The notes: generated by a model not told the origin, from the sequence alone. A stretch of DNA of 63,766 nt, filler included, from Hyphochytrium catenoides (GCA_900088475.1; 9 parts of 9 records of this genome joined end to end with filler, not necessarily neighbours in it), one strand, 5' to 3'. Shown: positions 1 to 63,766, counted from the whole stretch's first letter. A program made the numbers and translations.

Positions 1-10
1 TATAAATCTG

Positions 11-59
<49 letters not shown>

Positions 60-860
60 GCTCTCGCTCTCGCTTTCTGTGTCTCTCTCTGTGTGTCTCT
101 TTCCCTGTGTCTTCTCTCTCTCTCTCTCTCTCTTCCTCTTCTACGTACAAAGATCCGTTGCCCAAAAGATACCTCTCCCATCCACCTCTTGCCAATCCTG
201 CCAGCTGTAAGAAGAGACGCGCCCACCCACCCTAGACTCTGGACAGAAGATTCTTAGGGAAAAGAATCCTCTTTATTGAAACAATCGTTTACCGCAAAAT
301 TCCCATCCCTGTACCTTAGTTAGGCCTTGGAAGGGAATCTTTCCACCACATCTTGGTTGAAGGTTTCACCAGCTTCTGTTGGCTTCTCGGTTGGTTCAAA
401 GTCTGAGCAAAAGAGAAAGAACGTAACAAAGGGAAAAACACAGCAAGATTGTAAGTTTCCAACTGGCGCCTTTCAATTGTTTCCATGTGAAGAAAGTGTG
501 CGTCTCCCGCTTGCACCTACCGAAAGCTTCATGCAAGAAAGGAAATGAATAATTCACAGGATAGTGGGAAAAAAGAAAAGAGGCAAGTTCAGGGGGGGCG
601 TCAGAGATGAGTCGATAAAGACAAGGGCAGAGAAAGAGAAGAAAAGCCAAGACAGAGACAGAAAGAGAAGAGAGAAAGAGAGACAGACAGACAGACAGAG
701 AGAGAAATAGGAGACAGAAAGGGAGAGAGAAAGAGAGACAGACAGACAGAGAGAGAGAGAAATAGGAGACAGAAAGGGAGATAGACAGAAAGAGTAGGAC
801 AGAGAGACAGAGAGACAGAGAGAGAGAAGGAGAGACAGAGAGAGAGAGAGAGAAAGAGAG

Positions 861-929
<69 letters not shown>

Positions 930-2022
930 AAAGCAATGAAAGGTCATCGTCTGACAGAGAAGCTATAGTAGTGTGTGCCTGCTGTAGGCTGTAGGATACT
1001 CCTCATCTCAGCAGTCCAACACATCAAAGGGTAGGTCCTGAAAACGCCGTCCCATGTACAGCTACCCTTACATATGTCTCTCTCTTTCTCTCTCTCCTAC
1101 CCTTGGCCGTCTCTCTCTTTCTCTCTCTCCTTGCTTTCTCTAGGGGGCGCGCTGCAACCTCATTCTCTGACTACGAGGACTCTCTCCAATCACAGCTTAT
1201 TCACCAGGTGTTGGCCATCTGCAGAGTCTCTCTCTCTGCTGTCTCGGTCTCTCTCTCTCTCTCTTTGTTTCTCTCTCTCACCTGCCCCAGTTCTTCTCGG
1301 ACCTCCTCTTCTTTCTGGGTCTCATCTTATCAGCAAGATGCCCGATTATTGAAGAGAAAGATTTGCCCCACCGACTCTTATTTTTCTCTCTCTCTCTGCT
1401 GTCTCTCTCTATGTCTCAATAACTCTCTGTGTCCTAGTCTCTCTCTTTCTCCCTATCTCTCTGGGTCTGTCTGTCTGCCTCTCTCCCCCTCCCGCTATAT
1501 CTCTCTCTCAGTCTATTGCTTTCATTGTCACCTTTACATCCTCCTTTGAGCACTCTAAGCGATCGTCCGCGCTCTTTCTCTCTCTCTCTCTCTCTCNNNN
1601 NNNNNNNNNNNNNNNNNNNNNNNNNNNNNNNNNNNNNNNNNNNNNNNNNNNNNNNNNNNTTCGCTCTCTCTCTCTCTCTCTCCTCTCTCTCGCTCTCTTT
1701 TAAGGAGACTTTCTTTCTGTTTTCCCTTCTGATGGTAGGTATCTTCTCTTTCTCGCGCTCGCTCTCGCGCGGTCTCTCTCTCTCTCGTTCTCTCACTCTT
1801 TCTCTCTCTTTCCTGCGCATATGACATGACAGGAAACGTCAGAAGAGGCAAAAAGTTGGGAAAAGCCCGAAACTGTNNNNNNNNNNNNNNNNNNNNNNNN
1901 NNNNNNNNNNNNNNNNNNNAGAGAGAGAGAGAGAGAGAGATCGTAAGTGAGGCAGGGAGGAGAAAGGAGAGGGTGCTTTCTTCTTATAACGAAGCTGTCC
2001 TTTTATTTGCCTATAAGAGTTC

Positions 2023-2093
2023 CTAGCTTTTGTCCAGCGCATCGTGGACTTTCGACCGACTGAGAGAGGTGCTGAGCCCGGTGTCACGGTACT

Positions 2094-2130
<37 letters not shown>

Positions 2131-3929
2131 AGGATCATGGAATGGACAGCAGATAGAAGAATTTGGGAAAGAGAGAGACATGGGGAGAGAAGAGTCTGTC
2201 AGCTTGATTGAACCTCTATCTTGACCAATTAGAGAGAGAACACAGGGACGCGGCAAAACGAGAAGCAAGAGGTTGGAAGAGAGACAGGCACGGAGAGAGA
2301 GAGGAAACGGAGACAGGAGAGAGAGAGAGAGAGAGAGAGAGAGGCTGACAAGGGAGGAAAGATCCGCACCTGGATGGACCCGAAGGAGTTTGTGAAAGAG
2401 TTTGGTTTGGCGTACTGTTTGCTCACACTCTGAGCATCTTTTGTCTTCGCCCCAACCAAGTTGTTACTAGGGAGGAAGAGAGAGAGATGAAGAGAGAGAG
2501 AGACACATAGAAAGAGAGAGAGAGAAGGAGATATTTAGACAGAGAGACAAGGAGAGATAGAAAGTGGCCGTGATCAGAAGAGAGAAGTTGCACGACAAGA
2601 AGGATGTCAGTTCTCTCTTTCTTCCTTTCGTTTCTTCCCTCTCTCTTCTCTCTCTCGCCTCTCTCTCTCTTTCTCTGTCTCTCTTTCTTGGCTTGTCTAA
2701 CCTGGTCTGATAGAGGGGATGTTCCTCTCTCGGCTTGAAAGAGAAACAGTTGCTCTTCTCTTTCTCTGCATTGTTGTCTCCTCTATTCCCTTCCGCGGAC
2801 GGGCTGCTAGGACCCTGCCTGTCCACCATCCTCACCCTTGCCGGGGGATTCTGAGTGACAGCTGGCGAGAGAGAGAGAGATTGAGAAAACGAAGAGAGAG
2901 AGAGAGAGAGAGAATGTATGCCGATCTCTCTCTCAATCTTTCATATCAGGACCAACCCATTTCTCTCTTTCTGTCTTGGCATCCCACATATATATTCCTC
3001 GTCCCTCTCGCATTCCTCTACCCTGTGTATAACTCTCTCTCTTTTTCCTCCTCTCTCTCTTTCTCTCTCTCTCTCTTTCATTCTCTCTTTCTCTCTCTCT
3101 TTCCCTCTCTCTCTCTTTACCTTTCATGACTGTGATCTTGTCCATGTGCGCGCTCATGGTCGTGTCATAGACAGGCACTCCTTCTCCATAACAAGAGGAA
3201 GACCGGGCGTACATGAAAGCAGTGTCCTCTTTCTTTCTCTCTCCCTGCTCGGGACTTCTCTCACTTCCTTTCGGAGTGTCAGGCAGCTGGGAAGGAAAGA
3301 ACAAGAACAAGAGAAAGAGAGAGAGATAGGGAGAGAGCAAGAGAAAGAAAAATAAGGTAAAACAGAGAGAGAGAGAGAGAGAGAAAGAGAAGCAGGAGAA
3401 GAAAAGCAGTGAGCCAGATGTAGGGACAAGAAGAGTGACCGAGGAGAGCAAAAAGAGAGAGGAGAGGTCCAAAATGAGAAAAAGAGAGAGAGAGAGAAAA
3501 ACAGAAAGAGTCAGACAGACAGTATAATGGGGCAAGGAGCAACGAGCGGAACTTGTAGATACAGAGAGAGAGAGAAACGGAGAGAGCGGAAGAGAGAGAG
3601 ACACAGAAAGAGATGGAGAGAGAGACACGGAAGAGAAAGGAGTAGGTAGAAGAGACAGAAAAAGGAAGGTATGTGTCCCGAAAAAAGAGAGTTCGGATAA
3701 GGAACGGAGGTGACACGGATCCGTAGGGAGGAGAGCAAAACGCACGCAGACAGACAGGACAGAGATTAATGGGGGGAGAGAGAGAGAGAGCGAGAGAGAG
3801 AGAGATGTACCTTCGGTGCCTCGAACTCTTTTGGCTTATCAATGTCCAGGCCGTAGATTTCGTTGCTCGTGGCATAGAAAGGATTCCTTGTAGGACGAAT
3901 CTGCTGTTGCTTGGGACCACGGGTAGCCA

Positions 3930-3930
<1 letters not shown>
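2023..3930 (-). CDS. PIERCE1/2-like (DUF4490, FAP182-like) ciliary microtubule inner protein, 5 exons, 203 aa
   Basis: Manual splicing gives exons 3930-3811, 3286-3121, 2861-2702, 2466-2370 and 2091-2023. All introns are GT-AG and phase-compatible (612 nt, ATG to TAG). The C-terminus HPLYQTSNNLVGAK...YAKPNSFTNSFGSIQYRDTGLSTSLSRSKVHDALD resembles the DUF4490 pattern (YxTSNxxYG...F...FRxxGLNT). Family call is from recalled motifs. Confidence 0.8.
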
Positions 3931-3962
<32 letters not shown>

Positions 3963-5890
3963 GCTTCAGATGACGTCTCTCTTTTCTTTATGATTCTCTA
4001 AGTTGAAGTCTCTTTCTCTCTTTCTAGGATTCTCTGCTTAATGACTAGCGACCTGAGTGGCAGAGAAGAGAAGGGAAGAGCTCACTTTGAACTCTTTCTA
4101 GAATGTTAACTCTGACACTGGGAAGCCTCTCATTTGCACGCGCTCTCCCGCCGCCACTTTCTGCTTCTCTCACTCTGTCGATCTCTCTCTCTCTCTCTTC
4201 CCTTCTCTCTCTAGCCCGTCAGCTCGGGTTCTTCTCTCCCTTCACTCTAACCCCAGACTTTAGTCCGTGCTCCCTCCGCCCGGCTAACAGTGAACCCTTG
4301 GCAAGAAGCTTCTTCTTCGTCTCTCTCTTATCTCTTTCTCTCTTTCACCTCATGTACACGCTACTTCATTCATCACTCTCTCTCTCTCTCTCTTCTTCTT
4401 GTCGCTGGTCATCTATCCGTTCCTTTCATCTGCTTCATTTTCCTCGCCTCTGTTCTGGCTCTCACTCTGTTCTGGCTCTCTCTCTCCCTCTCCCTCTCTC
4501 TCTCTCTCCTCTCTCTCTTTTCCTTTCTCTCCTGTGCTTTCTCATTCTCCTCCTTCTGGTCTCTTCTGCTCCTCTCTCTTTCCTCTCTGTCTCTCTCTCG
4601 CTCTCGCTCGCTCACTCTCTTTCTCTCTCTCTCTTCCCATCTCTTCGGCTCTTTTCTCTCTCTCTCTCTCTCTCTCTCTCGCCCACCTCTCTCCCATCAT
4701 CTCCCACCGACACGTCATCCACGTACTACTAGCACCTGTCCTATACTTTATGACTAACAAAGAATCAGTACTTGAAGTATTACTACGTCCAGGGCGGTGG
4801 TTACAGGTCCCGTGGCCGGTAACGTATAGGAAACGTGGTTGCTGACCTTTCCCTGTGTTCAGTACTGTTTTGCCCTCATCTCTGTCTCTCTCTTTCTCTC
4901 TCCCCGTCTATAACTCTCTCTCTCTCTATATATATATATCTTCTCTATCTCTCTGTGCCTCTTTATCTCTCTGTCTCTTTGTCTCTCTCTGTGCCTCTAT
5001 GGCTCTCCGTGTGTGTCTCTCTCTCCCACTTTTTTCCTCTCTCTCTCTCTCCCACTTTCTCTTTACTTATCTATCTCTATGTATCAACCTATTTCTTATT
5101 TTCTCTCTCTCTCTCTCTTTCTATATCTATCTATCTATCTATGCACCCTTCTTCCTCGTCTCCTCCCTCTTTCTCTCTCGTCTCTTCTCTCTCATGGGGT
5201 GCCTCTCTCTATATATCTCTTGGCTTTTTCATAGCCTTTCCGCGCTATTACCACTTGATCTTTCTCTCTCATTTCCATCTTCCATCACCTTCTTTTCTCT
5301 CTGGTTGACTCCTCTCCTTCTTTTCTGATGGTACTCCGTTCTCCTTCTTTCACTCTCTCACCTCTTTCCTTCTTCTTCTCTAATTCTATTCTCTCTCTTC
5401 CCTTTTTCTCTCTCTCTCTCTGACTTTCTCTTTCTGTCTCTCTCTTGTCTCTCTGTCTTCCTTCTCTATCCTCTGCTGCTTTTTCTCCAGATGATCCCTC
5501 CTTCCCTCCTTCTTCCGTTCTCTTCTCTTCTCTTCTCCTCTCTCCTCTCTCTCTCTCTCTCCCCCCCAGCCTACCTTGAAGCATGTCAATGTGTTTATGG
5601 GAAAGAGAAGGAGGACAGCTCACTGATCTCTCTCTCTATGTAAGCACTCCATGACTTTCACGAGCTCTTCACCCAAGAAGAAGTACAAAGAAAGAGAAGA
5701 TGATAGGAAAGAAAAGGTTAATCAGAGAAAAAGGATCAAAAACACTGGCATCTCTCTCTTTCTCTTCATGGCTTGCAAGGGGGTGACAAAGGTCTGATAT
5801 CGAAGAGAGATAGGAGGCATGAGCAAGAGACAGACAGAGAGAGAGAAATGGAGAAATGGAGAAAAAAAGAAGGGACGAGCCTATAAGTAG

Positions 5891-6767
5891 AAGGACGAGG
5901 GGAAAAGAGGAGAGAAAGAGAAAGAGAGAAAGAGAATGAATGCCAAGGAGATAATATACGAAAGGAGGACGATGGCAGAGTCTCTCTTGAACATCAGCGC
6001 TACTGATCTCTACAGAGGACTGCGAAGGAGCACGGGGAAATGGAGAGAGGAAGAGAAGAGAAAGAAAAGAGAAAGAAAGGATGTCTCTCTCCTCTCTTCC
6101 TCTCCCTCTTCTCTCTCCAGCACGCCACCCGACCAAGCCGCCACTCTTCTTCCTTCTGCTCCTAAAGAAAGCAGCAGAAGAGTCACTGACGAGAGAGAGA
6201 CAAGTCTCCTGGATGACCAAGAGAGCGAAGAGCAGAAAAGAGAAGAGAGAGAGTCTCTTCCTCTTTTCCGCCCTCTTTCCCTACCTAAGCCAATCTTTCT
6301 CTCTCCTTCTCCACTTCTTGTGATGGAGAATGACTATCGAAGAGAACTTGAGGAGGAGAAGAAGAAAGAGAAGGAGTTAGCGAAGCTCTTTCTCTCTTTC
6401 AAAGACACCGAGAGAGAGAGAAAGAGAGAGCTTGAAGAAGAGATCAAGAAAGCAGAGAGAGAGCTGGGACCTGTGGTCCTCCTACGGCTACGACTACAGG
6501 CTGGAGGAGAGGAGAGACTGAGGTGGTTCCACTCTCTTCTTCTGCGGCTTATCCTTCGCCGCGTTCTTTTCTCCTTTGACAGGTGGAAGGTAAGCATTGC
6601 AGAGGAAGGGAGTGAGAAAGAGGGAGGCGAGAGAGAGAGAGAGAGAGAGAGAGCGGGCGAGAGAGAGAGAGAGAGAGAGAAGGTATGAGGGGGAAAGAGA
6701 GAGAAGAGAAGAAAATAGTTGGGAAACGGAACTATCAGAACCACAGAGGGAGGGCGAGACAAGCACA

Positions 6768-6799
<32 letters not shown>

Positions 6800-6991
6800 A
6801 GAAAGTGAGAGCCATAGGAAAGTGAATGCAAATGAGGGAGGAATAGGACATATGGCGAAGAGAGAATCGGCTGGAGTTTGGCTTTACTCTCTTTCCAGCT
6901 CTGCTGTCCCCTCCTCTTTCACGGTCCTTCATTTCCCAGATCTCAATCTCTCAACTATCCGCACATCTCCCTCACTCTCTCTCCCTCTCTA

Positions 6992-7031
<40 letters not shown>

Positions 7032-8233
7032 CTTGGACGCATGTCTCTCCTTCCAGTTCTTCTGTGCCTCGGTGCGGGCACTGCAGGCACTTCAAGCGCA
7101 AAGAAAGATCTGCGCCGCTTATCGGAAACATAGAGGAAGATGCAAGAGGAGAGAGAGGAGAGAAGAAAGAAGAGCTCATGCTTTGGAAGAAGAGAGAGAG
7201 AAAGAGAAGAGAGTGAAGAAGAGAGAGATGATGGCAAGAAAAATCCAGAAATTGGTGAGAAGACATCAAGAAAGAGAAAGAAGACGACAGAAAGGGAGAA
7301 GAGAGAGAAAGGCTATCGTTCTCCAGCGATGGTAAGCAGAGACACCGATCCACCCTTCTTCCGCTCTCATGCTCTCTCTCTCTCTCTCGTTCCTCGCCGT
7401 CTCTCGTCCTTTTTCCTTCCCAGCATTGACTTACCCGGTCTTTCCCCTTTCTTTCCTTGCGCGAAGTCACTTTCTCTTTCTNNNNNNNNNNNNNNNNNNN
7501 NNNNNNNNNNNNNNNNNNNNNNNNNNNNNNNNNNNNNNNNNNNNNNNNNNNNNNNNNNNNNNNNNNNNNTCTCTATCTAACTCTCTATTGATCTATCCTT
7601 CTTCTTCTGTCTTTCCCTTCTCATTTTCCCATTCTTCTGTTAACTCCGCCCCCTTCTCTTCTTTTTTTCTCACTCTCTCTTTCACCATGCCTTCAACGAT
7701 GTTTCTCTCTCTTTTATCTTCATCTAGTACTTACCGCTCTCCACTCTTTTCTGTGTGTGGCCATGCTGTCCGTCTTTCTCTCTTTCTCTCTCTTCTTTCC
7801 CCTGCTACTACTCAGCACTTTCCCCGATTATTCTCTAGCTCACTCACTCTCTCTCCTCTCTCTGACACTATCGACTTTGTTTTTCTTTCTCTTTTTTTGA
7901 CTCTCTCTCTCTCTCTCTTTGTCTCTTTGTTCTTTGTTTTGGCACCGGTGCCTTCTTTCTCTCTCTATCTTCCTTCCCTCCCTCTTCTCTCTCTCTCCTG
8001 TTTCTCTTTTTCTGACACACTTTCTTTCTTTCTCTCACTCTCTTACTCTGACCTCTTTCTCTCTCTCTCTCTCTCTCACTCTCTCTCTCTTTTCTTTTGT
8101 TCTGTTAAGGTTGAAGAAGGTGTTCCATCGTCAGCGGTTAGCCCGTCGGCTGCTGGAGGCGCGAAGGAGAGAGAGAGAGAGTACTGCCTGCGGCCTCATA
8201 CAGAGAATATACAGAGGATACAGAGGAAGAGAG
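5891..8233 (+). CDS. IQ-motif / coiled-coil protein, partial multi-exon gene
   Basis: Phase-compatible exons ~5891-6589, 7057-7331 and 8110-8233 with GT-AG sites. Contains the canonical IQ motif IQRIYRGYRGR plus degenerate ones (IQKLVRRHQER, ICAAYRKHRGR). The 5' and 3' ends are unresolved. Confidence 0.6.
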
Positions 8234-8697
8234 GTACTCTAGGATGGCCCAGGTTTATACCAAGGAGACAAAAAAGAGAGAGAGAGAGAGAGAAAGAGAG
8301 AGTGCGAGAGAGAGAGAGAGATTAGAGGAAAAGAGGAGAGAAAAACAGAAGGAGAGAAAGAGAAGAGAGGTAGAGATGAAGGAGAGAAGGTGAGCAGAAT
8401 TGAAGGGGAGAGGAAGAGGGGGAAAGCCTAGTAAGAGAAAAGATTAGAGAGATGGAAAATGGGTGAGAGAGGAAGAGGAGAAGTTAGAGAGAAAGGTTGA
8501 GAGTAAAGGAGAAGAGAGGGAGAGGAAGAGAGAGGAAGAGGAGGGAGTCAGAGAGACAGTGTGATAGAGAGAGAGAGAGAAGGTTAAGAGGTAGCGGTAG
8601 AGGACCAAGAGAAAGAGAGGGTGAGAGATATTGTGACGGAGTAGCCTGTGAGCGTGGAAAAGAAGAGAGAGAGAGAGAGAGAGAGAGTAACTAATGG

Positions 8698-8728
<31 letters not shown>

Positions 8729-9092
8729 AACAGTAAGCTTAACGGAGAGAAGTGCCCTCAGAGGACGCACGAGAGAGAGAGACCTTGAATAGAAGGGAGA
8801 AAAAATATGTAGCGATGTGAAATCGGCGGTCCTGAAGATTAACTGTGCAACCCTAATTTCCTCTCTCTTTCTCTCTCCCTCTCTGTCTCTCTCTCCCTCT
8901 CTGTCTCTCATTCCCTCTCTGTCTCTCACTCCCTCTGTGTGCCTCTATCCCTCTACTCTCTATCTCTATCTCCCCTTCTCTCTCTCTCTGGCTCGTAACG
9001 GAAGCTGTGTAGAGAAGAGAAAAAGGAAAAGAAGAGAGAAGAAGAACGAAGAAAAGACGCAGAAATTCTCTCCAGCAGCGCTGTCATCAGAC

Positions 9093-9192
9093 NNNNNNNN
9101 NNNNNNNNNNNNNNNNNNNNNNNNNNNNNNNNNNNNTTAATTAATTAANNNNNNNNNNNNNNNNNNNNNNNNNNNNNNNNNNNNNNNNNNNN
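9093..9192. other. Artificial contig spacer N44-TTAATTAATTAA-N44 (first of eight)
   Basis: The same 12-mer with six-frame stops lies at 9137, 20317, 23686, 31515, 44846, 51822, 53486 and 62583, each flanked by N runs. Confidence 0.97.
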
Positions 9193-9199
9193 TCTCCCT

Positions 9200-9230
<31 letters not shown>

Positions 9231-9590
9231 CCTCTCTCTCTCTCTCTCGTCTTTCTCTCTCTCTCTTTCTTCTGTTCTCTCGGTCTTCTTTCCTCTCGGT
9301 CTCTTTTTTACCTTGCTGTTCTTCCTATTCTGTCGCCCTGCTTCTCAAGTTCTCTCTCCCTCGAGCTCTGCTCTCTCAAATGGTTGAACGGTGTGAGAGT
9401 CGTTCTAGGTTCTCTTCTTCTTCTTAAAGAGTACATGGGCTTCTTGCAATCTCCTTTTCTATTTTCTCGAGTCTCTCTCTCTGTGTCCAATGACTCTCTC
9501 TCTCCTCTCTCTCTCTCCGTCTTCAATCGTCTGCGTTGTCACTGTCTGACGATTTTCTTTCCCGTTTCTTCCACATCCGAAATCCTTTAG

Positions 9591-9937
9591 AAAAGACGCT
9601 TTTCACAGCTGCTCGTCTTGAGAAAATGGCCGACTGGATCGAGCGCTGTGTGGACGTGGACGCCTTGCTCAACGCGATCCCTTCTCTCGAGTTGAGTGCT
9701 GTCCCATCTTCCGCCCTGTGCTCTTCCTCAAGCCAAGAGAGGCCAGCCGTGCGCATCGGAATTGCAAGAGATGAAGCTTTTGTAAGATTGTGTTATACTT
9801 TATGAAGAACTGACCTCGGACCCGCGACTGACTCTTGCCCCTCTCTCTCTCTGCTGCTGTTTATTCTCCCTCTCGTTCTGTCCCTGCTTGCCTTTTGGCT
9901 CGCTCTCTCTTTCCGTCCCTGCTTGCCTTTTGGCTCG

Positions 9938-9988
<51 letters not shown>

Positions 9989-11354
9989 TCTCTTTCTCTC
10001 TCTCTCCCCCCATGCAGTGCTTCTACTATCACGATAATCTGATGCAGCTTGAAGCCCTAGGTCTCCATAAGTTGCGCTTCTGCTGTTTCCCTCTCTTGGC
10101 TCTAAATCTCTCCATCTCTCTTCGTTTGCGACTCTTCCTTGCTGGAGCTAACTTTAGCTTCTGATCCATCCTCAGGAGCCGAGCTCAGTTTCTTCTCACC
10201 CTTAGAGAGCACAGAGCTCCCCCCTGCTGACTGCTTGTACTTTGGCGGAGGGGTAAGAGTAGATGATGAATGTCTGAAGAGCCACTCTCTCTTTCTCTCT
10301 CTCTTTCTTTTCTCTCTCTCGCTCTGTCTGTCTCTGTCTGTCTCTCTCCGCTCGCTCTCTCCTTGTCTCTTTCTCTCTCCTCTCTCTCTCCTTTATTTGT
10401 TCTGTCTGTCTCCCGCCCTCTTCAGTTTCCCTAGCTCCCATCTTGAGACTCCCACTCACTCAGCTTCAACTCTGTTTCTCTTTGCCTGGCTCTCAGTATC
10501 CGGAACTCTTCGCTGAGAAGCTGGCATCTAACGCATCTTTAATAAGCCAGATTCTACGGTTTGCTCAGACTGGAGGTAGCGTAGGGCCGTCTTTGACAAT
10601 AGCTTCTTCATATCTGGAATCCTTCTTCTCTCTTCCACATCGTCTGTTGAGTGTCTCTCTCCTGTTTGACTCTCGTTATCATCTTTGTCCCTTCCTCTGA
10701 ATAGCTCTTACCGCCTTATCTTACGCCTTGTGTTTCGGCTTTGGCCCAGGCTGTATCTATGCTGAGTGTGGTGGCTTAATGTACCTGGCCACCGCTCTGA
10801 AGCTCTTAGACGAGGGATCTGAGCATGTGATGTGCGGTGTCCTGCCGTTTGCTGTCACTTTCTCGAGGCAGAACTTCAGACTGAAGCTCAGCTACGTAGA
10901 AGTTCACCCGAGGAGAGAGAGGGAGCAGGTGCCTTTCTTTGCTGAAGTGAAAGACGAGATGCGAGGGCATGTCTTTCACTACTCAGACATCGAAGACTTG
11001 GAGGGGTACATCGCTAGCGGAGCCCTCAGCACCACAATGGAGGTAAGGCAGACGGAACAGACTGAACAGAGGAGGGAGAGAGACAAAGAGGAAAGAGAAA
11101 CGGAACAGACGGAGAGGGAGAGGGAGAAAAAGGGAGGACGTGTGCAGCGTGAGCAAGTTGGATATGCTCACTTTGCTCTCTGAAAGGTCAAGACCAACAT
11201 TGTTGGCAGTGATGGCGCTGTGCCAGAGGGCTTCGTAGTCGGCAACACGCTTGCGAGCTATGTCCACCTGCACTTTGGCAGCAATGAGACCATTGCCCCT
11301 TCGTTTCTTGGCTTTGTGGCTGAGAGGAGGAGAGAGACCGACAAGACAAGCTGA
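9591..11354 (+). CDS. cobB: Cobyrinate/hydrogenobyrinate a,c-diamide synthase (CbiA/CobB family), linker + C-terminal glutamine amidotransferase domain; 6 exons, 5' part missing at contig edge
   Basis: Exons 9591-9781, 10018-10060, 10176-10252, 10497-10575, 10750-11042 and 11187-11354, all GT-AG and in phase. The spliced protein carries RIGIARDEAF|CFYYHDNL, FFSPL, LYFGGG|YPELFA, IYAECGGLMYL, RGHVFHYS and EGFVVGNTLASYVHLHF, the ordered motif set of CobB/CbiA. Confidence 0.92.
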
Positions 11355-13094
11355 GAAAGCTTCCACCCTGACTCTTCGTGGCTTCCGTTGGGCTCGAGAG
11401 ACCGAACAAGAGTAAATGAAAGACGGAATCTTCACAGGGTTTACGTTGTCATCAAGACTGAAAGAAGAGACTGGCTGGTTCTGGGACTGCGCCGATTGAA
11501 GAAGCAATGAGGACAGAGATTGGGGAGGATGTTGCCCTGCGCTAAGACTTCTATTGGCAGCATCGTAGATTTCAATAGCAGAGAAGACAGACCGTCACTG
11601 AGAGGGCAGTAAGACTGCGAAGGAGAGGACAGATGAAGATGAGGCGGCGAAGGACAGAGAAGGAGGGAAAGAAAGACGGGGCAGACCTCTTAACAGAGCG
11701 CTGTCCGTGCTAGCTTAGAACTCAATCTATATTTCTCTCTCTTTCTATGAAAGAAGAGAGTCAGAACCTCAGTCAGGCAGCTGACTTCCTGCTCTCTCTC
11801 TCTGCGCTTTGACAGAAAGGAAAGCGAGGAAAGGTCGCGGCAGTAAGGGAACAGAAGAGGAAAGAAGAGAGGAAGTGGCCAGAAGATAGCTGCTTTCATA
11901 TTATTCCTCTTCTATCTTCAGCGCTAGTTAGACTGTTGGATGCGTAGAGCAACAAATCCTATCAAGCTTGCTTAGCTTGTCCCCTGAGGACGTGCTCGCG
12001 ACAAAGAGAGATAAAAAGAGAGAAAGGAACGAGCGACAGATAGAGCAGTGAAGGCTTAGAAGGTCGCTTGTGACCAAACGCTTTCAACATAAAAAGGGAG
12101 GAGCTGCAGCTAAGACATCCTCTCCTCTTTTTCTTCTCCGTCCTCTGGCCCGCTAAGCGCTCGACGCTCTCTGCAATAGCATCATACCGTCTCTCTCTCT
12201 TTCTCTTTTTCTCTCTTCCTCTTTTTCTTTCTTCTCTCTTAGAGTAGGGTAAGGAGCAGGAGGAAGAGTTTGATGGACCTCAGCTCAGTTAACAGCAGCC
12301 GCTGCCATTGTGATGTCGGCACGCTCCCTCGTTCAAGTGCGTGGCCAAGAGGAGTGCAAGACTCAGCCATTTGATGAGCAAGAAGAGGGAAGACTGCGCT
12401 TCCCACGAGCCGGCTGAGTAGTTGCTAGGAGCAGTGGGACGGACAACGGGTCAGTCGTGCTGCTGACAAGAGTAACGGATTGATGAGTCAAGTCTGTCTC
12501 TTCTATCTTTTTATTAGGCTTACGAGTAGGCTCTTCTTCCTTTGTCTGAGCTGTCGAGACGGCGTAGCTAGCAGCAGGAGCAGATGGAAAGAGAGGAACA
12601 ATGATCTTCCTCCTGCTGCTGCCTGGTCTTACCGTCCAACAAGCGCAATGGCAGTCAGCAGCCCGCCGCCTCTGCGTCTATCTATCATATCAGTCAATCA
12701 ATCATGAGCATCATCAGCGCCTCGGCAGCCAGGCAGGTAGAGGAGCTGCATCCTCTTTTATGGCTATTCCTATAGATTAAAACGCAAGGAAGATTGTAGT
12801 TCCTGCCGCGCTAGATGCTTGCGGCGGGCGGCATGGGCGCTGATGCTGAGCGGCCCCGCCGCCAGGCAGCAGCAGGCTTACTAGGAAGAATCACTGCAGA
12901 CTTTAGCAGGCAAAGGAGCTTGGTTCTGCTAAGAAATACTGCGCCCTTCTTTATCGCTGTTCGCTGCCTTTGCTTCCGAGAGCTGGTGCAGGAGGAGGAG
13001 AGAGAGAGGCGGAAGGTAGAACAAGTGAGAGCGAGAGAAGAGACAAGAGGAGACGGCAGAGAGAGAGAGAGAGAAGAGACCGAGCGAGAGCGAA

Positions 13095-13127
<33 letters not shown>

Positions 13128-13529
13128 GAGCGAGAGAGAGAGCGNNNNNNNNNNNNNNNNGAGAGAGAGAGAGAGAGAGAGAGAAGAGAGAGAGAGTGAG
13201 AAAGCCTACTTGTACAAGCAGCTGAAGATCTTTCCTGCTATCTCTTCCCCCATTTTCATCTTCTTCTCAAAGCATCATATCTTCGGAAGGAATGGCGAAA
13301 TGTAAAGCCAGGATAGGCTAGATTCGTTCAATCACCGGCATCTGCAATACATCCAGCGACAAAAAGGCGGGTAGATATAGAAATAGGTAGCTATAAACGT
13401 TATTCTCGAGTACAGTAGTAATTTCCTGGTCCGTTACAAGCTGAGTATTCCGAGAAAAAATGAGGGTCCTCGTGAGGCTTCAGGAAGAAGCCGCTTTTGC
13501 ACCGCCAAGAAACCGGTGCATAGGATCCA

Positions 13530-13578
<49 letters not shown>

Positions 13579-14508
13579 CTCTCGCTTCTCTCTTACATCA
13601 TATCTCTCATTGTCCTGCGAAGAAGAGACTGGCAGGTTCACCCTTGTTGTTTTTCTTCCCCGTCAGCTTGCCCTCGTTCTGACATCACCGAAGAGGATCT
13701 TCTTTTTCGAAAGATCCTTCTCCTTCCAGCCTCTCTCAAGATCCCCTCCCTCCTCTGGCGTTACTCTGGAAAGACAGAAGAGAGGGTGAGAGGAAGAGAG
13801 AGAGAGAGTTTGACAGAGGTGCTTTTGCTTACTCTTGCTAAGATAGGAAGAAGATGTCACCAGGTCCAAAGAGAACAGGAAATCCATCCTCGCAGCTGGC
13901 CGACGAGGAACCCCTAGTCCCATCACTTCTCTCTCATCGTCTCTCCCTTCCCTCTTTTGGCCTTGAGGCCGCAGTCAGCGGGACCTTCAGAAGCTAGAGA
14001 AATCAACCCTTCTCTGATGACTCAGTCAAAGCGTAGGACAGTCTGCGTCCGCGATAGAGAGAGAGAGAGAGAGAGAGAGAGGAATAGAAAGGAATAAACA
14101 GAGGAAGTATCGGACAACGCAGAAGGGAGAACGCTTGGTTTCTCCTTTTCTTTTTCTGTCTTCTTTTTCCTTACTCCTTCATGCCACTGTTCGCTCGCTC
14201 GCTCTCTCTTCTTTTCTCTCTCTCTCTCTCTCTCTCTCTTCCGCTCTCCTTTGGCTGGAGAGAAGCTAAGTGAAAAGAGGTCAATTCTGTCTCCCAGGAG
14301 ACTCTTTGCCAAAGGAGAGAGAGATCCTTCCTCCTTCTGTGCATGATGTAAAGGACTATTGACTGCTGCACTCTCTTCTGAGTGATCTTTAGCATTACGT
14401 CACTCATGCGGGAGCAGCAGCACTGGAAGTGATCTTCGTCTCTCTTCCTCCTCCACCTGCTGTTGACTGAGCAGAAGTGTTCGACATTGATAAGCCCCAT
14501 CATCCTAT

Positions 14509-14543
<35 letters not shown>

Positions 14544-14759
14544 AAGCGAGAGAGGAGTACATAGGAGGACAGGAGGGAGAGGAGAGAAAAGACGCTTGGC
14601 TCTTCTTTCCTAAAAGAAAGTGGTTGATCGCTCTCTTTACAAAGCAAAGCGGCAAGGAGGATGTGAAGAAATAGGGAGAGAAGAGCAGCAGTAAGACTAT
14701 CTCCCTCTCTCTCTCCTCGTTCCTTCTGCGTCTATTTGGAGATCACCCAGCTACGTACA

Positions 14760-14796
<37 letters not shown>

Positions 14797-14889
14797 CTCT
14801 AGGAAAGCTTAGCTCTGCACCAGCCCCTTCTCTTTCGCCTCTCTCCACCTGGTCATTCATTATCCAATCTTCCACCTCGAGCGAGCACT

Positions 14890-15606
14890 ATGCTAAGCAG
14901 ACTAGCCGTCAGAGCCCTACGTACCTCCACCACCGCCTCCAGCCTTCCAGGGTGCAGACTCAGTGCGTACCGTCCTCTCTCTATTAGAAGCACTATCAAC
15001 GAGACAATGGCATCCGCAATGGCCGCCGATAACAGTGACATCGTCTCTCAGATCATCCAGGACCACCGGGAAGCAGAGACGTACTATCAGAAGCTCAAGG
15101 AGAGCGTCACTGCTGAAGATTCTAACAAATGGTTCAACCAGCTCGTCTGGGAGATCTCTCGCCACTCGGTGGCTGAAGAGCTCGTCCTCTATCCAATGAT
15201 GGAGAAGCTTGGAGAGACTGGAAAGCGCTATGCTGATGAGTCTCGGAAGGAGCATCACATGGTGAAGGAGCTCCTTTCTAACGCAAAGACCGCACAGGCT
15301 AACGGCACCCCAGATGACCTAGAGAAGGCCGTAGACGAGGTTGTCAAGACTCTCTTCCTGCACATGGAGAAGGAAGAGAAAGAGGAGCTGCCTTACTTCA
15401 CCAACAACACGGATCTGCAGGACCGTCAGAAGGCTGGAGCTATGTTCTCCCGCAGAAAGAAGATCGTCCCTACGCGTCCACATACCGCTGTCTCTGAGAA
15501 GCACGCGGCTCTTGAGGGCGCTCTGGGTCTGATGCTAGCTCCTCTGGACAAGATGAGAGACATGTTCTCCTCTTTCCCTGATGAGCAGGAGCTGAAGAAC
15601 GCTTAA
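14890..15606 (+). CDS. Hemerythrin-like (HHE cation-binding) protein with mitochondrial-type presequence, intronless
   Basis: 238-aa ORF with metal-ligand motifs DHREAE, RHSVAEE, EHHMVK, HMEKEE and a C-terminal PTRPH motif. The N-terminus is R/S/L/A-rich and lacks acidic residues. Confidence 0.88.
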   Translation: MLSRLAVRALRTSTTASSLPGCRLSAYRPLSIRSTINETMASAMAADNSDIVSQIIQDHREAETYYQKLKESVTAEDSNKWFNQLVWEISRHSVAEELVLYPMMEKLGETGKRYADESRKEHHMVKELLSNAKTAQANGTPDDLEKAVDEVVKTLFLHMEKEEKEELPYFTNNTDLQDRQKAGAMFSRRKKIVPTRPHTAVSEKHAALEGALGLMLAPLDKMRDMFSSFPDEQELKNA

Positions 15607-17302
15607 GATTCACCAGATAAAGAAGAAAAAAAAACAATGCGAGAAAGAGAAAAGAAAGAGACAATTTTGAAGGAGAGAGAGGGAAGAAGAAGAAGAGGGG
15701 GAAGAGGGAGATGGTACCGAACCCTTTCTCTCTCTTCTCTCTCACTCTCTCTCTCTGCTTTTGTTCCTAGTACCTAGTTCTGTCTCCCCTACTATCAAGG
15801 GGAAGAGTTATACATCGATAACGGGCTTTCTTGCCCGCCATTAATATGAAGAAGAACATTGTAGACCAAGTGATATGTCAAGTCTTTGTCTCATCTCGCT
15901 CTATCTACAGCTCTTCCACGAGCCTCTCTCTCTCTTTCTCCTCCTGGACTGGAGGACATCGAATCGACTAAACCCCGGAGGAGCTGCGGCATGAACGTCT
16001 CGGCTCCGGAGCTTCTGTTTCTGAGGTGAGAAAGTAGGCAAGAGGATAAGAAGAGAGCCACAGCGTACAAGGAGATGGCGACTCAACTTCTTTCCTTGCT
16101 GGAGATGGAAGACCTCAAGGGCTTTGCATTGCAAGGAGGGAGGTAGGCATGACGATAGAGTGGGAGAGAGAGAAGTGAGAAAGGATGTGGGGAGAGATGT
16201 CTCTACGTCAGGTCGATAGTATCTTCTCTTCCTTTTCCTCTCTGACCACTTTGGCTAACAGATAGAGACAGACATCTTTATTTATCTATTGATCTGTGTA
16301 TGTTAGTCCTGATGTAGCCTGGACAAGCAAGCACATGATGTGAGAGAGAGAGGGCCGTCCCCCACCTTCCCGGGCCTAGGCTCTCTCCTTGAGTCGCAGG
16401 AGGTGGAAGAAGTTGCTTCCCTGAGAGGAACAGCAGAGGCAAGCCGCTGAGTAATCTATGGCAATTCAAGAAAATAGAGCGGAAGGAGGGCCGTCTCCTC
16501 TCTCACTTCTTCTCTGTTCTTCGATCCTTCTTCCTCTTCTTCCTCTCCTGTCTTTCTTAAGACTTATCCTGTCTCTCTTTGCGCTCTTTACCACCGCCTA
16601 CCTTGTTCTCTCAGGGTCAGCCAAAGTGTCTTGATCTCTTCAACAATGAGGAAGACCGCGGGAAGGATGAACTTCCAAACACCTCCCTGGTGGTGTCTGT
16701 GCGGATCCGATGCGCCGAGACAGGGATCAGACCAGGATGGAGGTATGAGTTGAACGCAACCGCAGCGAGAGGAGAGTAAGAGAGAGAGTGAGAGTGAGAG
16801 AGAAGACAGAAGATGTAGGGCAACTAAGGCAAACAGCAGATCAGAAAGTGTGAGACTCCACGGAGAGGAAGAGAGGGAGAAAGGCTTCGCTAGGAAGAGG
16901 TACCCTTTGGCACCTCCTATTTGACCTCTTAGACATATTCTCCAGCTGCATCTCTCCCATGAACCCGCTGCTCGCTCACAAGTATCCTTTGAGGTGTCTC
17001 CCAGAGTCATCGGGCGTCCTCTAGGAGAACGGGAGGAGAGAACCTCCAGGGGCACTGGGCACCCGTCCTGGAAGAGGGACCGATGATCCAGCCAAAGAGC
17101 CCGACGCAATGGACAATGGGAGACACCTCTAGGGAGACTGTCGAGCGGCAGACGTGGGAGGAGGTAGAGCTGGAGACCATGTTCAAGAAGCCAGAGAGGA
17201 GGTTGCCAAGTGTCTCTGTCCCTTCCAGAATCCCGGAAGAGAGTAGGAGGTAAAGAAAAGAGAGAGAGAGCGGAAAGGACTAGTTTCTTTCCTGTGTCTT
17301 AC

Positions 17303-19479
17303 CTTCTTGGATATCATCTCGAGCGGTGTCACGCTCCTCCCAGCACTCTTCTTCATCGTACTCCTCCTCCTCCTCCGGCTCCTCCTCCTCATAGTCATCC
17401 CCGTCCTCGAATTCGCCTCGTGAGTCCTCTTCACGGCTGGCGCCCGTCTTCCAGGACCAGCCTGGGATGCAGCCGTCAGCGGCGCTCCCTAGAGCGCAGA
17501 TAAACAGGTGAGAACTGTAGCGTCTCAGGAGCCCATGAGGCAGAAGGTAAGCAGAGAAGCAAGGAAGAGAACGGAGAGGGGAGACAGAGAATCAATGACA
17601 GCAACGCAAACACGTACCATTGTGGAGCCCATCTCGAGTGTCACTCTCCTCCCAGCACTCTTCTTCACCATACACCTCCTCCTCCTCCTCACAGTCATCC
17701 TCCTCCTCCTCTAAGTGCGACTCGCCTCTTGAGTCCTCTTCACGGCTGGCGCCCGTCTTCCAGGACCAGATTGGGGTGCCGCTGTCAGCGTCGCTCCCTA
17801 GAGCACACATCAAGAAGGAGAGAAAAGAAGGAGTCCTGAGGAGCACTGCGCCAGGAGGTAAGCAGAGCAAGGGAGAGACGAGAAGGGAGACAGGGTTATG
17901 ACCGCGAGGCAAACAGGAAAGGAAAGGGAGAGAGAAGTAAAGAGAGAGAGACTAGACAATGCCTTGGCGCGCCAGCGCTTACCCTTGAATACTCCTTCGA
18001 ACCTCTCCTCCTGCTGCTCATCCTCGAGCTCTTCTTCAGAGCCCTGCTCGCTTTGCGTGCCTGAAAACGAGCATTCTAGATCTTCCTCGTCCACCGCACT
18101 GCTGTCTGCTCCATGAGAGTGAGAGAGAACAAGGAGTCAAAGTAAGAGAGAGGTACCAAGCGTGAGAAATTCCCAATTGTCAACTCAGAACGGAGAGAGA
18201 AAGAGAGAGAGGGAATGCTGTCCCATTGAAGGCCTCAGCGCCGTCATGTCAAGAGTCTCTCTCTCATTGCGACTCCCGTTCCACCCTTTCTTAGAGACAG
18301 GGCGTATTCCCCAGAAATTGGAGAAAGAGCTGCGGCGTCACTGACTGGGGGCGACAAAGAAGAGAAGGAGATGGAGATGGAGAGAAGGAAAAGAGACAAG
18401 AATGTTGCAAAAAGCCGGGGCTGAATTACTCTGGACTAGTTACCTTCGAAGATGTTTTTGACCCCGAAGAAACCGTGCTGCCGCTCTCCTTCCAGGTGTT
18501 CGTCGTCGGGTTGTCGCCTTGCTGAGCCCCAGGACCACTTCTCAGGCTGCTTCCCCAGATCCTCCGCTTCGCCTACGTAGACAGAGAAAGAAAGGAACAA
18601 TGAGCCAGATGGGGTTTCCCTCATCGCGAGCAGGACAAGGCCCAAAGTAGAGAGAAAACAGAAGAAAGAGCTTATGTGGGAAAAGATTGAAGCACAGGAG
18701 AAGTGAGAGAGAGGCGGCACACAGTCTGATATCCTCTCCCTCAACTTTTGGTCTATTCTCCCTTACCGGTGAAGGGTTCTTCGGGGTCATCATCGTTTAC
18801 ACCCCACGCTCGACGGAGATCTTCCTCGAAGCTCGTAAAGAAACCTCCACCGCCAGCGGGAGGAACCTTCCCGTGCAGCTCCCAGAGTTGGTGCTGCAGC
18901 TCTGCCTTATCCTTCTTTAGCACCTCAACCCGCTGCTCTTCGACTAAGGTGGGGAGGGAGGAGAGACCATGGTGGGTAAGATGTCTCTACTCCTACTACT
19001 CTCCTCTCTCTCTTCTCGCTCCTCTCTCTCTCTCTCCTCTCTTCCCTCTCTCTCTCCTTCCTGAACTCTAACCAACTCCTGAATCTGTCATACTTGCAAG
19101 CTTGAGCCGGACCATCTCCAGCTCTGCGAGCGACTCGGCCAGTGCCTTATCTAAGGCGGCGGACTGGTGATAATTCCACTCCGCCATTTTCTGAGTATCG
19201 CGCAGGGTTGCGCCCATCTCCCTCAGGTGCTCCTCCATCGCCGCCAGCTCCTCGTCCCGGTGGTCCAAACATTTGCACAGTTCTGGCACAGAAATGAGGT
19301 AGACCAAAGAGCAGGTTATCCCGGGTGTATGGTTGGATGGGCGGAAGTGATGGTGGAAGGGAGATAAGACGAGTAAAGCGCCAAGGGAGGAGATGACCAC
19401 CAGAGTAGAAAACGACGGACGGGACCAGGCAAGGCAAAAAGAGAAGAAAGTCATCAATAGGGATCTGCAATGTGCGTGC

Positions 19480-19516
<37 letters not shown>

Positions 19517-19961
19517 CTTTCTTCCTTTCGGCTCTCTCTCTGCCTTGTCTGTCAATTCACTCTCATTTGCGTACTCTTAAGATACTTGGCGAGCCTCTTT
19601 TGATCCTGTCTGGCGTCCCGGAGTTCGGACTTCAAGGCTGCCCAGGATGAAGGTTCCTTGGGGTCTCGTAGCACAAGCTGGTACTGAGTCCAGTCAGGCT
19701 CTGGTTTGCCGGTCCTGAGAGTCTCTTTCAGCTCTCCATTCTCCGCTTCCAGAAAACTGAGTTCGCCCTCCAGAGCGCGGATTTTCTCGTCTTTCCCTAT
19801 GAGAAGAGGTTCAGTGTTAGCGCGAAGTAAGAAAGATGGGGTGCTTCTGCCGCCAGGACTTAGTCAAGAAGTGGGAGTGTGGGGCGAAAGGATGGAAGGT
19901 CATAGAAGTGTATGTAAGGCATAGATCAAAGATGGGAGAGGGAGGGGTGGGGAGTGGAGGA

Positions 19962-20002
<41 letters not shown>

Positions 20003-20159
20003 CCTTCCATGGCTTCCTCCAGTCTCATCTTTTCCATCTGACGTTGTGTCAGCTGCTTTCCTAGGGCAGTAACTCGAAACTTCTGCTCTTTAAGGTCCCG
20101 TTCTTTGGTTTCGAAGGCGCGGGACATATCAGCCCACTGTCTCACTCCAGAGTGGAACT
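17303..20159 (-). CDS. Multi-exon coiled-coil / acidic protein of unknown function (partial)
   Basis: A series of GT-AG flanked open segments with heptad E/K/L-rich translation (e.g. 20159-20004 FHSGVRQWADMSRAFETKERDLKEQKFRVTALGKQLTQRQMEKMRLEE; DEELAAMEEHLREMGATLRD), followed by acidic WSW-containing exons. The 3' end is unresolved and may extend to ~15.9 kb. Confidence 0.55.
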
Positions 20160-20688
20160 CTATAAGAAAGGGTAAGAAGCGACGTGAGGGCTCCAGCAAT
20201 GGAATCGCCGCCAGCAGGTTGATGGGAGGAGGAGCTGATGATGAGGATAGATAGCCCTTATCTGAAGTAGAANNNNNNNNNNNNNNNNNNNNNNNNNNNN
20301 NNNNNNNNNNNNNNNNTTAATTAATTAANNNNNNNNNNNNNNNNNNNNNNNNNNNNNNNNNNNNNNNNNNNNAGAGAGAGAGAGAGAGAAAGAAACGGAA
20401 ACGAGAGAGAATATGACACAAGAGAGATGTGAGACTGAAGGCACAGGAAGAGAAAGAGAGAGTGAGTGAGCAAGGGGAACAGCGAAAGCGAGCATGGCAG
20501 AGAGAGAGAGAGACAAAGAGAGAGAAAGACAGAATAAGACGGAGAGAGGGGGGAAGAGAAAGCGAGAGACAAGGATCTACTAGCCGACCCTGGTCTTCAA
20601 AGAGTCAAAAAGGAGACTGACAGCAGAGGAAAAGAGAGGGATGAAGAGAAAGAGACGCCTTCTCCAAGCCGCCTATTACTCTGCTCAC

Positions 20689-20901
20689 CTGGGTATAGCT
20701 GCCAAGCAGCATGATGTCCACCGCGATGACCAGCAGACCCACAACGACCTGCCAGAGAGAGATGCCGCTGTCCAAGCTTCGGAAAGTAATGGAGGAGGAT
20801 AAAGAGGATGACATGACCGAGGGCGAGAGTGCTGGAGAGGAGAGAGAGGAGACAACGGTAGAGCCAGAGGAAGGGCCAGCCATCATTCCTTCGTTGGCCA
20901 T
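20689..20901 (-). CDS. Probable first exon encoding a Ser-rich N-terminus plus one transmembrane helix
   Basis: ATG at 20901, hydrophobic stretch LWQVVVGLLVIAVDIMLL, donor CAG|GTGAGC at 20689/20688. The contig ends shortly downstream. Confidence 0.45.
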
Positions 20902-20951
20902 GATCCTCTGGCCCTATGACCCTACCATAGCAGGGGAGTTGACTGCTGCAG

Positions 20952-21008
<57 letters not shown>

Positions 21009-21150
21009 GTGCGTCGTTCTGAACGGAGGAGAAAACTGTTATCTCTGCCTCTCACCCCAAGAGAGGAGGGAAGGTGGGCTTAGAGGCACAGAGACAGAGA
21101 GAGACGGCGCTCCAGAGAAACAGTGGGAATGAGAGCGACCGCGCACGAGA

Positions 21151-21181
<31 letters not shown>

Positions 21182-21948
21182 TGAGAGAGAGAGAAACAAA
21201 GGAAGAGAAGGAGAGAAGAACTTGTGCTTTTTGAAGAAGAGAAAAGCTGCGAATTTGGGGCATCTGCAGAAAAAGCTTGAGAATGGTTCTTCTAGTGATT
21301 TTTGTGGCGTTTCCGAGACCTAACAATGTCGCTTTACTGTAATCAGCATATTAGGCATGAGCTTGGAGGGAAGCCTAATTCTAAACAGTAGAAACTAATA
21401 GTATTAGAGTCAGGGAGTTCAGTTCAATGCTTCCAGAGTAAGTCGCTTTGCGACTCTATATCCTCTCATTGGCTTTAGCGCTCTCTCAGCTATTGTCTCG
21501 GACGGCAGCCTCTGCGGAGCTTCCATCCTCCTCCTGCTCTACTGTCCACTGTCCTTCTCCATCTATTCCCTTCCCTCTCTTCTACGCTACTGCCCATCCT
21601 CTCTTCTGGCTCTCTCTTTTCCTCTACAATCCTTCATCTCCTCTGCGCGCACTCCCTCGATCTATGTTACCCTGTAGCTGAGATGATAAGGAAAGATTGT
21701 ACTTATAAGGTAACGAGGGCCATAGAGAGGGAGAGATCGGCCTTGGGAAACCACCTAATATTATGTTAGCTAACGAACCTCCATCTCCTTCCTCATTTGC
21801 TCTCCTCACTTTTCTCAGCAGCTATTGTTCCGAGGGGGTAGTTCCCGACGTAAACGGCCAACGATGTGAGAAGAGGAAGAGAAGAGAGGAGCGAGATGGA
21901 TAGAGAAGCAAGAAGCACAGAGAGAGTGACTATTTTCTCTGCTTTCTT

Positions 21949-22548
21949 TTAGACCTTGTTCATACTGGCGAGGTCTACGCTCTGTACATAGTCTTCGAAC
22001 TGTTCAATGGCGTCGGTCACATCGTCCAGTCCCACCTTGTCATCCACGATAACGCAAGTCATGATAAGCTTCTTGATGCCGAAGGCAACAGGCACCAGCT
22101 TGTGAGCCTCTCCCCAGTTAAGCCCGTCAATCTCTACAGCTCTGATCTTCTGGGCAAGCTCTTCCAGATCAGTCTCTGCCTCCCACGGCTTGATCTCTAG
22201 AACCAGCTGAGAGCGCTCAACAGGCTTTGGCTTTTGTGCTTTCTTAGCAGCTGCAGCGCGGGCCTCGGCAGCCTTCTTGGCAGCGGCTGCGGCTGCTTCA
22301 TCAGGCTCATCGTCGTCGTCTCCGAAGAGATCGTCCTCGTCGACGTCTTCCTCCTCTTCCTCCTCCTTCTTCTTCTTCTGCTCTACCTCTTTAGGCTTTG
22401 GTGCTTCCTTCTTGGCAGGAGCAGCGGCCTTGGCGGCTGGAGCTGCGAGCTTCAGGTTCTTAGTAGGGTTGACGCCCTTGGGCACAACGACGGAGAAGAT
22501 GCCGGTCTGGGCAACTTCGAAGCGTGGGTCGAGAGTAAGGGAAGCCAT
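21949..22548 (-). CDS. EEF1B: Translation elongation factor 1B (beta/delta) guanine-nucleotide exchange subunit
   Basis: Acidic DEDDLFGDDD hinge followed by the GEF domain: SQLVLEIKPWEAETDL, GLNWG, KLVPVAFGIKKL, DYVQSVDLASMNKV. Confidence 0.96.
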   Translation of the reverse strand: MASLTLDPRFEVAQTGIFSVVVPKGVNPTKNLKLAAPAAKAAAPAKKEAPKPKEVEQKKKKEEEEEEDVDEDDLFGDDDDEPDEAAAAAAKKAAEARAAAAKKAQKPKPVERSQLVLEIKPWEAETDLEELAQKIRAVEIDGLNWGEAHKLVPVAFGIKKLIMTCVIVDDKVGLDDVTDAIEQFEDYVQSVDLASMNKV

Positions 22549-22709
22549 TGTATCTGTGTATGGAGGATGGAGAGATAGGGCTCTGCTGATGAGGTGTCAA
22601 CAGATCTGAGCAACAGTACAATGGATCTCTGCCACAAGGATGCGAAGATACGGCGCTCTCAACACAAGCGGCAACCGGGAAGGGAACGAGACGGGAAGAA
22701 GAGAGGAGG

Positions 22710-22755
<46 letters not shown>

Positions 22756-23247
22756 CTCTCATCTCAGAGACGAAGGAAAGAGAATTGATGGATCACGGTG
22801 GCGCGCGCCTGCCACAGGCTCCCAGACCTAAGGTGTGTGAAGTCTCAAACACGGAGCGACTTATTGTCAAACACACTGCTCTTATAACTTATCCTTATAT
22901 GCCTAAGCCTATTTTTCAAACGCACTCTACTAACCTAAACTGCCATTTTATTAAGGGTATGAGTGTGTGTGAGTGCTGTGGGTTTGTGTGGCGCTCCCTC
23001 TGCTGCTGGTGGCCCAGAATCCTTCACTTCGTTTACCTTGAAAGTTTCACTGACAGAATCTTTCAGGCCAAATAGGTCTCACTCATAATTAAGAAAGGAA
23101 CGAGACAGAGCAGAAAGATAGACACGACGGAAGGGAGAGAGATCTGGATTTAGATAGTATAGTTTAGTAAAACTGAGAAACAGAGGCTAGAGATAACGAT
23201 AAAGAGAATCTTGAGAGAGCGGCACAGTGTGAGAGAGACTTTGAAAG

Positions 23248-23286
<39 letters not shown>

Positions 23287-23741
23287 TGGAGAGAGAGAGA
23301 GACAGAGAGAGAGAGAGAGACAGAGAGCGAGAGAGAGAGAGAGAGAGAGAAGTCAGGGAAAAGGGGAAGAGAGAGAGAGAGAAGTGAGGAAGAAAGGGAA
23401 GAGAGACACACAGAGAGAGGGAGAGAGTGAGAGAGAAAAGAAAGAGAGGAAAAAGAGAGACAGAAGCAGAGCCCAAGAAAGTTGGGAAGCAAGGGAGGAG
23501 CAGACCACGATGTCAAAAGAGAGAGAGAGAGAGAGCAGGAGGGAGAGAGAGAGAGATTAAAGGATCTTGGACAGCATCAGCAGAGACAAGAAAACAAAGG
23601 CAAGGACACAGACGATCTCCGGCAATGAAGAGGTCCGACGANNNNNNNNNNNNNNNNNNNNNNNNNNNNNNNNNNNNNNNNNNNNTTAATTAATTAANNN
23701 NNNNNNNNNNNNNNNNNNNNNNNNNNNNNNNNNNNNNNNNN

Positions 23742-23965
23742 TGTTCATCTCCATCTTCTTCTTCATCTTCTGTTCATCTCCATCTTCTTCAACCTCTTCA
23801 TCTTCTGTTCATCTCCATCTTCTCTTCATCTTCTGTTCATCTCCATCTTCTCTTCATCCTCTTCATCCTCTGTTCATCTTTTCTTTATTTTCTGTTCATC
23901 TCCATCTTCTTCATCCTCCTCATCTTCATCTCCTTCATCATCTTCTTCTTCTTCAACTTTTCTTC
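23742..23965. repeat. TTCATC/TTCTTC-rich degenerate minisatellite at contig edge
   Basis: Recurring TGTTCATCTCCATCTTCT..TTCATC units of roughly 28-37 bp. Confidence 0.75.
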
Positions 23966-25034
23966 ATCTCTTCCTTGTTCTGCAGCTGCTGGGGCTGCTG
24001 ATAATAGGTCGTTCCTTGTTCTTAAAGTTGGCGAACTTCAATAACAGAAGGAAGGGTAGACAGCTATGGAGAAGAAAGGAGGAGGAGAGGAAAGCGAAGA
24101 TAATATTCATGGACAAAGTGAACATATACAATTGAATCATTGGGGCGTTGGCTCCTTAGAGGTCCTTCTTTACGTTGTGGAGGCAGCGATGTATGAGCCA
24201 TCAGAAGGGAGAGAAGGACATTCTTATAAGATATTGGGCTTTGACATAAGGACGAGGAAGCAGCAGCAATAAATGTGGTCGTGAGAGGACGGAGTAGCCA
24301 ACAGCTAGAGTCTGTGTCAGGTTGAGAACACGGCATTGCCCGTGATCTTGTCCTCTAATAGTAGAGCACAAGCTGTGGGAAGAGCTGTGACGACCAAGGG
24401 CGTGAAGCAGCCGACTACTCATCAAGTGTGTTGGCTGGTATCACCGGTACAAGACTTCGGTGCCCTAGTAGTAGAAGGAGGAAGGCTTATGGAGATATGG
24501 ATGGTGGTAGGAACGATCACATGTGCTGCTCAGAGTGGTTGGATCTTCATCGCTAGTTAACTGCATCAATAGAGACACGGTGAGAAGAGAACGGCACGCA
24601 GCAAGAAGCAAGAAAGAGGGGTTTGAGAGAGCGACCAAGAGAGAAGAGAGAGAGAGGAGAGAGAGACACAGAGAGAGAGAGAGAGAAAGTGAACGAGAGA
24701 AAAAAGAGGAAGAGAGAGATATCAGGAGAGAGCACGAGCGTGACAGTGTGCTTGCTGCATAACAATAAACAGTTTGCTGAAGAAGACACAGAAGCTTTAT
24801 AAATCAAAATTATAGCAATCGGCAAAGCAAAACCTGACATGAACCTAACTACTATTGACCTACTCAGATGAAAGCGCTATCAGAACATAGAGCAGGGAAG
24901 CAGCACCTAGGCTCTCTGTTAAAAAAAAAGAAGGAAGAAATGAAGAAGGTAGTAGACAATATAGGAAAGAGAACAGAGGAGAGCCATCAAGGGACTGTCA
25001 TCCATCTCTCCCCACTCTCTCTCTCCTCTGTCGC

Positions 25035-26441
25035 TTAGTCAGAATCACTGCTGCTATCACGTCCATCCTTCACCAGCTTCTTTACTCCTTTGAAGAGTTT
25101 CTTCGCTGTCTTCGCGTCGAATTGTCCATTGGTAAAGTTATGGAAAGGATCAGAGCTCTTCCCGTGCTTGTCCTTCTTCTTCCCATCTTTACCATGCTTG
25201 TCCTTGACGGGCTTGCCCCCGACGGCCACCCCTGGGACGCCAGGCATCATCATTCCACCATGAACTGCATGTGCCTGATGAGCAGGATAGCCTGGGACGG
25301 GCTGGTGGGCTGGATAGTGTCCGTTAGCACCTGCATGGCCGGCGCCTGGAGCACCAGGATAGCTGTTGGCTCCTTGAGGATAACCTTGTCCTGCCTGAGG
25401 ATAGCCGCCTGGCGCTTGAGGATAGCCACCAGCACCCTGAGGATATGCTTGGCCTGCCTGAGGATAGCCGACTGGAGCCTGCGGATAGCCCGATGTCGCC
25501 TGATATTGCTGTTGAGGAGGATATCCTGCTGGTGCCTGTCCATAAGAAGCGCCCGGATAACCTGGNNNNNNNNNNNNNNNNNNNNNNNNNNNNNNNNNNN
25601 NNNNNNNNNNNNNNNNNNNNNNNNNNNNNNGCGGAAGGAGAAGGATAGAAGCCATTCATCCCCTTATCTTGCGGCTGCTGGGGCACGGAGGGAGGAAGAG
25701 TACCTGTCTGCCCTGCCATCATAGGCGCTGCGCCTGCCGCGTTGGGTGCCGGTGGAGAGTTAAATGGCTGGAATTGCAAGCGGAGATGAACCTGTCCGGC
25801 GGGCTTGCCGCTATTTTGCAAAGGAAACCAAGCATCGACCGGCTGACCAGTGCCGAAGCCTCCCAAGGATAGCATCGTTTGACCTATAATAACGCTGGAG
25901 GAAGCCCGAAAGAGAGAAGAGAGAGAAAGAGAGAAAGAAGAGGGAAGGTTGCTCGGTAAGTGTATGTCAAAATATTCTCCTCTAGAAGAAAATGAAAGCT
26001 AAGGATAAAGCCTGAAAAGATTTGATTCACTTCCTATGAAGGTAAACGTCAACTAAGAGAAAGAGATAGGAGAGAAAGATCCAACCGAGACCAAAGGAGG
26101 GAGAGAGAGACCGAAAGGAGAGATGGGAGAAGAAAAGGAGGGAGAGAAAGACATGCTTTGCCACAGTGGAAGAGACAAAGAGACAGTCTGCTAACTCACT
26201 CTTTCATGTTGTTATCATTCCAGACTTCGACCAGGATGGCCTCATTCTTGATATCACGCACTTGGAAGGTGAAACTCTCGTGCCAGACGGGCTTCTTCCC
26301 TCCGTTGTCATCCGTCTTTGTCTGGAAGATCCGTCCTGAGAGGTTTATTCTGCAGAACGGATCCTGAGTGCCTAACATCTGCGTGTTGAGCAGGTCCTTG
26401 CATTCTATTGCGGTCACGTGGAGTTGTCCCGATGCGGCCAT
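25035..26441 (-). CDS. C2-domain protein with Gly/Tyr/Pro/Gln (GYPQ) repeat tail
   Basis: Exon 1 26441-26200 ([24 protein letters not shown]-like [26 protein letters not shown]) splices in phase to exon 2 from 25894 ([26 protein letters not shown]). Heptad GYPQA repeats follow an internal N gap (25566-25630), which explains the apparent frame change. Confidence 0.88.
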
Positions 26442-26903
26442 CTTTGTGGAAGAAGAGAGAAGAGAGACTTTGTTTCAAAAGGGCTTTCTCTTCTTCTCTT
26501 CCTCTCTACGTAGATTTTTTTCTGAGAAGCTGAACTAGTTTGATCTTGGACTGGCGCTTGGGTTGCTGACTGATGAGAAAGTGGTAAAGTGATGGGATAA
26601 TAGTGGCCCAGAGCTTTATAAAGTAAAAAGGGACCATTTCTCTCTCTCCCTGTCCCCTTCGCTCTTCCTCTTCTCTTCTCTCTCTCTGTAAGTCACACCG
26701 TCGTTCAACAACGTTCCTCTCCCACCGTTTCCCTCTGTCTCTTTCTGTGCCAGTTGAGCTTCATTCCTGCTGTAAGGCCAACCACTTGTACTGGCTGTGC
26801 CGTGTAAAGGAGTAGGATTCTTTTCTTCGTCATACCTTCTTTCTATGTGTTCTACTTCCCCCGTCTTTCGCCCCTTGTAGCCTCCTCCCTCTCTTCCAAC
26901 TCC

Positions 26904-26955
<52 letters not shown>

Positions 26956-26997
26956 TCTCTTTCTCTCCCTCTCTTTCTTTTTTATCTCTCTCTCTCG

Positions 26998-27028
<31 letters not shown>

Positions 27029-29412
27029 GCTCTCTCTCTTCTTTCGAGCTTTTTTGCCTCTTTTCCATTCTCTCTCCTTTCTTGTTTTGAAACGTTCGAT
27101 CGCACTTTTCGTCCCTCTACCTCCCAGTCCTGCCCTCTCTCGCTCCCTCTTTTCTGTATCTGTGTTGGTCGTTCTTTCACTCTGTCTCTCTAGATCCTCT
27201 TCCTCTGTCTAGCGGAGCATGTTGAAGAGACCAGGCTACCCTGTGGGTACAGAGACACAACCCCAACCAACCCAAAGCCAAAAAGTCTAACATTTATAAC
27301 AACCAGAATGTGTGTAGACCGCGTAGTATAATCGTGTAGCCGATCCTAAATGCTGTATTCTAAACCAATCAATCACAAGTATGTTTCTATTGGATAGTTT
27401 AACAGCCAATAGAAGGCGGTTAGTAGGCGCTAACGGAATTATTGGGCTCCATGATTGGCTGAAATCTTATGGTGCTTCCTGAGATTTTACTGGCTCCGTC
27501 CATCACACACTGGGCGATAAACCTCTATAAGCCTAAGAAATAGCCAACGATTTTTCAATAAGAGACATTCTCAGGTACACACTCAACTTTCTTGAAAAGG
27601 CCTACGATAAATCCCCTATTATGTAGTACAGTTGCTTGTTGATTGCCTACAAAAAAGTAATTACTTCCACAAACTGAAGCATCCAATACGACAGAAATAG
27701 GAAAGGAAGGTGTTTACTTTAGATAGGCGAGTCATTGGGGCTGAATCCACATCCTTGCCCACAATGGAGGGGGGCACAATGAGAGAGAGATTCAAGACGA
27801 TCAAAAGAGGAAGGTACAGGTTTGAAGAGAAAAAGAGAGTGAGAGAGAGAGGCACAGAGAGACAGAACAGAGAGAGAGAAGAGAGACAGAGAGAGGTATA
27901 GAGAGAAAGTGACTAGATAAAGAGGGCAGAGATAAAGAGAGACAGAGAGAAAGGAGAAGAGAGTTGAGCGAACGAAGAGAAGAGAGGGATGATGATGGAG
28001 AGAGACATGAAGGGGTGAGATGGGTGAACAACAAGAGGGAGGGTAGACAATGCTCCAGAGAGCCAACTAGAGAGTGAGAGAGAAAATGGTGTAGCACTCT
28101 CTCTCGCTTCATTAGAGATTGAAGGACAGTGTAGTCTTGGAAAGAGAAATAATTACAAAGTACTCAGTCCATCCCTGTTGTTGTCTGCCTCTCTTTCTGA
28201 AGCTCAACACCCCGATGTGGACCAGCACGATGAGTGACTGTCATCAGTAGAAGGGAGAGAAGAAGAGAAAATAATGTTGGTGGTGAGAAAAACGATGGAG
28301 GAAAGGAAGCCGTGAAGAGAAAAAAAAGGGGAAAGTGCCATCCAATCTGTTTCGCGCGCTTTCTTCTCCATTTGCTGCTGTAATCTATATTGATGACCAC
28401 CAACATCGTGAGGTAAAAAGTTCCGCACTACTGATTGAGACGGAGTCAGCACAATTGCAAAAAGCCATTCTCATGCCTGTTCTACTGCTATCACGGAGAA
28501 GCCTGGTAGATTGAGCACTTATCGAGAAGAGGCATGAGGACAGCCGTTTTTTCTTTCAGATTGATCAACAATTCATTCAAACACCGAACGAGATTCATTT
28601 CGGCAGCTGAGGAGTCAATCGAGAATCGACACATTCCTTTCCAAATCAATCAGGAGGCGGCCAGTTTTCGCTTCGTAGGATTTGTTGACGGTTCTAATTC
28701 AGCAGCACTGGTTGCCTGCCTTCTCTTCTTCCACCCGCACCTTTCAGGTTGCTGTAACTCAGAGTCCCGCTATAGCTAGTAGTGGTGGGTCCTTCTTTAA
28801 TTACTTTAGACAAGAAGAGGAGTCCACCGCTAATCACCTGGCTCATTTCCAATTTTGCCTTTTCGAAACAACGCCGCAAGCACAAGACAAAAACTGTCCG
28901 CACTGCTTTGCATTATGAAGACTCAATAACGCAAGCGCAAGACAACAAATATTGTCCGCACTTTGCATTACGAAGACTCAGGATGGCGGCGGAGGAATCT
29001 TCCAAAATACTCCGACGGTGCCGAAAAGAACGGATTATAATGTCACAAACTGCAGGGGAACGGTCTCTTCGGCGATGACGTCGTCCCTCGCGGTCCGCAA
29101 CGCGGCGGACCTTATTAAAGGACTTAGTGAAGGACCTGAACACGTTCTTTCGGCGGCATCTGGTAAGCAGACGCCTTAAAAGTCAGAGGCAACTCCTAGT
29201 AGCGGGTCTACCACCCCTTGACTATTATCTGCGTTTTAGTATACAGTGAAGCTGCTCACACCAAAACTTATCTCGTTTACACCACTCTTTTATAGGGAAC
29301 GGCGAAACATATATACAGTGAGAGCAGGTCCTAATTAAAGATGGCCTGGAAACAAACCTATTTCCCATTCCTGCTAGAGAGAATGATCTCTGGCCTGACC
29401 AGATGATTGAGC

Positions 29413-29705
29413 TCCATAGGACTCGCTTGATGGTAGAGGTCGAGACTAGTAGAGGGGCGTGCATCTCCAACGCCTATGGCGGTCTAGGGGAGGTGTTAAA
29501 CTTGTACCTCCTCTGGTACTTAAACAAGGAGGAGAAGGCCGTGATTGTGCTGATCAAGTGGGGAGATCCTCATCGGTACCACCGATGATGATGATGGATC
29601 TTCAGGTACAGCTGATAATATAAATTTATCACCTCCCCTAGACCGCCACAGGCGTCGGAGATCCACGCCACTCTAGTCTCCACCTCTACCATTTGAGTTT
29701 TGGAT
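29413..29705. repeat. Imperfect inverted repeat (foldback), core arms ~29430-29505 and ~29620-29692
   Basis: ATGGTAGAGGTCGAGACTAG...GGCGGTCTAGGGGAGGTG is reverse-complemented downstream. ORFs 29403(+) and 29570(-) give near-identical peptides. Confidence 0.9.
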
Positions 29706-32700
29706 TGAAGAAGCAGCAGGTTCTTCCATTGTCTTCCACCCGCCACGTAGGAAGAAAAAGGCCCGCCCATCGCTGTCGGCATTTATGGTAAGTATTGACG
29801 ATCATTGGTTTGGTCTCGTTACCATTCTTTGATCGCCATCATATACGTCTATATAACCCTTGGCCTCTCATCGTCGTCTCTTTTCTATTCAACACCACCT
29901 ATTCGCTTTGGTACTTGCTCACTGCCTGGTCCACGTTTCTGTTTGTAGTGCTCAAATGAAGACTAAAGCGATAATAGTTGTTGTCTTCCTCCTCTTCGGC
30001 GCCTATCCCCTGTTCGCCCCTCTAATTTCTTTCTCCTCCATAAAACGCAAGTGGATTGATCCTTTTCCGGACCGCCTTGGAGTCAGAGGAAAATGGCCTG
30101 CCTTTGACATAATTCAGAAATTTGTGAAAAGTTGTATGGACGATAAGGCCGTCGTAACAGCAGCCTGCAAGACAGCTGGACACCAACTTCCTTAAGGCTC
30201 TGAACGTATAATCTGCTTCTTGTTGCCGATCTCTTTATGACTCTATCTCATTACTACTTAGTGTGTTGAGTTACTCTTACTACGTTGCTTGATCATTTTT
30301 TTATATCCTGAATAATGGGCTCTCTCTACGCCTCTCAACACCGCTTTGTGAGTTGGCTAGCCATCATCATCAGTATGCCTTTGTCGGATACTCTTTTAAA
30401 CGCAATTATCTTCCACCACCTTTTGGATTGTCGGATGTATAAAACGTCTCATTGCTCTCTTTATTTCCCCTTAAGGTACTCAGAGGCTGTTCTTCGAGCG
30501 TCAAATGGGGTATATCCGTGTTGTCGCTCTTGCGCATCATCACATAAGCCCCCCCCCACTTCACCATCTCTCCTCTTTCCAAAAAGTATATCCGCAGAGG
30601 TGTTTTGAAAAATGAACTGCCTACTAGCCACAAGATTTTCGTGAGGAGGCGGCGTTTTACAGCCTGGCAGACGCCTTTGCCAGAATAAACGCTATTGAGC
30701 CGAGTCCTCTAATGAAGGAGCGATCCAGCAGAGACGTGGTCAGGCTGACACATTCTCTCTGAGGAGGGCATCCCAACAACAGGAGAATTGATGCCCAACC
30801 CGTTGGAAAGGTATTAGGGGTGTTACATCGCAAGCTGTGATTCATTGGACACAAGGCTAAGTTTCGATCTCCTGACCTTTTGTTTCTCTCGCCAACTCGT
30901 TCTCGAAAGGGTAGGAAGGTAGGGAAGGAGGAGGCGTGAAGGACTTGAGAAGACAAGACAACTATGCCGAAGAGAGACGAAGAAAAAGAGAGAGAGAGAG
31001 AGCAAGAGGGACAACATAGAATGCGTCTACCAACACACAACAAATCGAGACAAAGAATATTTTTATCTGACATCTCGGAGGCCCCTCAACTTCTGAAGAA
31101 GAAAAGGCAAACATCGATGTGTTAGAGGTTGAAGCTCCCCATGCTCGCTCAGGGCGAGCTGCCCTTCAGCCTACTCTCGCATATGAGATAGGGAAAAGGA
31201 TGGGCCAACTCTCTTTCTCTCCGTTCCTTGTTTTTTCTCTTTTTCCTCTCTCTCTCTCTCTCTTTTCTCTTCTCTCTCTTCTTGTACTCTTTCTCTCCCT
31301 CTTTCTCCGTCTCCTCCCACTTCTCTCTCATTATTGTCTCTTCCTCTCTGATCTTCTGGCTCCCCAACCTTCTTGCATGACAAGAGAGTTTTCCTTCCTC
31401 TTTGTTCCCTTCTTTTCCTTCTTTCCTTTACTCTTTCTTCTTCCCTTCCTGTCTCCAAGAGGCTGAGGCGNNNNNNNNNNNNNNNNNNNNNNNNNNNNNN
31501 NNNNNNNNNNNNNNTTAATTAATTAANNNNNNNNNNNNNNNNNNNNNNNNNNNNNNNNNNNNNNNNNNNNTTCGGAACCTTTGGATCTTGGGCGGGAAGA
31601 CCTACATGAGCCAGGAGGAACGAAATGTGACTGTCCAACCTTCTCCTGTCCTTACAACCACTCTTAAATACATTCCTGGGTTTCCAATATATTTCCATAG
31701 AAGTGTGAGTGAATGTCTTAGCAAAGGGCATTTATTTATATATTCACCCATTTACAATCACTCATTTGACAATCACTCATCCAGGTTTAAGCAATGAAAA
31801 GAGTGCTTGTTGAGAAGGGAGAGTGCTGGTGTAATGGTGAGTGATGGTCTGTTGATTGATGTTTGTTCCCTTCGTTGTTGAAGTGATGTTCCATTCGGAA
31901 CTTATCACAATTGGCAATAGCTTATTCTTAATTAATTGCACAGTGTTCCCTATAATTTGAAATCACATTCTCTGCGAGCTAGCACTGACCCTGTTCCTCG
32001 CTGTGATTGGCTGGTGCCTGGCTGGTGTTGGACAGAAAGCAGTCAAGAGGAATGGGTGGGCAAGCCTGAGGGGTGCCTCGCCTATAACACTATATAGCCC
32101 ATTACGAAAGGGTGGGTGGGCTGGAAAGTTCTGAGTGGTCATTTGCTGGAGGCTTCTGATTGGCTGTAAGATGTTAGATCTTCCTCTGAAGTCATTTTCC
32201 CCTTGGTATTCTCTAGGTCAAGGCGCTGAACGCACCAGAATAGATAACGCCTATCATTATGTATGGTATGCCAAATCGGCGCCGAGGATCGAACTCCAAG
32301 GAAGAGTCAGCACATTTTTACCCGCTCGCTACCTGGAAGACAGACTAAAGAAGTCTGATTGTAAACCACCGACGCAAAATGTGGGAGTGTGGTGAGGGAA
32401 GCAGTGAGGTGCCTACATTTTGTTAGGCAACCTGTCTCTTGGACCGGTGTCGAAGCTTCGAAAACCTTCTATCCAACTGGTCCCATGTAGCAGGCCACTC
32501 ACATCAGTCCCTCAACAATCACTCCTCGTCTTTTGTCTCCAATCCTCTCTCTACATGGGACACCCTGACCAACGAACTTCTAGAATGTTCATGGGGAGGT
32601 GACCGACAAGCGCTCGTACCTTCTGCATATAAGGGACGCTCTCCAGTCGCAAGAGTTTTCTTTCCTCCCCTGAAGAAAGCAAAACACAGAGAGGCAGGAG

Positions 32701-33148
32701 GGAAGAGAGGAGAGAGGGGAAGGGAACTCCTGTCATTTTCTGTTATTCTCTCGCCTGGAACCTCTCTGACCTTCGGTCCACGTGCCGCCCGCGGCTGGCG
32801 CCGGGCAGTGCTGTCAGACTGACAGACTGACAACACAGCTGGGAAGACGGAAGGACAAAGAGAGACTCCACTCTGTTTCTTCATCATTCGGTGATTCTCC
32901 AAGCATTCGAGTGATATCACCGCGACAGGATTGAAGAGAGGGGATACGTCACTCAAGCTTGTTGAGAGTAAGACAAAGATAAAAGAAAAAAAGCGGAGCG
33001 CTTTTTAACGTCGAACTGAACGGTCATAAGTTGATTTGCTAGTTGAAGCGAAAGTCAAGCGGCGCTGAAGTGTGACCATTTGCTGAGAGCGAGACTGCAG
33101 ATAGGCGTCGAAACATTAGTGGTGGAAGGACCTAACGATCTAGCAAGT

Positions 33149-34066
33149 ATGTTACGTACAACCGAGAGCTCCCAGCACCTCGGTGTACAAGAACCAAAGA
33201 AGATGACAGGCAAGAAATGTATTCTTTGCCACGAGAAGCCCCGCAGACGGAAGGGCTTGTGTGGCCGCTGCGGCGGTCGAGAACGATGCACCTACCCAGG
33301 ATGCACAAGGCAAGCGAGGGGTAGAGAGAAGCTCTGCCAGCGTCACAGCCCCAACAAACCTCTTTGCAGAGGGCCCGGCTGTCATAAGACTCCTCAAGTA
33401 AAAGGCCTAATGTGTCGAGAGTGCGCCGGTGTAAAATACCCACCTAGAAAGAGGTCAAGAGCAGCTACCAAGAAACCCTCAAACGACATCGCGCCATCCA
33501 TCCCACCACCCGCTGCACCAGTCAAGAATGAGAACGTCGCGCCGGCAGCGGCAAACCAGCCACTGTCACCACCACATGTCGTGGTGAAGCAAGAGCCGGG
33601 ACAAGTGGAATATTCAAGTAAGGGAACGAGTACGGTCCTCTCTCAGCCCCAGCTGAAGAGAAAGTTTTCTGAGTTTGATGGAGACTCCCAACTTTTCCGA
33701 GATCTGGACGCAGCTGGTCTTCTCGATGACCTTCCAAGCTCGCCGGAGGCAGAAGCACAGGATGAACGAGACATCTTTGGCTATCGAGGTGACGGCATCA
33801 ACTCGGTAATAGACTCCAACGACCTTTTACAGCCATACTCTTTTTCTGAAGTGGAAGGTGATCTCTTAGGCAAGGACTTGGGGTTAGGTGGGAAGGAGGA
33901 CTTGCTGGTCGCCAACGCGATCAACGATGTCGGATTGACATTCGATGAGTTTACTAAACTCGTCTCAGACGGCGAGAAGCCAGAGCTGGGAGGTCCACAC
34001 ATGGACAAGAAGCTGGGAGGTGACCCTTCGGACCTACTGCATGAGCTGAGCATGTGCTATTACTAA
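33149..34066 (+). CDS. WRKY19-like (C-x4-C...C-x2-H) zinc-finger repeat protein, probable transcription regulator
   Basis: Repeats GLCGRCGGRERCTYPGCTRQARGREKLCQRH and LCRGPGCHKTPQVKGLMCREC, a basic NLS-like PPRKRSR, and an acidic activation-like C-terminus. First in-frame ATG is at 33149. Confidence 0.75.
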   Translation: MLRTTESSQHLGVQEPKKMTGKKCILCHEKPRRRKGLCGRCGGRERCTYPGCTRQARGREKLCQRHSPNKPLCRGPGCHKTPQVKGLMCRECAGVKYPPRKRSRAATKKPSNDIAPSIPPPAAPVKNENVAPAAANQPLSPPHVVVKQEPGQVEYSSKGTSTVLSQPQLKRKFSEFDGDSQLFRDLDAAGLLDDLPSSPEAEAQDERDIFGYRGDGINSVIDSNDLLQPYSFSEVEGDLLGKDLGLGGKEDLLVANAINDVGLTFDEFTKLVSDGEKPELGGPHMDKKLGGDPSDLLHELSMCYY

Positions 34067-34773
34067 GTGTGCTACGCGCTGAAGAGCCTGGTGGCGAAGC
34101 GACTGCCAGGGCTGATATTTATTCTCTAGTCCACCCACCTATAAGTGGGAACTCTACATCTATTTATTGTTGACCAACCAGCCCATAGATGCGTAGGTGT
34201 GGCTCTGCCTCGTGGCTTTACGGTCTTTCCCGTTAGTTTATTACTTAGACACTGCAAGTTCGGCCTTGCAACTCAAATACCCTTTAGATAGCCTATACTA
34301 AAGTCATAGATATATGTCATAAAATGTCGTCGTCCATTGAACCGGTCACATCTTGCCTACTGCTCGCTTTACTGTTTGACTGACTGATCCCCTCAACGAC
34401 CACCTTCCTTTTCTTGTGTTGCCTTCGGCTTTACGCTGCCGATTGTGTTCTGTGGCTTAAGCTGCGGACCATCTAGATCCTTCTCCTCTGCCTCCTGCTT
34501 CAATTTGCAAATCAACCTTGCAAATCATCCACTTCCTCCGTCGAAGCATCCGGTGACTTTTCTATGTGCTGTTTCTTGACGTGGAGAGAAAAGCTTTAAC
34601 AAGGCAAGTCCGCTTCGTTCGAGCGCCGCCCTCTCAAGGTGCCATGTGAGAAGGCGTGTCTCATCTCATATGTTAGGGTCCATCCGTCACAGACTTCTTA
34701 ATAGATCATCCCTCGCCAGAAAGATTGAGCTCGGCGAGCGGAAAGGCTGAAATTTGATGCGCTCAAGGTAACA

Positions 34774-34872
34774 TCGGTGTGCTGATAGAGCTGTATGATA
34801 ATGGAGTCGGTGTGCCCATAGAGCTGTATGATAGTGGAGTCGGTGTGCCCATTGAGCTGTATGTTAATGGAG
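34774..34872. repeat. 33-bp tandem repeat x3
   Basis: TCGGTGTGCCCATAGAGCTGTATGATAGTGGAG with minor variants, no spacers. Confidence 0.9.
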
Positions 34873-35324
34873 TGGCACTCGGATAAGAACGGGCTTTCTC
34901 CTGCAGATTAATCTTGATCTGTCGCCGTTGCTGCACTCAACATCAAAACCATGGAAGCACGGTGACAGCGAAGCCGCAGAACGACAGTCGGCTCGCCCGG
35001 GTTTAGGCGTTTTCTAAGAAAACTTCTGATGCTAGCACGATAGGTTCCCTAATAGCAGACCTTCCAGACGGTGCTTATGACCTCCCGGGCGGTAAGCTAT
35101 TAAGAGAACCTGGCCGAGAAGATGTAACCCTCCCTATTTCCATGTCCTTTCTGACCTTCATTCAACGGTCAACAAAGCTAACCTGCTAGCTTTTGGCCTG
35201 TCTTCATGGGCGTTCAATGGTTAACTTGAAGCGTTGTACATCGCCGATTTGAGTCAGCTCTCAACGCCCTTGAAACTCGTGTTAGCAGTCAGCCGAAAAC
35301 GCGCGTGAAGAGTCGAAGTCAAGA

Positions 35325-35383
35325 GAGTAGCTGACGCAAGGGACTCGAACTCAGAGTAGCTGACGCAAGGAACTCGAACTCAG
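35325..35383. repeat. 29-bp tandem repeat x2
   Basis: GAGTAGCTGACGCAAGG(G/A)ACTCGAACTCA duplicated. Confidence 0.9.
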
Positions 35384-37037
35384 GTCGCGGCGCCTGCCTG
35401 CCGTGCGATGGAGAACAATGATCAATGATGATGAGGCCACGCTGATGATGTCTCTTCTTATATCATAAGACCAATGGGGCGGGTGGGCTTTATTCCATTA
35501 CCACCGAATGGCTCCCGTGGGTGGTGGGGTTTTGCATCTCCGTTGTAGCCTTCATCCCATCAGCAGCAGCCCCCGCCTGTCCATCAGAACCATCGCCGCA
35601 ATGGATCACTCGAGGGCTATAAGAGCAGCAGCATCGTAGGAGGTAGAAGACAGAAGCCTCCTCCCTTCTTCATCGCTGTTATTGGAGCACGAGCAGCGGA
35701 CGGAGTGAGCTTGGAACTTCCCAGCTCCCAGGAGCGGCAGACGCCATTCGTCCTAATGAGGCTCCTAGTAAGAAGAAAAGGGCCTAGTAAGAAGTAGAAC
35801 ATCGTTTGCAGAGCGCTCGTGGCTCACAGATGGAATGGGGAAGCAGGAGGGAAAATTGGACATGGTAACGGATAATATCCAGTAGGGTGCACCAACAGGC
35901 GAGTTCTCTATCCGTTGTTCTTTTACTGCTCCTCCTCCTAGGATGTAGAATGGTTCATGAGAAGCTTTTATAAAGACTGTGCTCTCTATGAAGGCTGTTT
36001 GATAACAGTACGACAGGTCATGTTGGCTCTAATCTCAACCTCAGCTTGCTTTATGAAGACTGCCGATGTCTTCTTCTCTGGCTCATTCCCATTCCATTTC
36101 TCTATCCCAAGCAGGCAGGCTTGCCCCTTGTATAGATACTGCATGTCAGTCAGGCAGTTTGCGACGGAGAAGGGAGGACATCCTCGTCAAAAGTGATGTT
36201 AAATGTCTGGATGATGACACGTTGAAAGCCCCGCAGGGAGCCTTCAAGAATGTTCTAATGTCCGGGGAAGCACCATTGGGGACGTTGAAGTTCCCGAAGG
36301 TTATCGACTGCTGGATAATCAAACGTAGGGGAGATAGTAGGAGATAGTGAAGGTCGTCGGATCTTAATGGCGATCAAGATCTTCAAACTCCTCTCTCTAC
36401 TTTTACCACGGCTGAGAACCCGAGGCTCCCCCTTACTTTGGCCCTCTTCGTCATACGAAAACTTGAGCTGGCTCTCCCTCCGCCCCATCCTGTCGCCCTC
36501 CTCTCTATTATCTTTCAGTAGCATTACATAGCCATTGGAGCTATGTCGTAAGGTCGAAACTTTAAGAGCTCACCACAACCGCCGTGAGCGCAGAGCCTCC
36601 TCGCGGTCTAGTAGCTTGTGCTGATCAGGTGCAAAGGCTTTCCCTCGTGTACGATTGAATGGATAGCCTTCTTATATTATGAGGGACAAGCTAACAAATT
36701 ATTGGTGGTGCCGAGCTAGGAGCGCGAGGTGCCGATGGGTGGCGAAGGAATGGAAAGGAGAAGAAAGGAAGGAGTTCTTCTTTTGCCACCAGGATCGGTC
36801 TAACAATCATTCACGTCCAGCCGAGCACCAATTGTCCAAAGACGGCATCACTTCTTGGCACAGGGGTTGGCCGCATCATTCAGTCGAGAAAGGAAAAGCG
36901 TTTTCAGCCCCGTCAGATCATCACTTTCCCACTTTCCCTTGACAGCAAGGGGCTCAAGAACAATAGAACAGCGGAAGGTTCACTTGAGCTCAGCAAAAGC
37001 GAAGGCCTTAGATTACCAGGTCATCGTCTTGCGCAAA

Positions 37038-39869
37038 ATGGGCTTAGGAGACTCCAGGCCGGCCCTTATTGGCCATCTTCTTGTTGTCGGCGGCATGATC
37101 CTCATGGTGTTATATGTCGTACTGGTCCACGCGACTTACCTCGTAAAGCCATTCAATGAGTTTATGGATGAGTTTGCCCACAGCCTTGAGAAACATTCTG
37201 CAGCGAAAGGCTACTATGGCAGCAGCTTTGCGTGGTACCTAGGTCACTTCCTTCGCCTCGGCCTTCCTACAGGCGTCTTCACGCTCTTGGGTCTGCTTTA
37301 CCTGCACCACTTCAAGGTGGATCCGGGTCAGGGGAAAGGTAGAGCACGTGACTGTCTTTCTCTATTTACGTCTAACATCTGGACACGGTTGGGCCGACCG
37401 CAGCTGTTCTGGTATGGTCGTTGGTTCTCCCTCGGCGAGCTCCTCTTCATTCTTCTCACGGTGCTCTTGACTCTTGTCAACCTTGTCACCTACCTGCAGT
37501 TTGTCTCTACGGAGTATGCTGACTATTTCTTAGCCGAACACAGTCGTACGGAGATGTGGATTGAGCTTTTCGCACTTGGCTTTGGTCTCTCAGGACTTTG
37601 CAGCTTCTTCTTCCTATTGTTTCCTGTTTCCCGAGGTGCCTTTTGGATGAAGTTGCTGGGTCTTTCCTTTGATCGATGCATCAAGTACCATCGTTGGCTT
37701 AGTCGTATTGCCATCTCTTGCTTCAACATTCATGGCCTGCTCTATTTTATCTTATGGTGGATCGAGGGAGAGTGGGTGGAGAATGCCGTGCCATGTAAGG
37801 CAGAGCAGGTCTCTGACTCTTTCATCCAGGAGTACCTCATTGCCGCCGCAGGTGCTCAGGCTGCAGCTGCGGCAAATGGGACACCTCTGGCGCTGCCAGA
37901 GCTCCCTTGTGACCCAAATATCCTGTGGTCCCAAGCCATGATGCGCTGGCAGAACTTCATGGGGCTTATTGCCGGGATCCTGTTTACCTTCATCTGGCTG
38001 ACCTCCCTGGAAGTAGTTCGCAGACGCTACTTTGAGCTCTTTTATTATTCTCACTTTCTCTTCATTGTAGCTTTCTACGCCTCTATCCTACACTTTCAGA
38101 CCATCCTTATGTTTATCTACCCCGCTGCTTTCCTTTATATAATCTTCAGGGTAAGGACAGGAGTGACAATGGCCATCAATGCAGAGGTGCAAGAGGTTCA
38201 ATGGTATCCAGAGTCTGAGCTCTTTGCCCTTCGCATTGCAAGGTCTCCTGAGATGGAGCACCAGTTCTATCCAGGGCAATATGTCTTCCTTTGTGTTCCT
38301 GCCATCTCTGAAGTCCAGTCTCATCCCTTCAGCATCAGCTCAGCTCCTTCTGATGACCCTCACTCCTTCACGGTGCACGCCAAGGTGTTGGGCACATGGA
38401 CAGCCAACATGGCACTGCTCATTCAAAGCTGCCTAACCGGTGAAGAGTCATCCTCCTCTTCCTCCGGCGCTACTGCTGCCAGTGAACAACGAGGAATCTC
38501 CTCCAGACCTATGCCTATGGTGAAGGTGGATGGGTACTACGGTGCCAGAGTCTCATATCACCTTCAAGAGCGCGTGGTGCTCCTGACAGGTGGCATTGGC
38601 GTCACTCCAGCTCTCAGTATCCTTAAGGAGTGCTATCAGCAACATCTCCGACGTCCCACCGCTCATAGGATGGTGGAGTTTCATTGGGTTGTCCGGGAGG
38701 AAGCTGTCATCTATCCCTTCATGTCATTGCTCGAAGACATCGTTACCACTGCGGGTCAAGCTTTTCAAGTCCACGTGTACGTCACCAGGCCGAAGGACAG
38801 CACTGTCGGGGCCACATCGACTCCAGACCGTAGTCGGGAAGATGCGGAAAGGAGCAGTAGCGTCGTTCTGGATGTGATGGGTACCAGCCATAGGAGGGCA
38901 GATGCGGAGAGTAAGAAGAGGGGAGACTTAGAAGGCTCAAGGCCTGGGGTGCTATCCCAAGTCGAGCTCGTAAAGCGAAACAAGCTTGCCTTGCAGACCT
39001 CAGCTCGCTCTCGCCGGGCCTTTACGCCGCTTCACCTCGGATGTTGGCACGAGGTAGCCCTCCATGTCTTGGTATGGGCAGCGGCCATGCTATCTGTGCT
39101 CCTCTTATGGTACTTCACAGGCGCAGCCAATACTACGGACAGAAAGGAGAAGTATGAGAAGCTTGGCCTAGACCCAGAGAATCATGAACAGTTTGAACTG
39201 ATCCTCCTTCCTGATCGTATTCCTTGGTATGTTGTTCGCATTGCAGAACCCACGCTCTTCATTGGCGTGGGAGGCTTGCTCACCTTCCTTATTATCAACC
39301 GCTGGGACACTCTTCAGTACCTCAACTGCAGGTGTCTCTGCCGGGGTAGTCCTACCCTCAGTAGGGGCAAAGTTAGAAGTACTATAGAAGAAGTAGACAA
39401 GCTGTCCCCTGCCGTTGCTCTAGCTGAAGAGGGTGACTACTGCTCTCCCGTGACAGCTATGAGTAAGCAACGTGCAGCAGCTGCAGCGGCCACAAGGACC
39501 ATACTTCAAACTGCGGACAACAATGGCTCTAATCGACATCACCGCGTGGACATTGAGATGGTGAATACTGGGCCGCCAGGCGGAGGCGACACTGGGAGAG
39601 AGAGAGAGGTTGACAACCGCTTCCCCATTTACCGTGGTCGGCGCCCGGTCGTTAATGAAATCCTAGATGCAGCCGTGGTGAGGCAGCATGAGCGCCTCCA
39701 AGAGGCTGAAGAGATAGCTGGAGGAAGCAGCAAGAAGGGGGAGACGGATGCTCCTCTGCATCTGTTTGTGGCTGGCCCTCATACGTTGCAGGATGCAGTT
39801 CGGGGCTATCTGAAGGGGCTCCAGGATCCTGCAGCAGTGATGGCTCACTTTGATGAATTCCAGTTCTAA
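37038..39869 (+). CDS. Ferric reductase (FRE/FRO, flavocytochrome b superfamily), intronless
   Basis: Heme His pairs YHRWLSRIAISCFNIH and SHFLFIVAFYASILH, FAD motifs PGQYVF and HPFSISS, NADPH motif GGIGVTP, terminal EFQF. Two extra TM helices sit inside the NADPH domain. First in-frame ATG is at 37038. Confidence 0.93.
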   Translation: MGLGDSRPALIGHLLVVGGMILMVLYVVLVHATYLVKPFNEFMDEFAHSLEKHSAAKGYYGSSFAWYLGHFLRLGLPTGVFTLLGLLYLHHFKVDPGQGKGRARDCLSLFTSNIWTRLGRPQLFWYGRWFSLGELLFILLTVLLTLVNLVTYLQFVSTEYADYFLAEHSRTEMWIELFALGFGLSGLCSFFFLLFPVSRGAFWMKLLGLSFDRCIKYHRWLSRIAISCFNIHGLLYFILWWIEGEWVENAVPCKAEQVSDSFIQEYLIAAAGAQAAAAANGTPLALPELPCDPNILWSQAMMRWQNFMGLIAGILFTFIWLTSLEVVRRRYFELFYYSHFLFIVAFYASILHFQTILMFIYPAAFLYIIFRVRTGVTMAINAEVQEVQWYPESELFALRIARSPEMEHQFYPGQYVFLCVPAISEVQSHPFSISSAPSDDPHSFTVHAKVLGTWTANMALLIQSCLTGEESSSSSSGATAASEQRGISSRPMPMVKVDGYYGARVSYHLQERVVLLTGGIGVTPALSILKECYQQHLRRPTAHRMVEFHWVVREEAVIYPFMSLLEDIVTTAGQAFQVHVYVTRPKDSTVGATSTPDRSREDAERSSSVVLDVMGTSHRRADAESKKRGDLEGSRPGVLSQVELVKRNKLALQTSARSRRAFTPLHLGCWHEVALHVLVWAAAMLSVLLLWYFTGAANTTDRKEKYEKLGLDPENHEQFELILLPDRIPWYVVRIAEPTLFIGVGGLLTFLIINRWDTLQYLNCRCLCRGSPTLSRGKVRSTIEEVDKLSPAVALAEEGDYCSPVTAMSKQRAAAAAATRTILQTADNNGSNRHHRVDIEMVNTGPPGGGDTGREREVDNRFPIYRGRRPVVNEILDAAVVRQHERLQEAEEIAGGSSKKGETDAPLHLFVAGPHTLQDAVRGYLKGLQDPAAVMAHFDEFQF

Positions 39870-42229
39870 TGTCAAGAGAAGAAGGCAAAGAAAATTCGCT
39901 GATGGGGCCTCTTACTCGTAGATAAAATGCTGATAAATAGTTCAGTGCTTACTCGTCTTTTAGATCCCAGAGCGGGAGAACTCCTAGAAAAGTAGCTAAT
40001 GACAAGGTGAACGCTTGCACTAGCTCAAGATATGTCAGCTCCCCTGGAGGAGGGCCGACCTCAATGCGTTGAAACTGTGCAACCGTGGACTCACTCGTCC
40101 ACTTCTCCATGAAGCTTGGTCAAGAATGCACAGATTCTAAGGGTCTGCTGAGTCTCTCAATCCCCAAAGCTGTTCCAGCTTCTCAGCGGCACTAAAGCCT
40201 AGAAATTATAGAATCATAAAGGACATCTCTACTAAGTCTTCAGGACCAGGCGCCGGCAGTCTCCGGTCATGAGCTATAGCTTCCTGTCGCTTTGCCGCCA
40301 AGGTGATTGAGGAGTGACGAAGCTCAGGCGGCGTTTTACTGCGACGAAGGACTGTTGCGGCTAAAGAGATGACGCCAGGCACCACCTTCTGCTAGGTCCT
40401 AGCGCTTGATGAGAATGAAGGCTGGGCCGAAGCACGTTCTCATCTTTTGCCAGCTTGCCCCGAGCACTCAGCTCTTCCGCCTCAGTCGCATCCGTCAACA
40501 AGCAGCATCTGCATCAGCTTTCTCTTGCTGGCTGGCTTTCCTGCTTCCTCTCGATCTCTTTGTTGATGATGTTCACTTGAAGCTCGCACTGAATACCAAA
40601 ATACCTCGGACGTCCGTAGATAAATCAAACGGATATCTAAAATAATTCTTCGATCGAGGCACATCCATGCAATAAGGTCCTAAAATGCACACCTCTTGAA
40701 AATAAAGCCTAGAAACGAACTTTACTGGCAGAAGTTACCACGTTCTATGGTTTACTTGGTTAAAATATGTCCATCTGCCGAAAGTAAGGAGCCGTGAATG
40801 GTGCCTTGGTGGAGGATTTGGACAGAATAAACTGTTGAGGGAGCAGAGAGCGAGATCTTTGTTGATCTTCCGGAGATCTTATCCGCTGCTTCCTCTATCG
40901 CAGGCCGTCCAACCTCCAGCGCTCGTCGACTTCAAGGATTGCTCTCCTTCGATAGGCTGGTCCTTATTAGCGGCACAGCGTCTTAGTCCGTGCCTGGTGC
41001 GTCTCTTTCCTCGCCCTCCCCATTGCAGAGCAACCTTAGGAACCTTTTGCTGCTTTATACCCAGCAACTCGCTTATAGGCTTATAGGGTTCCGCCCGTAT
41101 GTAGGTCTGCAGTTCAAGACGCTCCGCTCCACCCTGGGCACATAGCTCTATCGGCATGTCTTATGTTCCCACGACCGCATCGTCCAGATCAGGGCGGACA
41201 AGCACGTAGAAGACAGAATAAACTTCCATATTCTGTTCCGTTCGTTAGGAAGGAACGTAAGCTGCACCTATGAGTCAGTAGCATTGCCCAATAGAAGAGA
41301 TCTGTTTTGACCGTCAAAGATGTGCCCTTTCTTAGCCGTTCCCAAGAGTCATGACACAGGAGGAAACAAAGTTGAGGTCAAAGCGTTGTTGCCTGCGAGG
41401 TATCTGCTTGTCCTTATCATGCCCCTGGTAACAGATAATGGATGCAACGGGGGCCTTGCGCTGGGTCCTACTACTACGGCTGGGCAAGCCTGGATGACCT
41501 TGGAGTCATGGTCTCTCGTCTCGCACAGCCTTCCGTTCTATCGGCCTACGCTCCTCTTCCCTCTCTGTTTACTTCTTCCTTGCCGCCGTCGCTTCGTTCT
41601 CTCTATCGCGAGCAGCAAGGAAGAAATCAGGTACACTGTGTGCACAGTGTTCCAGAATAACTCTTTGACGCAGTCCGCACTCCATAGAATTTGCGGCAGA
41701 CAAATCAGTGAGAGCCCTTGATAATGGCGCTACATTATAGGTAACAGAGCTAGAGAGACGGAAGAGAGAGAGAGAGTTATAGAAAGATAGAGGGAAAGAC
41801 CTCGATGAGAAAGAGCTCCCTGGGGTAAGAAGTTGAAGCCTTGAAAAGGGAGATGGGAAGCCTTGTTGACTGATCAATCAAGGTTGTTATACGGCTTATG
41901 TATGGCTGTCGCTCTTCTAGCCCTTCCCTGTCCATCGCGAAATATCCTTTGAGAGGCTCAAGAAGTTTGAGACCTCATTTCGTTCTCTCTTCTCGTCTCT
42001 TCCTTCTTTGTTCTAAAGCTCTGATGAAAGGATTTATCCTGACTGCCGTCCTACACTTGTTTCCTCTTCAGCCTATCCCTTCGCTTAGCCCGTCACATTC
42101 AAACTTTTACCCTCTCCAACGCAAGAGAGCAGCATCTAAGAAGTCAACAGATATCGGTAGCAGGCGCTTATTACAGTCTGCTCAGAATCATCGCTTCGCT
42201 TCTTGATCGTGTTCAACCTCACAACCACC

Positions 42230-43746
42230 ATGCGGATCGTTAGCTTCGCCACCGTCTTCCTGGCCTGCGCGAGCATCCTCTCGTCCTGCAGCCTTGTTGC
42301 CGCGCAGGTGATGTACAGCAAGCCTTATAAGCTCACAGGCGTCGGTACCTCAGCAGGCCGCAGCCGGGTGGCGCGCACCGGCGCCGCTATTGAGGATATC
42401 GGAGCCAACTACGTCGTCGTCTACGCGACTCCTGAGGAGCACAAAGACCTTCAGCTGCTCTCTGCACGTGACGGATTTACTATGGAAGAGGTCTCTGAGA
42501 CAAATGGCCCTCAGCCTCAGGGCAACCCTGACATGTTGGACTTCCCTTCTGGCTACAAAGAGTATAACAACTATACGGAGATGGTCTCCCTTGTACAAGC
42601 CACTGCGTCCAAGTACAGCTCCATTGTCAGCCTCTTCAGCATCGGGAAGACTTACGAGCAGAGAGACATCTGGGCGGCCAAGATCTCTAGTAACCCAAGA
42701 GTAGACGAGGACAAACCCGAGGTAGCACCTCGCTTTTCTTTACTTCGTCTCATCTCTGTGGTCTCAGTCATCTCTCTTCCTCCTAGTGTCCGCCTCTACT
42801 TCGTCCCAGTTAGGTCATCCAAAGCCTAACCAGCGTTCCTCACGTACGTCTCTCCTCGACCGCCCTAGGTTCTCTTTGTTGGCAACCACCACGCCCGAGA
42901 ACACGTGACAACGGAGATGACTCTCTACCTCTTTGACATCCTGACCTCTGAGTATGCAACCAACACTACCATCAAAAACCTGGTGGACAGCCTAGAGATC
43001 TTCATCGTCTTTCAACTCAACCCCGACGGCTCAGAGTATGACCTTACAACCCCAGACTTCTTGGTAAGCCTCTCATCTTGCTGACCTCTCCTCCAATCCG
43101 ACTTCTGGTCTAACTCTTCCTCCTTTCTTCTTCTCATGAATAGAAATGGCGGAAGAACACCCAGCCAAACCGCAATGGAGGCAAGGGCGTCGATCTCAAC
43201 CGCAACTATGGGTACAGGTGGGGTTGCTGCGGTGGCTCTAGCGGCAGTCCCAGCAGCGAGACGTACAGAGGAGACTCTGCCTTCTCAGGCGTAGAGGCGC
43301 GTGTGATGAAGGACTTCATTGACAGCCGGGTCATCGGTGGCAAGCAGCAAATCCGGACGGCCATCTCCTTCCATTCCTTCAGTGAGCTAATTCTATGGCC
43401 TTACGGGTACACCACAAACAGGAGCCCATCAGATATGAACCCAGATGACTATAGAGTCTTTGAGACAATGGGCAAGGCTATGGCCAAGACCAACGGCTAT
43501 AAGCCAATGCAGGCAAGCGAGCTCTATGTCGCCGACGGTGTGTGGGACGACTGGGTTTACGGCGTGCATAAGATTATCGGCTTCACCTTTGAGCTGAGTC
43601 CTAAGGGAGGCGCCTTTGTCGGAAACGGTGGCTTCTATCCTGTGGGCGCCAAGATCAAGCAGATTGTCACGAACAACCGAGAAGCTGTGCTTTATCTCTT
43701 GGCAAACTCAGACTGCCCATACAAGGTCATCGGCAAGACGTGCTAA
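42230..43746 (+). CDS. Secreted M14A zinc carboxypeptidase, carboxypeptidase T-like; 3 exons
   Basis: Exons 42230-42721, 42869-43063 and 43144-43746 (GT-AG, phase 0). Signal peptide, pro-region, then mature start DFPS. Motifs [49 protein letters not shown] and terminal [11 protein letters not shown]. Confidence 0.95.
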
Positions 43747-45495
43747 GCGCTGGTTCTTCCTTCTATTTGTCCTTATATGTCCTCGTCTTTCTTCTCAAGT
43801 CGATTCTTCTAACACGCAGCGCCGCCGGGACTCTAGGACTAGTCCCCAAGCGCTATTAGTAGAGACAAGCAAAACACTAATGACATTAGGAGTTACCATT
43901 CTACGTCCTTTTAATGCAGAGACAAGCCTTGCAGCAACCTTCATAGCAACCTTCATAACGTCTGTCGCTTCCTTCCTTTCATGAGATGCCTTGCTGCCGT
44001 GTTAGTGACAGGAGTGTGACCAGTAGGTCACCTCCATATCAGATCAGTGGGGAGCGGTAGTTAGCACTATCAATGTTGATAGAGAGACAGGCAGCCGGGA
44101 CAAGCAAGCAGTCTGCATTGGATTTCGGCCCTCGTGGTTCTCTTTCACCAAGGTTTTGTTGCCCCGCTTAAGTGATGGGCTGCCCGATGTTCAACCACTG
44201 CGGTCCGAGATCATAGAAGAAGCTGACCTCGAGGACTGTGACGATGACGTCCAAGTCTGAAGGCAACAAGCTTAAAAATCGGCTCTAACCAGTTTGCAAA
44301 GACCTACCAGACGAGGAACCTTCATTTCATAAGAAGCAAGCAGCATGGCGCTAGTGTCATCGCTGCCTTTTCGTCCTTTCTAATCTGAAAAGGACCTGCT
44401 GGCACTTTCCTCACGTACACTTGGCTTTGCTCTCAGGCCTAATAACATCCTAGTTGTTGAAGTCAAAGAAGGAGAGCTCTGCGCGATCTGTCACGCTTTG
44501 CGGTCCGTACATCGAGGAAGAGCCACGAAGACACTACGAGGACAGAGCACTGACATATATCTCATATATTCTTACCGTTCAGGAGCCTTTCTTAGGCCAA
44601 GGAGAAGGAGAGATGCCAAGCACTTTGGTCTAAGATATATACCGTGCACCTCTTTCTAAGCAGCGCCTCTCTCTCTCTTCGGACTTCAGTCCTCTCCCTA
44701 CTCCTTTGTCGCTTACTTTTGCTCCTCTCTTCTTCCTCTCGTAAGTTCATTCCGCTTGTTTGCGCTCTGCCCTCTCCGTATCCTCTCTCTCTCTCTCTCT
44801 CNNNNNNNNNNNNNNNNNNNNNNNNNNNNNNNNNNNNNNNNNNNNTTAATTAATTAANNNNNNNNNNNNNNNNNNNNNNNNNNNNNNNNNNNNNNNNNNN
44901 NAGAGAGAGAGAAAAAGAGAAAAATCGTGGTACGACGGCTGCGCGCGGTTGGTCGGCTGATGACGGATCTGAGGCTGGAAGTCGGAAGATGACATAAAAC
45001 AGTGAAATACAAGGCAATAGAAGAGAGAGAGAAGCCGGGATGATGAGAGAACGCGTTTGCTTTTTGAGGAAGAGATGGCGAGAGGGGGAGAGAGAGAGAG
45101 GAGAGAAAAACAGAGAGGAGAGAGAAAGGGAGAGAGAGGAGAGAGAAAGAGGAGAGAGAAAGAGAAAGAGGAGAGAGGAAGAGAAACAGACGAGAGCAAG
45201 AGAAAAAAGAGGGAGAGAGTGAGAGGAGAAGAGAAAGAGAAAGCGAGAGAGAGAGGAAGAGAGAAGAAGAGAAGACAGGAAGTACTGCTCTTGTGTGGGA
45301 CAGAACTCTTCCTTCAAAGAGATAGCCGAGAAGGAGGACACCTGGCATGGAGGGAAAAGAGAGACAAAAGAGATTGGCACAGAGCTTGTCTTTCTCTAGT
45401 CAGGCAGCATCGCAGCTGCAACTTCCATATTAGAAGACAGAGTGCCGTAAGAGGGCCAGGGAAATGGAGGAAGAAGAGAGAGAGAGAGAGAGATC

Positions 45496-45534
<39 letters not shown>

Positions 45535-46088
45535 CGCAGAACGTGAGAACAATGGCGGAGGGAGGGAGACACCAAAAATCTGCCCTGTGATTGAAAGGGA
45601 TCAGGACAAAAGGACAGCTGAGCAGAGAGGAGCGAGAGAGAGGGAGAGAGGGAGCGAAAGAGAGAGAGGAAGAGAGCGAGAAAGAGAGATGAAGAGAGAG
45701 AGAGAAAGAGAGAGAGAGAAATGACAAATGCATCAGCAACCAACTGTCAAAAAAGTAACGATGGTGCCGGCATGTACTTACTAGCTGTCTTTCTGTGAAA
45801 AAAGTGACCCCTTTGCGTCAAATAAAGTCAGAACTGACAATTTTATGAAAATAAAAAACAGTTGGTCAGCTATGCTCCGTACATTGCTGGACAGCTAAAA
45901 TGTGAAATATGAATAGCTGTGTAAAGTAACACCCTTAATTCACATCTCCCAGTCAGTTAATGAAGGAGGGTTGGGAGGGGGCCCTGCAAAGAGTAAATGG
46001 GGGAAGAGATGTATCTATCCATACAGCCACGTACTACATCGTACACGGATACAGGGGTTTGTACACAGGTACGTTTTACAGAAAACTA

Positions 46089-47012
46089 AAGTAAAAATGA
46101 AACAGTACAGGACCAATGAGTACGCGATCCTCCTCGTATCTACCGCCTCATCATGCTCCGAAGAAGATCCCTGGGAGTACCAATCCTTGATGCGCCTGGA
46201 CAGTGCAAGTTGTGCCATGGGGACTTCGACGTATTTGGGGATCATGCGATGGTCTGCCGCTTGGCCCACCATCATCATCGATGTATGATGACTATACGTC
46301 ATGATGGCTTGCGGGCTTGCTCGTTCGGCGGGACTTTTGGTGGCTAGAGATGAGCCTCCCAACAGGGTGGTACTGCCCAATGGCCATCGCCCAGGTGACG
46401 TGGCCATTGAAGGCTTTGTTGAACCTCAAAGAGTTTGCACGCTTTTTGACGTTACTGTCTCCGACTCGCTGCAAACTAACACTTTACTCCATGCAACGGC
46501 TCAGACAGGATACTTCGCGGAGCGTGCACACAGGAGGAAAATTGCCCTCTATGCCGAGGAGTGTGCGGATCAGGGTTACGGTTTCTGCCCCTTAGCGTGA
46601 GAGTCCTTTGGTGGAGCCACGGAGGCGATTCATTCCACCCTGAAAAAAATGGCTTAGGGCTATCTCTGATAGGTGTGGGAGTGCGGATCTTCCTCTCTCG
46701 TCTCTCACTACTGCCCACCGCCTACAGACGGATCTCTGTCCTCCTCCTGCAACGCAGCAATGCAGAGATGGGGTTTCATGGAGTGCCTCAGCCTGCGCAT
46801 ACTGAGAATGTGTTCCTGGGTCAGCTTCCCGGCGGCGGAGCTGTTGCTGGAGAGGAGTGCTTCTATATTTGTGGTCATCAGAAGAGGAGGTGAAGTCTTT
46901 CTTGCTAGTTGTATAGTCTCATAGTAGTTCTAGTAGTAGGCGTTCTTGCATTATTGCTTTTATTATGCCGTTTACCACAGTTATTACTTACCGTCAACGA
47001 AGTAAAAATGAA
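46089..47012 (+). mobile_element. 5'-truncated, frameshifted non-LTR retrotransposon (CRE-like, restriction-like endonuclease C-terminus) with 13-bp TSD
   Basis: Zn knuckle CKLC..DHAMVC, IRHD, RPGD, FDVTV, RRKIALY, FCPLA*ESFGG and RISVLLLQRSNA, spread across shifted frames. AAGTAAAAATGAA occurs at both 46089-46101 and 47000-47012. Confidence 0.82.
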
Positions 47013-47180
47013 GTACAACTTTTAAGGTACATGTACGAGCTCATAGAGAGCCAGAGTAGACGAATTGTCTAATGTATATACCCGGGAGTAAATGGAAGGA
47101 TGTATCTGACTACCGTTTTAGTTATCTATCAGATAAAACAGTAGACAGTAGGATCCGGAGGTATCGAAAGAGGCAGCGAT

Positions 47181-47915
47181 CCTCATCGCAGTCATCAGCT
47201 TGCTTGCGGATCTCATTTATATTCTAAGAACAGTGATAAGGTTCTTACGAGGCGAGTGCACAGAGTAAGCGAAGGTTCTTGCTAATGAGTAGATTATATC
47301 TTCGTCTTCAGACTCTATTTCAGGGACAGTGAAGTATTATTATTCTTCATTGCTCACTACTCTACCATTTTCAAAGACATCAACCACTGTTCTCAGACCC
47401 TCGTCGCAGTCATCAGCTTGATTGCGGATCTGACTTATTGTATTCTAGGAACAGTAAGGTTCTTACGAAGAAACGAGTGGACAGAGCAAGCGAAGGGTCT
47501 TGCTAACTTGTTAATGAGTATATTATATCTTCGTCTTTAGACTCTTAGGGACATTAAAGATATAATTCTTCTTCATTGCTCATACTACTCTACCATTTCC
47601 AATGACATCAACCATTGCTCTTGCTAAGGAGTAGTTTATGTCATTGACAATGGTAGAGTGAGCAATGAAGAATAATTGTTTCTTCACTGTCCCTAAGAGT
47701 CTAGAGATGAAGATAATATAATCTACTCATCAGCAAGAGCCTTCGCTTACTCTGTGCACTCGCTTCTTCGTAAGAACTTTATGTTCTTTGAATATATTAA
47801 CTCATAGTCGCAAGCAAGCTGATGAGGGTGAGGAGGATCCTGAGAACAGTTGTTCATTTCATTGAAAATGGTAGGTGCGCAGTGAGAATAATATTATCTT
47901 CATTGTTGTCCCTAC
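47181..47915. repeat. ~220-bp unit: two tandem copies followed by ~1.3 inverted copies (palindromic array)
   Basis: CCTC.TCGCAGTCATCAGCTTG..TGCGGATCT starts at ~47181 and ~47399. Reverse-complement units run from ~47638. Confidence 0.88.
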
Positions 47916-48334
47916 AAATCCTACTCATGGCACCTACTTCCATGATAATAGACGGGTATGAGTAGGAGGAAGAAGGGAGAAGAAGCAAGAAGAAGGTGAA
48001 GAATGAGAAAAGAGAGAAGAAGATTCACGAATGTGGTCATAGCTGTCCCAACTTCGACGGGCCTACGATGCCTCTGAGGCACATGTAAGTGCCAGTGTGG
48101 ACATACGATAATGATGAGGCATTGTGGTCTAGATCTTGAGAGACCTCTGCTAGCTGCCAGTCAATGCCTGTCAGCTTGCCCCATCGATCGGTCATTGTAG
48201 CGCCAAGTGTGAGAGTCCCAAGTGTTCCAACAACTGGATAAAGTTTCTTTCATGTCTTTGTCTTTCGGGACGCTGGTCTCAAAAAGTCTCCCGCCGCGAA
48301 CCCTCGCGGACCTTCTTCCTTCCGGGCTCCACTC

Positions 48335-48570
48335 ATCATCATCAGAAGCCTGGAGATGTGTTGGTTCGTGGATTCTCACCTTCTTCCTATCAGTACTCGG
48401 CCTTTGATGTGTCTGTCACAGATTCGCTGCCGCCCAGAACTCATTTTCCCTATGCCGCGGCCGATGCCGGCAATCAAGGTTGTTGGTCTGAGAAAGCGAA
48501 GCTGAGGAAGAAGAATGATGAGGTTCCTTGCAAGGCTGTGGGGCTACACGTTGTCCTGGACTCTGTGTAA
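48335..48570 (+). mobile_element. Second, more decayed RLE non-LTR endonuclease relic
   Basis: HQKPGDVLVRGF...AFDVSVTDSL...EKAKLRKK parallels RPGDVAIEGF...LFDVTVSDSL...HRRK of the 46-kb element. Confidence 0.62.
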
Positions 48571-49506
48571 CAGCTGGTTGGCCAAGCTTCAGTGTGATCA
48601 TCGTGCCGCTCTTGTTGAGGCTTCCCGTCCTCCCTCTTGTTGGCCATTGGTTTCCATTGGCAAAGGTTCTGAGTCTTCAAAATCTCTTTCGTCAGCAGAT
48701 GATGGTTTGTCTTGGCGCTACGGGCCTCTTCTTCTTCTTCTTCTGCTCCGTTTCCTATTGTTATTGCCCAAGAGTTCATCGATGATTCTTCTTCCTTCTT
48801 TTGAAAATGACGGTGAAGAAGGAGGAGAAAGAGTTGAAGAAGAGTCCAGGGCTTTGTAGCTCTCGTCGCGTCTCCATTTTCTTCTTTCTTCTTCTCCTCT
48901 TTCTCCTTCTTTTATTTCTTCTTTGTTGGTTATAGGATTATTATCCCACAATAAGGAAAAAACACGAGTGAAAAGAAGGCATGAAGATGCAAAGGTAAAG
49001 ACGGAGGGGAGAAAGAGAGAGAGAGAAGAGAGAGAGGGGGAGAGAGAGAGAACGAGGAAAGAGAGAGAACGAGGAAAGAGAGAGAACGAGGAAAGAGAGA
49101 GAGAAAGAGAGAGAGGAGAGGGTGGGAGGAACCCAAAAATAGAGAAATAACCACTAGTAAGAAGAAGGGATAGAAGCAAAAGCAAAGACGGAGGGGAGAG
49201 AAAGAAGAGAGAACGAGGAAAGAGAGAGAGACAGAGAGCGAAATGAGACAGAGAGAGAAGGAGGGAAAGAGGGATCTGAGTACAGGGGGTCGATGGGAGG
49301 AAGAACGTATCCTCTTCTACTTCTAGTACCTTTCCTCGTCTGTATACCTCTTTAGGCTAAGAGAGAGAGGGAGGAAGGATAGATAAAGTTGGGACGGATG
49401 GGAGGAGGAAGAGGGACAGAAAGAGAGGAAAGAGAGAGAGAGANNNNNNNNNNNNNNNNNNNNNNNNNNNNNNNNGAGAAAGAAAGAAAGAAAAACGACA
49501 TCTTCT

Positions 49507-51307
49507 TCACGTCTCTAGTCTATTCCATAGTTTGTAAGAAGGGATAGCCTGCCCGGGAGAGAGAGGAGAGGAAGGAAGAAGGAGGAGACACTTGGACTCC
49601 AGGACACTTCTCTCTCTCCCTTTTGCTCTCTCTCCTTCTTCCTGGGAAACATTCCAGGCATAGGTACACTCTAATTCAGAAGGAGAGAGCAGAAGCTTTC
49701 TGTGTATCTGGATGTCTCTCTCTCTCTCTTCCTCCCTCGCGCACGCGACTATTCCTGCCGTTAATTCACATGCGGAGAGAAGCCGAGAAGAGTGTCTCTC
49801 TCTCCCAAGATACTGCCAAGATATCATAAGGGCATCCAGGATGTTGTACGTCTTTCTCTTCTCTCTCTCCTCTTCTTTCTCTCTTTCTTTACCTCTGGCC
49901 CCTAATTCAGCTTCTTCTCTCTCTTGCTTCTCTTTCTCTCTCTCATCTTCTCTTTCTCTCTCTTCTTCTCTTTTGTTATTTTCTTCCCCTTCCTTCTCTT
50001 CCGTCAGTTCGACGAGGAGAAGGGTCCCGTTAGGAACTCTGAGTAAAGACTTTCCTTTCTTTCTCTCTTCTTCGTCCCAGTAATATTCATACCCTATGTC
50101 TCTCTCTTCCCCTTCTTCTGTTTCTCTCTCTCTTTCGTCTGTCTCTCTTTTTACTTGGCTCTTTTTCCTCTGGATCCTGTAGAGGAAGAGAACCCGATCG
50201 AAGAGAGAGAGAAGGAGTCCGAGTCTTCTCTCTCCTCGAGTGATGGGGAGAAGAGAGAAAGAGGAGAGGAGAGAGAGAGGAGAGGTAGAAATGAGAGGAA
50301 GAGAGACTCCAAGTTCTCTTTCTTCTAGAAGAGGGATGAGTCTCTCTTCCTCTCCTCCAAGGAGAACCCTTACTTGATCTTCAAGAGAGAGATTTCTCAC
50401 TCTCTCCACTACTGCTGGAGAGGGAGACGAAGAAGAGAGAAGAAGAGAAGAGAGAGAGAGAAGAGAGAAATGTGTCTCTTGTTTTGAAGGAGAAGAAGAG
50501 AGAGAGGGAGAAACAGAAGAGAGAGGGATGTTCCATAGCTCCAGAGCTTTCTTCCGTATCTCTCTCTTGTTTACGAAGGGAGAGAGGTCTCTCTGCATAT
50601 AATACCTGAGGATATCTTGCAGTGCGACGATCTGTTTCCTCACTGTTCTCTCCGCAAAATCTTTCACTCTCTCTCGGAAGAGAAGAGAGAGAGAAGGAGA
50701 GACAGAAGCGAAGAGAGAAGGAGAGAGAAAGTCGATAATGTCTTTCTCAGGTTTGGACGATGGGCCTCCAAAGCCCAAATCTCCTAGCTTCTCATTGAGA
50801 AAGAAGAGAAAGTCAGTCACTCTCTCTTCTTCATCTTTCTCTTCTCTCTCTCTCTCTTTCTCTCTCTTTCCTCCTCTCCTTCTCCTTCCTCGACAGACCA
50901 AAAATCTCTCCGAATTGGCCGGACGACTTTGAATAGGCTTTGTCAGTGTCACACTTTCAAAAAAGAAAGAGAGAAGAGAGAGAAGAGAGAGAGAGAAAGA
51001 GGAAAAAGAGTCAAGAAAGAGCTTGACCACAAAGGTTCCTCCCTCTCTCAAGAGAAGAAGAGAAGACAGAACTTCGCAGAGAATCATTCTTTTGGAGAGA
51101 AACTCTCCTCTCCAGTCATTTCTGACAGAAAAGCCTCCATCAGAGAGAAGAAGAGCGGCGCCTCTCCCTCCTGTTCCCTTTCTGACTTTCTCTTGAAGAG
51201 AGAGAAGATTCTCTCTCTTAAGAATGTCTCCATCGTTTCTCTCTCCGTACTCTGTCTCAAAGGTTTGTGCGGAAATGTTGGGCTTGAAACGGTGCAGAGC
51301 AAAGTCG
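49507..51307 (-). CDS. CMTR1: Cap-specific mRNA 2'-O-methyltransferase 1 (FtsJ/RrmJ fold), last exon; 5' part unresolved
   Basis: YG..DGDI..ENL, LSDGGFSV, GGTFVVKLF and KPIQSRPANSERFLVC supply the D-K-E of the K-D-K-E tetrad. Downstream PNGTLLLVEL..ILDAL resembles the guanylyltransferase-like domain. Likely acceptor is CACAG|C at 51308/51307. Confidence 0.85.
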
Positions 51308-53793
51308 CTGTGTTTATGTAGGGGCGAGGGGCAGAGAGAGAGAGAAAGAGGTAAAGTAAGAAAGAGAAAGAGAGAGAAAAGTAAGACAAAGAGAGAAAAA
51401 GAGAAAGAGAGAGAACAGTAAGACAGAGAGAATAAGAGAGAGAGAGAACGAGAGAGAGAGAGAGAGAGGGAGAGAGAGGGAGAGGGAGAGAGAGAATGAG
51501 AAAAGAGAGAGACAGTCAGACAGAGAAATTGAAACAACGAGATTTGTGACGAGCGCCCAAGGGACAAAGAAAGAGTTAGACAACTAAAAAAGGGAGAAAA
51601 GGAGAGAGGGAGAGACAGAGAGAGAGAGAGACACAGAGAGAGAGACAGAGAGAGAGAGACAGAGAGAGCGGTTCGATACGTAGATAGACGCAGGAAGGGT
51701 AGGTTACAGGAAAGGAGACATTGCGTTTGACGGCTTTAGACGCAAGCCAACCGCAGGGAGAGAGAGAAAGAGAGACANNNNNNNNNNNNNNNNNNNNNNN
51801 NNNNNNNNNNNNNNNNNNNNNTTAATTAATTAANNNNNNNNNNNNNNNNNNNNNNNNNNNNNNNNNNNNNNNNNNNNGAGAGAGAGAGAGGAGCAGACTC
51901 TTCTAATAAGAGCTTCAGAAGAGAAGGTCAAATACCTCTCATCACCCCAGCTAGCGGTTACCGGCCACACTGCTGCACAGATATCTGCAGCTTTTTATAA
52001 ATTACTGAGGATCCTCACACAATGGCTCCACGGGCGAAGGGGCAGTAGAACCAGGCTCCACAGGCGAAGGAGCAGCAGAACCAGGACCGCCTGCCTTGCC
52101 GGCTCGTCGCTCCTGATCCTCTTGCAGCTCACAGCAGCAGAACTACAGAGGCCCGAGCACACTTCTTGCTCGTTGTGCCTGTCGTCTTTGCTCTGCTATT
52201 ATTTGCGACACATCATAGGGCATCTGTGACGAGATGAGGACGTTGGCGTTAGCGGAGTGCTGACCGCACAGAGGATCGATGCTCAGTGTGAGCAAGGTCT
52301 TAGCTAGCCTGCGCTTGTGTCTTATTGGTGAGAAGAAGCTTTAGTGAGCCGACGGAGGGACTATGATGGAAGACGATCCTACAGAAGCAGAGAAAATAGC
52401 GACTTTTCAATCAATACGTGGCGGTGACTCTTGAACAGTTACTCTTCCTTGAGCATAACAGGTGTCTCTTGAACTCAATGAGTCGACACAAAGGCAGTGA
52501 GCTAATGAAGGGATCAAGAGGGGGCAGACACGCCTGAGGCTGGGGAGGAAAGAAGAGAGGATTATGATTGTTCTATCACACCAGCGCATAACGAATTTCT
52601 TTCAGAGACGAATCCGACCACCGCAAGAGCAGCAGCAGGACCGTCCTCTTCCTCCTGACCGACCCACAATAATAGCTGAAGCACCAAGCGAGGGAGATAA
52701 CAACGGCCGCCACAGCGCAGGATCTCCAAGAAGGTCGTTTGATGTACAGACTATAGGTAAGGGGAGCCCTAGAAAGCATCATGCCCTAGTTAGGCTCAAA
52801 CGACAGGAAGACGGATAAGAGCGATACGTGGAGAGAAGAGAGCTCAGACACGGGACGCCAGCAGCCAGCTGCCTGGCGCACCACAGAGAGCCTAGCTTAG
52901 GGCATGATGACCCAGCCCGAGCATCACTGCCTCCCTTTATAGCAGGGGCAGGGCAGACAAGGGGCGGTGTCAATGTGACCTCACTGGAAGCCTCACCACC
53001 CATACAGCCATAAACAAAAAGTTATTATTCTATCTACCATAAACGCCTTGCATAGTCCAGCGCCTTGATGGCGCATTGCCGTCTTGACGGTTTGATGATG
53101 ACTGCTGTTCCAAGGATGTGCTTCTATTGAGACTTCTGTGTGGCAGTGCTATTTGTCTTTGTTTCGTTCCTAGTTATGATTTCTGACGACCTCAAGCAGC
53201 ATACGCCCCTATCTGTCAACTCATGGAGGCTCTCCGCTTCGGTCTGTCAGAACCCGTCACCCGTCAGAGTCTTCTTGGAGAATAGATAGAGCTGGTCCCT
53301 AGACAGATTCAATAACCAAAGTAGCGCTAGGACGATATGGCCGTGACAGGACAATCTCGTGCATAAGAAGAGGGTTGGACCATAAAGTGCAAGACGGCTT
53401 AGAGCTAATCTTCTCTCATTGCACGATGCCGTTAGCCCGCTNNNNNNNNNNNNNNNNNNNNNNNNNNNNNNNNNNNNNNNNNNNNTTAATTAATTAANNN
53501 NNNNNNNNNNNNNNNNNNNNNNNNNNNNNNNNNNNNNNNNNCAAAAGATTTGTACATGATTCTCCCTACACCATTTGTAAAATACAATTTATTTGTCCAC
53601 GTTTTTCGCCCGACTATTTGTAAAGTACAAACCATCTATATGTCCATTTGTCCAATGTGTGCAATATTGTGACAACCCTCATCTCTTCCCTTACCAACAA
53701 AAATCGGGATTGAGATAGATGATCTAAGAACCTTCCTGAATGAACAGCGCAGACAAAGCGATTTGCTCAAAGAGATGATGACTAACGAAGACT

Positions 53794-54499
53794 TCAGTGA
53801 CAAGCTCCTCTTTCACCAGTAGTAGTCTCCTGCTGAGCAGCTACAGCTCTACGGCGATTAAGCTCATTGCTGCTGAGAAGCTCTTCCACTTGATCAGCAG
53901 TCAGAGGAGTGCCAGTACCGCGGACCTGAATTGCTTCCACAGTGCCTCGGAAGAATGATACTGGCAACCCCATTAGGATGGATGCAAGAAGGAGCTTGTC
54001 ACTGACGTCTTCGTTAGTCATCGTCTCTTTGGGCAAATCGCTTTGTCTGGGTTGTTCTTTTAGCAGGAAGGTTCTTAGATCATCTCCATCCCTATGTTTG
54101 TTAGTACGGAGTAATAAGGAAAGAGATTAGGGTGGTCGCAATATTGTGGACATTGCGGCTCTCGAACTCCTCTTGCAGTTTCAACCATGCCTCCCCGGCA
54201 GTTCCCTTCCTTGGTAAAAGCGCACGAGGTTGTCGGACACGGCAAGGACAATCTTGTTGTAGGCTTTCTTCTTGTCATCCCTGAGCCATTTTGAGTCCTG
54301 TTCACGTCCTGCTGTTTTCTTGTCCTCCTTTTTAGCGTCCACTGTAGAGGCTCCAGAGGGTTCTGGATCCGTAATGTGGTCCAGTAGACCTAGCTCGTCC
54401 AGATAGGCTTCCATTTTGACACTCCAGATGGGATAGTCATCTTGTCTGTCCTTGAAACTTGTTGATGGATAGAGTTCCTGAGGAGGTTTGAGAGTCCAT
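53794..54499 (-). pseudogene. Ty1/copia gag, frameshifted
   Basis: DYPIWSVKMEAYLDELGLLDHI, W..DDKKAYNKIVLAVSD, WLKLQEEFE and ASILMGLP..F appear across several frames with stops. Confidence 0.82.
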
Positions 54500-54955
54500 T
54501 TTCTCTAGAAGTAGAAAGGGTATGTGAGTTTTAGAAACTGCAGAATCGTAATCTCCGCGACAAACTGGGTGTTCCAGTATTGTTGACAGTAATTTTGACA
54601 GAATGTCAAAAACTGTCCTCCAAATGGTGTCAAAAAAAGGGTATTGCACATCGCAAACTGGTATAATTGATACACTTTTGTGAATCAGAGCTTTGACTGT
54701 CAATTCACAAAAGCGTCAAATATGGTCAATTACCGTCAGATATCCTGTCAAAGATCGGGACAATGACAAAAATTGGCGATAATTGACTCAAAGCTGGTAG
54801 ATTCACTCGTGGGTTGTGAATTTACAGCTGGGGACGGTAGTGCAATGGTCTTCGGTTGCCGATCCTGGAGGAGCGTTGGACACTCGAGGGGGAAGCTTGA
54901 TCTTGATCTTGGTTTGGTTGGTCCAGAGTGCTCGCTGAGGTCCTGGAGGGAGCGT

Positions 54956-55295
54956 GAGCCGATAACCTGTTATAATGTATCGGATATGAAGACACTCTTA
55001 TGTCCTAGGTTACGTTACGTGGTCCTACTGCTCAGAGTGAGTATGAAGGGCTTATGGGACGGTGTTTCCTAGTTATCACGTTGTCTAGTTATCTGCAGAG
55101 TAACTGTCTCTCGTATAAACTACCTGACTCAGTTACTACTTCTTGACGTCACATGATGACTTACCGGATGATAATAACCGATTTATCATAACTCTGAAAC
55201 ACTTTGTTTTGTCCCTTCTTCCTCTCGTCAGATAGAGTCTGGAACTGTTGTGAGCCTTTTACAAATAGAGCTTTTGTCAGCTTCTGCTCTCAACA
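54956..55295 (-). mobile_element. Copia 5' LTR (55295-54968, TGTTG...TAACA, 328 bp) and adjacent PBS-like GGTTATCGGCTC
   Basis: TG...CA termini directly upstream of the gag leader. The first ~110 bp recur right after the PPT of the pol fragment at 62863. Confidence 0.78.
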
Positions 55296-58200
55296 GTGCG
55301 TCATCCGCCCCGATAATGATGGTCGCCTCCTACCTCTCAACGAGCCCTCAAGATTCTGATGACTTTGAGCGAAGAACAACCGTGATTTGATACCACCACA
55401 GAGCAAGACGGAGTGGTCACGAGAAAGGAGTGAGCTCTAGTGAGAGTGAAGAAAGTAACACGAGCAGGTTTGTCGTCGCTGAGCGCCACAGCAGCTTCTT
55501 TCCGCGATAAGAAGAATGTGGTCCCCGGAGATGAGAAGAGGAGCGAGACTGAGAGTCTCCTCTAAACATTGCTATCATGCAGAGAAAAGAAGAGGAAGTC
55601 TTTCCTCACTAAGAGGTTTACCTACTAGATATGCATGTAGTAGAGACAAAGCAGAAGAGAGACCAAAGAAGTAGTAGCGTAACAGAAAAGGAGGTGAGAG
55701 GAGAGAAAGCCTTCTTCTCTCGTGCGTTAACACACTTTGACTACTGTTGAGCTGATAATGCTCTCTTCTTCTGCAGACAAACTGAGGAAGCCACTTCCCA
55801 ACTCGTTCTATTAGTCCCAAAGCAAACGTTTGTATGCTTGTGTCAAAGCCAAAGCTGGAGACAGCTCCGGTTACGAACAACAGGATCCCGGTTCCCTATC
55901 CTCCCGCTGGTCAGGTGTCAGAGTCTTAAGCACTCAAGCCCTCCTAACAGGCGGTTGAGACCAAGAAGACTCCCTTGATCAAACACACTCTGCGTACTCC
56001 TTCGTTGAGGTATTGCTAGACTCCTCTGTTGTTATCTACCTGATATTCTTATCGCTAACCATCCCCTACCGTATAGGGAAGAGGATGAGCTGTATGTACC
56101 ATTCCTACAAGCGACGCAGCGTCCAATATGGCCGGGCGAGTTGTTGTGCTGACCTGATACTCCGTCTCCACCCTCAGTCCTTCAATATGTTTGTAGATAT
56201 GAGTGGCTACGTGGCTTCACCATAAGGTAACTGTAGCTAAGGTCCGGAAGTGAGCAGTTTATCGGTGCAGTGGCAATCTTGGTCCTCGACCTCTAAGTAC
56301 TCTTAGCTGGTCACGGCATTGCTGCTCATAGTGATAATTGATTGCCCAGAAACTCTCGCCGATTGAGACTTTCCGATTCCGTCGTGCAGATCGTGATTGA
56401 TTGTCAGGTCTTCATTCGTTGAGATGTGATAGCATTGGTTATAGAGTGAAAGTTAGCTTGGTCAGCTTCGTCGGTGGTTGGTTGCATCTGCTTTCTTATA
56501 CCACCCCAAACCTTAATGGAGCCAGTTTCTCTATCCCTCAAACCCAGGGAAGTCTCACCTGGCGAGAGTTTGTAGGCAATGATTTCTAAAGCAGGAAAGC
56601 CGTGACCAGCTAAGAGTACTCCAAGGTCGATAACTAAGATGATCGCCAATTTTAAGAGACAACCGGAAGGGATCTTAAAGATAAGTTTCCGGACGCTCAG
56701 CCTACCACCAGGAGGAGGAAACCGTCTCGGGTTTACGTATCTGTGCCACGGATTGAATAATCTGCAGACTGATTTCTGAAGCAGCAATTAACCCACAACA
56801 TTGGCCCACATCTACCGATAACGAATTTACTAAGAGGACTAATCTGGGCTGGCAGCGGCAGTGAGAAAAGCCTCCTTGCGGCTCCAAACGCAGCAATTGA
56901 AGCAGCTGGAAAATGGTGTGTTTAGCTTTAGAGAGATAGCGCTAAGCCTGACTGACTGCCACTCCCTGCTCGATAAATCATTTCCCTTCTTCCTTCTCCT
57001 ATATATCTGCTGTAGAGCAACAGAGATCTCTCTGTCTATTCTCTCTTCTTTCTCTTCTCCTCGTCCCTTGCTGCTCTTGGGATAATCCCTTCAACTCCTT
57101 GTGCACTATCCTACTACTCTTTGGAACCTTCCTGACCTCTCCTCCTCCTCTCTCGCCTAGGAACAGCTCCCGATCCCTGCCTGTTCTTCACTTTCCATGA
57201 TGCTCTGTGAGACTCCAAGCATCTACCATAAGCATGAGAAAGTCCCACCCAGACTTTCCCCTCCTTAGCTGAGATTGTTCATAGGTCAGAAGGTTTCCGG
57301 GACCTCACAGCCGCTTAAACTCAGGCGTCCTTATTATGGCCGCAGCAAGGAGGGATGAGGGCGATTTGCCGCAAGGGTAGCTGCTGCTGCGCTGGGACCA
57401 CCAGCAGGCGAACAGACTGAACTAAGCCCAAGGCCTAACCGACCTATAGATACGCAAGAAGACTTCCAGCTACCTTAAGAGGAATGCGCGGCCTTGGATG
57501 ATCTAACTCATCACTCCGGACCGTGGCAGCATGTTGATCATGAACTGAGGCCCAACCACCCCTTCTCTCCTCAGCTGCTTGCCGTCTGCTACCTGTTGCC
57601 GCCGGGAACCCTTTATCGTCTCCCCTCGCACCCATAGTTCCTTGCACGTGCATTGGTGGCGAAAGAGTCTACATTAGCCCGGCGATACTATAGTTTCCTC
57701 GTCGCAGCTTCCTCCTTTCTATTGGATTTATCTTTCTCACTGTACTAGTTAAGTTCAGCTGCTTCGGTGTTTTATCAATATCATCTGGGCTGAGTTCTTG
57801 TTCTCTCTCGGCCTGGGGTCATGTGCAGACCGCTCTCCTCTTGTCATCACGGCACCATCTCGTTCTTCCCTAGTTACCCACCACCTCTTCCTTTTCTCAT
57901 GACCTCCTGCCGACTGTCAGTCGCCTTCTTTCTTTCGTTCGAGCTTGATGATTAGCGTGTGATGGGCTCGCTGGACGGCTCTCAAGGAGACTATTGTAGC
58001 CCATTCCCGAGATCTCTTCTCTTCCGCTCCATTAACATGTAGCCCCTTACAGTCATCATAGACCGAGATGCGGAAGAGGAGTCCGCGGGAGAGAGAGCTA
58101 TAAACGGGAAGGGAGAGGAAAGCGGGGACAAGCTGTCGCTGGACGAGCTTTCTTCAGAGGGTCGAGGTTCTGACTAGTCTCCTCTGTAATCGTTCCGATT

Positions 58201-60224
58201 CTCTTTTGGATCAACAGCAAATCTTTCCCCCCCATCTCTCTCAGCGTTGCCGCTGCCCCCGGCTCTCCTCCTTGAACTTCAGTGGGATTTTTTGGGCTAT
58301 GGGAAGAAGAAGAAAGATAGAGAAGGACAAGGTTTGCGGTTTATCTGGAAGTGGCAGGAATGGGCAGTGTTTGCTTGTTCATCTACGAGAGAGCAGCGCA
58401 GCGGACTCGTGCCTGATTACCTGTCTGGAGCTGGGGCTGGCGGACAGTGAGAAAAGAGAGCTGCGTTGGGTCAGGAGGAGGCTGCGCCCGGTATGGCAGC
58501 GTGTCGAGGCGTCGGCTTGGGCCTGGTTGCTGCTATCTTTGGCAATGCGGTTGGTGTATTGAGCCTCAGTGCTTCAGATCACCAGATAAACTCTGCGGCA
58601 TCTGCGACGGGATTGCCATGTTCCTTTTTGTCTCCAAAAAAGACGAAGACAAAAGTGTCTCTTTGCCTACTACTAGAGACAGAGAAAAGCGAGGTTCCAG
58701 GTACAAGAACCAGAGACTCAGCAGGAGCGCCCGGAGGTGAGAGGAGGGCGGCGCGGTACGCCGACAATGGAGCAGCCAGAGGTCACGTCCATCCCCGCAC
58801 CCGCGGCTGGGTTGGGCAAGCAAGAGATTATAGAGATTATAGAGAAGCTTCAGAGTCGGATTCGTTCCCTTACTCCTCTCTCCATTAGCTAAGGTGATGG
58901 CTGCAGCAGAGCCTGAGAAAGGCAGGCCGAGGTGGCGGTTCAGGACTATCTTACGGCAGTCTCCATCGCCATGACCAGTGCTAACAAGGGAAGATTGTTC
59001 CTCTGTCTACCGATTCTGAGACAGCTCCCGAGCCCCGCTGAAAGCGAAATCCCAGAAACCAGCGACATTTCACACGGCGTGGCAAGCCCTGGGCGGGGCG
59101 CGATGTCCTATGAACAGGCAGTGCTGCACGCGGTAAACTTTGGACTTAACGCTTTTGTCTACTTCGTCATGAAGAAAGAGAGTGCCACAAGGTGGAGAGT
59201 CGCCCCAGTAGTCACTGACGGCGGAGTCCTCGCTTACGCCTTTTTAGCTATGTCACAGTGGCAGCGCAGTGCCTTCAATACCTCGCACTGGACCCACTGT
59301 GGCTGTTCAAGGTAACGAGCAGGATCAAGGGACCCTTGTGCTGGGTTATCTGCAGCCCTGATTGCAGCCCTGAAGGGCCCTGCATGTTCTTCAGAGGAGA
59401 CATTGCAGCCTCACTGTTCCTCCAATCATCCTCTCTTTCTCCCTTCTAGGGCTACAGAGCGTTGTTTGGTTCTATGACAAGCAGCCCCTTGGTAGCAGGA
59501 AAGGCGGGATAGAGAGCGTAGAAAGAAGAAGCTGATGCCACAAGTAGAGCTCTTCGTCTTTTCCAGTCATTGGCTGCCCGGAGTGCCGCTCTTACCTCAC
59601 TCTGAGGACAAATCTCACCCGCTACCTCGATTCTTCTCTCTCCCTTGTCCAAGAGAGAAGACATAGAAAGACGATGAAAGTCTTATGCTCTTCCATGCCG
59701 CAGATCGCCGACCTGCTGCCCGGCAAAGTCCCTCATGAGCCCTCAGCTTATCCTTCTTCTTCCTGCTGCTTATGGCAACCCTGTGGCCACTCTGTCTCCG
59801 CCGCCTCGCAGCTCGGCAACAGAGGGACTGAGCTTGTTTCCTGTTCTTTTAGGTTTTGGAGGAACAGCTCAAGACAACTGTAGTTATGATGTCTTGCAGG
59901 AAGGATACTACTTCTTTTTTCTCCTCTTTCTTCCTCCTGACCTCTTTCTCTTGACGCCCTAAAGATAGCGATGGTGCACTTTATATGTCACTCTCTATTC
60001 TTATCTCCACTCAGACAAGTTTTGCGTGTCACTTAGGAGGTTCCTTTGCTTTTCCCATTCACTTCATAGAGTTTGTGCTAGAAGAATGTGTTATTATTCA
60101 GAGCTTTAAGAGAAAGATCTCTTCCACGCCCTGCTTGGGTCTGAAGTGAGACCTGCGCAGCCAACCAAGAACTAACACAAACGCATCCTTGCAGTCTGTC
60201 GCACTTTTCTCAAACCTATCCACA

Positions 60225-61258
60225 GTGTAAGGTAAGTAGACCAGGGACGGGTCTTGAAGGCGAGTGAGAAGGTGCTTTGTCTGCAATTGGCTGGCCAGGC
60301 CTCAGCCCAGACAAGCACCGCAGACGGAGATTTCGCGGGAGCGCGGGCAAGTAACAAGATGCCTTCGACTTCAGAGAGAAGTTTATCAACGACTGAAATC
60401 TAGAGGGTAAGGAGAGAGGCTCCTTTGAGAGCGTTCACTCTACCTGATGATGCAAAGATAGAGGTAGTAACATGGAAGAGAGAACGCATCAAGAGGTTAT
60501 CGTACAAATATGCAAAGAGGTAGAGAGCAGGAAGGGAAAAGAAAGAAAGTATCGATCGTCAGAGCCATCGTTGCCCACTCATATCAGGACTACCCGGTCG
60601 TGAAGTGTACTCTATAAGAGGTGAGGTCACAACCGATGCCCTCACTGCCAAGGTATAGACCAACACCGCCACCACCACTCAGTGGCCTCGGCGGCAACCA
60701 GAGCGAAACGAGGCTCCCACGAAGAGTTTAGGCAGTCCTAGCGCTGGTCTTGCTTCTCCGCTAAGCCAAGGTTTTCAAAGGGAAAGGGTGTTATATGTGT
60801 ACATCCTCTGACTGCTGCTAACCACCGGACTGCGCGCTGGATACGGATCGGCCGGTGTTTGGGATGTGACCTCACCTCTTAGAGAGTACTCTCACGAACG
60901 GGTAGTCCTGATATGAGTGGGCAAGGGATGCTCTCTTACTTTTCCCTTTCCTACTCTGTTCCTCTTTGCATATTTCTAGGATGGCCTCTTGATTCAATCT
61001 CTCTTGCATGTTACGACTTCTATCTTTGCATCATCAGGTAGACTGACTCTCCCGAGGGAGACTCTTTCCTTACCCTCTATATTGCGTTATAACCTCTCTC
61101 TTAAGTCGAAGGCATTTTGTTACTTGCGCGCGTTCCCGCGAAAATCTTCCTCTGTCTGCGTGGTGCTTGTCTGGACTGAAGCCCTGGCCAGCCATTGCAG
61201 ACAAAGCACCTTCTCACTCGCCTTGAAGACCCGTCCCTGGTCTTCTTACCCTATACAC
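60225..61258. repeat. Long imperfect inverted repeat, arms ~400 bp (60225-60631 / 60865-61258)
   Basis: Continuous reverse complementarity, e.g. GACCAGGGACGGGTCTT.AAGGCGAGTGAGAAGGTGCTTTGTCTGCAAT and TTGCCCACTCATATCAGGACTACCC. ORFs 60172(-) and 60989(+) share a peptide. Confidence 0.93.
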
Positions 61259-62117
61259 AGATGCAAGGTGGAGTCAGCGGAGAGGCTCTACCAAGCTTTA
61301 TAGAGTGGCGAGCCTAGTGGACGCCTCCTAACCTCTTATGCTCCAGAGTCCTTCTAACCGCAGGCGCAGTTTATGATGTTGAGCCGCCAGTGTCGACCCT
61401 TCGCTAGCTGAAGCTGCGTAAGAGGACAGTGCAAATTGCCTTGCCTTCGATAAGGTCTTAAGCTCCATGAGGAGCAAGGCGTTTGCTGAGTGTGCTCTCT
61501 TCAGCAGTATCTCAGCGTTATGAAGGCGTGCACTCGCTATGACGGGCGGCAGTGTCATGAGAAGGGTCTGAAAGCTCTACAGAGGTCGAAAGCGTCAGGA
61601 GGACGTTAGAGGATGGGTCTGAAAGGTGGACAGAGGCGGTCGCACTGACTGGCACAAGAGAGAGACACCCAGAGCGAGGAAAGAGGAAAGAGAAGAAAGA
61701 GACGGATTGAGCACAGAGCTCAAGCGAGCGAGACGCGCAAAGGAAGAGAGAGAGGAAGGACTCAGGGGGAAGAAAGTAGAAAAGTACTTTGTAAGAGAAA
61801 AACGGACAAGCATCTTTGGGCCGTCAGATCCCTGATAAGCTCCGATCCTATCTAGAACACATCCACGAGAAGCTGGTCACTGTCATACTGTACTGTAATA
61901 ACACGTCAAAATTCCATGGTCATACCAAAATAGTGGTCGAACTGGGTGTAATTCTGCATATATGGTCTTTGACCGAAACTAAATGATCTCTATTTCGGAC
62001 ATTAGAGCTGTCCTTTTGTGACCTTTCAGACTGCAGGAGAGGGGAGACAGAGAGAAAGAGAGAGAGAGAGACAGAGAGAGACACAGAGAGAGAGAGAGAG
62101 AGAAGAGAGAGACACAG

Positions 62118-62176
<59 letters not shown>

Positions 62177-62754
62177 AGGAACGAAACGGAGAAGGCGGAA
62201 GCATTAGCTAGGAGTGCAGGGTCAAAAGGATGAAGAGGGTCAGGAGCGAGCGCCTCACTGCTGAGAGGAAGCGCATAGGACGAGCTCACGGAGGAGAAGG
62301 ACAGAAGCGCTGGCGATCTCGCAAGCTCTCAGGGAACTTGCACAGGCCGCACCGCTGGCTCCAGGGAGTTAGGCGGTAATGGAATGCCTTTGTAGATAAA
62401 GAGACAGAGATAGCGGAAAGAGAGACAGAGGAGCCGGTAGGAGAGAGAGAGGAAGCTGTAGGGAGCTGGCGAGGTACTGAGACGGCTGATCGGACGATGA
62501 GGACGCTGCTGACCTGGCACGATAAAGTGCCTGAAAAGNNNNNNNNNNNNNNNNNNNNNNNNNNNNNNNNNNNNNNNNNNNNTTAATTAATTAANNNNNN
62601 NNNNNNNNNNNNNNNNNNNNNNNNNNNNNNNNNNNNNNCTAATCCTGCTTGAGCAAGTAAAGTACGTTGTACTTGTACAAATAATCCTGCCGGTCAAGGC
62701 TGGATTACCCCTATCTAAAATGGCGAGCCCTCAGGCTTGCCTGCTGTATTGATA

Positions 62755-63766
62755 ACCTAGTTATCATAACTCTGAAACACTTTGTTTTGTGCCTTCTTCC
62801 TCTTGTCAGATAGAGTCTGGAACTGTGAGCCTTTAGAGCTCTTGTCAGCTTCGGCTCTCTCCACCTCCCCGCAGGTCCAGACTTCCTGAGTGTCCGTCGG
62901 CCTCCGCCTTGTCCTCCCCGGAAAGTAGACTTTGTCTTACGACGGATGTGGACGGGACAATCCCGAGTTGCGGAAGAAGTTCTCGGAACTGAGGTGCTGG
63001 TAACGCCTTCGTGAGAATGTCGGCAGTCATCTTCTTGGTTGGACAGTGTTGCAATTCCAAGACTTTGCGATTCACCTGATCTCTAACCACACAGTGTTTG
63101 ACATCATCAATATATTTTGATTTTGGTCTCGGCATCTCCCACCCTGTTATTGTGCTCTTGTTGTCTTGATGTGCGAGGATGGGTCTGCTCAGTGGATACT
63201 GAAGCTCCTGTAAGAATATTAGATGTGTTCTGCATGCTTGGGCTCCGGTCCACAGTGAGATGCACTCAGCTTCAGTGGTTGAAGAAGCCACTATGTCTTG
63301 CTTCTTACCATCCAACTGAAAGCACCAGTCCCCAGTGTAAGAAAGTAGCCTGATATGGATTTCCTGTCCATAGGATCAATCGCCCTGTCTGCATCTGCAA
63401 AGAGTTGTAGTCTTGGACTCTGATTGATGATGTCTGGGGTTGCCTCTCCTTTTAGACGTAAGAAGTGGTCTGCAGTCCCTTTCAGATATCTCAGTATCCG
63501 CTTCACAGCGGTCCAGTGAGTCTGTCTATAGTTAGTCATATGCTGGCTTACCGATTGTACCGCGAAGGCTATATCCGGGCTGGAGGCTACCTTCAGATGC
63601 ATAAGACTGCCGACAGGCATTCCTGTACGGTATCTTGAGTAAATATTCCTCCTCTTCGGAAGTCAGTGTAGAGAGAGAGTCTGCCTTGGGTAGCTTTTCA
63701 CCAGGAGTAACAGGCGTGCTGATTGGGTTGCAATCTTCCATGCCATAACGCTTCAGAAGGTCTTGA
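62755..63766 (-). mobile_element. Ty1/copia pol 3' end (RT tail + RNase H, frameshifted), PPT and start of 3' LTR
   Basis: DCNPISTP, PYR..VGSLM, PDIAFAV, HWTAVKRILRYLKGT, ADAD, DRKSISGY, KKQDIVASSTTEAE, DNKSTI and ADILTKAL. PPT GCGGGGAGG is followed by the LTR from 62863, homologous to the 55295 LTR. Confidence 0.93.

What the first reader, a model, noticed from the sequence alone, without database searches (positions are those of the whole stretch)
9591..11354. Spliced eukaryotic gene for a corrinoid a,c-diamide synthase (CobB/CbiA)
Seen: six phase-compatible exons rebuild an intact CobB/CbiA glutaminase domain with the catalytic Cys (AECGG) and the YVHLH His. The five GT-AG introns mostly carry the host's own CT/AG microsatellite, which argues against bacterial contamination. 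Two introns split conserved motifs (DEAF|CFYY, GGG|YPE), so ORF-based annotation misses the gene. The protein ends right after the domain, with no C-terminal fusion. Established: de novo cobalamin synthesis is prokaryotic; CbiA/CobB amidate corrin side chains a and c; the paralogue CfbB does the same chemistry in coenzyme F430 synthesis; known algal B12 remodelling concerns the lower ligand (CobT/CobS/CobC), not ring amidation. Inference: a domesticated enzyme for salvage or repair of incomplete/deamidated corrinoids, or amidation of another tetrapyrrole. Homologues may already be annotated in other algae; I could not check.
Basis: partly seen in the sequence, partly recalled or inferred. Interest (0 to 1): 0.85.

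Follow-up and report, generated by a model that had tools for sequence, protein, structure and literature searches.

The report
Intron-split CobB/CbiA amidotransferase gene in a eukaryote
A eukaryotic contig carries six exons that splice into an intact glutamine-hydrolysing half of a bacterial-type vitamin-B12 ring amidating enzyme (CobB/CbiA); eukaryotes are not thought to have this step, but the other half of the gene, its expression and the host species could not be seen here.

Summary
Six + strand exons (9591-11354), joined at five GT-AG introns, give a stop-free 282-residue protein. It aligns as one domain (264 bits) to positions 217-476 of a 479-position profile I built from 114 prokaryotic CobB proteins. 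These six pieces are the only CobB-like fragments in the 11-kb piece, and they lie in profile order. The protein keeps all 36 columns that are at least 90% conserved, including the Cys nucleophile (AECGG) and the YVHLH histidines. The four pyrimidine-rich introns, one purine-rich intron and CT/AG microsatellites across the contig rule out bacterial contamination.

The ATP-binding synthetase half, which binds the substrate, lies beyond the left edge of the piece. No RNA evidence was obtainable and the host is unidentified. No protein among 1.84 billion cluster representatives exceeds 51% identity on exon 5. A careful tree places the gene inside bacterial CobB/CbiA diversity, with no resolved donor.

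I read it as a functional, horizontally acquired nuclear a,c-diamide synthase gene. The substrate (corrinoid or another tetrapyrrole) is inferred, not shown. Interest is moderate: a new member of a known enzyme family in an unexpected host.

The parts
9193..9590 (+). 3' part of the intron upstream of E1. It is CT-rich with (TC)n runs, has a polypyrimidine tract and ends in acceptor AG at 9589-90. The gene's 5' exons lie beyond the edge of the piece.
   Evidence: Sequence; (TC)n runs; no CobB-like fragment in this stretch in the six-frame HMM scan.
9591..9781 (+). Exon 1 of those seen. It encodes the linker helix and the start of the glutaminase domain and ends ...RIGIARDEAF. It contains an in-frame ATG at 9626.
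   Evidence: NCBIfam CobB positions 202-255; home-made HMM positions 216-273.
9782..10017 (+). Intron 1, 236 nt, GTAAGA..GCAG, 80% pyrimidine, with a (TC)19 run.
10018..10060 (+). Exon 2 (CFYYHDNLMQLEAL, then a split Gly codon).
   Evidence: HMM positions 274-294; best junction.
10061..10175 (+). Intron 2, 115 nt, GTCTCC..TCAG, 71% pyrimidine.
10176..10252 (+). Exon 3 (AELSFFSPL...LYFGGG).
   Evidence: TIGR00379 positions 271-295; HMM positions 287-314.
10253..10496 (+). Intron 3, 244 nt, GTAAGA..TCAG, 77% pyrimidine, with a degenerate CT array.
10497..10575 (+). Exon 4 (YPELFAEKLASN...AQTG).
   Evidence: TIGR00379 positions 296-321; HMM positions 315-343.
10576..10749 (+). Intron 4, 174 nt, GTAGCG..CCAG, 69% pyrimidine.
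   Evidence: A 237-nt contig of run X1 crosses this intron/exon boundary unspliced.
10750..11042 (+). Exon 5, the core of the glutaminase domain. The nucleophile Cys codon TGT lies at 10767-10769 in the motif IYAECGGLMYL. The exon also holds RGHVFHYS.
   Evidence: Pfam GATase_3 32.2 bits; NF002204 CobB 54.5 bits; HMM positions 342-437; invariant E, C, G, G kept.
11043..11186 (+). Intron 5, 144 nt, GTAAGG..AAAG, purine-rich. An acceptor at 11191-92 (exon start 11193) fits equally well.
11187..11354 (+). Exon 6, the end of the domain. The conserved His codons of LASYVHLHFGS lie at 11265-67 and 11271-73. Stop TGA at 11352-54.
   Evidence: TIGR00379 positions 417-446; GATase_3 positions 168-195; HMM positions 436-476 of 479.

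Best explanation
This is a real nuclear gene of bacterial ancestry that has acquired spliceosomal introns. It encodes a tetrapyrrole a,c-diamide synthase of the CobB/CbiA family. The piece holds only the 3' half: the linker and the complete CobBQ-type glutaminase domain. By analogy with characterised CbiA and CobB, the Cys of AECGG attacks glutamine with help from the conserved His. The ammonia released passes to an N-terminal, dethiobiotin-synthetase-like ATP-binding domain. That domain phosphorylates and then amidates the a and c acetate side chains of the ring. I take it to be encoded by exons upstream of 9193. The most likely substrate is a cobyrinic or hydrogenobyrinic acid-type corrinoid, obtained from bacteria or shared with a bacterial partner or organelle, because eukaryotes are not known to make the corrin ring. 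Shown here: the exon structure, family membership of the C-terminal half, retention of every highly conserved residue, and the eukaryotic context. Inferred: the N-terminal domain, expression, the substrate and the physiological role.
For: The six exons are collinear on CobB models. The spliced protein scores 264 bits as one domain over HMM positions 217-476, and nothing else in the piece hits. The chosen junctions are the best in-frame GT-AG options. The protein keeps 36 of 36 columns conserved at 90% or more and 57 of 65 conserved at 70% or more, against a bacterial median of 58; this argues for purifying selection. Exons are 47-56% pyrimidine, while introns are 69-80% or 24%, and 25 perfect CT/AG runs are spread over the 11-kb contig. 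The intronless eukaryote-type hemerythrin gene lies 3.5 kb downstream. The careful tree puts the gene inside the large bacterial CobB group that also holds enterobacterial CbiA. Most near relatives lie in cob operons: L082 with CobS, L059 with CobS, L107 with CbiK, CbiC and CbiD. E1 starts at a strong acceptor in mid-protein (HMM position 216), as expected for an internal exon. The one exonic difference in the 98%-identical X1 contig is synonymous (TAC to TAT at 10784).
Against: There is no transcript evidence. The synthetase domain, which defines the substrate, was not seen. No other cobalamin gene of this genome could be examined, and eukaryotes are not known to hold cobyrinic acid. The sister group in the tree includes a bacterial gene next to nitrogenase-like CfbC/CfbD-like genes, which hints at non-corrin chemistry in that clade. 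The host organism is unknown.
Confidence: 0.5

Rival explanations
1. The same enzyme type works on a non-corrin tetrapyrrole that the eukaryote makes itself, such as sirohydrochlorin or sirohaem, or a metal-sirohydrochlorin as with CfbB. It would give an a,c-diamide that feeds an unknown pathway.
For: Exon pieces score almost as well on the CfbB model as on the CobB models (for E5, 49.5 against 54.5 bits). In the careful tree the window forms a starred clade with P0031 and P0094. P0094 lies directly upstream of a NifH-like (CfbC model, 353 bits)/NifD-like fusion and a NifK/BchB-like gene. Sirohaem precursors exist in many eukaryotes, whereas corrin precursors do not (established knowledge).
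Against: No sequence in the set reaches the CfbB cut-off of 560 bits. Most neighbouring relatives sit in cob operons. No nitrogenase-like partner is visible in this piece. The substrate-binding half is missing, so nothing here favours a non-corrin substrate directly.
Confidence: 0.17
2. The gene encodes a stand-alone glutaminase of about 271 residues that starts at ATG 9626. It would serve another amidoligase, as GatD serves MurT, and would have no CobB synthetase domain.
For: There is an in-frame ATG at 9626 in an AAAATGG context. No synthetase exon lies in the 398 nt upstream. Stand-alone GATase_3 proteins exist; GatD chains (6gs2, and 5n9m, deposited as cobyric acid synthase) were the only solved relatives found.
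Against: The HMM alignment begins six residues upstream of that Met, at CobB position 217. A polypyrimidine tract and AG acceptor sit at 9589-90, with the frame open across them. The best matches over all 270 residues are two-domain CobB proteins, not GatD or CobQ.
Confidence: 0.1
3. It is a silent or decaying relic of an old gene transfer and no longer functions.
For: No RNA evidence. There is no known use for the enzyme in eukaryotes. The terminal branch in the tree is long (0.82).
Against: Six exons have open frames and canonical splice sites. All 36 highly conserved columns are kept, and conservation equals that of typical bacterial enzymes.
Confidence: 0.1
4. It is bacterial contamination or a chimeric assembly.
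For: All relatives found are prokaryotic.
Against: Five GT-AG introns interrupt conserved motifs. They have the same CT/AG-rich make-up as the rest of the contig. No bacterial relative exceeds 51% identity. A second data set (X1) holds the intron 4/exon 5 boundary at 98% identity.
Confidence: 0.02

Closest known systems
Bacterial cobyrinic/hydrogenobyrinic acid a,c-diamide synthase (Salmonella CbiA, Pseudomonas denitrificans CobB; NCBIfam NF002204, TIGR00379)
   Same: The C-terminal half is collinear with these enzymes. It shares the GATase_3 domain, the YAECGG nucleophile motif, RGHxFHYS, the SYxHxH histidines and the same protein end. Identity is 38-45% over about 270 residues.
   Different: The gene is split by at least five (probably six or more) spliceosomal introns in a eukaryotic contig. 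It has no cob-operon neighbours. It lies on a deep, orphan branch with no close relative in 1.84 billion cluster representatives. The synthetase half was not seen.
CfbB, Ni-sirohydrochlorin a,c-diamide synthase of coenzyme F430 synthesis (NF033195)
   Same: It is a paralogue with the same fold and chemistry. The exon pieces score nearly as well on this model.
   Different: CfbB is confined to methanogens and related archaea and works with CfbCDE. Nothing of that kind is in this piece, and no certified CfbB was available for the tree, so the two were not distinguished.
CobQ/CbiP cobyric acid synthase and the GatD glutaminase
   Same: They carry the same CobBQ-type (GATase_3) glutaminase domain.
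   Different: No exon piece hits a CobQ model at E up to 1. The solved GatD chains match a bacterial CobB only weakly (23 bits).
Cobalamin-related nuclear genes already reported in algae: CobT/CobS/CobC remodelling genes, BluB and CobT in Braarudosphaera bigelowii, CobW/CbiX/CobS in Chrysochromulina tobin, and a CobB-like transcript in C. brevifilum
   Same: These too are single bacterial-type cob genes in eukaryotes that lack the full pathway (PMC12903740, PMC4580454, PMC4057078).
   Different: Those genes concern the lower ligand, nucleotide loop, chelatase-like or chaperone steps. The only CobB-like report is an unverified transcriptome hit. Here the gene's intron structure shows a eukaryotic genomic location for a ring-amidation enzyme.

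Membership tests
CobB/CbiA/CfbB a,c-diamide synthase family (TIGR00379 subfamily) | C-terminal CobBQ-type glutamine amidotransferase domain (Pfam GATase_3) | tested here: met
   E5 alone scores 32.2 bits against a cut-off of 27, and E6 matches the end of the model. The spliced protein scores 264 bits on a CobB HMM, positions 217-476.
CobB/CbiA/CfbB a,c-diamide synthase family (TIGR00379 subfamily) | Nucleophile Cys in the AECGG motif and the conserved C-terminal His residues | tested here: met
   The Cys codon lies at 10767-69 and the His codons at 11265-67 and 11271-73. All 36 of 36 columns conserved at 90% or more are kept.
CobB/CbiA/CfbB a,c-diamide synthase family (TIGR00379 subfamily) | N-terminal dethiobiotin-synthetase-like ATP-binding synthetase domain (Pfam CbiA/AAA_26) on the same polypeptide | not testable with these tools
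   The piece starts at 9193. No fragment matches HMM positions 1-215. E1 begins at an acceptor site in mid-protein.
CobB/CbiA/CfbB a,c-diamide synthase family (TIGR00379 subfamily) | Whole-protein score above the curated NCBIfam cut-off (254 to 261 bits) | tested here: inconclusive
   The pieces could only be scored separately. They sum to roughly 110-120 bits for half of the model. The spliced protein could not be submitted to the curated library.
CobB/CbiA/CfbB a,c-diamide synthase family (TIGR00379 subfamily) | Phylogenetic placement among a,c-diamide synthases rather than CobQ | tested here: met
   The careful tree places it inside the bacterial CobB group that holds enterobacterial CbiA. 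There were no CobQ hits for any exon.
CobB/CbiA/CfbB a,c-diamide synthase family (TIGR00379 subfamily) | ATP- and glutamine-dependent amidation of the a and c side chains | not tested
   This needs enzyme assays or complementation.
CfbB (Ni-sirohydrochlorin a,c-diamide synthase, NF033195) | Score above the exception-level cut-off (560 bits), or clustering with methanogen CfbB next to cfbCDE | tested here: inconclusive
   Piece scores are close to those for CobB. No certified CfbB was in the tree; even the Methanotrichaceae row scores 507 bits, below 560. The search for archaeal relatives returned only CbiA-named proteins.
CobQ/CbiP cobyric acid synthase | Match to CobQ models (TIGR00313, NF001989) | tested here: not met
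   No CobQ model appears among the hits of any exon piece at E up to 1.

The most novel reading that the evidence does not exclude
The host eukaryote encodes in its nucleus not just this enzyme but several late corrin-ring tailoring steps. These would serve either its own pathway or one that completes the cobamide pathway of a bacterial endosymbiont or organelle. That would be the first corrin-ring biosynthetic step carried out by eukaryote-encoded enzymes.
Probability: 0.1. Interest if true: 0.9.

Novelty: new member of a known kind. Interest (0 to 1): 0.55.

Why it matters
Cobalamin ring synthesis is regarded as exclusively prokaryotic. Eukaryotic B12 genes described so far concern uptake, lower-ligand remodelling or cofactor loading. 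A conserved nuclear gene with introns for the a,c-amidation step would mean one of two things. Some eukaryote may handle incomplete corrinoids, through salvage or a pathway shared with a symbiont. Alternatively, this enzyme family may have been recruited for another tetrapyrrole. Either case gives a concrete gene to express and assay. It also shows that ORF-based screens for cob genes can miss intron-split eukaryotic copies.

Tried and rejected
- RNA evidence. The run search found a single low-share run. Laying it gave only one unspliced 237-nt contig across intron 4/E5 and one repeat match, so it offers no test of splicing.
- Close relatives. An exhaustive phmmer of E5 against 1.84 billion cluster representatives gave nothing above 51% identity. 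A metagenome contig scan gave at most 48% (57% over a short 53-residue match). The ESM Atlas returned only bacterial clusters. Relatives of P0031 added nothing closer.
- The many roughly 150-residue hits whose match starts at residue 15 proved to be truncated bacterial genes called from an internal Met, not eukaryotic exons.
- P0030 and L059, which carry insertions, looked possibly eukaryotic but lie in compact bacterial operons.
- Host identification failed. There is no tRNA or Rfam hit. The hemerythrin neighbour has no exact record and at best 54% identity, and the Atlas points only to generic eukaryotic (mostly fungal) hemerythrins.
- The search for a labelled CfbB reference through a Methanotrichaceae query returned only CbiA-named proteins.
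- No solved CobB/CbiA structure exists by sequence search.
- No paper in the searched library reports a verified eukaryotic cobB.
- The spliced protein could not be submitted to the curated HMM libraries, the large protein searches or structure prediction, because it has no reference. I scored it only with tools inside run_python.

Full report
**1. What is in the sequence**

The piece (9193-20272) has about 50% G+C and is strewn with CT/AG microsatellites. There are 25 perfect runs of six or more units across the 11 kb, and one assembly gap of N at 13145-13160.

On the + strand between 9591 and 11354 lie six open segments separated by five GT..AG intervals:
- E1 9591-9781
- E2 10018-10060
- E3 10176-10252
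- E4 10497-10575
- E5 10750-11042
- E6 11187-11354

The intron phases are 0, 1, 0, 1, 0. The joined 849 nt, counted from the first whole codon at 9593, translate into 282 residues without a stop and end at TGA 11352-54.

Exons are 47-56% pyrimidine. Introns 1-4 are 69-80% pyrimidine and intron 5 is 24%, that is, purine-rich. Perfect (CT)n runs occur only in intron 1 and in the partial intron upstream of E1. Intron 3 has a degenerate CT array.

**2. Is it more than chance?**

- Submitted separately, the exon pieces hit NCBIfam CobB models in order: TIGR00379 positions 203-255, 271-295, 296-321, 324-397 and 417-446. E5 alone passes the Pfam GATase_3 cut-off.
- I built an HMM from 114 full-length prokaryotic CobB proteins and scanned all 470 stop-free six-frame fragments of the piece. 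The six exon fragments were the only hits (E from 6e-26 to 0.014), all on the + strand, with abutting HMM coordinates 216-273, 274-294, 287-314, 315-343, 342-437 and 436-476. The next fragment had E 2.8.
- The spliced protein scores 264 bits as one uninterrupted domain over HMM positions 217-476 of 479. E5 alone scores 85.7 bits on the same HMM.
- I tried every in-frame, stop-free GT-AG alternative within about 45 nt of each junction. The chosen junctions 1-4 were the best by 8.5 to 39 bits. Junction 5 is a tie between acceptors 11187 and 11193.
- The junctions fall inside conserved motifs (DEAF|CFYY, GGG|YPE) with no gap in the alignment.

**3. Is the product intact?**

I compared the protein with 165 prokaryotic homologues. 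It keeps all 36 columns that are at least 90% conserved. It keeps 57 of the 65 columns that are at least 70% conserved, where the bacterial median is 58 and the 5th percentile is 51.

These columns include the nucleophile Cys of IYAECGGLMYL (codon 10767-69), RGHVFHYS and LASYVHLHFGS. A decaying pseudogene would not be expected to look like this.

The only population-type datum is a 237-nt contig of run X1 that is 98% identical. Its single exonic difference is synonymous (TAC to TAT at 10784). That is too little to weigh.

**4. What is missing**

The alignment starts at CobB position 216-217, in the linker after the synthetase domain. E1 starts right after a polypyrimidine tract and AG acceptor, with a split codon. 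Nothing in the 398 nt upstream, nor anywhere else in the piece, matches positions 1-215.

The ATP-binding, substrate-binding half must therefore lie beyond the left edge of the piece, if it exists. An in-frame ATG at 9626 leaves open a stand-alone glutaminase of about 271 residues. I rate this low, because the CobB alignment continues upstream of that Met and all the best full-length matches are two-domain CobBs.

No transcript evidence could be obtained. One run with 8% of the sampled words gave one unspliced contig across the intron 4/E5 boundary, which is most simply genomic DNA.

**5. Relatives and origin**

- An exhaustive phmmer of E5 against 1.84 billion cluster representatives found 189 hits. 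None has E at or below 1e-10 and none is above 51% identity.
- The spliced protein is 38-45% identical over about 270 residues to CobBs of many phyla, including Rokubacteria/Methylomirabilota, Desulfobaccales, Myxococcota and Nitrospirota. Scores plateau at 175-180 bits.
- A scan of JGI metagenome contigs gave at most 48% identity over the full match length (57% over a short 53-residue match).
- Every hit whose genomic context I inspected is prokaryotic, usually in a cob operon.
- In a careful IQ-TREE analysis (75 rows, 259 columns, LG+C20 PMSF) the window protein lies inside the larger of two well-separated prokaryotic groups (98/98). That group also holds enterobacterial CbiA.
- Its only supported neighbours are P0031 (98/71), named by NCBI as cobyrinate a,c-diamide synthase of a Myxococcaceae MAG with 40% G+C, and P0094 (98/86). 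Overall identity to these two (38%) is lower than to the Rokubacteria rows, branches are long, and both bacterial rows have unusual amino-acid composition. I therefore treat the donor as unresolved.
- The single cyanobacterial row is not close, so a plastid origin gets no support. Cyanobacteria were barely sampled, because retrieval used the single peptide pattern ECGGLMYL.
- The hemerythrin gene 3.5 kb downstream also has no relative above 54% identity. The host therefore belongs to a poorly sampled lineage, and the lack of eukaryotic orthologues says little about how widespread the gene is.

**6. Function**

Family membership of the C-terminal half is firm, so the glutaminase chemistry follows from established work on CbiA and CobB.

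The substrate cannot be read from this piece. CobB, CbiA and CfbB differ in the missing half, and the exon pieces score nearly equally on the CobB and CfbB models.

I commit to a two-domain a,c-diamide synthase acting on a cobyrinic or hydrogenobyrinic acid-type corrinoid (confidence 0.5). The reasons are that the tree places it among enzymes of cob operons and that conservation is complete.

The main rival is a non-corrin tetrapyrrole substrate (0.17). One of the two sister sequences, P0094, lies immediately upstream of a NifH-like/NifD-like fusion and a NifK/BchB-like gene. The NifH-like part scores 353 bits on the CfbC model against a cut-off of 402. This arrangement recalls cfbB-cfbC-cfbD, but in a bacterium with TonB-dependent receptor genes.

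The remaining rivals are a stand-alone glutaminase (0.1), a silent relic (0.1) and contamination (0.02, effectively excluded by the introns).

**7. Comparison with what is known**

In the library I searched, no paper reports a verified eukaryotic cobB or cbiA.
- The nearest report is a "CobB-like" predicted protein in the Chrysochromulina brevifilum transcriptome (PMC4057078).
- Single cob-related genes (CobW, CobS, CbiX) are noted in C. tobin (PMC4580454).
- Nuclear BluB and CobT transcripts are noted in Braarudosphaera bigelowii, the host of the UCYN-A nitroplast (PMC12903740).

The present gene fits that pattern of isolated bacterial-type cob genes in eukaryotes. It differs in concerning ring amidation, and its intron structure proves a eukaryotic genomic location.

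The protein itself is an ordinary member of its family. The novelty lies in the host and the gene structure, so I class it as a new member of a known kind.

**8. Verdict**

Interest is moderate (0.55). A B12 specialist would find it surprising, and it is directly testable. However, only half of the gene is visible, there is no evidence of expression, and neither the host nor the rest of its cobalamin gene set could be examined.

Noticed in passing
window 14890-15606 (+): An intronless 238-residue ORF with a hemerythrin HHE cation-binding domain (Pfam 54.7 bits) and a basic, Ser/Thr/Ala/Arg-rich N-terminus that looks like an organelle presequence. The best relatives are only 54% identical, and the Atlas look-alikes are mostly fungal.
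   Followed up: partly
window 18756-20271 (-): Several stop-free minus-strand segments encode coiled-coil-like peptides (for example 19863-19555, 19556-19071 and 18986-18756). They are probably exons of one multi-exon gene that runs off the right edge of the piece. No Pfam hit for the one segment I tried.
   Followed up: partly
window 13145-13160: An assembly gap (run of N) inside a long AG/GA microsatellite region at about 13058-13196. The contig is a scaffold joined across a repeat.
   Followed up: no
L083 8001-12918: In a 149-kb bacterial metagenome contig (41% G+C), the CobB homologue P0094 is directly followed by a 745-residue fusion of a NifH-like ATPase (best NCBIfam model CfbC, 353 bits, below its cut-off) with a NifD/NifE-like domain, and then by a 445-residue NifK/BchB-like protein. 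This is a cfbBCD-like cluster outside the methanogens and suggests an uncharacterised amidated-tetrapyrrole pathway in bacteria.
   Followed up: partly
tree (loci L002-L081): Prokaryotic CobB C-terminal domains split into two strongly supported groups (98/98). One holds Desulfobacterales, some Gammaproteobacteria, Bacillota and the Methanotrichaceae row. The other holds Chloroflexota, Rokubacteria, Nitrospira, enterobacterial CbiA and the window gene. Phyla are mixed in both, which fits paralogy or frequent transfer.
   Followed up: no
window 10619-10850 (run X1): A 237-nt contig from an independent public run matches intron 4 plus the start of exon 5 with 4 differences. It confirms that this intron-exon boundary exists in another data set of the same or a very close organism. 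The listed difference in the exon (10784 C>T) is synonymous.
   Followed up: yes
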